Source: Chara braunii (taxonomy: Eukaryota > Plantae > Charophyceae). Taken from it: a stretch of DNA of 64,000 bases. The position numbers were made by a program, and so were the translations under genes. The stretch lies in assembly GCA_003427395.1 (NCBI GenBank), contig BFEA01000014.1, positions 1,407,446-1,471,445 of the forward strand, given 5' to 3'. The notes beneath the pieces were generated by a model that was not told where the DNA came from, did not search any database, and saw nothing but the letters and a program-made list of their open reading frames with translations. Numbering within the stretch: the stretch's first letter is position 1; the number at the start of each line of letters is the position of its first letter. Below are positions 1 through 64,000 of this stretch, one piece after another.

Positions 1-735
1 CGCGGAGTCCGGACGGACCTGCCGAAAGAGGCGCGCACTCGGGGTCCTCGATTGTCGTCGCGGTTTTCAAGAGTCCGGTGCCGCGTCCAGGTCAACGGCA
101 CGCCGGAGTATAACAATTTATAAGGAATACGACGCTATAAAGAATTACTTAGGAAGTACCCCCATTGATCGGACGCCGCGGACGACAAACCAAGGGGGAT
201 AGCCCCGCCAGGCCCTCGACCCCTCGGTTCCTTCGCGCCACTCTGATATTCCCGCATTGTCGTCGCTCGTCCTCTATCCCTGAATCTCCTTGATGAAAGC
301 CCAACGCCGTAACCAATAGCGCTAGGCCCACGTCTAGGTCTAGCGCTGGCGAACGGCCAAATGAACAGACACTACGTGACGCGCCAAGCTACCGAAACGC
401 CTTTAGAAGTCACATTATAGTCGATGTCGTCCTCCGTACGTAGGCACAGGTCACAGGTGAACACATCAATCAGCAAGACATAATCTTTTTAATCCCTATT
501 TAATCAGAAAAGAAATTCGGTCGGCGATTACGCCGACTCTCCAATCATCAACAATTAAAAGGGATCATGCGCGCCTCAAATCTGCGCGCCCACACACTCT
601 TTATTCTAGTCAACCATCCAGCCGTTGTAGACGCAGTCGCGCCTCGCGCGGTATACTTAAACTTTAAGCCAAACTATTTTTCTGTCGCTTGCAAAAACTA
701 GGGCAGATACCCTTGTAAGGGTATTCGCCCCGACA
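1..735. mobile_element. Partial LTR-like sequence (runs off the window start), related to the element at 20547-25029
   Basis: Ends in ...ATACCCTTGTAAGGGTATTCGCCCCGACA, closely matching the end of 20547-25029 (...ATACCCTTGTCAGGGGATTTGTCCTGACA). On the minus strand it begins TGTCGGGG, a Gypsy-type LTR start. No coding domains seen. Confidence 0.5.
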
Positions 736-825
736 ACAGGGGAACAGATCAATGCACGTATATCTCTCAGAGCATACTACGATTTTAGGACTTCGTAGAT
801 ATGTATATGGACACGATTGGGGTCA

Positions 826-828
<3 letters not shown>

Positions 829-902
<74 letters not shown>

Positions 903-1010
903 TGTCCTCTCCTCTCTTCTCTTCTTTTTATATCTCTCTCTCTTCGTGTCCTCTCCTCTCTTCTCTCCTTCCTCTCTCTCTCTCTCTCTTCCTGTCTTCT
1001 CTCCTCCTCT
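829..1010. repeat. (CT)n microsatellite and pyrimidine-rich tract
   Basis: Perfect CT run ~829-898, then degenerate CT-rich sequence. It generates spurious SLSL/ERER ORFs. Confidence 0.95.
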
Positions 1011-1512
1011 TCGTCCTGCTTGGCCCTCGTATAACTTTCAGATGGACTCATCTGCAATTTCTTCAAATTGTCGGGGGTATGTAAACAATCTTCCGTTCAT
1101 TATTTTTTTGTCTTTTCTCGCTTCTCTTGTTCGACCTCGCTCTTCTGTCTTGGATGGTTCTCTGTGGATCCTTGCTACCCTCTTCATCCGAATAGAACGC
1201 ATGGTACATTATAGTTATACTTTGGGCAAATTTCAGACCAGATGCTGACCGTTGGCGGTTCTTTTATTTGTTTGAAACAGGATGGCAATTTTCATACAAA
1301 CTGTTTTTTTTTTCTTTTTCTTTTGATGCTACTGTGTCTTTTTTTTTTCTTTTTTGTTTTGGGCTGGGTTTTGTGGGTCTTGAAAGGGAGAGCGCGGAAC
1401 CGCACAACCCGCGGCCGCCGTGCTAATACCGTGTTCCGCCAAACGCAATGCATCCTATCATGAGTAAATCGGGCTGGAAAGATAGCTTGAATACATTAAT
1501 TAATAATAATCA

Positions 1513-1800
1513 GGTACATTGCCTTGTGTTCGGAGGGGGAAGACTGAATTTTCCCCCAGATGCGGCTAGAATGACCGGACGTTCTCTCTTTTCCTTCGCC
1601 CCTGCTCTTCCTTGAGACTGCCGAAGTTTTTTTTTTTTTTTTTGTCTATGGTACGACAGACTGTTTTTCCTGTTTTCTTTCATTCCTCCTACCGTCTTCA
1701 CCCGAACACAATACACCCTCGTTTTCATTGTACGGGACCAGAAACGTGGCTTGCGTACATTCATAATAAGGGTGCGTTGTGTTCGGGGGAATACGGTAGG
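1513..1800. mobile_element. Tourist-like (PIF/Harbinger) MITE termini, TIR GGGTGCGTTGTGTTCGGG
   Basis: TTGTGTTCGG (~1523) and CCCGAACACAATACACCC (~1701) form an inverted pair. A further TIR lies at 1770-1791, and the motif recurs at 17576-17597 and ~48550-48810. Confidence 0.5.
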
Positions 1801-2514
1801 TCAACCTCCTCCTCTCATCCTCGCTTGTCGTAAGAAGACGCTTGAGAAAGTTGAGAGGATTCTCACAGTAGGAGTTTTTCTACTAGGCTCTGGACGTGAT
1901 TGCGGTCAGATTCATCCAGGTCTGGTCGAAATTGCAGCCAGATACGTTTAGGAAAGTGTTTGTGTGAGTCTGTCCTAAGATGACAACGGCAAGAGGCGAG
2001 AACAAAAGAGGAGACGATATGGAGGAGGAAAAGGAGGGGGGAAAATGGATATAGGCTGGGACAAGCAGGGTTTGTTTTTAAACTTTTTTGGTATTATTTT
2101 TTGGTTGTAAACTCTGCTTGGTGCATTCGGCTTACGGCCCAAAGGGAGACCCTTTGGTAATAGATGACTACAACCTTTTTTTTTTCCCCTGACCCTTAAC
2201 AATTTGGAAGCTGGGGCCAGGCTAATGTTCTCTGTATCGTTTCAATTTCTAAGGATGTCCCGAACGACTGCAGCCACTTGTTAGTGATCTTATTAGTGGA
2301 GAGTTTTTTTTTCCCTTTTTCCCCAGATGCTCCAATCTTATTAGTGAGGAGCTTTTTTTTGGGGGGGGGGGGGAGAAGCGGGGAAGGAGGAGCTCTGCCA
2401 GCGCGGTAAGCAGCAGCTTGTATGAGTTCGGTATAGACTTTGTTTTTGTCGCTTCCCCATTTTCCCAATACTCGTTTGAAACTTCGATCCACCTCCATGA
2501 AGATTCTAACAGGG

Positions 2515-2592
<78 letters not shown>

Positions 2593-2595
<3 letters not shown>

Positions 2596-2749
2596 GTCTT
2601 ACATTCGTACACTCTTGTTGTGTTCCAGAATGCATTGCTAACACATGTTGTGTTGTGGTATGTTACTATGCTGTGCTCTCTCTCTCTTTCTCTCAACCAC
2701 CTGTTTAACTACCCCAATTATGTGATGTCAGGCTAAGTTCTGCAAATGA
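2593..2749 (+). repeat. ~157-bp direct repeat, left copy (partner 16497-16653), embedded in (CT)n
   Basis: CACGTCTTACAT...GAATGCATTGCTAACACATG...AACTACCCCAATTATGTGATGTCAGGCT...TGCAAATGA is present at both loci. Confidence 0.9.
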
Positions 2750-2771
2750 GTGCGCAGGGGGGGGAGGGTCA

Positions 2772-2866
<95 letters not shown>

Positions 2867-3979
2867 GTTTTCTTTTGTCTTCTTGGGTTCATAGGATGAG
2901 ACATTTCGCTGCGACAACGATCTGTTTTGCTACCCGATTATGTGATATTAGGCACACATATGTCGTCTCCATACCAAGATATAGGCAAGATATTCTCCTG
3001 TGCAGCTGAGCGGCGGTATGACATACGCATGCGGGGGGGGAAGGGGTGTGGCGCGGAGGGGGCGGAGCCCCCCCCCCCCCCCCCTCACAGAAGGTGACTC
3101 TCTCCTTCTCTTTCCCTCTCTCTGTGTGAAGTCATTGCAACGATCACCTGTTTAGCTACCCGATTGTGTCATGTCAAGAAGGGCTATGCTACCTCCACGG
3201 CAAGATAGTAAGATGCGGACGGCGTCACGAGAAGATTCTAACAGGCATCTCTCTAGTTACCGGAGCTCTCAAGCTGTGGTCAAACGAGCTCTCAAGCTGT
3301 GGTCAAACGAGCTCTCAACCCGAGCTGTGCAACAGCTTCAGCGAGCTGACCAGCATCATGAGAGGATTCAAACCGGGGTTGGTGAAGAAAAAAAACAATG
3401 AAAATACTTTTGTACCGAGTCTTGAAAACACAAGTTCGAAAAAAAGGAAGGGGAAACGAACAAGAAAAGGAATGCAAAAATAAAGTGCTTTGTCTAGCAC
3501 GGCAGAGTAGAACGAGGTTTCAATCTCTGCAAAAAACACTAAGACGGTGTACATGTTCTCGCGTCCACAGGTCTTTAGATTACATGATCCTCCTTTTTAT
3601 TTTTATGTGCTCAACTTGTTGTTTGCATCACATGCACAAACGCCCTTCCTCAATTGTTTTTGCTAAAATACCCGTTGTGGCTGTTTGTTTGTTCTGCAGA
3701 TTGCGTCCAGTTGACAACCGTGTTCACGTTGTGTTGTCGTTCCTCAGGTACGCGTTGAAATTTTGCACTCATCTCATGCTTGTTTTTCTAAACTCTGTTC
3801 ACGTTTTCGGTCGTCAATGTCTATATCTAGGTTTGGTTTGGTAACAGATAAGTCATCGAAAATGTGTGTAAGGCGCACACATCCTTCCACTTCCCTCCTC
3901 GGCTCTTTTTGTCCTCCCTTTTTCTCTTTCTCTCTCACTCTTGCTATCATTTTCTCTGAACACCGCTTTCGTCTTCGAC

Positions 3980-4505
3980 ATCAACAGAAAAATTCCCATG
4001 AGAAATGAGAGTTGAAAAAACATTCCATAAAAAAAAAATCCTTCATATTTATAACTTATCATTCCAATGTTTGTCCAATTCTAAAATTTTCAATTTAATT
4101 TGATAAGTTCCCGTCTACATATGAGCTTTCCCTTCCAACTACATCTATTTGTTCAAGATGGAATGAAAGTCTGGACGAGTTTATGAAATGTTTTAATTAG
4201 ACTTTCATTCTATTACAACAAATATCGTTTAATTTAGATTGGATTAACCTATTTATGACTGGAAATCCTTACTTAGAATGGCAGTCCAATGAAAATATTT
4301 CATGAACTCATCCAGACTTTCATTCCATTTTTAGCATGCAGTTCAAATAAGAAGGGATACCCCATTCTTGGAAGGAAAGTTTTCAAGTAAAACGAAAAAA
4401 AAATAAATTGGAATTACATTTTTTAAGATGGAATAAGAATTTGAAATTTAAAATGTAATTTTACTATAGAATGATTATTTAATTCTGGGAAATTTTTCTG
4501 TTGAT
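3980..4505. mobile_element. AT-rich MITE (~525 bp), copy 1, inserted in the 5' region of the rolling-circle element
   Basis: TIR ATCAACAGAAAAATTCCCA / TGGGAAATTTTTCTGTTGAT. Internal inverted repeat (GATGGAATGAAAGTCTGGA.. / ..TCCAGACTTTCATTCCAT). A second copy lies in opposite orientation at 29807-30331. Confidence 0.9.
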
Positions 4506-4622
4506 CTACGCAGGCTTATTTTCGTGCTTGTTTCTTTCCTGTCCGCAAACACGGAAGAACATTCAATAAATGTTTGAGTATTTTGTCTTTTATTCGTATG
4601 TTTATATTTCTATTCAATTGGC

Positions 4623-7600
4623 ATGATGCAACCCCGCAACTTTTTACGTTTTCGCATACGCCCTAGATTAACAGGGGGAGGCCGAAAACGTGCAAAGCCT
4701 GAGACAGCCGACGACCGGGACACACGATTAGTGAAATAGAGAGCTGCGGCTCGTCTACGTAAGCTTAACAAAACAGAAGAAGCTCGACGTATACGGCTTG
4801 CACGCAATGCTGCATGGCACAAGGAAGCCCGGCGAAAGAAAAAGGAGATGGGAAACACGATTCATGATTATTCCCTGCCTCTTCTGACGACTTGCACTGT
4901 TGATTCCTTCGCGTCCTCATGTATGCCTCATGAAACCGAAACATCCATTGGTGGGCATAAAAATCATTTGCAGAAAAAAGGGCTTGCACCCCAGGCTTGC
5001 AAACTGCATGAAACCGTCTCTTTAATGTTTGTTCCTGAGCCTATTGTCAGTGTAATGTCTGGCGAACCACAATCAGGCATCTTAGTTCACACCCGCGATG
5101 CACATAACCATAAAGAGACAGGTATGTTCGTCCAATCGCTGGCCTTTGCGTGTTTACAATCACCTGCTTTAGCCGAGCAACGGCCACGACCACATGCCAG
5201 ACTGAAACATCTTGCCCGCAGAAAACATAAAGTCAGAACATTTGTACCGACGTCGCAAGAGATTGCGCACGTCCAGTCTGATACATATTCTGATAGATCT
5301 GACATGTTTTCAGTGCCTTCGTCCCCGCCTTTGTGTCGGTCGCAAATTAACATCTCTGTTTGCGAAAAATCGTGCTCGCTGTCGAAGCCAAGACATAGCA
5401 GAGTGACTGTATGTTCATCAGGTGAGCCTGTCAAGCACACGCGCCTCAAAAAATTGGCGAGGGCGCACGGTACGAACACTGCTGGCCAGGAAATTTTTAT
5501 TTCGGCCATTACAAACGACCGAAAAAGTGAAATTGCGAACCGCCTTGTCGAAAAGCTTGGGCCAGCGGGGTTGGCGGAAGTGGTCTGTTGCGTTTATGAC
5601 TGTTTTGTGTTATGCACTGACGCGTGTACATATTCGCCGCTCGAAACAGACGTTATCATTAGAATGCATGAATGCCTCGAAAACCCGGATTCCTCTGTGC
5701 ATTATGATGTGCTGCGTTACTATGACTGCTCTGATTTGTGTCCGCTGTTCCAGAGCCTTATGTTGTCCCGTCGTGGGGTGAATGTGAAAAACGATGACAA
5801 GCTTACATTCAATATCTGCATGGAATGCAATGGCGCATTGTTTAACCCTCGTCGCCACATTCGTTTGTCGAAATTCGCAATTGCCAACCACGTTTTCATC
5901 GGGGAATTACCCGCACCGCTCCAGCAAGCTACATGGCCTAAACTTCTCATGACAAGTCTCACAAACATACTAGCACAAACCAGAGTCATGCGTGGGGGAA
6001 TCCATCGTTCGATCCGTTCGCATCTTTTGGTCTTTGATGCCATTCCCGGTCCCGTGGCCATGCTTTCGCCAAAATCATGGACTAAAGATGCTTTCTATCG
6101 TATCATCCTTGCTGGTCCTTTCACAGACGCACAACTTGCTCGTGTCAGGAAGCTTCACTCCATTAAACATTGCATTGTTCATGATCTCTTGACGTTCTAT
6201 AATTCTCACAATCAACTTTACGATGGCGTTCGCTTGAACTTGACAGCGCTTAATGACATGGCTAATTTAGGCGAAGAATATGTCCCCGGGCCTGATACAG
6301 TCATTGAGCAAATGGAAGACGATGTGACGACCACTGAGGGTATCGACAATGAACAAGCAGGTTTAAATGCCCCTGCCGAAACAAGCACTGAGACAATGTA
6401 CATTGAGAGATCGGTTGTGTTTTTGCATGCGACCGCTCCTCTCGATTCCATCACAGAGAATGTCGTTGTCGACTTGTCCAATGGCATGACCAATGACTGC
6501 CCTGTTTTCACGTTGTCCAAATTTGCTAACCTTTTTGACCCGGACCTGAAAGCTAAAATGTTTCCGCATCTTTTTCCGATGGGTGCGGCCATTTTTGTGA
6601 GGTTGGAAGACATGTGCGTGTTTCTACGCAGCAATGCGCAAAACATTACTGTTTGTTGGCCTCTGGACGTTTTGCACAGTACCCATACTATATCATGGCA
6701 AGTTTCGACCGTCTCTCGCTTAACCGGGGTTACATGATGTCCAACATTACATGCAAGAGTCGCCCACGTATCCACCGCCCTATATCCGAAATCACAGCTG
6801 GCATGTTAAAAGCGGGCCTGGAAAACACATGTCGACGGCAGGCTGGCCATGACGTTCCACCAACTGACCCGGGGGTTGCACAAATGATGCATCATGTTGA
6901 GTGTGCGTCCGCGTAGGTGTGGGGAAGCAACGTCGAGCGGCGCGCATGCAGGTAAGAAGCTTTCGCGACGTGCGACCGCTTTGGCTAACCGAGTCTTTTC
7001 ATTACACTCACCCCCAACATGGACACATCATATGCCCTCGCTGCGTATGTTGGATTGCTCAACGTGGCCGACTTTTGTGATGTCTTTGTGACCGACCCGA
7101 ATGTTGGCCTAGATGATCTCAAGCAAATGTCCATGGCCGACAATGTTGCCTCAGCTAGACTCTTCGATCGTCTACAACAAACCTTTTTCGACGACGTCAT
7201 CGGGTTTGATTCTCGAACCCATAAAAGCATGGCTAGGGGGGGGGGTGTTTGGCAATGTGAAAGCCTGCTTTGGCATGGTCGAGACGCAAGGCCGTGGGAC
7301 GTTGCAGCTCCATTGTCTTGTTTGGCTCGAGAACACGCCGCCCACAACATGGCATTTTGATAATCTCCGTAATTTTAATGCCAACTTCAGCGAGCTGGTT
7401 ACATGATACACTGATAGTATCATTTCTGCACGTGCAACCTCTCTTGCTGAGTCGCTTCCTTGCTCATGTTGTTTCCATGCGTTGCCGGCTTACGTCGCAC
7501 ATCCGATTCCGTCAACAGCTCATCGCGCGCCCCCCCCAAAAAAACACGGGGCACCTACAGTGGAACCTCCGTCCGCAAAATGCATGTTCTGCAACACCCT

Positions 7601-10600
7601 CTTTAGCTCGCACCATCTTTTGAGGCAACAGTTGGTCATGGCTTCGCCGCCCCTGGAGCATAATGATCTTCATGACATGAATGAACCGCAAGGAGTGTGG
7701 GCACGCATGGTGGACGACCGGTTCCACACACATCCAGCAAGTGAGAAGCTCTTGGCAATGCCTCCAGGTCTCCCTACACTTGGCTTGACATTGCCTGCCC
7801 TTATTTATCTAGTGCAAACTCACCATTGGACACACACAACATCCTGTCTTAAGTATTCAAGGGCCAAAAAAAATCATCAAGTTTGTCGTTACCTTTTCCC
7901 AAAGATCCATTGTGATCGTACAGTTCTCCGCGACATAGGCATTGAGATTGAACGTGGTCTTGGAGACGAGTACATCAACGCGTACAATGACATTTTGTTG
8001 TTGACGTTTAAATGTAATCACGACGTTCAACCATTGTTCGGCGGTGCAGAGGCAGCGGAGAGTGTTTTTTATTCTTCTAAGTACACCATGAAAGATCAAC
8101 ATACAGTTGACTGTGCAATTGCTTTACGCTTGGCAGCGTTTGATGCGCGGCGACAGCGCGAGCTAGCGGTAGAAAAGAATGACGCACTGTCTCCGGAAGC
8201 CAAAACCCGCCACTGACTATCATCGCAGCTTTTCAACATGACAAATAAACAAGAAACAGCAGGTCCACTGTGCGCACTGTATCTTCTTCGCTAGTCGTGT
8301 GCGTACCTGAGCTACACTTACGGAACCCTGCCGCTCTATCACATGTTGAAACAACTCCAAGACGCGGACGATACTTTGTGCTCGCTGGATACATACAATA
8401 AGACATACACCGTCACTTGTCCACTCGACGACTACATGTTCCGCCCGCTAAGCCTCTCGCACCTTTGCTCACTTGCGGAGGACAGTTTTTTTCTTGAAGG
8501 TCACCCTCTCCGTATGCAAAAGAGTCTGGCGCGCCATACACAGGCTGCGATCCCTGTCGTCCCGTACTCGATGTGAATTCCGCATCGTGAGGCATGCACA
8601 GACGACGCTGCCAAAATGCGACATGCGCAATTGACATTGCTGCTTTTCAAACCATTTCGTGTTGTTCATGATTTGTTACCTCCGCATAGCACTTGGCATG
8701 ACGAGTTTGTCGCGTTTTATGAAATTATGTCGGCTTTTATGTGCGATATATATTTGCATATGCAGGATTACCACATTGCTCGTGAGCGGGCCACATAAAT
8801 GAGAAACAATGCCTACGCCGATGACCATGCCAACGATGATAGCGATGGCTTAACCACATCGTCGAATGGCAGCTCATAGAATGATACATGTCATGTTTTC
8901 CCTCCCTCAGACGACGAACAACCAGATGATGCCACTTTATCAGAGAACGAAGAGCAGGGGCCTTCCATACCAATGATCGTTGACAATGGTCAACCACTTC
9001 GTCATGCCCTAGCATCGTCGCGACTCCTGCTTGACTTGTTAGCGTCTTTTACGTTAGAAATATACAAATCCCTAATGCATAAGACCCTTCCTTCGCTGGA
9101 ACAACTACAAAAGCATCTGCATCATGATATCAAAGCATGTCTCGCATGGGCAAAAACTCCGTCTGTCCTTCCACCACAGGTCACACGTATGGAGTCTGAA
9201 TGGTCTGATTTGCCCTGCCCTACGCGTGTTCGCTTGATTGTTGACGAGCTTGACCCGCATAAATGTCTTCATTCCACAGCCCCTCTCTCGCCTGCTGACA
9301 GATCTTCCACATCGGCCTATCCGACTGTTCATGATGTGTCAGTCCAATTTTCTTTGAACGAGAAGCAATATGTGGCGTTCTCTTTGCTTGCCCGCGCTTT
9401 GCTGAACACGTGGCTGTCCCGAACCGACGCCGCCGGCGCGAATACACCACCCTCGCTTGTGCAAATGATCGACATGATAAAACAACAACAATTGCTTATG
9501 TTCCTCACAGGCGAGGGTGGCACAGGGAAATCGCACGTAGTATCTGCAATTGAAACGTTTGTCACGAGGTGGTATCATCCAAGAAGTGTAATGAAAACTG
9601 CGATGACAGGCAAGGCAGCGGTGGCTATTTAAGATATCACTTTCCATAGTTGGATCGGTATGCATAACCTTGAAGCGCACCATCGTTTCGAGCGCCGGGA
9701 CGCAGAACAAAAAGGGATTCCTCGTTTCACACCCGACTTGGCGTTACTTATAATTAACGAGTTTAGCATAGCATGATGGATAAAGAGAAATTTGTGCGTT
9801 TAGACCACGCCCTCCACAATGCACGTAAAATTGACCTCCCGTTTGGTGGTTTGCATATGCTTCCCATGGGTGATCTTTTTCAACTTCCCCCAGTTAGGGG
9901 CACGCCTGTCTGGCATGAACCAACAACTGGCCAAGCTCACACATCGTCTGATCACGAAGTATTTCACTTTTGGCGTTTATTCGACACTGTCTGTTTCCGA
10001 GCCGACCCGGAATGGGGGCGGCATTGTAAAAACGCAAGAATGGGCATACGGACAGATCAATTTATTGACATTATAAATAGCCGTTTTATTGATGAAACGA
10101 CCGACGCTCCACGGTCTTCGTCCCAAAGGTGATCAGTTCCCTGTCTTTGTGACGCCTGACAACAATGCTCGGGTCCGCCTGTCGCACAAATACACATGCA
10201 CATTGTGTGATCACCTTCTGCCAGGCCACCATCCTGTTCGTGTCATGACTGACTTTGGCAAAGCATTGGACAAACGAAACAAACAAGATATCACACATAT
10301 CATGTCCCTGCCTGACAACAAGCTCAAACGTTTCGTTGCATTCCTCGATCTCGTTCCTGGGATGCCATTGTTTTTCACGCAGAACATTGACCTAGCTCGA
10401 ATGATCGCTAACGGAACTTTTGGTTTCCTTCATTCCCTTCAATTCCCTCCACAAACCGCCTTCTCCTTAGTTCGTGATAAAAATGTTGACATCTATGTTC
10501 TTGTGTCTTCTCAACCACCGGATGTTGCATTTGTCCGTGTTCCTCGTCATGCTTCGTTTGAGAAATTCCCGTCTTCGATTCGTAGCGATCTACCTGCCGA

Positions 10601-11324
10601 CATCTACCCTGTTTTTAGGTGAAGGCCACAGAAAGCTGAACGCATTTTTCTCCCAACTCCTTCGAATGTGCCAGAAAGAATGTGTAGCTTACGGGCGCTG
10701 CAGTTCCCGTTCGTGTCAGCGATTTCTTCTAAAGTTTACAAGATTCAAGGCGACACATCATCATCGTTGGTTGTTGCAGCTTGGATAGCATCTTCTGACA
10801 AAGGCAAACGTGTGCATAACGTTCCACAACAAGGTTACATCATTGTTTCGCGTGTTGTTCACAGGTCTGCGTTTTTCGTGCTTCAAAAATTTACGAAAGA
10901 GCACGCCGCGTTTTTTGTGCCCGACCAGTTGATGTTGCTTGAACATGCACGGCTCGAGCAACTTTCATTGAACACGCTTTCAGCGAACGATACGTGGGGC
11001 CCATCATTTCCTTTGCCTCTATCTTTGAACACTCCATGCACATCGCTCTCTGTGCCGCCCATTCCTGACTCTTTGCCACATGTGAGTCATTCGCGCATAC
11101 ATCGTCATCCAGTTCCGCCCTCCGCTGCTTTCCTGTCTACAGCTTCGTCCACCACCTGCCCTTCCCCATGTTCTTCTGCTTTGCTGCCTCTTTCAATTAT
11201 GCACAGGCCCTCGTCCCGGTCTGCGTTATCCTCTGTCCCAGCTTCTCTGCATGTTCCGTCTTCACATTCTTCGGTGTCTTTGCTCCCATGGGTTCCATCA
11301 CTTAACGTGATGTTTGTACCATGA
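4623..11324 (+). pseudogene. Helitron RepHel (N-terminal DUF6570-like region, HUH Y2 Rep, PIF1-family SF1B helicase), disrupted by stops and frameshifts
   Basis: Ordered motifs across ORF fragments. N-terminal region: CMEC...KFAIANHVFIGELP. Rep: KMFPHLFP(YG); motif 1 SLFITLTPN (~6990); motif 2 VETQGRGTLQLHCLVWL (~7280); motif 3 FKCNHDVQ...FYSSKYTMK (~8010-8090). Helicase: Walker A FLTGEGGTGKS (~9500); degenerate Walker B IINEFS (~9750); PFGGLHMLPMGDLFQLPPV; GMPLFFTQNI...ANGTFG; QFPFVSAISSKVYKIQG; YIIVSRV. The frame extends upstream of 4848 to ATG 4623 through a TAG at 4737. Confidence 0.93.
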
Positions 11325-11937
11325 CCTTCACGGTTCATTTTGGCTCGGTGATGTGACAATAGGCGATTACATGGACCTTGTCATGGAGACCTTCCCTTCC
11401 GTTTTGACTGCCAACTGTTTCGTGTATGCTCATGGTGTGGCGCGGCGTGATCTTGTCTTCGCTGATCGTAACATGGATGCTCATAGACATGGACGGCCTT
11501 ACGAAACATTTGACCACTTCTTCTTGCCAATGCACGTCCATGGTAACCATTGGACGCTTGGCTACATACATTTGTGTTCGCGGACAATCTTCTTCTATAA
11601 TAGCTTCGGCTCGTCCTCGTCCACTTTCTTCCAAAACATGTCCCATTGGCTTCAAAATCGCACTAATTTCTTGCATACTCTGGTTGACATGCCGCGAATG
11701 ACCATTACCGGCCCGCTGCAGCATAACTCCTACGATTGCGGCATGTTCGTGCTTATCATGCTTCGCCATCTTTTTCTCCCCCAACCGTTCTCACATCTGC
11801 TTGATTTTGACCATCATGACATGGATTTTTACCGTTCCTTTGTTTATGATGAACTTACTACGAAAGTCCTGAAAGCCTTGATGCCTCATCCTCGCTCCAC
11901 TTTCCCAGTCCCTCCGGCTTACTCTTGTCGTTCGTAG
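11314..11937 (+). pseudogene. Ulp1/SENP-like (peptidase C48, clan CE) cysteine protease domain; probably the frameshifted C-terminus of RepHel
   Basis: Motifs WLGDVTIGDYMDL, FFLPMHVHGNHWTL (catalytic His), FFYNS (Asn at the usual Asp) and PLQHNSYDCGMFVL (Gln, Cys). It overlaps the end of the Pro/Ser-rich tail of the helicase ORF in another frame. Confidence 0.88.
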
Positions 11938-12332
11938 CTCCTTTTATGCCTTCCTTTCTTCTCTGCTTTCCTCTTTGTACACTTCTAGCAACACCGAATT
12001 CAGTTGTCGTTTAGTACGTTCTTCGCCTGGATTGCTATTATCTCTTTCTTTCATCGTTTTATTCGCTGCGCAACAACATTGTTCTCCATCTTTTTAATCA
12101 TCTTCATACATTTCTGCTTTTCACATACCCCTTGTTGTCCTCTCTGCCAATGCTTGCTCGGTTCTCTTCTGTTCAGTCTGACATATGCTGCTGCCTTCGT
12201 TCACAATGTATGCTTGCAGTGCATTACTTTCATCTCGTTGCTTAGACAACATAACTATTCTGCCTGAGGCTTTGTTCAACATCTGCTATCCATTTTGCTT
12301 ACACTCTACTTTTCCATTCTTCTTTTCAGGAC

Positions 12333-13162
12333 ATGGCTTCTACAAGAGGCGATCCACGAAATTCTGCATCTGCTCCCTTGCCACCGCTCAAACGGAGCAG
12401 GCCCACACTTGTTGAGCAAGCGCGGATATCCAGGGACAAACATCCTAGGGGCCGACAAATCATTCACAACAAAACCCTTGAAATGGAAGAATTTTCAAAA
12501 ATCCCGAAAAACCTCCAGCCCAATACGACGTGGTCGAGAGAGGCCTCCTTCTGCACACCATGTGGCTATGGGCAGACGACAAGAGAGTCCTGGACATGAC
12601 GCTCGGGAACATGGGGGAAGAGGACGGTGTTGAAGACACGAATTGGACGCTCGCCCACACGTCCAGCGACGCTGACCTTCTGGTGCTGCTGCGAAGAGGC
12701 ACGGTTTACGATTACGCAGAAAACCTCACAAATCCGCCTATCAGAATGGTGGTCGCTTTCTCACACACGACTGAGCACAAGTATTTCAGCCAGCGGCTGA
12801 TCCCTGCGTTCAACACAAATGTCAAGTTCATGGATCCATGACCAACAATTGTACAGGAGCTGCCACCGGTAGCACCTGACGTTCCACATGCAGATGCTCA
12901 CGCACAACCAATTCCACCACCGCCAGTCTTGCTCCCGCATCAACTCACACCGCCACCTCAGCTTCCGATTCACAATGCTATGCAATATCCTCCTTCTGCT
13001 TCGCTTCCACAGACTTCTTCCCATGCAAATGATTCAGAAACGTCACTCATAGCTTCAACATTTTCTGCCACACTTTCGCAAGCTCCTGTTGATGCTCTTC
13101 CTCATGCCGCGTGTGATGCCATGTCCCAGCACCCAGACAACGACCCGACAGGTTCTGTTTAA
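12333..13162 (+). pseudogene. Helitron accessory ORF A, unknown function (paralogue of 13641-14450)
   Basis: ORFs 12333-12599, 12530-12841 and 12929-13162 join via a frameshift near 12520 and a TGA at 12839. Co-linear similarity with ORF B; Pro-rich tail. Confidence 0.75.
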
Positions 13163-13640
13163 CGAGCTATGCCTTCGCTTCTGCATACCATACGCACATT
13201 GTGAGCAAGTCATGGTCTGCTTCGGTCTCATCTGCATAGGGCCACCTGCTTGTTAATCAAATGCAAGTGCGAGCGTTTTGTAGTCAACAGCAGAATAGGG
13301 TTGTTACAGAGGGTTTCCCTCCTCGTTTCTAAAATATAGTTGATGTAGTGGTCTGCCTTCTTCTCCTCAACCCCATCATCGCCACCGCATGTGTATACCC
13401 TTTCGTTTCCGTTCCGTGAAATTCTCCGCTCGCTTTAGATAACTCGCCCGCATGAAATACGTGGTCAGTCTCCCTCTCATGATCTCTCTTTCTCTTTCTC
13501 TTCCATCATGTCTCTTTCAATTCTGTCATCATCTCTCTCGCTCTCTCTCTGATCACATCTTCAGTGAATGAAAGGGTTTAAGCATCAACTTGTTTCGGGC
13601 GACCATTGACGACACCTGTTCACCTCTGTGTTTCCAGATC

Positions 13641-14450
13641 ATGGCCTCAACAGTCTTGGTCGCTGCTGCAGGCGAAGGACGTGACCCTTTGCCACCTTTC
13701 AAACGTGACAGTGGACAAATGCAGCAATTCCCAAAAGACATGCAATGGAAACGCCCAAGGCGGCAACAAATTGTCCATAACAAGACAGTCGAAATGGAGA
13801 ATTTCATAAGGTCGAAAAAACCTACAGAGCAATGTCGGGTCATCGAAAGAGGATTGCTTGTGCACTCGATCTAGCGACACGCAAACGGGATACGTGTTAT
13901 CAACATGGCATTGGCAGACGTTGACCAACAAGCAGCAGTTCAAGACATTCACTGGACACTTACACACACATACGGCGACACACAGGCTGAGACATTGGTC
14001 TTACTCAGGACAAGCACAATATATGACTACAAAGACAATTTTGAGATACTGCCTGTCGGAACACTTCTCACGTTCACTGCAACAACGGGTCACAAATACT
14101 ACAGCAGACGGAACATTCCATCATTCAACACAAACATCAGATTCATGGAGCTGCAGCCTGCAGTTGTCGCACGACCGCCAGAACTGGATGTGTTTGATGC
14201 ACCGCCAGATGTTGGTGATGACGAGGATGACGACGATGATGCTGACTATGATGATGACGAGGAGGAAGACACGGAGGACGGCGATGGGGAGGTGTTTGAT
14301 GCACCGCCAGTTGACATGGATGCGCCACTGCTTCCCCACGAAATTTTGGAGACCAGCGATCAACCGCCCGCATCTTCTGACCAGACAGACACATCTCCAC
14401 CACCATGTTCAGACCACGTTACTGGCTACTACGTTGGCAGATCAACATAA
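13641..14450 (+). pseudogene. Helitron accessory ORF B, unknown function, with acidic tail
   Basis: Single frame from ATG 13641 to 14450 with one TAG at 13872, where ORF A has Trp. Shares blocks PLPPxKR, QIxHNKTxEMExF, ERGLLxH, WTLxHT, LVLLR, YDY, HKY and IPxFNTNxxFM with ORF A. D/E-rich C-terminal tract. Confidence 0.8.
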
Positions 14451-14671
14451 AATGTCCTCCCTTCACTTAGTTGGCTATCCTTTACTACGTGCGCATGCTG
14501 TTGCCCTCATCCATGCACAACACGGTTGGGTGGTCGAATCACTTCAGATGACACTTTTTTTTTTTTTTTTTTGACAGCTTTTCTCTTTTGTTCTTCGATG
14601 TTGTGTGCATCTGCCACATAGACGGGTGAACAGTTGAGCACTCTTACTTCATTGCCCTTACAATTTTGTTT

Positions 14672-16020
14672 GGTTTCCTGTTCGAGTTTTGTTTGGTCGT
14701 CTCCTCCGTCAGTCTACGCACAGCCACGGCATATCAGGCCACTGTACAATACTTGCATGTCACCTGTACCCACAACATATCAGACATGCTCTGCTCTGCC
14801 CTTCTTTTTTGCAGTTGACTGGCCACAAAACGCTCTAATTTTGTTTGCCTGCCCTTTGCCTCTCTTTTTTGTAGTTGACTGAGGTTTTTCTGTGGCTTGT
14901 TTTTGTCCATACTCAGCATTCTAGTTTCTAGCAGATGCTATATCTTAGACCGCAATTGGGTCAACGCACCGACACTCCTTGTACAACTGGCTTCGCCGCA
15001 AGCATGCTTCGGTTCATTGGGCATGGAAGCCAAAGTGGTTGGCCCTGTAGAGTGAAGCATAGTCATGTCAGCACGTAAGAGGGGGGAGGGGTGTGGTTTC
15101 ATGTTCGAGTTTTGTTTCGTCATCTCCTCCTTCAGTCTACGCACAGCCACGGCATATCAGGCCACTGTACAATACTTGCATGTCACCTGTACCCACAACA
15201 TATCAGACATGCTCTGCTTTGCCCTTCTTTTTTGCAGTTGACTGCCCACAAAACGTTCTAATTTCGTTTGTCTGTGCTTTGCCTCTCTTTTCTGCAGTTG
15301 ACTGAGGTTTTTCTGTGGCTTGTTTTTGTCCATACTCAACATTCTAGTTTCTAGCAGATGCTACGTCTTAGACCGCAATTGGGCCAACGCACCGACACTC
15401 CTCGTACGACTGGCTTCGCTGAAAGCATGCTTCGGTTCACTGGGCATGGAAGCCAAAGTGGTTTGCCCTGCAAAGTGGAGCATAGTCATGTAGTTTCCTC
15501 TTCGAGTTTTGTTTCGTCGTCTCCTCCGTCACTCTACGCACAGCCACGGCACATCAGGCCACTGTGCAATACTTGCATGTCACCTGTACGCACAACATAT
15601 CAGACATGCTCTGCTTTGCCCTTCTTTTTTGCAGTTGACTGCCCACTTTCTAGCAAATGCTACATCTTAGACCGCAATTGGGTCAACGCACCAACGCTCC
15701 TCGTATGACTGGCTTGGCTGCAAGCATGCAGGGGGGGGAGGGGTGTGGTTTCCTCTTCGAGTTTTGTTTCGTCGTCTCCTCCGAGTCCGCCAGTCTACGC
15801 ACAACCACATGTCACCTGTACGCACAACATATCAGACATGCTCTGCTTTGCCCTTCTTTTTTGCAGTTGACTGTCCACTTTCTAGCAAATGCTACATCTT
15901 AGACCGCAATTGGGTCAACGCACCAACACTCCTCGTACGACTGGCTTCGCTGCAAGCATGCTTCGGTTCATTGGGCATGGAAGCCAAAGTGGTTTGCCCT
16001 GCAAAGTGGAGCATAGTCAT
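14672..16020 (+). repeat. Tandem array of ~423-bp units (2 near-complete and 2 internally deleted copies)
   Basis: Units start at ~14672, 15095, 15492 and 15747 (TTCGAGTTTTGTTT...CACAACATATCAGACATGCTCTGC...CTTAGACCGCAATTGGG). Near-identical spurious ORFs are offset by 423 bp (14734 vs 15157). Confidence 0.95.
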
Positions 16021-16334
16021 ATCTTGTATCTCCGTGTTCACGAATTTGGCTTTCGTTTGCCTCTGCTTTGTCTTTCACTTGTTGCAGTTCACCGAGGTTT
16101 TCCTAGACATTTGGTTTCAATTTTTGTGTTTTACATGTACCTTGTTTCTATCTATAGTCAACAGTCTAGATTCTTGAACATGCTACGTCTCACACCGATG
16201 TGTTTTGATTCTCTTTGTTAAATGGTACATGACTACTATGCAAAATGATGGTTAGAGAAAGACAAGCCTCTCTACATATATACACAACGCTTCAGTAGAC
16301 ATCAAAGTTTTCTGCCTTTTCAACAAGTCCACAA

Positions 16335-16408
<74 letters not shown>

Positions 16409-16449
16409 ATTTGAACTCCGTTGTGATTGGGGGTAAAATTACATGCAAA

Positions 16450-16496
<47 letters not shown>

Positions 16497-16502
<6 letters not shown>

Positions 16503-16653
16503 TTACATCCACACACTCTTGTTGTGTTCCGGAATGCATTGCTAACACATGATGTGTTGTGGTAGGTCACTATGCGGTGCTCTCTCTCTTTTTCTCTCAA
16601 CCACCTGGTCAACTACCCCAATTATGTGATGTCAGGCTGGCATCTGCAAATGA
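16497..16653 (+). repeat. ~157-bp direct repeat, right copy, preceded by (CT)n/(CA)n
   Basis: Matches 2593-2749; a partial third copy lies at ~16942-16975. Confidence 0.9.
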
Positions 16654-16685
16654 TCGTCCACGTTTGCATTAATCCATTTGACTAA

Positions 16686-16723
<38 letters not shown>

Positions 16724-18366
16724 CTCCACTGTGATTGGGGGTAAAATTACATGCAAGCCTGAGTGCTGATTACAATTGATTTCCATTTCGATTCTATTTT
16801 CAGTATTTCTGTGGTTTCTCTGTGTATTATTATCATCCGATCTGTTGTGGACTGCTCTCTCCAAACGTCGCTTGCCATTGCACATATGTATAATGTGTGG
16901 GATCGTGTACATGCCATGTTGGATCTCGTTTCAATCTCTCTCAGAATGCATTGCTAACACATGTTGTGTTGTGGGAGTATAATCGCAAATTATATGTGGG
17001 TCAATTTCAAATTGTACGAGACTCCCCGGTCACACAACACATCCGTATACATGCAAAACAGAAAGGACACAGTCTCGACCTGCTCAGACCGGTAGGCCAA
17101 GTGATCGCGAGTGCGGTTGGAGGGGGGCATACCAACGGTCACGAATAGCGGTCGGCGAGCCGTTTTCATGGACAGTGCCCGGTTTTCCATTTCAGGCGAT
17201 ATCGAGCGAAGGTGCAATTTTCGGAAGGCCAGGCCGAAGTGGGTTTCAAGGTGTGCACAGCAGGCAGTCGAGGTCTTCGTATTCGTAAAACGAAAAAAAA
17301 AACACTAGAAGCAGTGAGTTCCCTCAGCACCCGAATATGAACGTGTTTGTGGAGATGTGCGGTTGAGGAAACTCAACGTGGTTTCCTGCACATCTCAACA
17401 AACACGTCCAGATTCGGGCACCGAGGAAACTCAACGCTGCCAGTGTATCATTCAGCCATCGGCCCCGCCACATGGGCAGGGGTGATCTTGTTTTTTTTTC
17501 CTTTTTTTTTTGGTCTAAATCTTGGTTATTCGAGCAACAACGGAACAAATTTTGGGGAGGGTGTGAACTACCCCCTTCCCCCGAACACAACGCACCCGCA
17601 TTTGGCTATGTGTTGTATTCAGGGGATGACAGTAGGGAAGGCCGACGATTGACTGGCCCACCAAACGGACAACTCTTCTTTTTTTGAGAAAACTACGGCG
17701 CAGTCAGGGTTTGAGTTTGAAATTGCACTTGAGGCAAAAGGGCCGGTAATGGTGAATGTATGTAACCAACCATTCGGGACAGGTGCGGTCACATGGGCAT
17801 GTGTTGTGTTCGCAGGATTGCCTGAAGTGCAATTTCAAACTGTTTTCGTGACTGCGCCGAAGTTACCTCTTTTTTTTTTCTTTCCAGAAAAAAGCCAAGT
17901 GTAATATGGCTGTGTGGCAACCATTTCGGGCGATATCGCACGAGGGTGCAATTTTCGGAAGGTCGGGCCAAAGTGGGTTTGGAGGTGTGCACAGCAGAAT
18001 GCTGGCAGCAGTCAAAAAACGAAAACATGCTAAGTGGAGCGTGGCGACGTCCTGAGATTGGGCCCGTTTCAAGAGTGGTGTGCCCAGGCCCGTTCACAAT
18101 CTTTTTCACGCCGGCCGGTCTCGCTCCCGAGTGGCTGCGCTTCCGCGCTTGCACGACACAGTAGATGGATTTTTTTGTTTTCTTCTTCTTACATACAATG
18201 TACATGGGCCTCGCTGCACGACTCTCCAAATGTGCAAGATGAGACTGAGGGTCTCGCTCCATTACACTAGACTCACGAAAAAAAATTGTGAGGATTTCTA
18301 GAGTTGTCAGAGGTCTAGAACTCTTGAAAAAAGCACTACACTTACTCCAGACTCAAGAGCTATAGA

Positions 18367-18488
18367 GGGCCTCGCTGCACTACTCTCGAAATGTGCAAAA
18401 CGAGAGTGAATCTTCCGCTAGAATATGGAAAGATACACCGCCATGAGCTTTGTCTGTTGTGCATGTCGAGAGTAGTGCAGCGAAGCCC
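18367..18488. mobile_element. ~122-bp Tourist-like MITE (TIR GGGCCTCGCTGCACTACT, 3-bp TSD AGA)
   Basis: TIR pair with AGA on both sides. Family members at 18740-18861, 45257-45382, 47990-48114 and 49063-49184. Confidence 0.9.
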
Positions 18489-18739
18489 AGAAGCACACAG
18501 GAATTTCTCAGCGCAACATGGCAGCCCTTCTACAACGCTAGATGATGGCGCTAGCTCCTTCTGACGGTCGGGGCAGGAGACACACTTGCAAAAAAAGAGG
18601 TCCGAGCGGGGGTAGGAGGGAGGACGCTAGAAAACCTGAGTGTTGCAGGTTGTGAACTCTATACAAATAGAGAGTGCGCTTCGAGAGCGCTTTTTGACAG
18701 CTCTCAAAGGGATTTGTCATAAGTTCCAGTCTAAAGTAA

Positions 18740-18861
18740 GGACCTCGCTGCACTACTCTTGAAATGTGCAAAACGAGAGTGAATCTTTGCTAGAAACATG
18801 GCGAGATACGGCCGCATGATTTTTGTCGTTTGTGCATGTCCAAAGTAGTGCAGCGATGCCC
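18740..18861. mobile_element. ~122-bp Tourist-like MITE copy
   Basis: Same TIR and internal sequence as 18367-18488. Both copies appear nested in a larger related element (~18249-18878). Confidence 0.85.
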
Positions 18862-19294
18862 TGAGTGGAGCGAGGCCCATAATCCACCACTAAGCCACCG
18901 CTATAACATAGATAGATACATTGTCATCTTGTTTGTCTTTTGTTTGGCAGGTTGTTTTCTTCGTCAACGATTTTGGGCAATAAGGTAAGATGGGGGGAAA
19001 ATTTTTGAAAGGTCATTTGAGACCACCTCTGCAGGTGGTCTCAAAAAGAGTCCTCCCTCGGCCCACAGCCGTTGACCGAAGGGTCACCATTTTAGGCATT
19101 TGGGTAGCAGACCTCTTCAATGTGACCCGAAAAATGCCTCAAATTTTGGGATTTGAGGTCATTAGGTCCCTGTGTGAGTATGCCCTCAAGTGCGCGGCAC
19201 TAAAGCCGCGCTACACTCGCCAACCGGCAGGCGAAACAAGAAAAAGAGACGACCTCCTTGCACTTTCAGACTTACTTTCTTCTGTTCATCTGAT

Positions 19295-19361
19295 TCCATC
19301 AGGATTCGAACTCCGGCCCATATTTCAACAGTTCAAGGGTGTACCAACTGAGCTCAGGCCC
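19295..19361 (-). mobile_element. tRNA-derived (SINE-like) head
   Basis: Minus strand GGGCCTGAGCTCAGTTGGTA...GGAGTTCGAATCC contains Pol III A- and B-box-like motifs but no proper cloverleaf. Confidence 0.55.
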
Positions 19362-20053
19362 ATTGGTACCGCGTTGTACTTTTTCTTTTCCTTTTTTCTT
19401 TTTTTGTTTTCAGTAAGCTACATTTGTCTCTCAAATTCCTCATTTAAATTCCATTGGGAAGAAGGGGGGACTCGCGCCGCTGGACTGGCGTAGCAGCGCC
19501 GCCGAAGCGCTCAGTGCATGTCACCGCATAACATGTTAGGGTTTCCTAATGGCGGAGCTCCGCCACCATGGCCAGGATTCTTTCCTAGTGCCAAGGCGTA
19601 TGCGAGCAGCGGCGTTGGACAAAGGTTTCCACCAGCGATCTGAGAGGGAGGAGTGGTCCGTTGGCCACAATGCACGATGAAAATATTAGGTTTGTCCCCT
19701 GTCCGGTACGGAGCTCTGGAGCTGCAGAGTAGAACGATAGACACACAACAGCTTTTGGCGCGGAGCAGAGTGTGAGATATTTGACGCCATTCTTACAGAA
19801 CCATATGAGCAACGAATACAACGAATATCTTGGAACACATTCGAACACAAGGAGCCGAAGAACGTCATGTAGACGTGCTTTCTATGGAGCATTTTGGAAC
19901 TACGGACAAACTTTGCTTTCAATGAAGCCAGACGCAAAGCTGCGGGGATGGGAAGAAGGAAGACAACTTGACAATGATAGTGGAGACAAAAGAAGGTGTG
20001 ATATCACAAAGAACGATAAACGGGTTGGCGTTGGAGAAAAAAGTGTTGCAACC

Positions 20054-20546
20054 ATGTCATCGGAGAAGAAGCAGATGAACGTGATGAGGGAGATCGAAGT
20101 TCAGAAGCTGGTTCTAAACATATCCGTTGGAGAGAGTGACAATAGGATGACTCATTCAGCTAAGGTGTTGGAGCAACTAAGTAGATAGACTTCCATGTTC
20201 TTCAAGGCCATTTATATTGTGTCATCCTCTAGTGTTCGAAGGAATGAGAAGATCCTCTGCTACGTGAGAGGGAGAGGGTAGATAGCCTTCTTAGATTAGC
20301 TGCTTGAGAGCGGACTGAAGGTCAAGGAATACGAAGTGATGCGCAAGAACTTTAACGAGATTTTCGAATTCAAAAGCACATCGATTTAGGGATTAATTGT
20401 GATTCATCCACTATAATATGCTGTCCTCGAGAAACTTGGTTATCATGTGGTGAAAAAAAGACGATATACTTCAGGAGCTGGGATTCAACAAAGGGTGACG
20501 AACAAGGATGTCATGAGGGTGAGTTTAGGGTTCGAGGAATGCGCGG
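20054..20546 (+). pseudogene. RPL11: Processed pseudogene of 60S ribosomal protein L11 (uL5)
   Basis: [43 protein letters not shown]...RRNEKILCYV...LLESGLKVKEYE...HIDLGI...VLEKLGYHV...GIQQRVTNKDVMR follows RPL11 without introns. Contains stops, deletions and frameshifts. Confidence 0.93.
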
Positions 20547-23500
20547 TGTCGAGCGCATCGGCTCCCGCCTTTTTCACAAAGCGCGGGAGTCCTTCCGGCC
20601 ATGTCACACATGAGATAAACAAAAACAAAATCAAGAGACAACTCGGGCCCGGGAACGACGCAAAATAATCCCGCGAGCCGCCGAGACGGGCGCGGTTGCG
20701 TCGTCCCTTCGCCGCTCTAACCGGGTGCGCCAGCTGTACATCCCGCGGTCCCCTACGACAGGATAGGTTTCTGCGGGCATAAGCTTTCCTTCCATAAAGG
20801 GTTGTCACCACCCTTAGGGGCGTATCCCTACCGAACTACTGACCCACGTGCGAAAGTTTTTAGATGCAATTCCAGAGGTAGGTCAGCCGAGGGCGTTTGC
20901 TCGTTCGCTGTAGTATAGATACGTTTGGTTAACGCCAAGTGAACCCGAACGTCGTTCGTTCCTAAGGGCGCTGATCTCCTAAGTACGAAGCGAACGTCGG
21001 TCGACTAGGACGGTCTCAACCAAGCGTGAAACCCAACATAAATCCGAGTCCCTTTAACACATAATCAAAATAAAGTTATAAAAATCATATATAGTTACAT
21101 CGAAAAGGGTTGACCCCAACCGATAAGAGTGTACATCCAATCCAAAGTAATAACTGGAAAAATTTTAATCATCATTTGATACATTCAACAACACAAAATC
21201 GAAAACAATCTGACCATCTCAGGTCGAACACCACAAAACAATCATACTAAAGAGTTGACTATCAACAATAATATTGATGCAGTCGATAAAGTAATCGGTC
21301 ACGGTTGCCTTAGTTTTGACTTGATGAGATGCGCTGCCAAGGTTATTTATGTCATCCTACCGCCGACCTAAGATTGAACGCGCTCACACCCGTCTCTATA
21401 TTTTCTCAATCTTATTGGATGACAGGCTACTTTGCAATGATTCTTGATCAGGGGTATAACTTGAAGTGTTGCATACCTCTCCCTCTAGGAAGTGGTTTAG
21501 GATACTCCTCCTCCTCGTCCGAGCACAAGACTCGGATCTCAGAAGTTGGGCCTTCTCCACCGAATCGGCATTCTCCCGTAGAACGGTCCACTCTGGGTCG
21601 ATAACAGAGTCAGCTCCTAAGGCAACGAGCCCCCGCCCCAGATGCTTCCTAGAGATAGAAGATGTGTCCACTGAAGGTAGCTTTCATGTAGTTCTTTATT
21701 TCTCCTAAGTCCAAGGTAACTTAGACGAAAAGATTCCAGGAAAGGTAAAAAATGAAAATCATTTGGACAGGTATGGGTAGATGAGGTCATTCGGGATAGA
21801 CAGGGTAATTCCTTGAGAGAAGACTAAGTCCGTTTGACCTTATCTGCTTTAGTTGAATCGAATTCATTTTATAACACTCGCTCAATAATCTTTTTCGAAA
21901 CAACAAGTTCATTTGACAAACAGGCTAGTGGAAGGTAGAAAAGAAACAATCTTTTGCATCAGCCCACGTAGACACAATCGTCATTCGGAACAGAAAAAGT
22001 CATTCCTTGCGAGAAAGACCAAGTTCGTTTGATATTATTTGTTATATTATAATCGAATTCATTCAATGACATATGCTGAATTTATCTTCTTCGAAACAAC
22101 AACTTTCACTTTCACAAGCAGGCAGGTGGAGGGCAGAAGGAAAACAATTTTTTGCATCAGCCCATGTAGACACAATTAGCCTCCTTTGCAAGCATTCCTT
22201 TACCTACCTGCATGCCAAGCCAAGCAACAAGTTCAAAAGAAAGCAGTACAATCCCATACACAAGTCAGACCTCACCATTCACATGCAAACACACATCTCC
22301 TTTGCCTTTTCAATGAACATTCAATGAACAGGTCAAACAAGTGTGGGTTCACACAGGTCTGAAGGGAAATCTGAGTCAAGCGACTAACTGACCTTGAGTG
22401 AAGTTTGGTCCATCTCACTCAAGAAAGCTGAGTAATATTCCAATCATAAGAAAATGATCACCGTTGAATATGAAAATATGCGGCTCACATAAAAAATTGC
22501 GGCTTACAACTTCATAAGTTGTGGTCGTTCACTGAACAACGGTCCGCCGCCTTCTCCAAGTGTTTGATCACACCAAGGTTGTGCACACTTAAAATGTCTG
22601 AATGAGATAACCCTCAAAGAGGGTGCTTCCATGATCCAACCCTACGTCATCCCACATCCCGTACCGTCCTAATACAGTCTCAATTGCACCCTGACCACCA
22701 AAGATACTCCCCAACCAGCCGCAAGTCCACGCCGCCCCTCATCACGTCCACTCGCAATAACCACACCAACATGTCGGTCCCGATCACAACAACTAGTCCC
22801 ACCTAGTCCCCAAATGGTCCCAGATGATCTCAATGCAATCCCATACTATTGCCTGCAATACCAGATGGTCAATAACTCGAAACCGCTTGCACTGAGCGCC
22901 GCAAAAAAAATAAAGGTGGCCCCCGGTGAAACCCGCAGGTGCCGCGAGCCCCATAATTACTTCGCCGTGTGCAACCGCTCTACACTTTCTGCATGCCGTC
23001 GACCCACGCACTGCTGCCACACAATCCCAACCACGCACCAGCGTTAGCCTAACCTCTGGCCTCTATTAGAATCTGCCATAGTTGTCGCACACCACAAAAA
23101 AATAAAGCGCAGAACCGTCGCTCGCCACGCCGTCAAAACCGGTACCACGCCGTCGTGCCAAATAATATCAGCAGCAGTTCCCACCAAAGTTTCGTTGTCG
23201 CTGCCGCCGTGAAAAAACGGCAGCGCTTCCGCACCACTGCCATTAAAATCAGTGTCGCCGCCGTGCAAAACGGGCAGAGTTTCCCCTGCACTGCTTGCCA
23301 AAATTGTTACCGCCGTGCAAAACGGGAAGAGTTTACCCTGCACTGCTTGCCGAAAACTGTTGTCGCCGTGCAAAACAGGCAGAGTTTCCCCTGCACCGCT
23401 TGCCAAAAATTGTTGCCGCCACGCTGTGCAGACAACACCTTCCACTGACACCACGCACCACGGTGGCTATGACAGCCTCGTTTTTCCTCCTACCGTAGTC

Positions 23501-25029
23501 ATTTCACAGAGTCGCCTAGAGTCAAGTTCGGCAGGGTCTTTTAACCTACCTGCCCTGCGCACCCATACCCGAGGGCTAATGGTGTCAGGTACAGGCGATG
23601 GTTTGTAGCCCGTTTTCTCAAGCGAACGGGCACAAACTTTCATCCATAGAACCTAGAGGGGGGGGGGGACTTCAAACATGTGGTCATATAATTTTTCCCT
23701 GCCCTAGCGGCAGGTTCACGCGATTTTGCTCATCCTACCTACATACACAATTGGACTATCGAGGTTTCAACCTCCTGATGAGTCGGTGGAAGTCCGACAA
23801 AACAATCTAGCACAATGACATTTTGTAGCCCGTTTGAACGGACGCTATTACTGCAATGGCACAGCCACTCCATATGGGAAGTGCATTTTCCCATATTTTG
23901 GCTGAAAATTCATTATTTATTTATTTATTTTTTTGCATTTGCAGCCCATTCGTGAAAACAACCGGCTACCTTATAACCTCACAACGAACGGGACAGGACC
24001 TAAAAAGAAAATCTTACCCAAAAACTAAAAAAAAAAAAAAAAAAAAAAAAAACCTTACCTGAAACGAGTTGACGCCCTCAAAACGGACGTTTCCTCCTCT
24101 TCATGGACTACAGGTCCCTGTCAGATCTCCATATGCCACCTGGCGCGTCGTTTCAATTTAGTTTTAGTTTTTTTTTTTTTTTTTTTTTCGATTTATGCGT
24201 GTCATCCTTGCGCAGGGGCTATGTTGATCTTCGCACGACCGATCTCGGCCGTGCGATCTTCGCGATCGACGGTCGAAATCGACTGTGCCGACAGCAAGGT
24301 GGCCAACTCCAAAAGGAGATAGCCCAGTGGTGCAGTACGTCGGATTCGATCCCGGTACCTGTTGGGTATGAGTCATCTGCTGTAACCTACTCGGCTAACT
24401 CCTATTACAAGAGTCATAAGAGAAGAGTTGGCCCAGTCGCTATCCCTCATGCCGGGGCTTTACAGGCCCCGCCTGCCTATGGTCTCGCAGGCCCTGCCTG
24501 CCTGCCTGTGGCCCTGCAAGCCCTGCCTGCCCGTGGCTTTGCAGGCCCTGTCAGCAGGCCTTACCCCGTCGGTTGGCCGCGCGATCTCCGCATCGGCCTA
24601 TCAACCCCTGGCTCGATGTCAACCTCCGAGACCCCGAAAAATAAAAAACTTCATTCCCATTCCCCTGCATCGCGGCCCTATACCCGGCGCATCCCTTTTT
24701 TTTGCCTACTTAGGCCCTAAATCGCGCGGCTTAGCAGCCATGCAACATTATTTTAGGTGGAATAAGTCTAGCTCTACCACTTTCATGCTCGCACGTCTCT
24801 ACAACTTCAACAAGAGCGGAGCACTGCCAACTACTATCGTTATGCTCAGACGCAACACGCGTTTGGACTAACGTTCGAAAAGTCTTAATCTCTTAGTCAT
24901 AGGTCAGGTATGAATAAACGTTTGACAAACGTCAGTCTCATCAAGTCCTTCAATTCAACGAAAGAGTCGGACAGCGTCCGACGTTGAAAAACCCCGACAA
25001 ATACCCTTGTCAGGGGATTTGTCCTGACA
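20547..25029. mobile_element. Probable solo LTR (TGTC...GACA) with nested insertions at ~22630-24720
   Basis: TGTC/GACA termini; flanks GCGG/ACGG. The terminus is shared with 1-735. Joining the flanks restores an RPL11-like C-terminus (FEECAVLS vs YEGVILN). No gag/pol seen. Confidence 0.55.
23200..23425. repeat. ~52-bp minisatellite, 3-4 copies
   Basis: CGCCGTGCAAAACGGGCAGAGTTTCCCCTGCACTGCTTGCCAAAATTGTT repeated. Confidence 0.85.
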
Positions 25030-25625
25030 ACGGTACTCAGTCTTTACAAGTGAGATAGGTAAAGAGAGATTTGTTGATCTATGAATGCATCGAAGTTAGA
25101 GTTCACCGAGTGTGGTTGAGCAAGAGAGGGGGGATGAGGTAACGTTTCGAAGGACATTTCACTCACTTTTTCATCCACTCGGAAAAATAATAATAATTAT
25201 TAGTATGTTAAAAAAATCCCGATTGTCAACTTGAGTATGATCAGATGCATGGCAAGATCTCGATCTGGATTGAGATTGTGACAACTGTATTATATAGCAC
25301 GATTAAAATTAGCATTTTGATCACAATCCTGAAAGTATTTGTCGCGTGATTAAGGTTCTGATATCGTATGAAAAGTTAACGAGGATTTGTCATGACAGTT
25401 GTTCCCGAGATCTTAATGGTGACCACAATATCTAGATGAACTTGACACAATTCTACAAGTTTGAATGAGCTATCACACGATTTTATGAATCAGAGATGTC
25501 GTCACTCGTATAGATTGGTTGTCACACGATAGATGAATTGTCACGTGGTCTCGATAGATTTCCATATAACTGATTATTCCGATTTGATATTTGATTGCTG
25601 CCAAGTAATATCACAACATGGTTAA

Positions 25626-26519
25626 ACCACCACTACCCCCGCCGCCAGAAAATGCCGATTCCAGTGAGTTTGGGGCGGGTTTTTCGGTAGGCCGGCGTTC
25701 GAATAATGATGGGGGGGGGGGGGGCAGGACCTAAGTCCCAAGGGGGGGGATGTCAGGCCTTTTTCCGGGAGGCGTTCGGGCGGTGGATTGCAGTCTCGGC
25801 CTTTCAAACGACCGGCCTGGTCCAATGTGTGGCCGGGCTCGTGGGCGGGAAAGGAACGTTTTCGCGAATTGTTGGCGAAAATGTTCATTTCCCGCCTGGT
25901 GTTTGAGTTCGTATAACATATTTCACCGTCTTTTTTTTTCTTTTTTTTTTTTCTTTTTTTTTTGCGTTTTGAAATTCAGTTGTGGAAACCGGTGACGGTC
26001 CTATTAGGTTTCATTGGCCTGGTCACACAGCCGCCATGGCCGCAATCTCCCCGTCGGGTGTTCCCCGTGCCGCCGTGCACAATACCCACGTGCTACCATC
26101 ACCGTTGACGACGACCGTGTGTGCGTGCCTGCGTCTCGTTCCCTGCTGCGTCGTCCTTCGCGAGTCGGCTGTTCGTTGCTGCCGTGAATGAGACCTCTGC
26201 GCCTCCATCGTCGTTGGCAGCGACCGTGTGTGAGTGTCTGTGTCGCGGGTGTGCCCTGTTCCTGGATAGCCATAATGGTCCTCCGCGCGTCCGCTGTGCC
26301 TTGCCGCCATGTGAGAATCGCCCTTGCGCCGTAGCCCTCTGCAGCGGCAGTGCCCCTCCAACAGTGCTTGCGTGTGTGTCGTGCTTTCGTCGTTGCTTGC
26401 ACTCGCGTGTGCTGCCGTCTATTGCAGAATCGTGTTCCTCCACGTCAGCGAAGGTGTGTGTATGTCAGGGTTTGCACGCGGGCGTGTGTGTCTGNGAGNG
26501 AGNGAGNGAGNGAGNGAGN

Positions 26520-26616
<97 letters not shown>

Positions 26617-27317
26617 TTTTTTTCAATCTTCTTCTTCTTCTTTTTCTTTTTCTTCTTTTTCTTTTTCTTTTTCTTCTTTTTTCTATCTTCTTCTTCTTCT
26701 TCTCTTTCTTCGTCGTCGTCTTCTTCCTCTTTTTCATCTTCTTCTCCTTTTTTTTTTTCTTCTTCTGCTCCGCTTCTTCTTCTTCTTCTTCTTCTTCGCT
26801 TCTTCTTCTTCACCTCCGCTTCTTCTTCTTCCCCGGTTCGGTCCGCGAGGATAGGGTGCCACGTGGGAAAGGTACACGTGCACAAAAATCAGCCACCCAT
26901 CCGTGGCTTTTCGACGGTGGATGGCTACAAGGTGGGCTCGTCACTCGTCTCGCCCGAAACAACGCTGTCCTTTCCGTCGCTGGCACGACAGTGAAAACGA
27001 ATCCAAAAAAAAATTAAAAAAAAAAAACACGAAATAAAATCGGCTAAACAAAAAAGTAAAAAACTAATGTGCATTTTTCAAAAATCGAAAATTACGAAAT
27101 ACATTCGGGGCAGCCACCTCGATGTCCGAAAGGAGCAACTCGGACATCGGCCTCGAACTTCACCATCCGACCGCGGGCGTCCCACCGGGGACCACATCTC
27201 AATCGACAAATCGGGCAAGGCCCTGGTAGGCCGCGAACAACCGGTCGCGCAACCAGAAAAGGCCGATTCCGGCGTACCAGTACTTCGACATTTTCTAGTG
27301 GCAGGGGGAGTGGTGGT
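25626..27317. mobile_element. Non-autonomous TIR DNA transposon (~1.7 kb) at a TTAA (or TA) target
   Basis: TIR ACCACCACTACCCCCGCCGCCAGAAAATGCCGA vs reverse complement of the right end ACCACCACTCCCCCTGCCACTAGAAAATGTCGA. TTAA on both sides. Internal (GA)n, poly-A and (TTC)n. Confidence 0.85.
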
Positions 27318-28005
27318 TTAATAGATGAGTTGTCATGTGATCTCGGTAAATTGTCATGTAACTGATTGTTGTTATTTAATATTGGATTGATGCAAAGTAA
27401 TACTGTTGCATGGTTAATAATTTGACTGAGACTTTGATATTATATCTACCCTCCTCCGGTGTTCTGGAGTGCATCTTTGCCATGAGACCTATTGTTTGGT
27501 TGGTGGTAGAAGCAAGAGAGTGCTCAAGATGGAAAATGCAGAAGATGTCTAAAATCTTTAACGAAGAGTTTAAAATTGCGAATCAAGAAGGCGATCTCGT
27601 GAATTAAGAAGGCTATTAAGTTCGTGAGTGAAGATGACGCTCAAGATGTTGGATCAAGATGACAGGGCCTCATCCCGCATAGAGTGCTAAAGGATGTTTC
27701 GAATGAGTTTCCCCTGCCTGCACTTCAAGCACTTTAGTGGGATTTCTGATAAATATTGCGATGCAACCAGCTGAGCAGACAAAACATTTGGAGGGGTGGA
27801 ATAACAGGAACGGGTAGGATTGACTGAACTCGCGGATTGTTCAAGGTAAGGAAGACTTGTTAAAGATTAGTTGGCAAAGGGGTGGATTAATTGGGATTAT
27901 GGCTGGGCAGAATAGTCTTGGATAAGCAGTAGTCGAGGTCAGCCAAATGAAAAGTAAATTGGAGTGCGTCCATATGGGAGTAGGCCGACGAAAAAGTGAT
28001 TGTTC

Positions 28006-28054
<49 letters not shown>

Positions 28055-29806
28055 GAATGTTGATCCACGAAACTCTTGAGTAAGTTTGTTATGACCATAG
28101 GTTGTGTGCGTAGATCTAGGACAGGTGGATGATTCTAAGGTATGCCACATCAACGTTAGCACGAAAACCTAGCCTAAGACGTGCAGTAGGTGTGGCAGCT
28201 TCGACTGAGAGAACAACGCTAAATAAACAGAGTATAACACTGAAAGTAGTAGCATGTTTTATTTGCTAATTAGATAGACGCTAGACCCGGTTTCCAACAT
28301 AGTCGAAAAAAATGTTTGATTTTATGAGGGACGCTGAACCCGCTTTCTAGCACGTGACACTCCCCACGAATAGATGGTGTCATCATACCTTGTCGGCCTC
28401 TACCATCGAGGGATTTTACCACCTAGGTGGCAGAGAATGCAGTCATGAATGATATTAAAAAAAAAAAAAAATCACCCGATAAAATTTGTTTTTTTTTTTT
28501 TTTTTTTGGATGTGACTGTCATGAGTACCAGAAAATAAAAGACCATGGGACCCAGACTCGACAAAACTCGGTGTGCATTTAAATTCAGGTTCGGCAAAAA
28601 CATGATCGGAGGTAGTGGTAGTTTAACACAAGCCCAAGAGCCTAAACCAGTTCCAACTAGCATAACACTCCCTCCAACCACCTTACCACAAACTGTTGTC
28701 ATCCTTTTGTGGATATATAGACTGGGTGTTCAGATCTTTCATTTATCTACCTACCCCTTTCTCGAACTAAACCTAATGTTTATATTACACTTCTTAGTTT
28801 TATTCCTAATAAACTAACTACCTCTCTATCTTATACCTTAATACTGAGACCATATCACGGACTTTGATACTTTCCCTTCCACGGCTCTGAGTCGAGCACA
28901 ATAATATTTGGCTTACCTGCCAGTGGAACCTCATACGGTTCTCCAACAACATGATGCTCTACCCAACCCCACTTACCAACAAACATTTGCCCTTCTACTG
29001 CGAAGAATAGATCGAGCACCCAGGTTCTAACTATTGGCCAAGAAGCAAAGTACGACTAACCCCACCAACAAGCTTAAGGTTGGCCTAGAGTCACGGAGTC
29101 CAAGGTAGTCAAGCAACGATTCGGAGCAACCAAGGCATCCTCCCAGATCGGTGCTGAGAGGTTTCAATCATTCGAGGTGGTAGAGCAGGAGCCAGACCTT
29201 ACTACTGGTGAAACGATTTTGCAGTAGAGACAACAACAATCAGCTCAACCATCGGATCTAAAGACCAAGACCTCGGGGGGGAGGAGAATCACAGGCATCA
29301 CTAAGGCTGGGTCAACGAGCAAGCAATTGAAGCAGGCTAATCTTCGATGCCCCCCTGGGCTCCCAAAAGGGATTGGTTGGGAGGACCCATAGAGTATGGC
29401 CTTAATGACACCAATGGCTACGACCTAAACAATGACCTTCAAACGGAGAGGAAGGCACCTGGACCCTCAGCCCACTCTCGGTGGTAGGTCCAGCAGCGAT
29501 ATCACTTGGAACCGGAACCAAAGGGCTACTACCAGCTTCACTGAGACTCATACTTCTCCTCTCAACCTATGCAGGTGGAACACTCGCAACCAAGGTACCC
29601 ATCCGGCTCATACAACTGGTGGAATTTGAGTCCTCAAGCGTAGAACAGAGGTCTTCCCTCCCTGGATCTTCTCAGATGGGAGAGGAGAGGTGGCTCTAGC
29701 AGGAGGTGGATAAGAACCAATAATTTCAAGTGAGACTCGTGGAAAGACGATAATCAGCGGCAGAGGGGTGATGCTACAGGAACATGGAGATAAAGTAGTC
29801 AAAACC

Positions 29807-30331
29807 ATCAACAAAAAAAATTCTTATAATTAAATAATCATTCTATAGTAAAATTACATTCTAAATTTTAAATTTTCATTCCATCTTAAAAAATGTCATT
29901 CCAATTTAAAAAACATTCGTCTTACTTGAAAACTTTTCTTCCAAGAATGCGGTATCCTTTCTTATTTGAACTACATGCTAGAGATGGAATGAAAGTCTGG
30001 ATGAGTTTATGAAATATTTTAATCGGACTGTCATTCTAAGTAAGGATTTTCAGTTATAAATAGGCTAATCCAATCTAAATTAGAAGATATTTGTTGTAGT
30101 AGAATGAAAGTTTAATTAAAACATTTCATAAACTCATCCAGACTTTTATTCCATCTTGAACAAATAGATGTAGTTGGAAGGGAAAACTCATATTTAGACG
30201 GGAACTTATCAAATAAAACTGAAAATTTTATAATTGGACAAACATTGGAATGATAATTTATAAATATGAAGGATTTTTTTTTATGGATTGTTTTTTTAAC
30301 TTTCATTTCTCGTGGGAATTTTTTTGTTGAT
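29807..30331. mobile_element. AT-rich MITE copy 2 (inverted relative to 3980-4505)
   Basis: Full-length reverse-complement similarity to 3980-4505; ATCAACA...TGTTGAT termini. Confidence 0.9.
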
Positions 30332-31815
30332 ACTCAAACGGTGAGGGAATAGGATGAGGCGGCGCGTAGCGGAGACCTAATTGGCCCGTCTGAAGGGAGA
30401 GAGGCAACCCATGCAGACCTCTCGAAGACCTCACTTTCTTCGCATTCTAAAGTATGGTGGGGGAGTGAGTGTTGTGAGGAAAATGGCGTGTCAGAGGGCG
30501 GATCCTCATCCTTGGAGAGTTCAACGACATTTGGTCTCAAAGTTAGTGGAAAATAAGTAGGGGGTAGCAGTAGAGTACCGGACAAGAGTCACAAAGCAGA
30601 AACACTGGACATGAATGGAATGGAAGCAGTCCAAAGGAGATTAGTGTCACTGGTATGCATGCAGACAATGGATGGCATTTGCTTTCTCTCACTCACAAAC
30701 ACAAAGGGTTTCCCACACATCCCCTGAGTAGAGATCGACCGCTCACATACTCCTGCGATGATTTTTAAGGAAACAAGGAAATTATACAGGGCACATACTC
30801 CTGCGATGATTCCAATAAGACTGTTGCCGCACTCTACGATGGTTAATTTGATCTGCGAATCGGTACAGTGGTGTACACAGATGTACTTTTCATTCCTAGA
30901 CGCGAGAGTTCCTCCAGAAGTGGCGCCCACATTGGCACAAGCAGGTATTCGCTGGTTCCAGATGGACCTAATCAGAAAGCGGAATATGCAGGTGCAGGAA
31001 CACATCAGGATCTTTCCGAGAGTTTCTGGTCTGGCCCTTCTAAATGTGAATGAGAAGTTAGCAGTAGACAAGAACCTGCACTCAGCCTTCTTGGCAACAA
31101 GTTTGATAAAGGAAAAACGTTTTATCTTCTATCATAAATCAAGCACATCTAGAGGTAGCTCACACCGAAGGGCAAGATCTGCATCAGTGGAGACAGAGTT
31201 GGAGCAAGCACTAGTTGGCTCCCAAATGCACACCACGCGCATTCAATCTAAGGCGGGACAAAAACCTATTGATGGACAAAATTTCGACAAAATTCGAATA
31301 AAATTTGCGTGGTAGCTTTGAACATTTATGACCTAGGAGACACAAATGGGAGAGTCAAAAGGAGGGGGTTGAAAAACTGGCTCCACGAGTGGAGAGTCAA
31401 CTGTGTACTAATACAGGAGACGAAACAGGACGCGGATAAACTGAGAAGTATTGTTGTATGGTGGGATGACCCTCATGTGTGGGTCCCAACACAAGGTACC
31501 CGTGATGAGATCTACACTGAAACCTCCAGGCATAAATAATTGATTCGGAAACGGACATGTGAGGCAAGTGGGAATGACGGAAGGTCTCCTTAGGCAGTAA
31601 GGAGTGGGTGTTCATAATCGTCTATGCACTGACGACGGTAGGAGAAAGGAAAATTTTATTCTCAAGACTAATATATCATATTCCTTTGACAGATAGACTG
31701 TTACTGGCCAGTAATTGGAACGTATCATTAGACAAAGTTTTCCGCCTAGGAGCACCGTCAGCAAACCACAGAGACGTGAAAACTCCGTTAGAGTTCAACT
31801 CTTAGCTGACTTTTG

Positions 31816-32308
31816 GAGAGAAGGTTAACAACAGTCGTATTTTTCATCACCACTTCAGGACACCCTTCACTATTTCAGGATGCAGTTTGCCTAAACAGGT
31901 GGTTTTCAGGGTCTTTGGACCTTTCACCACTTCATGACCATTCAGGTCTGAAAATCCTGAACGGTCCTGAAGTGGTGAAAGCTCGAAAAACCCTGAAAAC
32001 CACCTGTTTAGGTAGGCTGCATCCTCAAGTGGTGAAGGGTGGTTTTCATGGTCTTCGGACCTTACACCACTTCAGGACCATTCAGGATTTTTAGACTGCC
32101 ATTCAAGATTTTTAGACTGCCCAAAACTCTCACTTTACCACTTCATGACACCCTTCACCACTTCAGGATGCAACCTACCTAAACAGGTGGTTTTCAGGGT
32201 CTTCGGACCTTTCACCACTTCAGGCCCATTCAGGATTTCCAGACTGCCAAAAACTCTCACTTCATAATTTTCATTCCTGAATTTTCAGCTACCCGATAAC
32301 CGCTTGTG
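31816..32308. mobile_element. ~490-bp non-autonomous DNA element with 8-bp TSD GACTTTTG
   Basis: Starts GAGAGAAGGTTAAC and ends GATAACCGCTTGTG. TSD at 31808-31815 and 32309-32316. Packed with TTCACCACTTCAGGA repeats in both orientations. Confidence 0.88.
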
Positions 32309-32617
32309 GACTTTTGCAGATCTTTTTCTCATCTTAAGATCGGATGAGCTTGGTTATACCTGGACCTCACACCTGTATCGAAACAAGCATCAAGTGACCC
32401 GGAGGCGACTTGACTACTTTCTGCTCTCATAAATTGATTATGGACAAAGTCACTACAATCGGGCATGTGTGCAACCCTATTTCGGATAACAAGCCGGTAG
32501 TGGCCGACATCCGCTTACACCTGGGTTGGGAAATAGGAAGGGATTTCTTTCATCTAAACAACCACGTTCGTGAGATTGCCAAAGTGAACGAGTGAGTGAT
32601 AGACCGCATGTCGAAAT

Positions 32618-33108
32618 GAGAGAAGGTTAACAACAATCATATTTTTCATCACCACTTCAGGACACCGTTCACCACTTCAGGATGCAGCCTGCCTAAACAG
32701 GTGGTTTTCAGGGTCTTAGGACCTTTAACCACTTCAGGACCATTCAAGTCTGAAAATCATGAATGGTCCTGAAAGACCTGAATGGTCCTGATATGGTAAA
32801 AACTCCGAAGACCCTGAAAACCACCTGTTTAGGCAAACTGCATCCTCAAGTGGTAAAGTGTGGTTTTCATGGTCTTCGGACCTTTCACCACTTCAGGACC
32901 ATTCATGATTTTCAAACTGTCAAAAACTCTTACTTGACCACTTCAGGACACCCTTCACCACTTCAGGATGCAGCCTGCATAAACGGGTGGTTTTTAGGGC
33001 CGTCGGACCTTTCACCACTTCAGGACCATTCTGAATTTTCAGACTGCCAAAAACTCTCACTTCATAATTTTCATTCCTAAATTTTTAGCTATCCGATAAC
33101 CGCTTATG
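32618..33108. mobile_element. Second copy of the ~490-bp element, with 8-bp TSD GTCGAAAT
   Basis: Same termini as 31816-32308; TSD at 32610-32617 and 33109-33116. Confidence 0.88.
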
Positions 33109-33263
33109 GTCGAAATGGGAAAGTACAAAGTTTTTTTCAACTTCACTACACACTGGTTGGATGGAGGGCTAGCCTTCACATCTGGAGTACAAGACGTCAT
33201 ATCAAGGATCCTAACTAAGTCAAGGAACAAGACAGAGGCGGATTATCAAAGGAGGGTGAAGGA

Positions 33264-34080
33264 CAAAGGTGGGCAAATTTGTTTTTTCCTCACCCTCGAC
33301 CCAACCCGTCTAATTTTATTTTTTCCCATCCACCTGGTCCAAGAATTTTATTTTTTACTTTTAGACAATCCCACCCACCCAAAATATTTTTCGAAATTTC
33401 AGCCCCACGCCCGATCCGCCCATGACCCGAAAAAAAACCTCACCCACACCCGCCCGCACCGGTGAGAGTATCATCACCCGTCCGCGTCCAATACCTAAAT
33501 TTTTTTCACTCACACCCACCCGCATCAGCTCGCGCCTGCCCATGCCAGTCCCGTACACCATCACGATTTCATCGGCAACATAGCATTGTAATAAAGACAT
33601 CTAAAAATCCTATTACTAAAACAACTGCAACATCAACAATGCAACTCGAACTTCTAAAAGAAAAATATTATAAGATTTTTTTTTTGCCCAGGGGCAGCTG
33701 CACTGCTTTTGCACCGGCGTTACTTCATCAGGACATGGTCAACTGAATCAGACACTTTTTTCTTTGGCTCTCAACCTCAAGCCCGACGTACTACACAAGG
33801 AAAGGGCGGGGAGGGGGGGGGGAGGGGGGGGTTCGGGTCATCCTGGGTCTATGGGTCGGGTGACCCAGGCCAAGCCATCACCCACCTGCCACCGACCCAG
33901 CAGGTGACCCAGGTCAAATCTTCACCCGCCAGTCACCCAGAAAGGCATGTTGGTTGTGCCCGCCCATAATCCATCCAAGACAACTCATGTAGACCTAAAT
34001 CCGACCCATCACCCTGTGGGTCGGGTGGGTGCAGGTGGGTGCAGGTGGGTGCAGATCTGGGCGCCCGGTGCCCAACTCTG
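33264..34080. mobile_element. hAT-like MITE inserted in the LINE
   Basis: TIR CAAAGGTGGGCA / TGCCCAACTCTG. Imperfect 8-bp flanks GTGAAGGA / GTGGAAGA. ACCCG/CGGGT subterminal motifs. LINE coding resumes afterwards. Confidence 0.7.
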
Positions 34081-37000
34081 GTGGAAGAGGCGGAATACCG
34101 AATGGAGGGTGACCCTATCTCAGTGGTGGTGTGAGCATTGGAACGAGAAATAAGAACGGCGAAATCAGACAACATCTAGGAGAGAAACAAAAAAGATGGA
34201 TCAAGGTTCTGAAGGAAAAGGGAATAAAGGCACACGATAAAATGTCAAAGGATACCTTTTACAAACTGTTATCAAGCCACACCCAGCAACAGATGACTGA
34301 ACTGAAACACCCGGTTGATGGGTCCAGCCTCCCATGCCTGGACGGCAACTGGTATGCTCCAGTATGCAAGGGTGTATTATGAAGACATACTTACACCCAG
34401 GCGGTCGCACGACAATGTGAACAACATGTGGGACATCACGACTGTCAAACCGCAAACCACCACTAAGCCGGATTTGGACAGGCCACTCACCCTGGAGGAA
34501 CTATTTCAGACGCTGAAGACAATGGTGAGGGACAAATCACCCGGGGTAGACGGTCTGTCAATGGAGTTCTACGCCGCGAAGTTGGGAGTGTACGACCCGC
34601 TGCTGGTAGAACTCTATAACGAGATCCTAGTAGGGGCCAGACTAGGGAAAGGTAGTACTATGACCCATAAGGTGATCGCAGTCCTTTTCAAGAAAGGTTA
34701 CAAGGCAATGGTAAGAAACTGGCGTGCAATTTCTCTTCTCAAAATCTCCTATAAAATCATTGCGAAGTCCTTGGCTCAAAATGTATTCAAGTATCTCCCA
34801 AAGTTGGTGGAGAAGGACCAGGGGGCCTTCGTACAAGGACGCTTGATCTTCAACAACATAGTCACAACGATAGAGACCTTCAAGGTGGTACAATAAGAGA
34901 ATATGGACATGGTAGTGCTCTTATGGGACTTGGGATAAGCGTACGACAAGGTAGGATGGTCCTTTGTCCTCACCACCTTGAGGAGGATGGGATTTGAAAA
35001 CAAATTTTGCTCTTGGATAATAGCCATGTACATATTTTCCTCGCCTGCAGTGATGATCAACAACCACTTGTCAAACCTATCTCAGTTGTCAAGGGCACTT
35101 TGTCAAGGTTGTCCACTCGCCCCATCATCTTCGTGCAACAACTAGAAGTACTGCTCAACAAGATCCGTCACCACACGGAGATCAAAGGAATGCATCTGCA
35201 CAACGATGAAGACTGTAGGGTCAAGGCCCTGACAGACAATCTGTTCGTGGTGAATGAGAACTCGGTCGCGTCGCTATCAACGTTGAAGGTGATTCTAGGT
35301 GTCACTGAGTACTAGAGGCTGTCGGAGGCAACAATTAACTGGAACAAGTCGACCTACTTGTTACCAGCGCAGTTCTCACTAAAGGTGGAATGGGGTAAAA
35401 GTGGGCAAGAAGGAAAGGTTTTTGAGTGTTCTTATCAATCTGCATATTGACGTATCCGCCCAAGGGCACCTCCCGCAACAATCGATTGAAGCGCGTCTTG
35501 GACTGTGGGGCTCAGCATGACACCTTTCATTAGTAGGTAGAGCGCTGGTCACCAGTGTGGCTTTGTTTTCAATCAAATGGTTTGTCACCACGATAAGGGG
35601 ACTTGCAGCAGGAGTGACTGGCCTCCCGGTTCATATGGGAACCAAGGGTCACCAACAGCGAGGGTTTCATTTCTAAAGTCGCCCTCGACACCTTGTCTTT
35701 TCCATGAGAGATTGGGGGTTTAGGCATTCTAGATCCGACCAGAAGGAATCAAACCCAACTCCGAAACTGAGTGGTCAAAGTAGCCGTAAAAAACCCATCG
35801 GAGCACCGGATAACCCTAACAGAAACTCCTGATGAAAGAATGAGACCTGTGCAGGGCCAAAGATGTCTGGGCATGTTTCTTGATGCCATCATTCAGAAAG
35901 AGGAGACAAAAATTGAGTTTTTGGGATGCTATTCGGAAGGCATGGAAGAAAATGCCCCCAGACGTGCAGTCTACCCCNNNNNNNNNNNNNNNNNNNNNNN
36001 NNNNNNNNNNNNNNNNNNNNNNNNNNNNNNNNNNNNNNNNNNNNNNNNNNNNNNNNNNNNNNNNNNNNNNNNNNNNNNNNNNNNNNNNNNNNNNNNNNNN
36101 NNNNNNNNNNNNNNNNNNNNNNNNNNNNNNNNNNNNNNNNNNNNNNNNNNNNNNNNNNNNNNNNNNNNNNNNNNNNNNNNNNNNNNNNNNNNNNNNNNNN
36201 NNNNNNNNNNNNNNNNNNNNNNNNNNNNNNNNNNNNNNNNNNNNNNNNNNNNNNNNNNNNNNNNNNNNNNNNNNNNNNNNNNNNNNNNNNNNNNNNNNNN
36301 NNNNNNNNNNNNNNNNNNNNNNNNNNNNNNNNNNNNNNNNNNNNNNNNNNNNNNNNNNNNNNNNNNNNNNNNNNNNNNNNNNNNNNNNNNNNNNNNNNNN
36401 NNNNNNNNNNNNNNNNNNNNNNNNNNGCGCTCTTCCCGTAGATGGCTCGACATGAACATTTGGGATAACTAGGGTCCGAAGAGGGGCAGTCCGGATCGAG
36501 GACCTGTGGTCTACGCCGTTCGGCAGGTGAAGCCCCTAATGGAGGTGAAGAAGTTTCTGAAAGGTCTGCAACGAGTCGAAGAACATTAAAGACAGGTGAT
36601 CGGGGCAATTCCCCCGGACAGGATGTTTCTACTGGGGCTGGAGGGGGTCGATCCCTGGGTACCAGGTACATCTCTGAACTGCAACTGGAGGAAACCGCGT
36701 TGTGGAAGGTCATCAACATCTCACTGAGCGGGTTCAAAAAGGTGGAAAGGTGGCGGAGCGTAGGGCCTTCCAACACATTGTCCCGAATTGAAGAAGAAAC
36801 AATCCTAATTTGAGACAACCCTGCTCAAGTTAGGGTGGTGGAGGTAAAGAGCATCAAATCTTGCACCCGGGTTCTGTCCTAGGTGGAGAAAGTCCCACTG
36901 CGTCAATTATGTATTGATCCATTGACTTGGGATGAAGAAAAGTTGAAGAAGATGAGCCCAGTCTGAAACTATTAGACTACTCGGTGGCAAAAGGCTACCA

Positions 37001-38198
37001 ACAATCCCAGGAACTATTGAAACGCTCTGCCAAAATCACAGTCTCAAGGTGGCAGGCAGTCTGGAATGAAGACATGGTTGGTGTAGAACAGGAATTCGAA
37101 AAGTTGTGGCAAACACTCTCCTCCATTCCGAACGGTAAACAAGTTAGTATTCTCTGGCTCATGTCCCTGATGGTAACTCCGTCATCAGTGCGGCTGCTGA
37201 GTAAGGAAATGGACATCAACCTAAGGTCTACTCGATGCAGATGGTCGTTTGAATCTACATCCCATCTATGATGGTACTGTCCAACCTCTAAACGTGTATG
37301 GAATAGGTGGTCTCATCACTGAAAGGAGTTCGGGGGTCAAAAAGTGGTCTGGGATGAGAAGTGGGTACTACTGGGTTTTCTCCCCGTAGGAGTGAACAGG
37401 CATTGAGGATGGGGCTACGTGGCTTACGTTGTCAGAGGTATGATTTATTAAACTATTTGGTCGGATAGAAATAGATCTAGGTTTCACAAGAGACCCTTCT
37501 CAGACGTCGAAACCAAGAGGCACATCAAACTAGGACGGAGACAAGCTATCCGGGTGGACTGGAGGAAGAAAGCAAGATTGGGCAGGGGAAGCCGCAGACA
37601 GGTTCGCTGGTTCATACACAATTGGACTAGGAACAATCAACTCACTGGTGTGCACTCAACGAAAAGCCTAGTCTTGTCAAAATGGGTATTGGACATAGGG
37701 GTGACTGGTAACGTACAAGGGGCCAATTAGGAAAAGGGGAAGGCAGAATGAAGGAGATAGGCAAGTCAGTGGGGGGATAAGACAGTCGGGTAGTTAGGAG
37801 TAACCTGACTCCCAACCAGGGCACTCGGTTGCAATAGGGCCGTGGTGGGTCAGTAGGGTAGTGTCGGTAGGTCCGGACCGGGGTCCGGTCCTCTGGGCTG
37901 TATTAGTTCCACAGACGTAGTTCTCTAAGATAATACTCACCTAAGCTTTCTCAAAAGGTCACATTTTAGGATAAAAAATTGCAATGATTAAACCACCAGA
38001 CCCAGCTATCAATGTTGAGCCTGAAAACGGGCTTCACGCCGTTTCGTGTCGACCCGCCAGCCGAACAAGAAAAAATTGTTTTGGCTGGCAACACCAGCCT
38101 TTGAGGCCCGGTACCCCTAGCCTCCGGAAGTTGTGAGGTGTTAACAACAACGCCCCGCGCCCGATGTATGGGCTGAGTACCTGCTCTTCCTCAACATA

Positions 38199-39900
38199 GG
38201 GGCCTCGTTAGACCCTCCTTGGAAAATCCTCAGGAATTAAGACGGAGTCCTTGGAAAAATTTTCGGTTTTTGGCGTCATCGTTACACCGCGTCCTAATTC
38301 GATGGGTCCCAAGGAAAACCCTTGGAGGTCTTCGGCGGCCAATTTCATATGCATACACGCAGCCACGGGGATGGATGTTCACCATCGTGCCGGGATGTCC
38401 GTGCATCCTCGGGCGTCGTCCAGTGGCGACGGCGGGGAGGCCTACCAGGCTGAAGAAAAAAAAGGGCGCCAACATCTTGGTTCAAATTTCAGATTTTGAA
38501 CCCTCCATTGTGACGCATCTGCACGTGAGGCGTCCTAGCGGCTGGACTGGAGACTGGGGCAAAGCGTCTGTGAGGAGTGATGGCAACCATGGCTTAAAAG
38601 AAGGGCATTGGAACGTTGGGTGACGTAGTGTGTATGTGTAACAGTTCTCTACTGCGACGTCGCCTTCGCGTTCCGCATGCTCTTCAGGCTATCACAGCTG
38701 AGCGCGAATGTAACGCTTTTGTGAAACGTGGAGAAAGCGAGGGCGGTCCCCATCGACGTGCAGAAGGTGCAGCGAGGGCGCCGGCGGGCAAACAAGTGGT
38801 AGGTGCTTGTGCATTGCAAGTCCTGACGATAGAGCGAGAGCTCCCAGGTGGTGCGAAGGCATTAGCAACATTGGAGAGAAACACGGTGGTTCCAACTGTG
38901 TCAATTGTCGTCATGCGTTATCGTATTGTGAGAAAAACAACTCACCCGAGGATGGGATTGTTCATTTTTAGGCAGAGGCAGATGATGCAACAAGTGATGG
39001 ATGCACACAATTGTGTGTCGTTATCGGAATCATTGTGCAATTTTGCTGCGCCATGGCATCGAGTGTGATCCCGCGGGCAACGCCGAGATGGTGGATGAGG
39101 AGAAGGACGGGAGGGACATGGGAGGATCTCAGGCAGGTTGACGACTTGGCGAAGGGTTACTACAAGAAGCTGTGGAGTGTAGTCAATGGCACGAGCCGGC
39201 TGTCTGCTGCAGGTTTTCTGCCTGTCCATCGTCGTGTTTCTCACCATTTGTCGTTTTCGTCTGCTGCCAGGACCGCGCACAGCGACGCATACATGAAACA
39301 ACACGACAAGGAGCAGGAGAAAAGTGGCCAGCAGCAAGAGCGGGAACCGCCAGAGGACGTCTGCTATGAATCGCAGCACGCGAGGTGTGTACCAACAAAG
39401 CTTGCATCAATGCGCCCGGCAATAGCCGACAAATCGGTTGACAGTGCAACACCACTTTTAGAAAAATTGAAAAATTCGACCGTTGGACACCACGGCCGGT
39501 GGGAGAACCCTGCTATGTGAAGCGCCTTGCAGCTGAAGAACCACCCCCACACATTTCCACGTCAACGGTAATGGTGGAAGGCCGTTGGGGGCCCGTCGCG
39601 TACTGGAGGATGGCGATGTCCGCCCAATGGACCACGAACAACCTGTGCACCAACGTCGACTCCAAATTTTCCTGTCGGCGCTCGCTCCAGAACACTCCGT
39701 CAATCGCGGCTCCTTTAACCCTAGGGACCTCGCGAGGCCCCCTTGAATCCAAGGACGTGTTGGCTGGGGATTCTGAGGAACCCAAGGAAATCTCTTGGGA
39801 GTGTTTTCACATTCATTCAAGGAATTTGGTGAATTAGGACGCGGTGTAACCACGCCGATTTCCTAAAAAATGGATTTCCAAGGAGGGCCTAACGACACCC
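38199..39900 (+). mobile_element. Internally deleted PIF/Harbinger element with a remnant of the transposase N-terminus
   Basis: TIR GGGGCCTCGTTAGACCCTCCTTGGAAAATCC vs reverse complement of the right end GGGTGTCGTTAGGCCCTCCTTGGAAATCC; 3-bp TSD ATA. Second internal IR GTTACACCGCGTCCTAATTC. Peptide PRWWMRRRTGGTWEDLR resembles the Harbinger transposase N-terminus; no DDE core. Confidence 0.85.
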
Positions 39901-42269
39901 ATAGAGAACAGAGTACTGAAACCAGTTCAGCAGTCTCAGAATTGGGCAAGGAGATAAGGCTGGTTTGTATTAGGTCAGTATGCCCCTTGTCATTTGACAG
40001 GCTCAATGTTTGGGTTTGGAGAGTAAGCAGCGCTACCGCCTGTAAGCTAAGCTGGCTGATGCTGTCAGTACACCAGGTTGAATTGTGAGGCCTCTTTATA
40101 TTATGAGTCAAATTGAATTGGTTTCTGTTTTCTTTAAAAAAAAAGAAAAAGGAAAAAAAAAAGCCGTCAGGATACATTCGTTACTATTCATAGCAGCGGA
40201 CGAATCTGTCCACCTTCTTTGGAACGATGCACAACCATAGGGCCCGTGCCGCTGGGGAGGTCACTAGCCGGACATGTTGGTCCCATGTTCATGGTCGGAA
40301 AGCATGACCCTGGGCTGAAAATTATCCAGGGTCATGATATCTTAGTACGAATACCATTTGTAACCACTCGTAGCTGGTTCCAAGCTATTCCTGGTGAATC
40401 CCGACTCTGTGCCCGTGCGTAGGCCCCGGCGACAGGGCGAGCGCCGGACCCGTGAGGAGGGGACTGGTCCGAATGCTCCCTCTCCCTCCCTCCCCCTCCA
40501 CCCCGGTCTCTCTCTCTCTCTCTCTCTCTCTTACCGGCCCCAACTCTGTTGCAGACATCTCAGCAGATGGACGCCGGCGCACCATCGGACTCCTCGGCTG
40601 AGGCAGAGGAGAGCGGTGGGCCGCCGCCCGCGGAACGTATTGGTGCTTGGAGAAGCTGGGAGACAGAGGAGGAGGAGGAGGAGGCATGTGCCGTGTCACG
40701 ACGCGGTTGATTGATTGGTTTGGTGTCTGACGGGCACATCGGCGGTTGGCCTTCAGGCACAGCCAACTAACAATTCACGTGGGCGAACGCATCGGCGCGT
40801 AGCACGACACATGTACGGCTCAAAAAGCAGACACGTGGCAAGTGGATTGATTGACGTACAACGACGACGTGTGCCTTTACTAGGTGACACGTGGCACGTT
40901 ATCCTGCGGGTAAGGGTCCCCCCCGCCTCCCCGGTGCCCCTGCCCCCCNNNNNNNNNNNNNNNNNNNNNNNNNNNNNNNNNNNNNNNNNNNNNNNNNNNN
41001 NNNNNNNNNNNNNNNNNNNNNNNNNNNNNNNNNNNNNNNNNNNNNNNNNNNNNNNNNNNNNNNNNNNNNNNNNNNNNNNNNNNNNNNNNNNNNNNNNNNN
41101 NNNNNNNNNNNNNNNNNNNNNNNNNNNNNNNNNNNNNNNNNNNNNNNNNNNNNNNNNNNNNNNNNNNNNNNNNNNNNNNNNNNNNNNNNNNNNNNNNNNN
41201 NNNNNNNNNNNNNNNNNNNNNNNNNNNNNNNNNNNNNNNNNNNNNNNNNNNNNNNNNNNNNNNNNNNNNNNNNNNNNNNNNNNNNNNNNNNNNNNNNNNN
41301 NNNNNNNNNNNNNNNNNNNNNNNNNNNNNNNNNNNNNNNNNNNNNNNNNNNNNNNNNNNNNNNNNNNNNNNNNNNNNNNNNNNNNNNNNNNNNNNNNNNN
41401 NNNNNNNNNNNNNNNNNNNNNNNNNNNNNNNNNNNNNNNNNNNNNNNNNNNNNNNNNNNNNNNNNNNNNNNNNNNNNNNNNNNNNNNNNNNNNNNNNNNN
41501 NNNNNNNNNNNNNNNNNNNNNNNNNNNNNNNNNNNNNNNNNNNNNNNNNNNNNNNNNNNNNNNNNNNNNNNNNNNNNNNNNNNNNNNNNNNNNNNNNNNN
41601 NNNNNNNNNNNNNNNNNNNNNNNNNNNNNNNNNNNNNNNNNNNNNNNNNNNNNNNNNNNNNNNNNNNNNNNNNNNNNNNNNNNNNNNNNNNNNNNNNNNN
41701 NNNNNNNNNNNNNNNNNNNNNNNNNNNNNNNNNNNNNNNNNNNNNNNNNNNNNNNNNNNNNNNNNNNNNNNNNNNNNNNNNNNNNNNNNNNNNNNNNNNN
41801 NNNNNNNNNNNNNNNNNNNNNNNNNNNNNNNNNNNNNNNNNNNNNNNNNNNNNNNNNNNNNNNNNNNNNNNNNNNNNNNNNNNNNNNNNNNNNNNNNNNN
41901 NNNCCCCCCCCCCCCCTGTGCCCCCTTTCCCCCTTCCCTCTTCCCCATCTCCTTTTTTTTTGTTTTTTAATGATAAAACATATCCCGTCTCCTCCTCCTC
42001 TTTCTGAGAAGACGACTTTTTTGGGTGGTCTTCGATGATACAGTTAAGTGTTTTGGAGATCGGAGAAACGATTTACAAAAAAAAAAAGGGAGAAGAAAAG
42101 AAAAAANAANTAAAAAAAAGGGAAAAAATAAAAATGAAAGGAATAAAAAGGACGGAAAAAAAGAAAATCTAAAAAGAAGAAAGAAAGAAAAAAATTGCTT
42201 AGCGTGCGGGGGAGGGCAATGGTTGTGGTCATTATGTCCAACCGGTTTTTTCTGATACACAACAATTCC

Positions 42270-42510
42270 ATTACTCGTTGATTAGTCATCATCGAGCGAG
42301 TATACTCGTTGATTACTCGTCATCGAGCGAGTACTCGTTGATTACTCATCATCGCTCATCATCGAGCGAGTACTCGTTGATTACTCATCATCGAGCGAGT
42401 ACTCGATTGCTCATCGAGCGAGTATACTGATTACTCATCGAGCGAGTATCCTCGTTGATTACTCATCGAGCGAATATACTCGTTGATTATTCGTCGAGCA
42501 GTCGTTGATT
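42270..42510. repeat. ~28-bp minisatellite
   Basis: TACTCGTTGATTACTCATCATCGAGCGAG repeated ~8 times with variants. Confidence 0.9.
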
Positions 42511-43379
42511 TTCTCATTATTTAGTTATTTATTTATTAAGTAATTATTATCACTCGATGCGCCTCATCCCAAACATATACGGATAATCCGGTGACCGTGA
42601 AAGGAGAAGGCACGTAAGTAAATGTCCTGATGACGGCTCAGTGAAAGAAGTAATTAATCAGTATTTGATGAGTAATTAGTCAGGTATTACTGAGTAATTG
42701 ATGATTAATTGATGATTAATTGATGATTAATTGATGAGTTATCTAACGAGTACTTGATGACTAATTAGTGAGTGATGTACTTGATGACTAATTAGTGAGT
42801 GATTGCTAAACGAACATCGTCGGAGAGAGGAGGAAGGGGGAAAGAGAGACGGTTCTCTCTTTTAGCGACGGGCCTACCGTCTTCTCCCGAATAGAACGCC
42901 CTGTCATTTGGGCTTTATTACAGTATTAGTTTATTAGTGCGATTTTCAGTCCAGGTACAGCGATAATGACTGGGCGTTCTATTTGGGTGAAGACGTGAAG
43001 ACGGTAGCTCGGTCGATACATCCCCATGGAGCTGTTGAAGTATACAGAACTGAGACCGAATCCAGATGATGGAAGTAGATGTGAATGAAATCAATAAATT
43101 TCTGGATTCCCTCGGGCCGTTCAGTGCGTCGAATGATATCTTTTTTTTTTTGTTCTTGGGATGTCGATGATATCTCAAGACCGTTGCCCTCCCTTTCTTT
43201 TTTTTTTTGGTTTTGATTTGGAAGACGGCGGCTCTCTCTCTCTCTTTTTTTTTTCTTCTGACAAATGAAGTCAAGTTTTCTTACTGGTAAGACAATGGAA
43301 TCATCGTCAGCGAATGTTGGCCATGGCTTTTCCGTTCTTTCTTTCTTTCTTTTTGCTCCCTTTGCTCTTCTCCCGCGGT

Positions 43380-43885
43380 CATCATCATCGTCGTCGTCAT
43401 CGCCATCGCCATCGCCATCGCCACCATCGTCCTCTTCGTCTTCTTGCTCCTTCTGAGCGCGCGTTTCTCTGACCTCAGTTCATGCGGTCCAAGTGTCACC
43501 ATCGCGGCCGCCATGGCCACCATCGCCACCATCGCCACCATCGCCATCGTCGTTTTCGTCTTTCTTTTTCCTTCTGAGCGCGCGTTTCGCTGACCTCAGT
43601 GCATGCGGTTGTCCATGTGTCGCCATCGCCACCATCGCCATCGTCGTCTTCATCTTTCTTTTCCCTTCTGAGCGCGCGTTTCTCTGACCTCAGTGCATGC
43701 GGTTGTGTGCACGTGTCGCCATCGCCACCATCGCCATCGCCATAGCCATCGCCATCGTCGTCTTCGTCATCGTCTTCTTTTTTTCCCTTCTGAGCGCGTT
43801 TCTCTGACCTCAGCGCATGAGGTTGTGTGCAAGTGTCGCCATCGCCGATCGCCATCGTCCTCTTCGTTTCTTTGTCCTTCTGAGA
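43380..43885. repeat. ~100-120-bp tandem repeat containing (CCATCG)n
   Basis: TTCTGAGCGCGCGTTTCTCTGACCTCAGTGCATGCGG occurs 4 times, separated by CCATCG/CCACCATCG runs. Confidence 0.9.
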
Positions 43886-44529
43886 GCAGCATGCACGCAA
43901 GACAGTCTTTGGCCTCTGTTTATATCTACTGGTCTCCTCCTCCATGTCATCTTCCTCCTCCCTCCCTCTCTTCTTCTCCTCCGTGAAAGCCTCCTGCCTC
44001 TCGTTGTTTGCTTCCCGTCGTTTTCTACTGCTCGTACGAGTCTTCTTCTCCTGTTTGCCATATTCTGCTGGGCTTACCTCCTCCTCCTCCTCCTCCTCCT
44101 CCTTCCTCTCTTCTCCTCCCCCTCCCTTTTCTTCTCCTCTGGTCCTCCTCCCTCTTCTTCTCCTCTCCTTCTCCTCCTCATCCCTCTTGTCTGCTCCTCT
44201 ATGGATCTTCTCTCTCTTTGCGTCTTCGTGTTCCTTACGGACTTGCTTCTCTTCTCCTCCTGTTCGTCATCTTGCTTCAGCTGTCGTCTTTTTTTTTTTT
44301 TTTTTTTTTTTTTTCTGGGAGGCTTACTGCTTATCGGACATCTTGCTTATACTTTTTTTTTTTTTTTTTTTCCGCTTATACGATTTGGACTGGTGCGGGT
44401 GCAGCCACGTAATTGGTTGAAAAATGGTCGCGCGCAGCGCGATGCGTGAATAATCATTCCAAGGTCATGAAGGCGGGAAAATTTAAGCGAAGTTTTTTAT
44501 CATTGCGATGGAAAGAAGGGTTTGCAAGC

Positions 44530-44790
44530 TCTAAATTCTCCCGCTCTAAGTTCCCCCCCCGCTCTCTAATTTTCCCGCTCTCTAATTTTCACGCTCTCTA
44601 ATTTTCCCGCTCTCTAAGAAGGGTTTTCGAGCTCTAAATTCTACCGCTCTAATTTTTCCCGCTCTCTAATTGTTTTCCCACTGTCTAATTTTTCCCGCTC
44701 CCGCTCTCTAATTGTTTTCCCGCTCTCTAATTTTCCCGCTCTCTAATTTTTCCCGCTCTCTAATTTTCCCGCTCTCTAATTTTTCCCGCT
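44530..44790 (+). repeat. ~16-17-bp minisatellite TTTTCCCGCTCTCTAA
   Basis: About 14 tandem units, nine containing exact TTTCCCGC. Confidence 0.95.
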
Positions 44791-44959
44791 GAGGGGAAAA
44801 CTAATGAAAGTTTTTTTTTATTTTTTTTTTAATGATTGTTTCGAAAAAAAAAGCAGTGACAGAAAGCAGCGCTGATTTTTCCTTTTTTTTTTTGTTGGAA
44901 TTCATCAGCGCCGACAGGGATATGATGAGAGCCCATGTCTGGTGAAAGGGCACTGCGCC

Positions 44960-45225
44960 CTATCGTCTCCACCCGAATAGAACGCCCGCCCGATCATTAT
45001 CGCTGTATCTGGACTGGAAATGACACTAAATACAGCCCAAATGCACAGGGCGCGTTCTATTCGGGTGAAGGCGGTAGTTTGATGACGCCGATCATATTTT
45101 TCGCGGGAAGCCGCACACGTGCTCGGAACAGCGCCCCGCGAATGACAGGGCGCGTTCTATTCGGGTGAAGGCGGGCGGTAGTTGGGCGTTCTATTCGGGT
45201 GCAGGCGGTCGGTAGTTTGATGACT
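44960..45225. mobile_element. Cluster of Tourist-like TIRs GGGCGCGTTCTATTCGGGTG
   Basis: Motif at ~44970 (reverse), 45048, 45148 and 45184; also at 42885 (reverse), 42972 and 1186 (reverse). Confidence 0.6.
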
Positions 45226-45256
45226 CCGCCGTGTGATCCGTAGTGCGTGTGAGGAT

Positions 45257-45382
45257 GGGCCTCGCTGCACTACTCGCGACATGCACAAAAGACAAAAAAG
45301 ACTCGTGGCGGTGTATCTTTCCATATTCTAGCGGAAGATTCACTCTCGTTTTGCAAATTTCGAGAGTAGGGCAGCGAGGCCC
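45257..45382. mobile_element. ~125-bp Tourist-like MITE copy
   Basis: Reverse-orientation member of the GGGCCTCGCTGCACTACT family. Confidence 0.88.
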
Positions 45383-47426
45383 CATGTCTCAAGGCGAGAG
45401 CACTTGTCGCTGGAAACAGGCTTACTAGACAGCAGACTTCTAATAATGACAAAATCACCCCCGTCTGCCACGTGTTCACAATGGGTAATAGTGAAAACAG
45501 TGGTGGCCAAAGAGGCCTCGCTCCACTACACAACACTCTACATGCATCTGGACGTTGTCTGGACCAGGTGCATTGGGACCAGTCCAACACTCTCGAATGC
45601 ATCTGGTCAAGAAGGCGTCCAAAGCATGTACACTGTTGTCTAGTGGAGCGAGGCCCAAAGACTGCTTCTCGAACAAGCATCGCCCGCATGTACAGTTCTC
45701 GCCGTAAACGATAATAACATATGAAAATGATAATAACATATAAATGATAATAAATGATAATAAAATATAAATGATAATAACATATAAATGATAGTAACAT
45801 ATAAAAATGATAATACGAGAAAACGTGTTTTGAGGAAAGTTTGGGAAAAAATTCAGTGAGTGGAAAAGACACTCCAAACCTATTTGGGAAAGTTAGTAAG
45901 CGAAATAGAACGCCGAGTCCAACACTCCGAATGCATCCGGTGAAGAAGGCGTCCAAATGCATGTACAGTGTTCTCTAGTGGATCGAGGCCACTGGTGTTG
46001 TCTAGTGGAGCGAGCCCATCCATTACACGGCTCACTAAGTCTACTTGCTTTGAGTTCTCTTACCTATTTGGGAAAGTTTCACTGGATCAATGTGACCAGT
46101 TTCCCCCGTGGACGACTTCCAGGCAACCTCAGGACTTGACTAATTCATGACCAGGTGCTTTGAATTCGTACCTCAGGACACGAAGTGGGCGAAGCTGAAG
46201 ACCGGACTTCATTCGATCTCGTACTCAACTAATTATGTACTAGAAAAAAGAGTTTGTCTTTCATCCTGGGCACATGGGAGCCTCTATTCTAGCTTTCTAG
46301 CAAGTTTGACCAGCACTCTTTCATGACCAGGTGCTTTGAATTCGCGACCTGGGGGCCAATTCCTCGAGTAAGTGCTTCGAATTCTATGAGGGAAGTCTTT
46401 GGGGTCTATTTGTAGAATTCCAACCTGACGGTTGCCTGGGAGGGCCTTTTCCACTCACTGAATTTTCCCAATCTTTTCTACAATTTCCAGCCGGACCGCC
46501 CGGATGACCTTGTTTGTCCGGGCGGCCTGGCCGGGCAAGGGCCAAAGAAGGTCCCAGCGAAAAATAAAAAGTCGAAAAATAAAGAAAAAAACCTAGGCTA
46601 CCAGCCGGGCCGCCCGGGTTCCGGGGGGCCAGCCCGTGCAAGGACCAGGGAAGGTCCCAGCAAAAAAAAAAAATGTTATGCAGAAAAATAAACTGAACAA
46701 CTTTTGCCCCAGGGTCACATCGAAATTCTTCACCAAATTTAGATTTTTTTTTAAAAATTATTTTTATTATTTTTATTATTTTTATTATTTTTATTATTTT
46801 TATTATTTTTGGCCCGGCCGGGCAAGTGACCCCGGGCCACTCTGGTAGCCTAGAAAAAGTATGAAAAAAACTATGTTATGCATAATAATAAACTGGACAG
46901 CTTTTGCCTTAGGAGCGCATCAAAGTTCTTTATCAGAAAAAAAAAAGGCTCGGCCGGGCAAGTGGTCTCGGGTCATTCTGGTGACCTAGAACCCCAGAAC
47001 AATAAATTAATGATCACAGGGCTGATTTGCTGTAATACCCCATATATTTTACTAAGTAATTAATTAAATAATAATAATAACAATCTTATCTGCATCTTAG
47101 TATCATTCGAATGTCAAATTTAATTAACGTTTGTCCCAACGGAAACAACACACACTTAGGGCCTAGTTGCACCGCTTGCCATTCGCCAAAAGTTTGAATG
47201 AATCTTATCAGGGAAATCTGTCCTGATGCATCCAAAATGTTGGCTGATGCTGAGTAGGGCAGGCAACTAGGCCCTTAAAGCGGGGTGCCACCGGTAGCCT
47301 TGATTGAGAAATACGTCTACCCCAGTACAACGCACCCCGATCATGACAGAGATGTGGTGGTTGGGTGGGTGGTGGGTATTTCCGAACCCATCAGAGGGAA
47401 TGGATTGCATCAGCACGCGCACAGTC

Positions 47427-47471
<45 letters not shown>

Positions 47472-47989
47472 GTGACGGATTGTATCATTGATTGCAATCA
47501 ACCTCCGCCTGATGATTCAGTGAAAGTTTGTCCGTCTGTCAGGGTCGTGCTTTCTTGTAGAGGTGTGTTTAAGACGCGTGGCCTTGTTTACCCACCTGTG
47601 TTCCCCGAGGATAAGGCATGGCTATTGTTAGACCATGTAACTGGTCGGGAAATTGGCCCACATGCATAGTTATTTTTCTACTTGTCGTTACCGCTAACGG
47701 GGAAACATGGACAAGGTCGCCGTTATGGCGGGGAAGGTTCAGTTCTGATAATTTTATTTCCTCACAAGAGGCCATGTTCTATTTTTGGATTTTTTTTTTT
47801 TTTCTTTTTTTTTGGGGAAAGGAGTAGCCCTTGGATTGCTATAGCTACATGGCCTACATCTGTATTCTAATCCGTGACCTGCTTGCTAAAGCAATAATTA
47901 CGTGTGTAAAAAAAAAAAAAAAAAAGAAACAAAAGGAGTTAAGTTCAGTTCACATGTTTGTGCACCATCCTGCCACATGGGCCACCTAA

Positions 47990-48114
47990 GGGCCTCGCGC
48001 CACAAATCACCACATGCACACAAGACAAAAAATTATGGCGGTGTATCTTTCCATGTTTTAACGGAAGATTCATTCTCATTTTGCACAATTGGTGAGAGCA
48101 GTGGAGGGAGGCCC
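47990..48114. mobile_element. ~125-bp Tourist-like MITE copy
   Basis: Same family; further partial copies at ~48153-48260. Confidence 0.8.
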
Positions 48115-48584
48115 TCCCTTAGTTGTGTGTGTGTTGTCTTTTTTTCTGGCTTTGGGCCTCGGTCCACTGCTTACCAATTGCGCAAAGTGAAAATGAATCT
48201 TCCGTTAAAATATGGAAAGATACACTGGCATAATGTGTGGGCCTCGCTCCACTGCACAGCACTCCAAATGTATCTGGCGCTCCCAATGGCCGACAACATG
48301 CTTCTGGACAAGATATGAGATTGATTGGAACTAAAAAAAAAAAAAATAATAATTAAAAAAAATAACAAAATAAAATGGAACTTAACATATCCAAGGTGTC
48401 CCACGACTCAGAATATCTGGCGCTCAACTTGTTTCTGGTGGGTTAAAAATGTTTGGCAAATTAGAATGTATCTGGATCATATACAGCACATGTACATTTC
48501 AAATTTCATGCAGTGGAGCCGAGGCCCTTTGTTAGACTCGACAGTCTTCCCCTGAACACAACACTCTGCAATCCCCCCCCCCCC

Positions 48585-48621
<37 letters not shown>

Positions 48622-48884
48622 AAGCAAAGAAGGATGCCACCAAGCTGTCATTCTGGTCCGGTGCAGTCCTGATGATGGTGCATCGTCCCCCCGAACACAA
48701 CGCACCCTGATCATCAATGCCTAGCATTGCCTACAAGCCATTTTTCCGGTGTGATAAGGCCGCGATGTTTAGGGGTGAGGGGGTCCGTCCTACGCAGAAC
48801 ACAATGCACTCCTGGTCATGAATGTATATATGCTATCCCTTAGGCTCCGTACAGTCATGATGCAACTGCTTAAAAAAAAAAAAA

Positions 48885-48935
<51 letters not shown>

Positions 48936-49062
48936 TATTATTATTATTATTTTTTATGCAACTGCTTTGCATTCGTGGGAAGATGGGAATAGTGTGGTCG
49001 TTCCAGTGCCCGAGAAACAAGAAATAGGGGTAGCAGAGACATGGGTGTTTAGCAGAGACTAT

Positions 49063-49184
49063 GGGCCTTGCTCCGCTTCTGTTGAAATATGCAAAACGAG
49101 AGTGAATCTTCTGCTAGAACATGGTCAGATACACTGGCATGATTTTTGTCTTTTGTGCATGTCGGTAGTAGTGGAGCGAGGCCC
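49063..49184. mobile_element. ~122-bp Tourist-like MITE copy, TSD TAT
   Basis: GGGCC...GGCCC termini with TAT on both sides. Confidence 0.88.
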
Positions 49185-51739
49185 TATGGCTGTTAATTTG
49201 TACCGTCATCCCCCTTACTAGAATCAATTGTCATTATCGCAGTACCTAGGTGTGGGGGACAAATGTGTCTGGTCTATACCGATGGGGCCTATGGTATAGC
49301 TGTCTATACCTGGCGTCCCAAGTGCCCGTACGGGATGGCTCGCTCGACTAGACTCCACACCAAGGGCTGACTGGGCCCTGTGCTTAGGATTATAATGTGA
49401 TAACAGAATGCCGATCCATACCGCTCAATAGCATCAACAACACAATAGCACAACCATTGGAATCATCGACACACTGAATGAAAGGCACAAGGGCTGAGTG
49501 GGCGCTAAGCTTAGCCCTGGTGCCTACAGCTACGGTCTCATCCCGCTGCATAGAAGCGGCCAGGGAGTTGGGTGGCTGGGTGATGGTCCTTGTACTGAGG
49601 CAGGACTGGGAGAGGGAGGAGGGGGGGGGGGGGTGTTCCGCTGTGGAGAATTGTTACGAGGAAAAGGACAGTGGTGGTTTCATAAGGTAGACGCCATGGG
49701 AAAAAAAGGAGTGGTGTGGATGTGATGGAGGGAGGGAGGAGATGGGTGGGATGGGTGGATGGGTGGACGTGTGGAGGGTGGGGTGGATGGTTGGGTGGGT
49801 GGATGGATGGAGCGCTGAAGAGATGGGGTGGCAAAGGGATGGATGGGAGGATAGGTGGAGGGGTGGGATAGCAGAGTGGACGGAAGGATGGTTGGATGCA
49901 TGCATGCTTTGTGTGATGCATGTGTTATGTTTTTCGTTGCTGTCAACTTGCGACGATTATGTTGACGATCGGGACAGTTGTGAAGGCAATTTACGTCTTG
50001 ACAGCACTTTATTCACGTACCGCGAAGTAGTGCCAGCGAGACCTCTCTCCTGTGTGGTAACCTGTGTGATAATCGATGGGTTTAGGGTTATTTCATGTTC
50101 CACACTTTCTCCTGGATAGAGTCGGTCCATTTTGATTGCNGTGTGTGTGTGTGTGTGTGTGTGTCACATGAGTTTCGCATGAGTACGACACGTCTTACCC
50201 GTGTTGCTCCGACCAGACACGTCGGCACACTGTGGGGAAGATGCAAAGCGCGGGGGGCGATTTTTCAACGTGGCCGGGTAAAACCATTCGTGGTCCATTT
50301 GTGGTGTGGGTACTTATTTAAAGGGCCGTAAAGTCGAAAGCAGCCAAATATGCGAAAGCAGTAAGAGAAAGTGAGGGGAGTGGGTGGCGCCTCCTCTTTT
50401 TCAGACAGACCAGAACACACGCAATAACACCCCACAAACAAACGGAGGGAAGGGGGGAAGGAAAAGGACAGTGAGGCAAAGGGCAGGGAACCAACACCAT
50501 AGCATGACAAACCACAACATGGCACATGAACTTAAGAGGCACGAGAGGAGGAACAAACAGCGAGGCAGCACATAGGTTGAAACGCACTGGGGAGGCACAT
50601 GAACTTAGAGGCATGAGAGGAGGAACAAGCAGTGAGGCAGCACATAGGCTGAAACATATGGGGGAGGCGGGAGGGCATAAGTACAAGATTCGAAAAACAG
50701 CAAAGCGGCCAGAAGAATAGAAAACAGCAAAGGACAGGCTGGAGGGTAGAGGGGAGGAGGGTGGGCAAACAAACAGCACAAGGCAAGAAACAAAGACCCA
50801 AAAAAAAAAAAAAAAACTGATGATGATAGATTGTTTCGTCGGAGTTGCACCGACTCATTAGGAGGCTGAACCCTCGACAATCTGCGGATTCTCCGTATTT
50901 GATGGTTTGGGTCATGAACCCTTTGGCCCTTGTTGAAGCTAGACTGTCCCCAAGCGGAACATAGCAGTGGGCAGCAACGCTGTGGAGCACCAGGCAACAC
51001 AGTAGAGGCAACACGGCTGCACAACGCCGAAAATGACTGCAAGGAACGACATGGCGCACAGGACATGAAGCGCGGCAACCATGTAGTGAAGCACAAGGCA
51101 ACACAAGCAGGGCAGCCACACTGCAAGGGACGGCAGGACCAGCAGCTCGGCAACCGTGGAGCGGAGCACAAGGCCCCAGCACCAAGGCAACCAACCTACA
51201 GGGCACACAAGCAGCAAACACGGAAGGCACGGCCAGCCGATGAGCAGCACAGCGGCGAAGCAGTGAAGCGCAAGGCAACACCAACAACACAGCCAAACCA
51301 CGCAGTGAACACAGCAATTCGCAGAGAGCCACACGCGAAGCAAGCGGGACAGGCAGCAAGGCAGCGGCGGAGGGCGGACGAGGACGTCCACACATCCAAC
51401 ACTGAGCAAAGCAGCACATGACCTACTCACATCACGGTTGAACCCCGTAGACTGTTGGTTCCCACCACCCACTGAGTCAGGGAGTCACTCCGATGAACAT
51501 CCACCATCACCGACAGGAAATGCAGACATCCCGAACGAAGCAGCCCCCATAAGAGTGCAGTAGGCACTCCAAACGAGGAACCACCGACTGTTTGGCACTA
51601 CTTAAGGGTGCTCAGTTGGGCATACAAAAATAACATAGAAAAAATCAAGGGGAGGACATACAACAGAAGAAAGACTGACACATAGAAAAAAATCAAGGGG
51701 AGGACATACAACAGAAGAAAGACTGACAGACATAAAACT

Positions 51740-51786
<47 letters not shown>

Positions 51787-51859
51787 CAGTTTACTTCACG
51801 CATTTCTACTTGAAGAAGAGTGTGTGTGTGTTCAGTTTACTTCACACATTTCTACTTGA

Positions 51860-51944
<85 letters not shown>

Positions 51945-52222
51945 TTCAGTTTACTTCGCGCATTTGTGCTTGAAGAAGTGCCACGTTAAAAAAACGTGAT
52001 ATATCGGGGAGTCGGGCCTAAGAGCTAGGCCCCATGATGCACCTACTTAAACAACCGTCGTGCAGTCAACACACCAACACACAAGACAAGGAAAAGACAA
52101 GAAGGAGCATCAGGTAAGAAATGACCAGACAAAACGCAAGAACAGAAAGCAGCGAGAGGCAACACTTAGGCAGGAGGGCATATTGGAGAAGGTGGGTGGG
52201 CAGCTAACATACAAACACAAGT

Positions 52223-52260
52223 CTGTCTCTTATACACATCTAGATGTGTATAAGAGACAG
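52223..52260. other. Nextera mate-pair junction adapter (two Tn5 mosaic ends back to back); assembly artefact
   Basis: Exact CTGTCTCTTATACACATCT+AGATGTGTATAAGAGACAG palindrome. Confidence 0.99.
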
Positions 52261-53286
52261 CTCTACTGCTCTTCAAATCTTAGAACCCCCCCGCCCAACA
52301 AAAAAAAAAACCAAAAAAAAACTATGTTGTGGAGAAAAGAACTGAGCAACTTTTGCCTCAGTGTCACATCGAAATTCTTTCCTGAATTAAAAAAAGAAAA
52401 AATATATTATTTATTTATTTATTATTTTGTTATTGATTTTTGGCCTGGCACAAGTGGTCCCAGGCCACTCTGGTAATGTAGGGCTACCCCTATTATTACT
52501 GTATCCTTCCGGGACGAGGTCCCACTACCAAAGAGGATTGGATAATTTGGGTTTAACACCTGAATATGGCAGTGTTTGTGTAGAGATGCAGAAAATTGCG
52601 ACTGATCCTCTTTTCTGCATCTCTGCTGAAAACCCATCCAGATTCGTGCCCCTGATGTCTCTCCGTCATTGTAGCATTCCGCTTGCTTTCTTTCAGTTTT
52701 CATTCGGGAGTCAATGTACTACCCTTTCTTCTTCTGTTTTTTTTCCAAAGGGGGTTTGACCCCTAACTGTATTCTGTCCGTTTTGATCCATTCCGGGTTC
52801 GAACTCATGATCTGTTCATCGACACGGCTACATGTAAGTACCATGCACTCGTGTGGGCCAATGTTTAGTCTTCCCTTTTTGTTTTCTTTTTCACTTTTCG
52901 TGCTTCACTGCGTTCTCTATGTGCTCGCAAGTCTTGTTGTGTAGATGGGAAATGAGGTAGGTATCCATTTGGTTCCATCGGGGTTTGAACTCACGATCTG
53001 TCGTTGACATGCAGGTTGCATGCGCACACCGTTACGTCGCATAGGCTAGGTGGAGTCTGCCTTTTCTTTCCAGTTTTGTTTGTCTACTACGCGGAGTACT
53101 GTCTTCTTCTGTTTCGTTCTCACTCTACTAGGCGGAATCTGCCCGTCTACTAGGTGTAGTATGCCCTTCTTCGGTCTTGTTTTCACTCTGCTAGGTGGAG
53201 TCTGCCTTTTTTTTTGGGTTTCGTTTTCGCTTGATGTTTCGCTTCTCTCGACATGGCCTTGACTCTTGCGGCATCTCCAGAGAAAA

Positions 53287-54138
53287 ATGAGGGACGGCAC
53301 TCTAACGGCAGAAGAGTTTGCGAAGAGTGCGGCTCATTTGATCGATCTGCTGCAGCGATACAATGCGGATCGTGATGGGGATGTCGCCCCTCCTTGGAGG
53401 TGGGTGGATCCTCCCGACGACAAGCCTGGAAACCTCTCTCGCCTCTTCCGGGGCCGAGGATACTTAGCCCTCGAAGATGTTCATGTCAGAGCGAACGGGG
53501 ACCATGGTGCAGCGGCAATGGACCAAGCATCGAGCCCATGTGAGGGCGGCGTATTCGAAGGGGAGGAGATTTCAGACACACAGGACGAATTCCGTGAGGC
53601 TGATGGGGCGACACTTTGCCAGGAGAGCGCAGCCGATCGCAGCATGCGGTTTCATGTCTACACTTTCCACGCTGTCTACAATGAGACGTACGAGACTCCA
53701 ATGCTCCTCTTCCAGGGTCGCAACCTGGATGGACGACTCTTGAGAATGTCTGACGTGGAAGCTGACTTCTCTGCTGGATTTCTCCAGGTGGAGAGAGAGC
53801 TGAGGTGGACTTTCATAACTGTCGAGGAGCATCCGGTTCTGCGACGACCCTGGTTTCTTCTCCACCCGTGTGAAACCGGTAATCGAATGGCACTGCTTTT
53901 CGCAAGCCTCTCTACAGCAAGAGGAGCTGAAGAAGGGATGGATAACGAGGAGGAGGAGGAGGAGGAGACGGAACGACACCTTCAGGGAGAAAGGGAGCAG
54001 CAGCAAGATGAGGAAGGCAAAGTGTCAGCTGTGGAAGTGCGATGCTACTTGTTGTCGTGGCTCTCTCTTGTTGGACCTGTGGTAGGATTGACGATGCCAT
54101 TGCGTTTGCATCGAGAGGTGCTTCAAGAGCATCTGTAG
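53287..54138 (+). CDS. ATG10: Ubiquitin-like conjugating (E2-like) enzyme ATG10, single exon, 283 aa
   Basis: MRDGTLTAEEF N-terminus; GYLAL; YTFHAVYNETYETPMLLFQG; WTFITVEEHPVLRRPWFLLHPCET (catalytic HPC); C-terminal YLLSWLSLVGPVVGL. Uninterrupted frame. Confidence 0.93.
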   Translation: MRDGTLTAEEFAKSAAHLIDLLQRYNADRDGDVAPPWRWVDPPDDKPGNLSRLFRGRGYLALEDVHVRANGDHGAAAMDQASSPCEGGVFEGEEISDTQDEFREADGATLCQESAADRSMRFHVYTFHAVYNETYETPMLLFQGRNLDGRLLRMSDVEADFSAGFLQVERELRWTFITVEEHPVLRRPWFLLHPCETGNRMALLFASLSTARGAEEGMDNEEEEEEETERHLQGEREQQQDEEGKVSAVEVRCYLLSWLSLVGPVVGLTMPLRLHREVLQEHL

Positions 54139-56487
54139 TGCTGTTTTCTGTGGAGAGTCATTTCTGTAGGAGGAAGGTATAAGAATGTTTTATGTTTCCT
54201 TATCAACTCTGTAGAGAGAAGGGAGAAGGTATAAGGATGATGTTGGGAGAATCAATCAGTCCTGTTGCACAGGTGTGTTCTCATCGGATTGAGGATTGAC
54301 GAGACGAGATCGCGTGTGCATCTCGGGCTGTGGTTCAACAACATTTGTAGTACTCCGTGCTCAGCAATCAAGCCTGTAAGGAGAGGCAGTGTTTTGTTAT
54401 CGACAATCAAGACAGTAGAGATAGGATAGGAATGATGTTGGGAGGATCAGGCCTGTTGCGGAGGTGTATTCTGCTCCGAGCTCAAGGAGTGTTTGTAGTA
54501 TTTAGTTTTTAGATGGATTGCAATTTGCACCTAAATGCGAAGGGGAAAAAAAAAGAAAAGAAATACTCTTTTGTGTTCAGTACCGTATTTGATGCTGTTT
54601 CCTGTTCCGCAATCAAGTCTGTAAGAAGAGAGAGGAATGATGGTGAAGGAATTATTATACCCGTCGCAGATGGTATTCTCATTGTGTCAACGTTCTCGCG
54701 GAGCAAGTAGGGTTTACGAGTCACAGCTTCCGAGGTCGAGACTTGACCTTCAGAGGGACATTGCAGCTGTGTCTGTCATCATCGAAGCCTATCGCACGCA
54801 CGTATGACTACCGTCTTCCCTGAAGCAGATGGCATCACCCATCATAGCTTCATATGGCCCCCCAAAACTTGTCCCTGGTACGGTTAGTTATAATGACTAT
54901 GTCTTCCATTTTGTGGAAGACGGGTGAGCTCAGGGGTCGGGGTTGAGACTCCGGAGGGTCGCTGTGTTTCAGGGTGTTGTCATTGCTGTCTTGTATTTTG
55001 AATAGGCTTTACCATTGAGGCTCTTGGAGGGAGGCTATCTCCCCCATACTCGAGGACGGAGGATGGAGGGAGAGAGGTGGGGACGGGGTAGAAAAGGGCA
55101 GGACGAGAGGAAGGAGGGAAAGGGGAGGGGGCAGACGTCGTGGGTACGGAATGCATGCCTTCATGGTTTCCCCTTCACTGCATTCTTTTTTGCAGGATGG
55201 TGATAACTGTAGTCGTAACTGGGGTCGAGTGTTCAGGTGTAGAGACTCTCTCCCTGGTGGAGCGGGAACAAAGACAGATGGTGTTCTTCCATGGAGTGGA
55301 TGGATTGCTCTGTGGCCTGTACTCGTTTGCCGCTCTGCCAACTGGTCTCTCTGTATTTGTTTGGACAGTAGAAAGCTTAGGTAGTCGTGGATCGTTTGCT
55401 GATCTCTGTCACTTAGGCCAGAATCGAGGGCTTGGAGGTGATGCTGTTTGATATTGTGTGACCACCATGAGTCCATTCTGGCGACCAGACTCTTATTATT
55501 ATTTTAATAATAATATGTAATTCTTTCTTTAGCAAGAGCTCTATGTTCGGGTTTGCTCTCGTCCACGTGTACAAAGCCTTCACTACATGAGTACTTTCTC
55601 AGGAAGTGATCTTCTCTATGAGAGGATGATCATTGTCGTGTGTCTTTCGTCTACCTCTCTGTTTGTTCTATGTGCCAAAGAAATGTCTCACAAAGTTTCT
55701 AGACTATTCTTTCTTCTGCAATCTGCTTCGGTCGTCTTCCTCATTTCGTTTGCATGTAGCACCATTCTCAAGTTCCTTGCAATCTTCACTCTCAAGTCGC
55801 ACGAGGCAGTTAAAAACACACACGCACATAACATACATGGGGGCAGANNNNNNNNNNNNNNNNNNNNNNNNNNNNNNNNNNNNNNNNNNNNNNNNNNNNN
55901 NNNNNNNNNNNNNNNNNNNNNNNNNNNNNNNNNNNNNNNNNNNNNNNNNNNNNNNNNNNNNNNNNNNNNNNNNNNNNNNNNNNNNNNNNNNNNNNNNNNN
56001 NNNNNNNNNNNNNNNNNNNNNNNNNNNNNNNNNNNNNNNNNNNNNNNNNNNNNNNNNNNNNNNNNNNNNNNNNNNNNNNNNNNNNNNNNNNNNNNNNNNN
56101 NNNNNNNNNNNNNNNNNNNNNNNNNNNNNNNNNNNNNNNNNNNNNNNNNNNNNNNNNNNNNNNNNNNNNNNNNNNNNNNNNNNNNNNNNNNNNNNNNNNN
56201 NNNNNNNNNNNNNNNNNNNNNNNNNNNNNNNNNNNNNNNNNNNNNNNNNNNNNNNNNNNNNNNNNNNNNNNNNNNNNNNNNNNNNNNNNNNNNNNNNNNN
56301 NNNNNNNNNNNNNNNNNNNNNNNNNNNNNNNNNNNNNNNNNNNNNNNNNNNNNNNNNNNNNNNNNNNNNNNNNNNNNNNNNNNNNNNNNNNNNNNNNNNN
56401 NNNNNNNNNNNNNNNNNNNNNNNNNNNNNNNNNNNNNNNNNNNNNNNNNNNNNNNNNNNNNNNNNNNNNNNNNNNNNNNNNNNNNNN

Positions 56488-56540
<53 letters not shown>

Positions 56541-57689
56541 TTTGTGTCCTCTTGTTCTTCGGCATCTTGTCTCTGGGCATTGGACAGCGCGTGAGAGAAG
56601 GATGGAAGGAGAATCATCAGCTCATTTATGTGTGTGAATGGTGGAATGGCTAATTATGGCATTCAAGGGTAGAGGGGTGACAGTTGGATTGTTGTAGGCA
56701 GAGTTTGGTTGGGGGATTACCTGTCAAGTTTTGTTCAGGTGTAGACTTCATGTCTGAAATTGTAAAAGCCTAATTTGAGGGAAGAACCACACTGGGACTT
56801 TTCTGAATGCACCCTGCTGTTTTTACGGCCAGTTGTGGATGAATCTGACTGCAATTACGTCCAGAGTTCAGTTGAAAAAGTGCTAGTGTGGTTACGTCTA
56901 GAGGTCAGTTGAAAAATTTGTAGTGTGAGTATGCGCTGGTATGCGGTGTTGGTATTTACTGTATTATTTTGAACATCCGGCTGATGCTTACCCGTGGCAT
57001 AGAAGGGTTGGGGTAGGAAATTTAGAGGGGTAGATATCAGATCCGCAATTCAAAGGCGCACTACTATCCTACTCTTACGTCAAAATCCTGCAATCGGTCA
57101 CTGAAACGCTAAGTGTCCTAGGTCTTTTGACTTTTCACTATGTTGTAACTCAGGGCTGCTTTTGCTCACAGCTCTTTTGGTGGTAGAGGAAAGTGGAATT
57201 TCTAGTGTAGAGATAAAATTCATAGATATTACAAGGAACAAGGAAAGCAAACACAGCTCTCTGGGTCTCCACTGACGCTGAGGCGCGAAAGCATCGGCAG
57301 CAAATGGTAGGGAAAGAACAGGGGTGGAGTGGGGGTTGGTGAACACTAATTTCCTTTTTTTAGGTGGCGAATCTTCTACTGGATAGAGTGCGTAAGCGGT
57401 CCGCAGCTTTGTGCTCTTTTCTGGCAGTTTATGGGGTGGTGGTCCCCACCTGCAAGCCAGAACTTCCTTCTTCTTCTCTCCCTTTGCGTCACAGCAGAAT
57501 AACTTGCCATATCGTTACAGTAAGTGTAATGGAGAGCCTGAGTTTTGTTGCCTTGTGGTGGTGGTCACAACCTGCCATTTCTTGTCATTACGTTGGCACT
57601 GCATTTTATGGCCACTCCTAGTCTCCTACTATCATGAGGGGTACACTTTTACCGATGGTCTTTTGGATTGATTGATGATCCAACATCCC

Positions 57690-57730
<41 letters not shown>

Positions 57731-57946
57731 ACATGGACTGCCTGATTTTTCTTATATAGTGGGGTGGTTTAAGTGGTGTGCACTTGGAACATTGATGTGA
57801 TCTGTATGTAGACCAGGTTGTGACATTGTAAGATGAAATTCATTGTTACTCGTTTATTAGTGTATTCAGTACTATTCACTCTCTTCTTCTTTCCTGTTTT
57901 TGAACTTTTTGGCCAATGAAGAAGCATAAGCGATGATGGTGCTCAA

Positions 57947-58013
57947 TGTAGGGTGGGATGAGTGATGCATTTCATCCGTTGCTCTGGGGCAACTGATTCA
58001 TGGAGGACATTTG

Positions 58014-58060
<47 letters not shown>

Positions 58061-58360
58061 TATTTCTCCCTCCCTGTTGCCCCCCCCCCCCCCCCGCCTT
58101 CTCTCTCTCTTGGTGGGGATAAGGTTGGTCGTGCTTCTGCATGTAGGGTGGGTGGAGGACATTTGCATCGGTCTCTCTCGGTCTCTCTCGGTCTCTCACA
58201 TATTTCGCCCTCCCTGCTCCCTCTCTCTCTCTCTCTCTCCCTCTCTGTCTTTCTTGCTGTCGATAAGGTTGCTCGTGCTCCAACATGTCGAGTGGGATGA
58301 GCAATGCATTTCATCAGTTGCTCTGGGGGCAACTGATTCCATGGAGGACATTTCTCTCTC
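57947..58360. repeat. Local ~340-bp duplication with (CT)n
   Basis: GTGGGATGAG..ATGCATTTCATC.GTTGCTCTGGGGCAACTGATTC.ATGGAGGACATTT at ~57953 and ~58292. Confidence 0.8.
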
Positions 58361-58930
58361 TCTCTCTCTCTCTCTCTCTGTCCCCCTCTCTCCCTCTCTC
58401 TCTGTCTCTCTCCCTCCCCCCTGCCCCTTGCTCCTATCTCTCTGTCGTTCTCGCTAGTCTCTTGCTGTGAATAAGATTGATCTTGGGAACGGTTGCTATG
58501 TATAAGGTTGCTCTCAGGAACAGAAACTGGGGAGTCCTTTCATGCCCGCCGCCGAGTTGCAATCTGAGTGCAGGCCCCGAAGCTGAGCTTGTTTCTACTG
58601 ATACCAGATTGGCCTGATCTGCTAGGGCTTAGGATGATGCAAGAACAATGATAAGATCCTCGGAAGGCGCCGCCCACTGAGGATGATGTGTGCAGTTGTT
58701 TGCTTGGCTTATTATGCTGGTATGTCCTTATGGTCTGGCTCTGTTGATTATATCGAAGTCGCACTTCGGTTTACTCAAGTAACTCCCTCTCATCTCTGCA
58801 GGCTGTCCGATGCAAGTCTGGGGCTGGCGTGGCAGTTTTTGGTGATGCCATCGGCGGTGTGCTGTGGTCGGGGCGGAGGTTAACTAGTTTGGGGGAGGAG
58901 TTTTGAGATTTTGAGAGCTGGATTTCCAAG

Positions 58931-61072
58931 ATGGCCGCAATCGCAGCACGGGGGAGTGTTGCGCCGGGGACCCACCACCGGCTGATGCATGACATATCTA
59001 CCTGCTGCACCGGTCAAGAAGTTCATTTCCGCCGATCTCCGGGTGTCTCTCGATTACCTATCCTTGCTGTGTGCCGGCGTCTCTGCACCCTCTGCAGCAA
59101 AATGACCCCTTTCAGGGCGGTTATCCCCTCCGCTAGTGCCACATTCAGGAACCCTTGCAAGGCATGCAATTGGCATGGACGAGCTTCCCCCTCCACCCAG
59201 TTCTCCAAGTCCAGGGATCCAGAGGCCATATCATTTCCAGGATTTCTGGCTATCAGGCCTGGTGGCAAACAACATCAAAAGGGAGCCCACAGTTCAGCCA
59301 CTTTTTCCTCAACTGCTTCTATGGCACTATCCGTTGCTGCCGCTGCTTCCGCGACTTCTCTGCTGTGCTCAATCGCTGTGTCCCAGCGGCAAGGGTGGGG
59401 CCATCTAGGGTCATTTTCATCAACGGGGTTAATCCCTTTGCCCCGACGACTGACGTCTGACTGCCGTAGGTCGTCTCAACTGCATGTTGTGCGGAACGTG
59501 ACGACAGTCAAGAGCTCAGTTGCGACAAAGCCGGCAGGAGCGATCCGGAAGATCCAGCGGATGTTGGAGTCACGGGAACGATCCGCTGTGGAAATCACAG
59601 AGGAGTATCTGTCACGGGTGGGAGCCCTGGAGCCATCGCTTCACAGTTTCCTCCATGTTGCCTCCGATGATGAGATGCTCACGCAGGCGGCTGCCCTGGA
59701 CCGTCACCTGGCAGAAGGCAAGGAGCTCGCGGCCCTGGGCCCTCTGGCAGGTGTCCCCACGGGAGTAAAGGACAATATCTGCACGAAAGGCATGCCAACG
59801 ACAGCAGGGTCGAAGATTTTGGAAGGGTATCGGCCGCCGTACGATGCGTCTGTGGTGAAAAGAATCAAGGATGCAGGAGCGCTGGTGGTTGGGAAGACCA
59901 ACCTGGATGAGTTTGGTATGGGAAGCAGCACGGAGAATTCGGCGTACTTTCGCACTGCCAACCCGTGGGATCTGTCACGAGTTCCAGGTGGATCGTCTGG
60001 TGGGTCTGCGGCAGCAGTGGCAGCGAACCAGTGCGTGGCGGCGTTGGGCAGCGATACAGGTGGAAGCATTCGCCTGCCGGCCTCCTTCTGTGGTCTTGTG
60101 GGGTTAAAGCCGACCTATGGTCGGGTGTCACGTCTTGGGTTGATCGGCTATGCTTCCTCCCTGGACACTATTGGTGTGCTTGCACAGTCGGTGGAGGATG
60201 CGGCGATAATGATGGGAGTGATTTCAGGTCAAGACATTTGCGACTCGACGAGCAGTCACTCGGAGGTACCAGATTACACGGCCGGCTTGGAGCCGTTGGA
60301 TTCTTTCTCATCCAAACCGTTAAAAGGTGTTCGCCTTGGGATTATAAAAGAGACGATAGGAGAGGGTGACGGTCTCGAAGAAGGAGTCATCAGAGGGGGT
60401 GTGGATTCGGGTGTTATCAACGCGATCAAAGATGCTGGCAGACATTTGGAAGAGCTAGGAGCGACGTTAGACGAGGTATCCCTCCCCACTTTTGCGCTCG
60501 GTCTTCCAGCTTATTATGTTCTTGCAACGTCCGAGGCGTCTTCAAATCTTGCTCGGTACGATGGGGTGAGGTACGGTCTCCGGGAGGGAGGTGAGGACAA
60601 TGGACTTGCAGGAATGTACAAGGAGACGAGGCGGCGAGGGCTCGGGCCCGAGGTTAAGCGTCGCATACTGATGGGAACTTACGCCCTTTCTGCTGGGTAC
60701 TATGATGCTTATTACAAGAAAGCGCAGCAAGTGCGTACGCTTGTCCAGCAGGATCTAGTCAGGGCTTTGAGCATATTCGATGCCCTGCTTCTGCCAACCG
60801 CTCCAACTGCGGCCTTCCGGCTGGGAGAGAAGATAACCGAGCCATTGTCGATGTACGTCGGAGATATGATGACCGTGAACGTCAACTTGGCGGGCCTACC
60901 GGCTCTTGTGGTCCCTTGCGGAACTGTTCCAGGAGGGCCCAAAGGCCTGCCAGTGGGATTACAGTTGATCGGGCGGGCGTTTGGGGAGGGCCAATTGCTC
61001 AGATATGGACATATTTTTGAACAGACCGCACCGGTGCGGCTGGGTCCATTACCAGAATTGATTCCAGCATGA
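58931..61072 (+). CDS. GATA: Glutamyl-tRNA(Gln) amidotransferase subunit A, organellar precursor, single exon
   Basis: Amidase signature: GVKDNI, GKTNLDEFGMGSSTENS, GGSSGGSAAAV, LGSDTGGSIR. GatA-specific SNLARYDGVRYG and EVKRRILMGTYALSAGYYDAYY. ~200-aa Ser/Arg/Ala-rich N-terminal extension; the true start may be 59101 or 59321. Confidence 0.97.
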   Translation: MAAIAARGSVAPGTHHRLMHDISTCCTGQEVHFRRSPGVSRLPILAVCRRLCTLCSKMTPFRAVIPSASATFRNPCKACNWHGRASPSTQFSKSRDPEAISFPGFLAIRPGGKQHQKGAHSSATFSSTASMALSVAAAASATSLLCSIAVSQRQGWGHLGSFSSTGLIPLPRRLTSDCRRSSQLHVVRNVTTVKSSVATKPAGAIRKIQRMLESRERSAVEITEEYLSRVGALEPSLHSFLHVASDDEMLTQAAALDRHLAEGKELAALGPLAGVPTGVKDNICTKGMPTTAGSKILEGYRPPYDASVVKRIKDAGALVVGKTNLDEFGMGSSTENSAYFRTANPWDLSRVPGGSSGGSAAAVAANQCVAALGSDTGGSIRLPASFCGLVGLKPTYGRVSRLGLIGYASSLDTIGVLAQSVEDAAIMMGVISGQDICDSTSSHSEVPDYTAGLEPLDSFSSKPLKGVRLGIIKETIGEGDGLEEGVIRGGVDSGVINAIKDAGRHLEELGATLDEVSLPTFALGLPAYYVLATSEASSNLARYDGVRYGLREGGEDNGLAGMYKETRRRGLGPEVKRRILMGTYALSAGYYDAYYKKAQQVRTLVQQDLVRALSIFDALLLPTAPTAAFRLGEKITEPLSMYVGDMMTVNVNLAGLPALVVPCGTVPGGPKGLPVGLQLIGRAFGEGQLLRYGHIFEQTAPVRLGPLPELIPA

Positions 61073-61254
61073 GCGGCCAATCAAAATCGATGACTCACAG
61101 ACAAGCATTGTAGTGATTTAGTTAAATATCTACCGAGTTCAGCAGCCTGATTGTCAGTGCAGCTTTAATTACCGGCACTGATCGTAGCACTTCACATTAC
61201 CGGAATGGGTACCCCCATCCCCACCTGTCAGCTGAACCCCAGCCATGGCTGTCA

Positions 61255-61308
<54 letters not shown>

Positions 61309-61321
61309 NNNNNNNNNNNNN

Positions 61322-61391
<70 letters not shown>

Positions 61392-61552
61392 GTTCTCGCT
61401 CTGTTGGTGTCTTTTGTCTGTCTGTCTGTCTCTCCTCTCCCCATGTCTGCCTCTCTGTGCTGATGGTTGCCGTTGCCTTATTTTGCTTCACATGCATTCG
61501 TTTCTGTTGTTGACTGGATGTCTTTCACGACAGCCCTTGAGCTCTACTTAAC

Positions 61553-62296
61553 TGTCACATAACTCTCATTTAACTGTCCCTAAACCGTCGTTAAGTGTCT
61601 GATTTTGAGCATGGAAGTACACACTCGAAGGATAGTGTGGATTCCATCTGGTCGAGCCTTGTTCTCCCCCCCCATGTCCCAGCCTTGAGTGGGACTTAGT
61701 GGGAATCAGCGTGATGGCGTGGCATGGTAAAGAGCTACAGCAGTATGCGTTGATATCTCGTCCGAGCAGCTGGTATCGTACGGCTACGTTTCTTCCTGGA
61801 AACGTTCCCGGGTCTGCTAAGCTGCAGGCTAGAACCCCATCTTGCAGACTTGTAGTGTGCGATTCGTTGTCTTCCGTTTACCTCCATCTCCAAGATCCTC
61901 TCTTGACACTTGTAATGCCGAAGGAGCTTGCCCGCAGGGGTCTGCAATCCCCTCTTCTCTCTTTGATTACCCAACTTACCCTCCTACGAGTCCTACCCAA
62001 TTAGATTTCTGCTGTCATTTGACGCCCTCCGCGCAGTGACGATTCCTACTTTATCGCGTTCGCCGGTCGATCTAATTCCCGCTGTGCCTCTCAGAGACTT
62101 CTGAGGAAGTGATACGTGTTCAATACCCAGGTGTAGGGACGCAAGTCCAACTGTCCATCTATCTGTGAAGCCTCCTGAGAGTTCATGCGCGTTTTGTACT
62201 CAGGCGTAGAGACACGAGTCGTTCATGACTCCCTGGCCGGCAAAGGAAAGCAGAATGGATGGTAGGCCATGCGGTGGAGTGAAGTTTAGCATGACA
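61553..62296 (-). mobile_element. Possible LTR remnant (TGTCA...TGACA)
   Basis: 5-bp inverted ends, and a purine run GAGGGAGG precedes TG on the minus strand. No matching TSD. Confidence 0.3.
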
Positions 62297-62574
62297 CCTC
62301 CCTCAACAGGGGGGGGGGATAACACAGGAGTAGATGAAGAGAGGAGTACAGATTGGAAATGAAGGAAAAAAAAAGGAAACAGGAATCGAAATGGACACAG
62401 CTTGTGTGTCCGTCGGTGCTCCTGAAGTTTTGGTTGGTCTGTTCATTCTGTTCCACTTTATGTAGCATATGTATTTTATGGTGAATCTCAGTCGTAGATT
62501 CTTCCATCCTCTTTCGCCTGCCCTCTTGTCTCCCCCCGTTCGTGGCCACCTTCATCAAACAGTAATTCCAACAA

Positions 62575-62643
62575 TTCATCCATCCGTCTACCCATCCGCC
62601 CATCTATCCGTCCATCCATCCGCCCATCTATCCGTTCATCCAT

Positions 62644-62677
<34 letters not shown>

Positions 62678-63040
62678 GTCCATCCGCCCATCTATCCGTC
62701 CATCCATCCATCCATCTGCCCATCTCTCTGTCCATCCATCCGCCGATCTGTCCATCCATCCGGCCATCCCTCCATCCACCCATCTCTCTGTCCATCCATC
62801 CGCCCATCTATCCGTCCATCCATCCATCTGTCGATGATCTGTCCGTCCATCTGTCCATGTGTCCGTCCGTCCATCCATCCCGCCAATCAATCCAATCAAT
62901 CCAATCAATCCATCATTGTTTCCATCTTCCACCATCCATCTGTCCATCTGTGCGTCTGATCTGTTGATAATCTTTCCATCCATCTGTCCGTCATTCATCG
63001 TTCCATCTCTGTGTCCATCTGTCAGTCCATTCATCCACTT
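62575..63040. repeat. Degenerate (ATCC)n microsatellite
   Basis: CCATCCAT/CCGTCCAT runs; a complementary (GGAT)n tract occurs at ~49720-49900. Confidence 0.95.
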
Positions 63041-63937
63041 TTCTGTTTGTCGACGTATGCATGCATCTGTTCACTGATGCGAGCATGAGCTTTTATCTAT
63101 TTGCACACCCATCCATTTTCTTGCCAGCTGTCACGATCTGGCAACCTCGCAACATACCAGGACTGTAGATCAAGACTTACCTTGATTGCAAATGTTTCTA
63201 CCTTCAGCAACATCGAGAAGATGAAAGCGTAATTTGCTAATTTGTTGGTAGATGGTTTTACTTGGAGGAGTACAGGAGGCGAAAAAGTGCTTTCCTAGTG
63301 AACGGTTTTGATTTGAAGAATTGCGTAGCAAAGTAGTCTTCAGTCTTCAGCAACCCCATTTGGGGGGGTATCGTTGCGAGCGAAAAAAAAAAAAGAAGAA
63401 TTGAAAAGAAAGGGCTGTGTGTTTGTCTCTTCCTTCTTGTCATGCTGAGGCAAGCACACAATGATGGTGCGGTTTTCATTGCAGAGTCTTGTTGTTGATG
63501 TGTCGGGCAAGGTATATTCTGTAATAAAGTTAAATAAAGATTTGTATTTTATTATAATTTATAATTGATTTCTTCTCAGTGCCTTTTCTTTTTTTTTCTT
63601 TTTTTTTTCTTCAGTGCCTTCGTCGTGGTGCTGCTCTTGAATAATTTACCAATTATCAACTTTTGCGATCAGATGGATGAGAAGTGATTTTGTCTGTTTG
63701 ACATCTGCAGAAGCTAGCAGTCTGTGATCCAGTCTGATTGCCAGCATGTCAGTGTGTCGGTCAGCCATCATGCATGACATGCAAAAGTAACACATACTTG
63801 TTTTGTTATCTGGGCTGCACAGAGACAGGTTTATGGTTGCTTTCTTGGCCTCCCCCGCCCACTTCTTCTGAGAATTTTGATCCTTCCAATTTCCTGCCCT
63901 TCAATAGCTTTCATGGAATGTTTCTGGAAAAGACAGG

Positions 63938-64000
<63 letters not shown>

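Follow-up and report, generated by a model that had tools for sequence, protein, structure and literature searches.

The locus at positions 4623-11937 on the plus strand of the window, by which we mean the whole stretch of 64,000 nucleotides from Chara braunii that was analysed, raises the question of what a cysteine protease does in a rolling-circle transposon, and whether it cuts the transposon's own product. According to the original prediction, the locus combines a Helitron RepHel with a C48 protease of clan CE, and Pfam domains, sequence motifs and the predicted fold all bear this out. The RepHel (DUF6570, Helitron_like_N, PIF1) is followed by Peptidase_C48 in a shifted frame (Table 1). 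PF20209 (DUF6570) gives a match with an E-value of 1e-13 within 4848-6737, N-terminal to the Rep; the end of Helitron_like_N is matched in 7113-7406; and PF02902 (Peptidase_C48) matches 11314-11937 with an E-value of 1.2e-17. The PIF1/P-loop matches at 8973-9632 and 9773-10132 are all below the curated cut-offs (best E-value approximately 3e-4), so the assignment of the helicase rests on its 54-65% identity to the helicase of L001, a second C. braunii copy whose gene model contains PF05970 (PIF1). Judging by its domain marker, the element is a DUF6570-type, HLE2-like Helitron, DUF6570 being the mark of the HLE2 group in the main text of the HELIANO study (Nucleic Acids Res 2024, PMC11417382).

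Two consecutive ATG codons at 4623 open frame 0, which reads MMQPRNFLRFRIRPRLTGGGRKRAKPETADDRDTRLVK as far as a TAG at 4737 and then runs on into an open stretch of 665 residues (4740-6734). The start of this frame, MMQPRNFLRFRIRPRLTGGGRKRAK, is as originally described, but the 'restored frame' requires 13 in-frame stops to be read through and at least four frame switches between 4623 and 11937. The HUH motif of the Rep is GTLQLHCLVW, with Gln in place of the first His, compared with GTLHLHCLVW in L001, and the two-Tyr motif is YSSKYTMK (YCCRYATK in L001). These Rep motifs belong to the family, and the HUH motif is mutated in the window copy. Given the 13 stops, the frameshifts, the change of HUH to QLH and the replacement of the catalytic Asp of the protease by Asn, the locus is a dead, heavily mutated Helitron copy.

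Table 1. Features of the Helitron copy in the window.
Feature	Positions	Strand	Evidence and remarks
Copy-specific leader with LTGG (MMQPRNFLRFRIRPRLTGGGRKRAK)	4623..4697	+	Sequence reading; no L001 homology in any register
Conserved basic STPR-like RepHel N-terminal region (ETADDRD...RKLNKTEEARRIRLARNAAWHKEARRKKKE)	4698..4850	+	Broken by TAG 4737 (L001: Lys)
DUF6570 region, frame 0, core motif TRVMRGG	5430..6584	+	PF20209 1e-13; 53% identity to L001
Rep (HUH) nuclease region	6572..8780	+	Frames 2 then 0; stops 6914, 6953, 6986, 7404, 8214, 8292, 8574
PIF1-type helicase	8880..10982	+	Walker A GEGGTGKS intact; frame switches ~9770 and 10096-10116; stops 9630, 10620
Pyrimidine-rich linker, Pro/Ser-rich in frame 0	10983..11310	+	All three frames open; no Gly-Gly
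Ulp1/SENP-type C48 domain, frame 1	11311..11937	+	PF02902 1.2e-17; 51% identity to L001 C48

Sequence and model comparisons place the C48 domain with the Ulp1/SENP-type proteases (SENP1-5-like), unlike adenain. The C48 domain of L001 alone matches yeast Ulp1 (1EUV) at 9.6e-11, followed by SENP5, SENP1 and SENP3, and the alignment profile matches SENP1 at 3e-57. An AF2 model of the window domain (pLDDT 82.6, pTM 0.81) has SENP5 (E-value 4e-13) and Ulp1 as its best Foldseek matches, with TM scores of 0.70-0.72 (0.72 for Ulp1). Adenain belongs to the same clan, but no adenain-type protease is found among the 50 best fold matches. With yeast Ulp1 and human SENP1, 2, 3 and 5 the Helitron domain shares the fold, the His, Gln and Cys, the Trp pair and, in the relatives, the Asp; it differs in being only 20-27% identical, in having no N-terminal targeting region and, in the window copy, in the Asn that replaces Asp.

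The H, N, Q and C motifs are as the original prediction described. In our alignment A1, the window copy has His80, Gln137 and Cys143, but Asn at position 97, where the catalytic Asp is found in every aligned relative. An Asp had been anticipated at this YNS position in younger copies, and it is present in L001 (both copies), in P0182 and in all others aligned. On this alignment, the catalytic triad is probably a feature of the family and the window copy probably inactive or impaired. Enzymes of the C48 family cut after Gly-Gly, and a pair of tryptophans (WLxD and HW) flanks the tunnel in which the substrate Gly-Gly is clamped; the corresponding residues, W11 and W81, do not vary among the sequences of alignment A1.

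Is the protease the element's own? The second Chara copy, L001, is only approximately 50% identical to the window copy in amino acid sequence, and it has the same order of RepHel, C48 and OB-like ORFs. Given that dS is saturated in all domains, the usable measure is the comparison of dN values between the window and L001, which gives 0.39 for C48 and 0.34-0.44 for the pieces of RepHel. This similarity indicates that purifying selection has acted on C48 over the same span of time as on RepHel. Two helicase clades from organisms other than Chara also have C48. On a helicase tree, each locus of clades A and B that extends far enough (L001, L002, L024, L004, L006, L007 and L045) has C48 after its helicase, and the full-length Phytophthora-type clade lacks it. 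The C48 domains of L006 and L045 resemble generic SENP-like proteins more closely than they do the Chara C48, so that there may have been one acquisition or two. Metagenomic C48 sequences are mostly fragments.

Helitrons are known to capture genes (PMC11417382), and C48 and RepHel are in different frames in the window, as might be the case if this copy alone had picked up a fragment of a host Ulp1 gene or simply adjoined an unrelated gene. We give this explanation practically no chance: L001 and the metagenomic relatives refute a single-copy capture, the former with C48 in the same place at a dN like that of RepHel, and C48 recurs in the two helicase clades outside Chara. No close host homologue of C48 was found in the protein libraries, and the nearest protein among 1.84 billion representatives is 27-35% identical (E-value 3.5e-15), which speaks against recent capture from a host; all matches in this search, made with the C48 domain, are at most 1252 residues long, too short to reveal RepHel-C48 fusions. 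Sequence comparison thus makes C48 a real, old and conserved accessory module directly downstream of the RepHel helicase in this lineage, and the protease belongs to the element, as had been proposed.

The original prediction went further, suggesting that a RepHel-C48 polyprotein undergoes a virus-like maturation, in which its own protease clips off the N-terminal 19 residues after LTGG and exposes a basic, NLS-like end. The LTGG motif does lie beside a basic stretch, Gly-Gly cleavage by C48 enzymes fits the idea, both tunnel tryptophans are kept, and an in-frame helicase-C48 ORF exists in P0182. Three (L/I/M)xGG motifs are observed in the reading path where 0.7 would be expected from composition, and one within the first 30 residues arises in only 0.65% of shuffles. 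As an N-terminal motif is rare a priori, the case for chance is made from non-conservation and not from frequency alone. Conservation was assessed with two Chara copies, both decayed, and distant relatives; a single annotated C. braunii relative, CBR_g19772, was matched in word-based protein searches.

The 75-nt leader that encodes LTGG has no detectable homology in L001 (29-37% nucleotide identity in any register). Depending on the register, the residues opposite LTGG are LCGR, CGRG or AVGE, none of which is LxGG, and in a DNA alignment of the two leaders the divergence is too great for indels to be traced. Conservation between the two copies begins just 3' of the leader, at the basic STPR-like region (56% amino-acid identity over 45 codons, dN 0.45, dS 3.6). 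The related copies are approximately 65% identical in coding DNA, and no homology was found in their non-coding DNA; the leader may open the ORF or may not be translated. Of eight related gene-model proteins, seven come from relatives outside Chara and one, P0001, is a Chara model truncated at its N-terminus; none has an LxGG ahead of the MRGG motif conserved in DUF6570. One of the eight, P0158, is the N-terminal protein at locus L004, where C48 lies downstream. Gly-Gly is likewise absent from the helicase-C48 linkers of the window, L001 and P0182, and the two remaining (L/I/M)xGG motifs sit within folded cores.

Adenain and other viral maturation proteases of clan CE cut behind the Gly-Gly of (M/I/L)XGG-type motifs, but no conserved cleavage motif of this kind was found at the domain borders or at the N-terminus of the Chara element. 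Adenain recognises a short linear motif, whereas enzymes of the Ulp1/SENP class recognise the folded body of SUMO together with its GG tail, and a leader of 19 residues cannot supply such a body. Non-conservation of LxGG had been named beforehand as one observation that would refute self-processing, and on the available data, the L001 leader being without detectable homology, the motif is not conserved. On sequence grounds, the N-terminal LTGG is a chance motif of the window copy in a non-conserved leader, and we regard cleavage of a polyprotein at this site as very improbable.

Whether the Chara protease is part of RepHel, in frame or through splicing, or a separate protein is a matter of about even odds. 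In the window, the end of the helicase and the following Pro/Ser-rich stretch are in frame 0, up to a stop at 11322, and C48 is in frame 1. The layout of a Pro/Ser linker and a frame-shifted C48 is therefore as first described, but the linker is pyrimidine-rich and all three of its frames are open, so its Pro/Ser translation is weak evidence of coding. An in-frame fusion, also anticipated, exists in at least one relative: in P0182 (locus L002), one 755-residue ORF runs from the helicase C-terminus through a Ser/Thr linker into C48. A shared open frame in L024 takes in the end of the helicase, the linker and the beginning of C48.

Functional Chara elements may have made RepHel and C48 as one polypeptide, in frame or by splicing of a short intron, with the protease tethered as in Ginger1 and MULE transposases and no processing. 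Frame 0 of the window has no stop between the helicase and a point 10 nt into the C48 homology, and in L001 the open C48 frame extends 400 nt upstream of the domain, coming within 12 nt of the RepHel-frame stop, but in a pyrimidine-rich linker open frames mean little. Read in frame 0, the linker of the window is similar to that of L001 in the C48 frame, which fits independent frameshifts at different sites; the similarity is marginal (a score of 55, reached by 14 of 300 shuffles), and the linker DNA of the two copies is too diverged for indels to be traced. Each copy has frame-compatible GT..AG pairs with a good donor (window, GTGAGT at 11082; L001, GTAAAT at 15493), but the intron phases differ (0 and 2, respectively) and such sites are common by chance, and we do not adopt a short-intron model. 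Against a single polypeptide, both Chara copies have C48 shifted alike, to +1 of the helicase frame, with a net difference in linker length of 201 nt, or 67 codons. L001 also has a stand-alone C48 ORF of 214 residues with an ATG start upstream of its RepHel, and the main text of the HELIANO study places C48 and 16 other domains in ORFs other than RepHel (PMC11417382). We consider the single polypeptide neither favoured nor disfavoured by these observations.

C48 cargo is already known in Helitrons, and the Chara element adds to that kind. The main text of the HELIANO study counts Peptidase_C48 as one of 20 domains that are stable components of Helitron-like elements (PMC11417382); it contains none of the terms 'Chara braunii', 'Charophyt' and 'Streptophyt'. 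The HELIANO elements resemble ours in having a RepHel (DUF6570, Helitron_like_N, PIF1) with C48 at a conserved position beside it, but their C48 is described there as lying in 'different ORFs', whereas helicase and C48 share a reading frame in P0182 and the Chara arrangement is ambiguous. Ulp1 domains are also fused to Ginger1 and Mutator transposases, where a role in transposition has been proposed (PMC2836005), and an OTU cysteine protease is recurrent cargo of Helitron2/Helentron elements (PMC11417382, PMC2836005). Ginger1 and Mutator-like elements share with the Chara element a C-terminal Ulp1 domain on or beside the transposase, with a proposed SUMO/ubiquitin-pathway role, but they are DDE cut-and-paste transposons and the Chara element is a rolling-circle HUH-helicase element; the function is putative in both. 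The Helentron OTU is likewise a deubiquitinase-type cysteine protease carried by a Helitron, but differs from the clan CE C48 of Chara in family and fold. Proteases of the ubiquitin/SUMO system have turned up repeatedly in DNA transposons that are not related to one another: OTU in Helentrons, and Ulp1 in Mutator-like and Ginger elements and now also in Helitrons. To our knowledge, nobody has demonstrated the role of such transposon-borne proteases.

In active elements, the protease would most likely act on a ubiquitin-like modifier, and most likely on SUMO; the choice of substrate among SUMO, NEDD8 and ubiquitin is made by similarity alone. Acting in trans or while attached to RepHel, it would free proteins of the host or of the element from the modifier, as has been suggested for the Ulp1 domains of Ginger1 and Mutator-like transposases, and most likely plays no part in maturation. 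We are fairly confident of the reading as a whole, namely a dead DUF6570 Helitron with a conserved accessory C48 that is a SUMO-type rather than a maturation protease, and a chance LTGG motif. More speculative, and on balance doubtful, is the idea that in a sub-lineage of DUF6570-type Helitrons, which includes Chara, Aphanomyces-like and protist elements, the Ulp1/SENP domain is the C-terminal domain of RepHel and, so tethered, acts where rolling-circle transposition takes place, clearing chromatin or replication factors of SUMO or a related modifier; in its strongest form, this idea has the protease also trim RepHel at Gly-Gly. The picture of Helitron maturation is unchanged. Virus-like self-cleavage, which would be new if true, is not supported. 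One Helitron lineage has kept an Ulp1-type domain beside its helicase over deep divergence, fused to it at least once, and the RepHel-C48 family provides a defined set in which the role of the protease could be tested in an intact member.

Basic repeats similar to the STPR-like region open the relatives P0152, P0155 and P0158. The MRGG motif of DUF6570, absent from P0158 and replaced by IVRGG in P0156, is kept in P0152-P0155, P0157 and P0001.

The element occupies the forward strand, where ATG ATG at 4623 opens frame 0, which reads MMQPRNFLRFRIRPRLTGGGRKRAKPETADDRDTRLVK before a TAG at 4737 and then continues for 665 further codons, up to 6734. The reading path was set by tblastn against a second Chara braunii copy, L001. 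It follows frame 0 to ~6580, frame 2 to ~7250, frame 0 to 9770, frame 2 to ~10100 and frame 0 to 11321, with the protease in frame 1. Frames, Pfam domains (see table) and protease motifs bear out the original prediction of a Helitron Rep nuclease-helicase protein (RepHel) followed by a Ulp1/SENP-type protease domain (Peptidase_C48; C48 below). The path contains 13 in-frame stops (4737, 6914, 6953, 6986, 7404, 8214, 8292, 8574, 8796, 8877, 9630, 10620 and 11308) and at least four frame switches ahead of the protease. The HUH motif is QLH instead of the HLH of L001, and the catalytic Asp of the protease (His +17 residues), present in all aligned relatives, is Asn. Given these lesions, the window element is a pseudogene. 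Assembly gaps (N runs, 2067 in all) lie at 26495-26519, 35978-36426, 40949-41903 and 55848-56487, none of them within the element.

Features of the window element and of the second Chara copy
Feature	Sequence	Position	Strand	Basis or remark
DUF6570	window	4848-6737	+	Pfam, 1e-13
Helitron_like_N, end of domain	window	7113-7406	+	Pfam
PIF1/P-loop matches	window	8973-9632 and 9773-10132	+	Pfam
Peptidase_C48	window	11314-11937	+	Pfam, 1.2e-17
RepHel	L001	about 9200-15490		
C48 domain	L001	15906-16523		downstream of RepHel
Stand-alone C48 ORF	L001	7749-8393		214 aa, ATG start, upstream of RepHel

For the N-terminal part, CBR_g19772 of Chara braunii is the sole annotated relative; its locus, L001, lies on BFEA01000018.1. 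This copy shares ~50% protein identity and ~65% DNA identity with the window element and has the same order: RepHel, C48, then two ORFs matching those downstream of the window element. Its stand-alone C48 ORF shows 34-37% identity with each of the other two C48 domains and retains the catalytic H/D/Q/C; it has no counterpart upstream of RepHel in the window.

Ulp1/SENP enzymes bind a folded SUMO domain and cut after its Gly-Gly, whereas adenain recognises short linear (M/I/L)XGG motifs. In sequence and predicted fold, the element's C48 resembles the Ulp1/SENP enzymes. On its own, the L001 domain matches the catalytic domain of yeast Ulp1 (1EUV) at full length (E 9.6e-11), followed by SENP5, SENP1 and SENP3, and a profile of ten C48 sequences, six of them non-Helitron proteins, matches SENP1 at 3e-57. 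Two Trp residues, one in WLxD and one following the catalytic His, are invariant in the C48 alignment. The AlphaFold model of the window domain (pLDDT 82.6, pTM 0.81) is closest to SENP5 and Ulp1 (TM 0.70-0.72, E down to 4e-13), and then to NopD, NEDP1 and bacterial CE effectors; no adenain-type protease is found among its first 50 fold matches.

A host protease captured by the window copy alone was considered and rejected, and the protease stands as a component of the element: C48 also lies downstream of the helicase in L001 and in six non-Chara loci (L002, L004, L006, L007, L024 and L045). Between window and L001, dN is 0.39 for C48 and 0.34-0.44 for three RepHel pieces, with synonymous sites saturated, so C48 diverged alongside RepHel under purifying selection. 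Recent capture from the host also seems unlikely, because of 1.84 billion representative proteins the one that best matches C48 is just 27-35% identical (E 3.5e-15).

In the helicase tree, C48-bearing loci form two clades. Clade A comprises the two Chara copies, with P0173 (Aphanomyces), L002 and L024 as sister; clade B comprises L004, L006, L007 and P0180/L045. C48 is present in every locus of both clades whose contig is long enough to reach the position, and is absent from a third clade of full-length Phytophthora-type proteins (P0152, P0153, L005/P0157). One gain followed by loss, or two gains, are possible histories. On this tree the Chara helicase is nearest to oomycete elements (first Aphanomyces astaci P0173, then the Phytophthora-type) and to metagenome elements; land-plant Helitrons are not among these relatives. 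The JGI metagenome contig L005 (5970-13502) has an intact 1741-aa RepHel that lacks C48; behind it, in the same orientation, lies an open gene at least 2511 aa long that has no recorded Pfam entry. In clade B (L045 2251-3088, L006 3099-3928), C48 begins ~20 nt or less from the helicase stop, and consists of pieces in different frames with ~80 nt between them, a layout suggestive of short introns in the host.

The HELIANO survey (PMC11417382) counts Peptidase_C48 as one of 20 domains that Helitron-like elements stably include, and treats DUF6570 as nearly exclusive to their HLE2 group; the Chara element has both domains. Ulp1 domains also occur C-terminally on Ginger1 and Mutator transposases, and OTU domains in Helitrons, with a suggested role in the ubiquitin/SUMO pathway during transposition (PMC2836005). 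In the literature searched, no Chara braunii Helitron is connected with a protease. Since C48 is already on record in such elements, the Chara RepHel-C48 belongs to a known kind of Helitron cargo; the additions are modest, namely the clade-level distribution of C48 and an in-frame helicase-C48 fusion in one relative.

That relative is P0182 on L002, a single 755-aa ORF containing the helicase C-terminus, a Ser/Thr-rich linker of ~150 residues and a complete C48. The fusion predicted for the window thus exists in P0182, but C48 is shifted by +1 against the helicase frame in both Chara copies alike, whose linkers differ in length by 201 nt, or 67 codons, and we put the chances that the Chara elements encode one continuous polypeptide at about even. 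In L024, a single open frame spans the end of the helicase, the linker and the initial part of C48. Frame 0 of the window is open from the helicase to 10 nt beyond the start of C48 homology, and in L001 no stop interrupts the C48 frame over the preceding 400 nt, which reach back to within 12 nt of the RepHel-frame stop; however, open frames say little in so pyrimidine-rich a linker. The window linker (frame 0) is weakly similar to that of L001 (C48 frame; a score of 55 that 14 of 300 shuffles also reach), best in SSVSLLPWVP against SSVPVVSWTP. This pattern fits independent frameshifts at different sites in an ancestrally continuous frame, while the stand-alone C48 ORF elsewhere in L001 counts against a fusion. 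The HELIANO survey, too, reports C48 and 16 other domains in ORFs separate from RepHel. Both copies contain GT..AG pairs that are frame-compatible and have good donors (window, GTGAGT at 11082; L001, GTAAAT at 15493); the L001 donor contains the RepHel-frame stop, and intron phases differ between the copies.

The polyprotein was further proposed to cleave itself at an LTGG motif in its N-terminal leader, with an LxGG that is not conserved, or outside the ORF, set beforehand as refuting. From ETA (4701) on, the window and L001 proteins are clearly homologous, across the basic region RKLNKTEEARRIRLARNAAW (56% identity over 45 codons, dN 0.45, dS 3.6), where L001 has Lys in place of the window TAG at 4737. 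Ahead of 4698, the nucleotide sequences aligned without gaps agree at background level (22-37% identity in five registers), and opposite LTGG L001 has LCGR, CGRG or AVGE, depending on register, but no LxGG. None of eight related gene-model proteins has (L/I/M)xGG ahead of the conserved DUF6570 motif TRVMRGG, seven being non-Chara relatives and the eighth, Chara P0001, starting inside RepHel and thus lacking the N-terminus. Among the eight is P0158, the N-terminal protein of the C48-bearing locus L004. Self-release of the protease would be expected to need a cut between helicase and C48, a stretch without Gly-Gly in the window, L001 or P0182.

Composition predicts 0.7 (L/I/M)xGG for the window path, which contains three; besides LTGG these are MRGG at 5988 and LFGG at 8034, both conserved motifs within folded domains. 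Just 0.65% of shuffles have such a motif among the first 30 residues, which makes it rare a priori. Because LTGG was chosen after the fact and is not conserved (n=2 Chara copies, both decayed), we nevertheless conclude that it is probably a chance feature of the window copy, and cleavage there finds no support.

Basic STPR-like repeats occur at the start of P0152, P0155 and P0158. P0158 (L004 5282-9478) repeats a basic unit of 47 residues (ERNARLKYQSDY[KR]ARKLSLESPEES...) at least four times in tandem, an expanded form of the STPR-like region that is single in the Chara copies. Some 118 nt upstream of the window RepHel ATG lies an AT-rich 505-bp repeat (4001-4505) with an internal palindrome (4094-4392) and a 90.7% identical inverted copy 25 kb away (29807-30310); it looks like a MITE-type insertion.

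Follow-up and report, generated by a model that had tools for sequence, protein, structure and literature searches.

To our knowledge, no role has been demonstrated for the RPA-like genes of Helitrons, which tend to be regarded as remnants of gene capture. Helitron transposition involves one donor strand and circle intermediates (PMC5876387), and genes for RPA and Ssb-like OB proteins are among the cargo already described for Helitrons (PMC11417382, PMC4683698, PMC4067079). The plant Helitron RPA (PHRPA) and Helentron RPA70-like genes, which are sequence-recognisable RPA70 homologues with several OB domains (DBD-A and DBD-B in a mite Helentron), lie as separate OB genes beside the RepHel gene, either upstream or downstream, and are often broken (PMC4683698, PMC4067079). 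The RPA-only Mothra mother element shows that RPA can persist without RepHel (PMC4683698). Within the HLE2 group, the HELIANO survey reported Ssb-like_OB, HIN, DUF6570 and Peptidase_C48 as additional domains, all found by Pfam match; DUF6570 occurs almost only in HLE2 elements, and the Ulp1 domain (Peptidase_C48) is known Helitron cargo (PMC11417382). The Helitron2 element FoHeli of Fusarium has asymmetric terminal inverted repeats, joined ends and an extra ORF without known domain, and carries no RPA-like gene (PMC5148889).

The DNA analysed here (the window, 64,000 nucleotides of Chara braunii) carries two related genes, A and B, located 3' of a decayed RepHel gene and an Ulp1 domain, all on one strand. 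We read A/B as a decayed accessory gene of an HLE2-type lineage, encoding a single-OB protein that would be a putative coat of the displaced strand, and we assign this reading a probability of roughly 65%. The main features of the window are as follows.

2594..2745, no strand: left copy of a direct repeat of ~150 nt, 90% alike to the right copy, bracketing the element
4623..10991, + strand: decayed RepHel with DUF6570, HUH Rep and Pif1 helicase, with several stops and frameshifts
11314..11937, + strand: Ulp1/SENP-type protease domain, fused to the RepHel in the intact relative L008
12333..12841, + strand: core of gene A, with an N-terminal K/R/P-rich leader and a predicted OB domain, frameshifted at ~12494-12497
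12842..13162, + strand: Pro-rich in-frame stretch 3' of the TGA of A (22 Pro in 106 aa)
13641..14450, + strand: gene B, with a leader, a predicted OB domain (~13755-14150), an internal TAG and an acidic tail
14668..16023, no strand: decaying tandem repeats with a unit of ~420 nt, downstream of B
16498..16649, no strand: right copy of the ~150-nt direct repeat, bracketing the element on the other side

Pfam searches matched PIF1 and DUF6570 in the window and Helitron_like_N in two sister elements (L003 and L005); motif 2 of the window HUH Rep (~7272-7313) has Gln in place of the first His. DUF6570 places the element tentatively in an HLE2-type lineage (Helitron2-like, lacking an endonuclease). 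The element appears Helitron2-like because no endonuclease was matched in the complete RepHel ORF of the relative L008, in which the Ulp1 domain stands behind the helicase, at the position of the fused AP endonuclease of the Helentron. DUF6570 and an Ulp1 domain are likewise found in the HLE2 elements of the HELIANO survey, for which OB-type cargo has been reported (PMC11417382). The ~150-nt direct repeats are candidate brackets of the element, not established termini, and the tandem repeats downstream of B are probably its 3' non-coding region. The ends of the window copy were looked for and not found; an inverted repeat at 1770/17576 was rejected as an element end, since it is a dispersed repeat.

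Gene A starts with an ATG at 12333, and its conserved core is closed by a TGA at 12839-12841. The Pro-rich stretch that follows in frame has no Pfam match and is probably the former low-complexity tail of A. Gene B is interrupted by a single TAG (13872-13874), aligned opposite a Trp of A; its acidic tail contains 33 D/E in 98 aa, much of this acidity being supplied by a GAT/GAC-type repeat at 14216-14260. The first-pass annotation of this DNA had described A and B as diverged, co-linear paralogues sharing a series of motifs, and the comparison bears this out: the motifs are present, and the proteins share 45% of residues in a 156-aa alignment (E 7e-47, breaks read through as X), with a Smith-Waterman score of 357 against a maximum of 57 among 2000 shuffles. 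At the DNA level similarity is confined to short patches (~69-71%). Synonymous sites are saturated (pS 0.76) while pN is 0.34, indicating that the duplication is old and that the protein was under past selection. A genomic sister copy, detected in a DNA run, has one extra base at 12494 that yields an open frame; thus, the frameshift of A reflects decay of the window copy. Judging by these breaks in their sequence, both genes are dead in this copy. Both A (12839-12844) and the metagenome relative described below (L005:849-854) contain an in-frame TGA followed by C. Such a TGA is a leaky stop context in other systems; simple decay is the more likely explanation of these two stops. Separately, a DNA contig at a depth of 140 (single copy ~20) matches B in three conserved blocks only (13684-14151), implying a diverged multi-copy subfamily.

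Among 1.84 billion representatives, the only true homologues of the A/B domain were four Chara braunii hypothetical proteins, and no relative outside Chara was found except an element-borne one from a metagenome. Eight further copies were located on four Chara scaffolds (loci L001-L004). They fall into three types, X, Y and Z, whose usual layout is a Y-X pair ~1 kb apart, and several contain stops or frameshifts. The gene model CBR_g49252, at L004, is a chimera that joins unrelated repeats to Y and X. In close pairs dN/dS is 0.18-0.24, far from the value near 1 that would contradict selection, and the family, on these substitution patterns, is under past purifying selection, as had been proposed from its conserved blocks. 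The paralogue types X, Y, Z and A/B have diverged down to 20-35% identity and are still constrained. A and B group together in the tree with support of 96/96 without the metagenome row, the grouping being not resolved when that row is included; as sisters, they look like a local duplication. The conserved part spans ~130 aa, and the tails are unrelated among family members. In Chara, the tips of three X proteins are basic and rich in K/R, whereas acidic ends are limited to the tail of B and a short stretch in L005. Thus, the acidity of B is no family trait: the tail, which had been taken as an SSB-like signal, is specific to B, and the conserved acidic C-terminal tip of bacterial-type SSBs has no counterpart across the A/B family.

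The description of A and B as an unrecognised family also stood. Pfam searches with window pieces and 12 family rows gave the family no match, and the Ssb-like_OB, HIN and RPA models matched none of the 12 rows, with E values up to 1 considered. Neither members nor profile gave an RPA-related match in Pfam or among PDB sequences; of the PDB sequence profile searches, one returned weak Sushi-domain rows at E 0.5 or worse and another none, and PHROGs and NCBIfam gave single weak rows only. Word-based protein searches, limited by length and shared words, were uninformative, ESM Atlas feature searches returned nothing usable or HSF matches under 0.8, and OB patterns searched in metagenome and viral contigs gave nothing informative. 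One candidate member, P0005, was rejected as a repeat-rich chance match. Literature searches, of incomplete coverage, found no description of the family. The family appears new, Helitron RPA cargo as such being already known, and the analysis provides a probable fold and origin for the Chara hypothetical proteins CBR_g88578, g49758, g57093 and part of g49252.

Expression and possible splicing of the family involve three further features of the window.

12310..12335, + strand: pyrimidine tract and CAG resembling a splice acceptor, before the ATG of A
12559..12600, + strand: part of A to which polyA RNA reads from a diverged member of the family match, presumably in sense
~13620-13643, + strand: pyrimidine tract and CAG resembling a splice acceptor, before B

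Two polyA runs contain 14 and ~20 reads, all of one strand, that match ~40 nt of A with several changes. The variant keeps the frame, and two of its changes give B-like residues; a third run, guessed to be RNA, also has it in a contig at a depth of 77, and a DNA run contains most of its changes. This match, although short, points to a diverged member of the family that is transcribed from another place in the genome; the copy in the window itself has almost no RNA support. RNA depth at 14216-14260 was rejected as expression of B, since it comes from unrelated GAT-repeat transcripts. In A, B and the X genes of L001-L004 a CAG precedes the ATG by 2-5 nt, in most cases with a pyrimidine-rich tract in front of it; this layout suggests either an intron in the 5' UTR or alternative acceptors to which a leader exon is spliced.

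AlphaFold2 models were built from 12-row alignments for two intact relatives, one of X type and one of Y type, the fold of A and B being assigned by homology. The transfer is justified by the 37% identity between A and the X protein that was modelled (155 aa aligned, E 4e-28). The X-type model reached a pLDDT of 64 (core ~80-87) and the Y-type model 76, with a pTM of 0.72 and five models at 71-76; the two paralogues are 27% identical and have the same order of strands and helices. In three VIA-align searches nearly all of the top 50 rows were OB-fold proteins. The X-type model matched the Mcm10 internal domain (Z 7.2-7.3), and the Y-type model matched best the OB-B domain of Teb1 (Z 8.2, rmsd 2.6 over 88 residues), followed by OB domains of tRNA-synthetase, Mcm10 (internal domain, Z up to 7.8), PolC, CST, RPA32 and BRCA2. 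Foldseek gave an E of 5e-4 to an archaeal OB domain and then SSB, MCM and PriB rows. Since Z values of 7-8 are only moderately above the level that the search tool calls common, and the leading families are tied, the OB fold is well supported and the nearest family is not. The family thus very probably adopts an OB fold, as first proposed.

The likeness to Teb1 OB-A/B, the Mcm10 internal domain and the RPA32/Stn1 OB domains covers almost the entire domain (Z 6.4-8.2, rmsd 2.6-3.6) at an identity of only 7-16%, and the family lacks their zinc-finger or winged-helix partner domains. Of the 133 residues of the better model 88-99 can be aligned, which fits an insertion of two helices. In both models the second barrel strand is followed by two helices and the strand after it by a loop, as read from element order; the strand-strand-strand-helix-strand-strand pattern of the first-pass annotation found no support in them. 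The two-helix segment is thus predicted to be an insertion between barrel strands 2 and 3. The predicted order is an N-terminal strand and helix, strands 1-2, the two-helix insertion, strand 3 starting from an invariant Arg, a Pro-rich loop replacing the capping helix, strand 4, a His-Lys loop and strand 5, with variable, disordered tails around the domain. Strand 3 and the last loop, where OB folds usually contact nucleic acid, would then carry the conserved Arg, Tyr and His-Lys. A helix-strand segment matched by eye to domain A of RPA70 was dropped, its register being probably wrong. Each ORF has one OB domain, and the ORFs are separated by stops and ~1 kb; splicing may join them into a multi-OB protein.

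In the proposed mechanism, RepHel would nick one end and unwind one strand of the 10-15 kb element, exposing a long single strand; the OB protein would coat this displaced strand, keep off reannealing and nucleases, and help circle formation and strand transfer. It would probably act in trans and be dispensable for a given copy. The product is probably ssDNA-binding, and coating has been proposed as what the RPA-like genes do in other Helitrons (PMC4683698). Like those genes, the OB gene is separate and lies inside a Helitron next to RepHel (in the window, L003 and L005/L008). It differs from them in having no Pfam or PDB sequence match, one OB domain instead of several and, in Chara, two or three deeply diverged paralogues per locus. 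By sequence and domain number the family stands outside the Helitron RPA family, though it probably works alike. The existence of a second OB family, unrelated in sequence and under purifying selection alongside RepHels of only 33-50% identity, suggests recurrent recruitment of single-strand-binding helpers by rolling-circle transposons and an undercount of such helpers in surveys that rely on Pfam.

Against the single-strand coat stands the lack of any sequence link to RPA or SSB in profile searches, and OB folds also bind RNA, dsDNA (HIN) or protein. The element-encoded OB protein could therefore have another ligand, as an end binder (Pot1/Teb1-like), an RNA chaperone or a Mcm10/Stn1-like polymerase alpha-primase adaptor; in the adaptor variant, host polymerase alpha-primase would be recruited to copy the displaced strand. 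The best structural neighbours include the Teb1, Mcm10, Stn1/CST, PolC and tRNA-synthetase OB domains, the helical insertion could be a protein-contact surface, and the paralogue types have remained constrained despite their divergence. However, the scores single out no family and the Helitron precedent is general ssDNA coating (PMC4683698), and we consider another ligand possible but rather unlikely.

A similarly doubtful elaboration holds that the paralogues diverged long ago into separate jobs and are expressed, as genes of one orientation, by way of alternative splice acceptors, the whole being an independently acquired single-OB family with a helical insertion. One paralogue might, for example, coat the strand and another recruit host primase or recognise ends. 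If true, these elements would be small multi-gene replicons, not one-enzyme transposons.

It is improbable that the protein is instead an anti-silencing factor binding element DNA or host silencing proteins. VANC proteins play such a part in Mutator-like elements, and a fast-evolving, multi-paralogue, element-borne family with basic nuclear-signal-like tips would suit it, as would the neighbouring Ulp1 protease, which could also counter host silencing; yet Pfam searches of window pieces and the 12 rows revealed no likeness to a known anti-silencing family, and the OB fold together with the Helitron precedent offers a simpler account.

Carriage by a rolling-circle element, asserted for the window from the outset, recurs in other copies, and linkage to RepHel holds in both directions. 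At L003, which was fetched by its OB domain, a RepHel-Ulp1 sister (42-47% identical) lies ~1 kb downstream of X. In the reverse test, the Rep motif alone retrieved the metagenome contig L005, with an ORF of >2600 codons (DUF6570-Rep-Pif1-Ulp1) and a family gene directly upstream of it. This gene is 24-27% identical to A and B and was recognised by HMM (E 5e-9; score 33.5, the shuffles reaching at most 7.5) and hhalign (97.2%, E 5e-11). The family accompanies RepHels that are only 33-50% identical, either upstream or downstream. Strict linkage did not stand, since at three of the four Chara loci (L001, L002 and L004) no RepHel lies closer than 10 kb. L001 and the RepHel-bearing L003 have upstream non-coding DNA in common, and L004 contains a decayed Ulp1 (27900-28653) 8 kb upstream of its Y-X pair, ~22-24% identical to the RepHel-fused type; RepHel-less loci thus look like derivatives that lost RepHel, in the manner of the Mothra mother element (PMC4683698). 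At L003 the Ulp1 domain has its C-terminal half (18637-18939) in the opposite orientation to RepHel. A related RepHel fragment from a JGI metagenome (Ga0075015; L006:27-1631) is too short to show neighbours, and Rep patterns searched in viral and prokaryote contigs gave nothing informative.

The metagenome relative is compact and was recovered in a more complete form from another assembly of the same study.

L008:1-9725 and L012:1-75: compact relative, Logan SRR9320195-9; GCA_009712145.1 contig VFSW01018664.1

L008 contains a complete, intact RepHel-Ulp1 ORF of 2728 aa, and a head-to-tail junction defines a unit of ~9.8 kb with two genes only, the OB gene and RepHel-Ulp1. With 99.9% likeness among them, the assemblies are treated as a single observation. 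One sample shows the 3'-to-5' junction, from a circle or a tandem copy, and two others show other 5' flanks; the ends give an inverted match of 6/7. This match and the junction may correspond to the terminal inverted repeats and joined ends of FoHeli (PMC5148889). The compact element is near-intact and a candidate for recent activity. Its single OB gene makes an obligate A+B heteromer, earlier envisaged for what now look like local duplicates, unlikely. The OB gene has one in-frame TGA in 6/6 assemblies, the element being otherwise intact, which speaks against a need for it in cis; the gene may thus be dispensable. Reading TGA as Trp is unlikely, since the RepHel has 26 TGG and no TGA. The database protein P0010 has Trp at this site, but the standard-code translation of the gene differs, and the Trp is probably a gene-caller choice. 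With its intact RepHel-Ulp1, this two-gene relative offers a simple system for helper function. The window RepHel has, at ~4640-4680, an N-terminus with a ubiquitin-tail-like stretch ending LTGG, absent from the N-terminus of L008.

A passive Chara host gene family, captured once or domesticated and without a role in transposition, would fit the three RepHel-less loci, the transcribed copy and the annotation of copies as hypothetical proteins, but is most improbable given the stops or frameshifts in most copies, the DNA common to L001 and L003, the decayed Ulp1 of L004, the persistent company of such divergent RepHels and a sole non-Chara relative, among the 1.84 billion representatives, that is element-borne.

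Other repeats also occupy the region. An AT-rich element of ~525 nt with terminal inverted repeats, its copies ~90% identical, is inserted just upstream of RepHel.

3980-4505 and 29807-30331 of the window: copies of the ~525-nt inverted-repeat element
L001:16904-17431 and L004:32261-32783: further copies of the same element

Dispersed palindromic repeat families of 110-150 nt, found at 1688-1800, 17302-17446, 18366-18491, 45256-45382, 47990-48231 and 49063-49185, are probably miniature elements.
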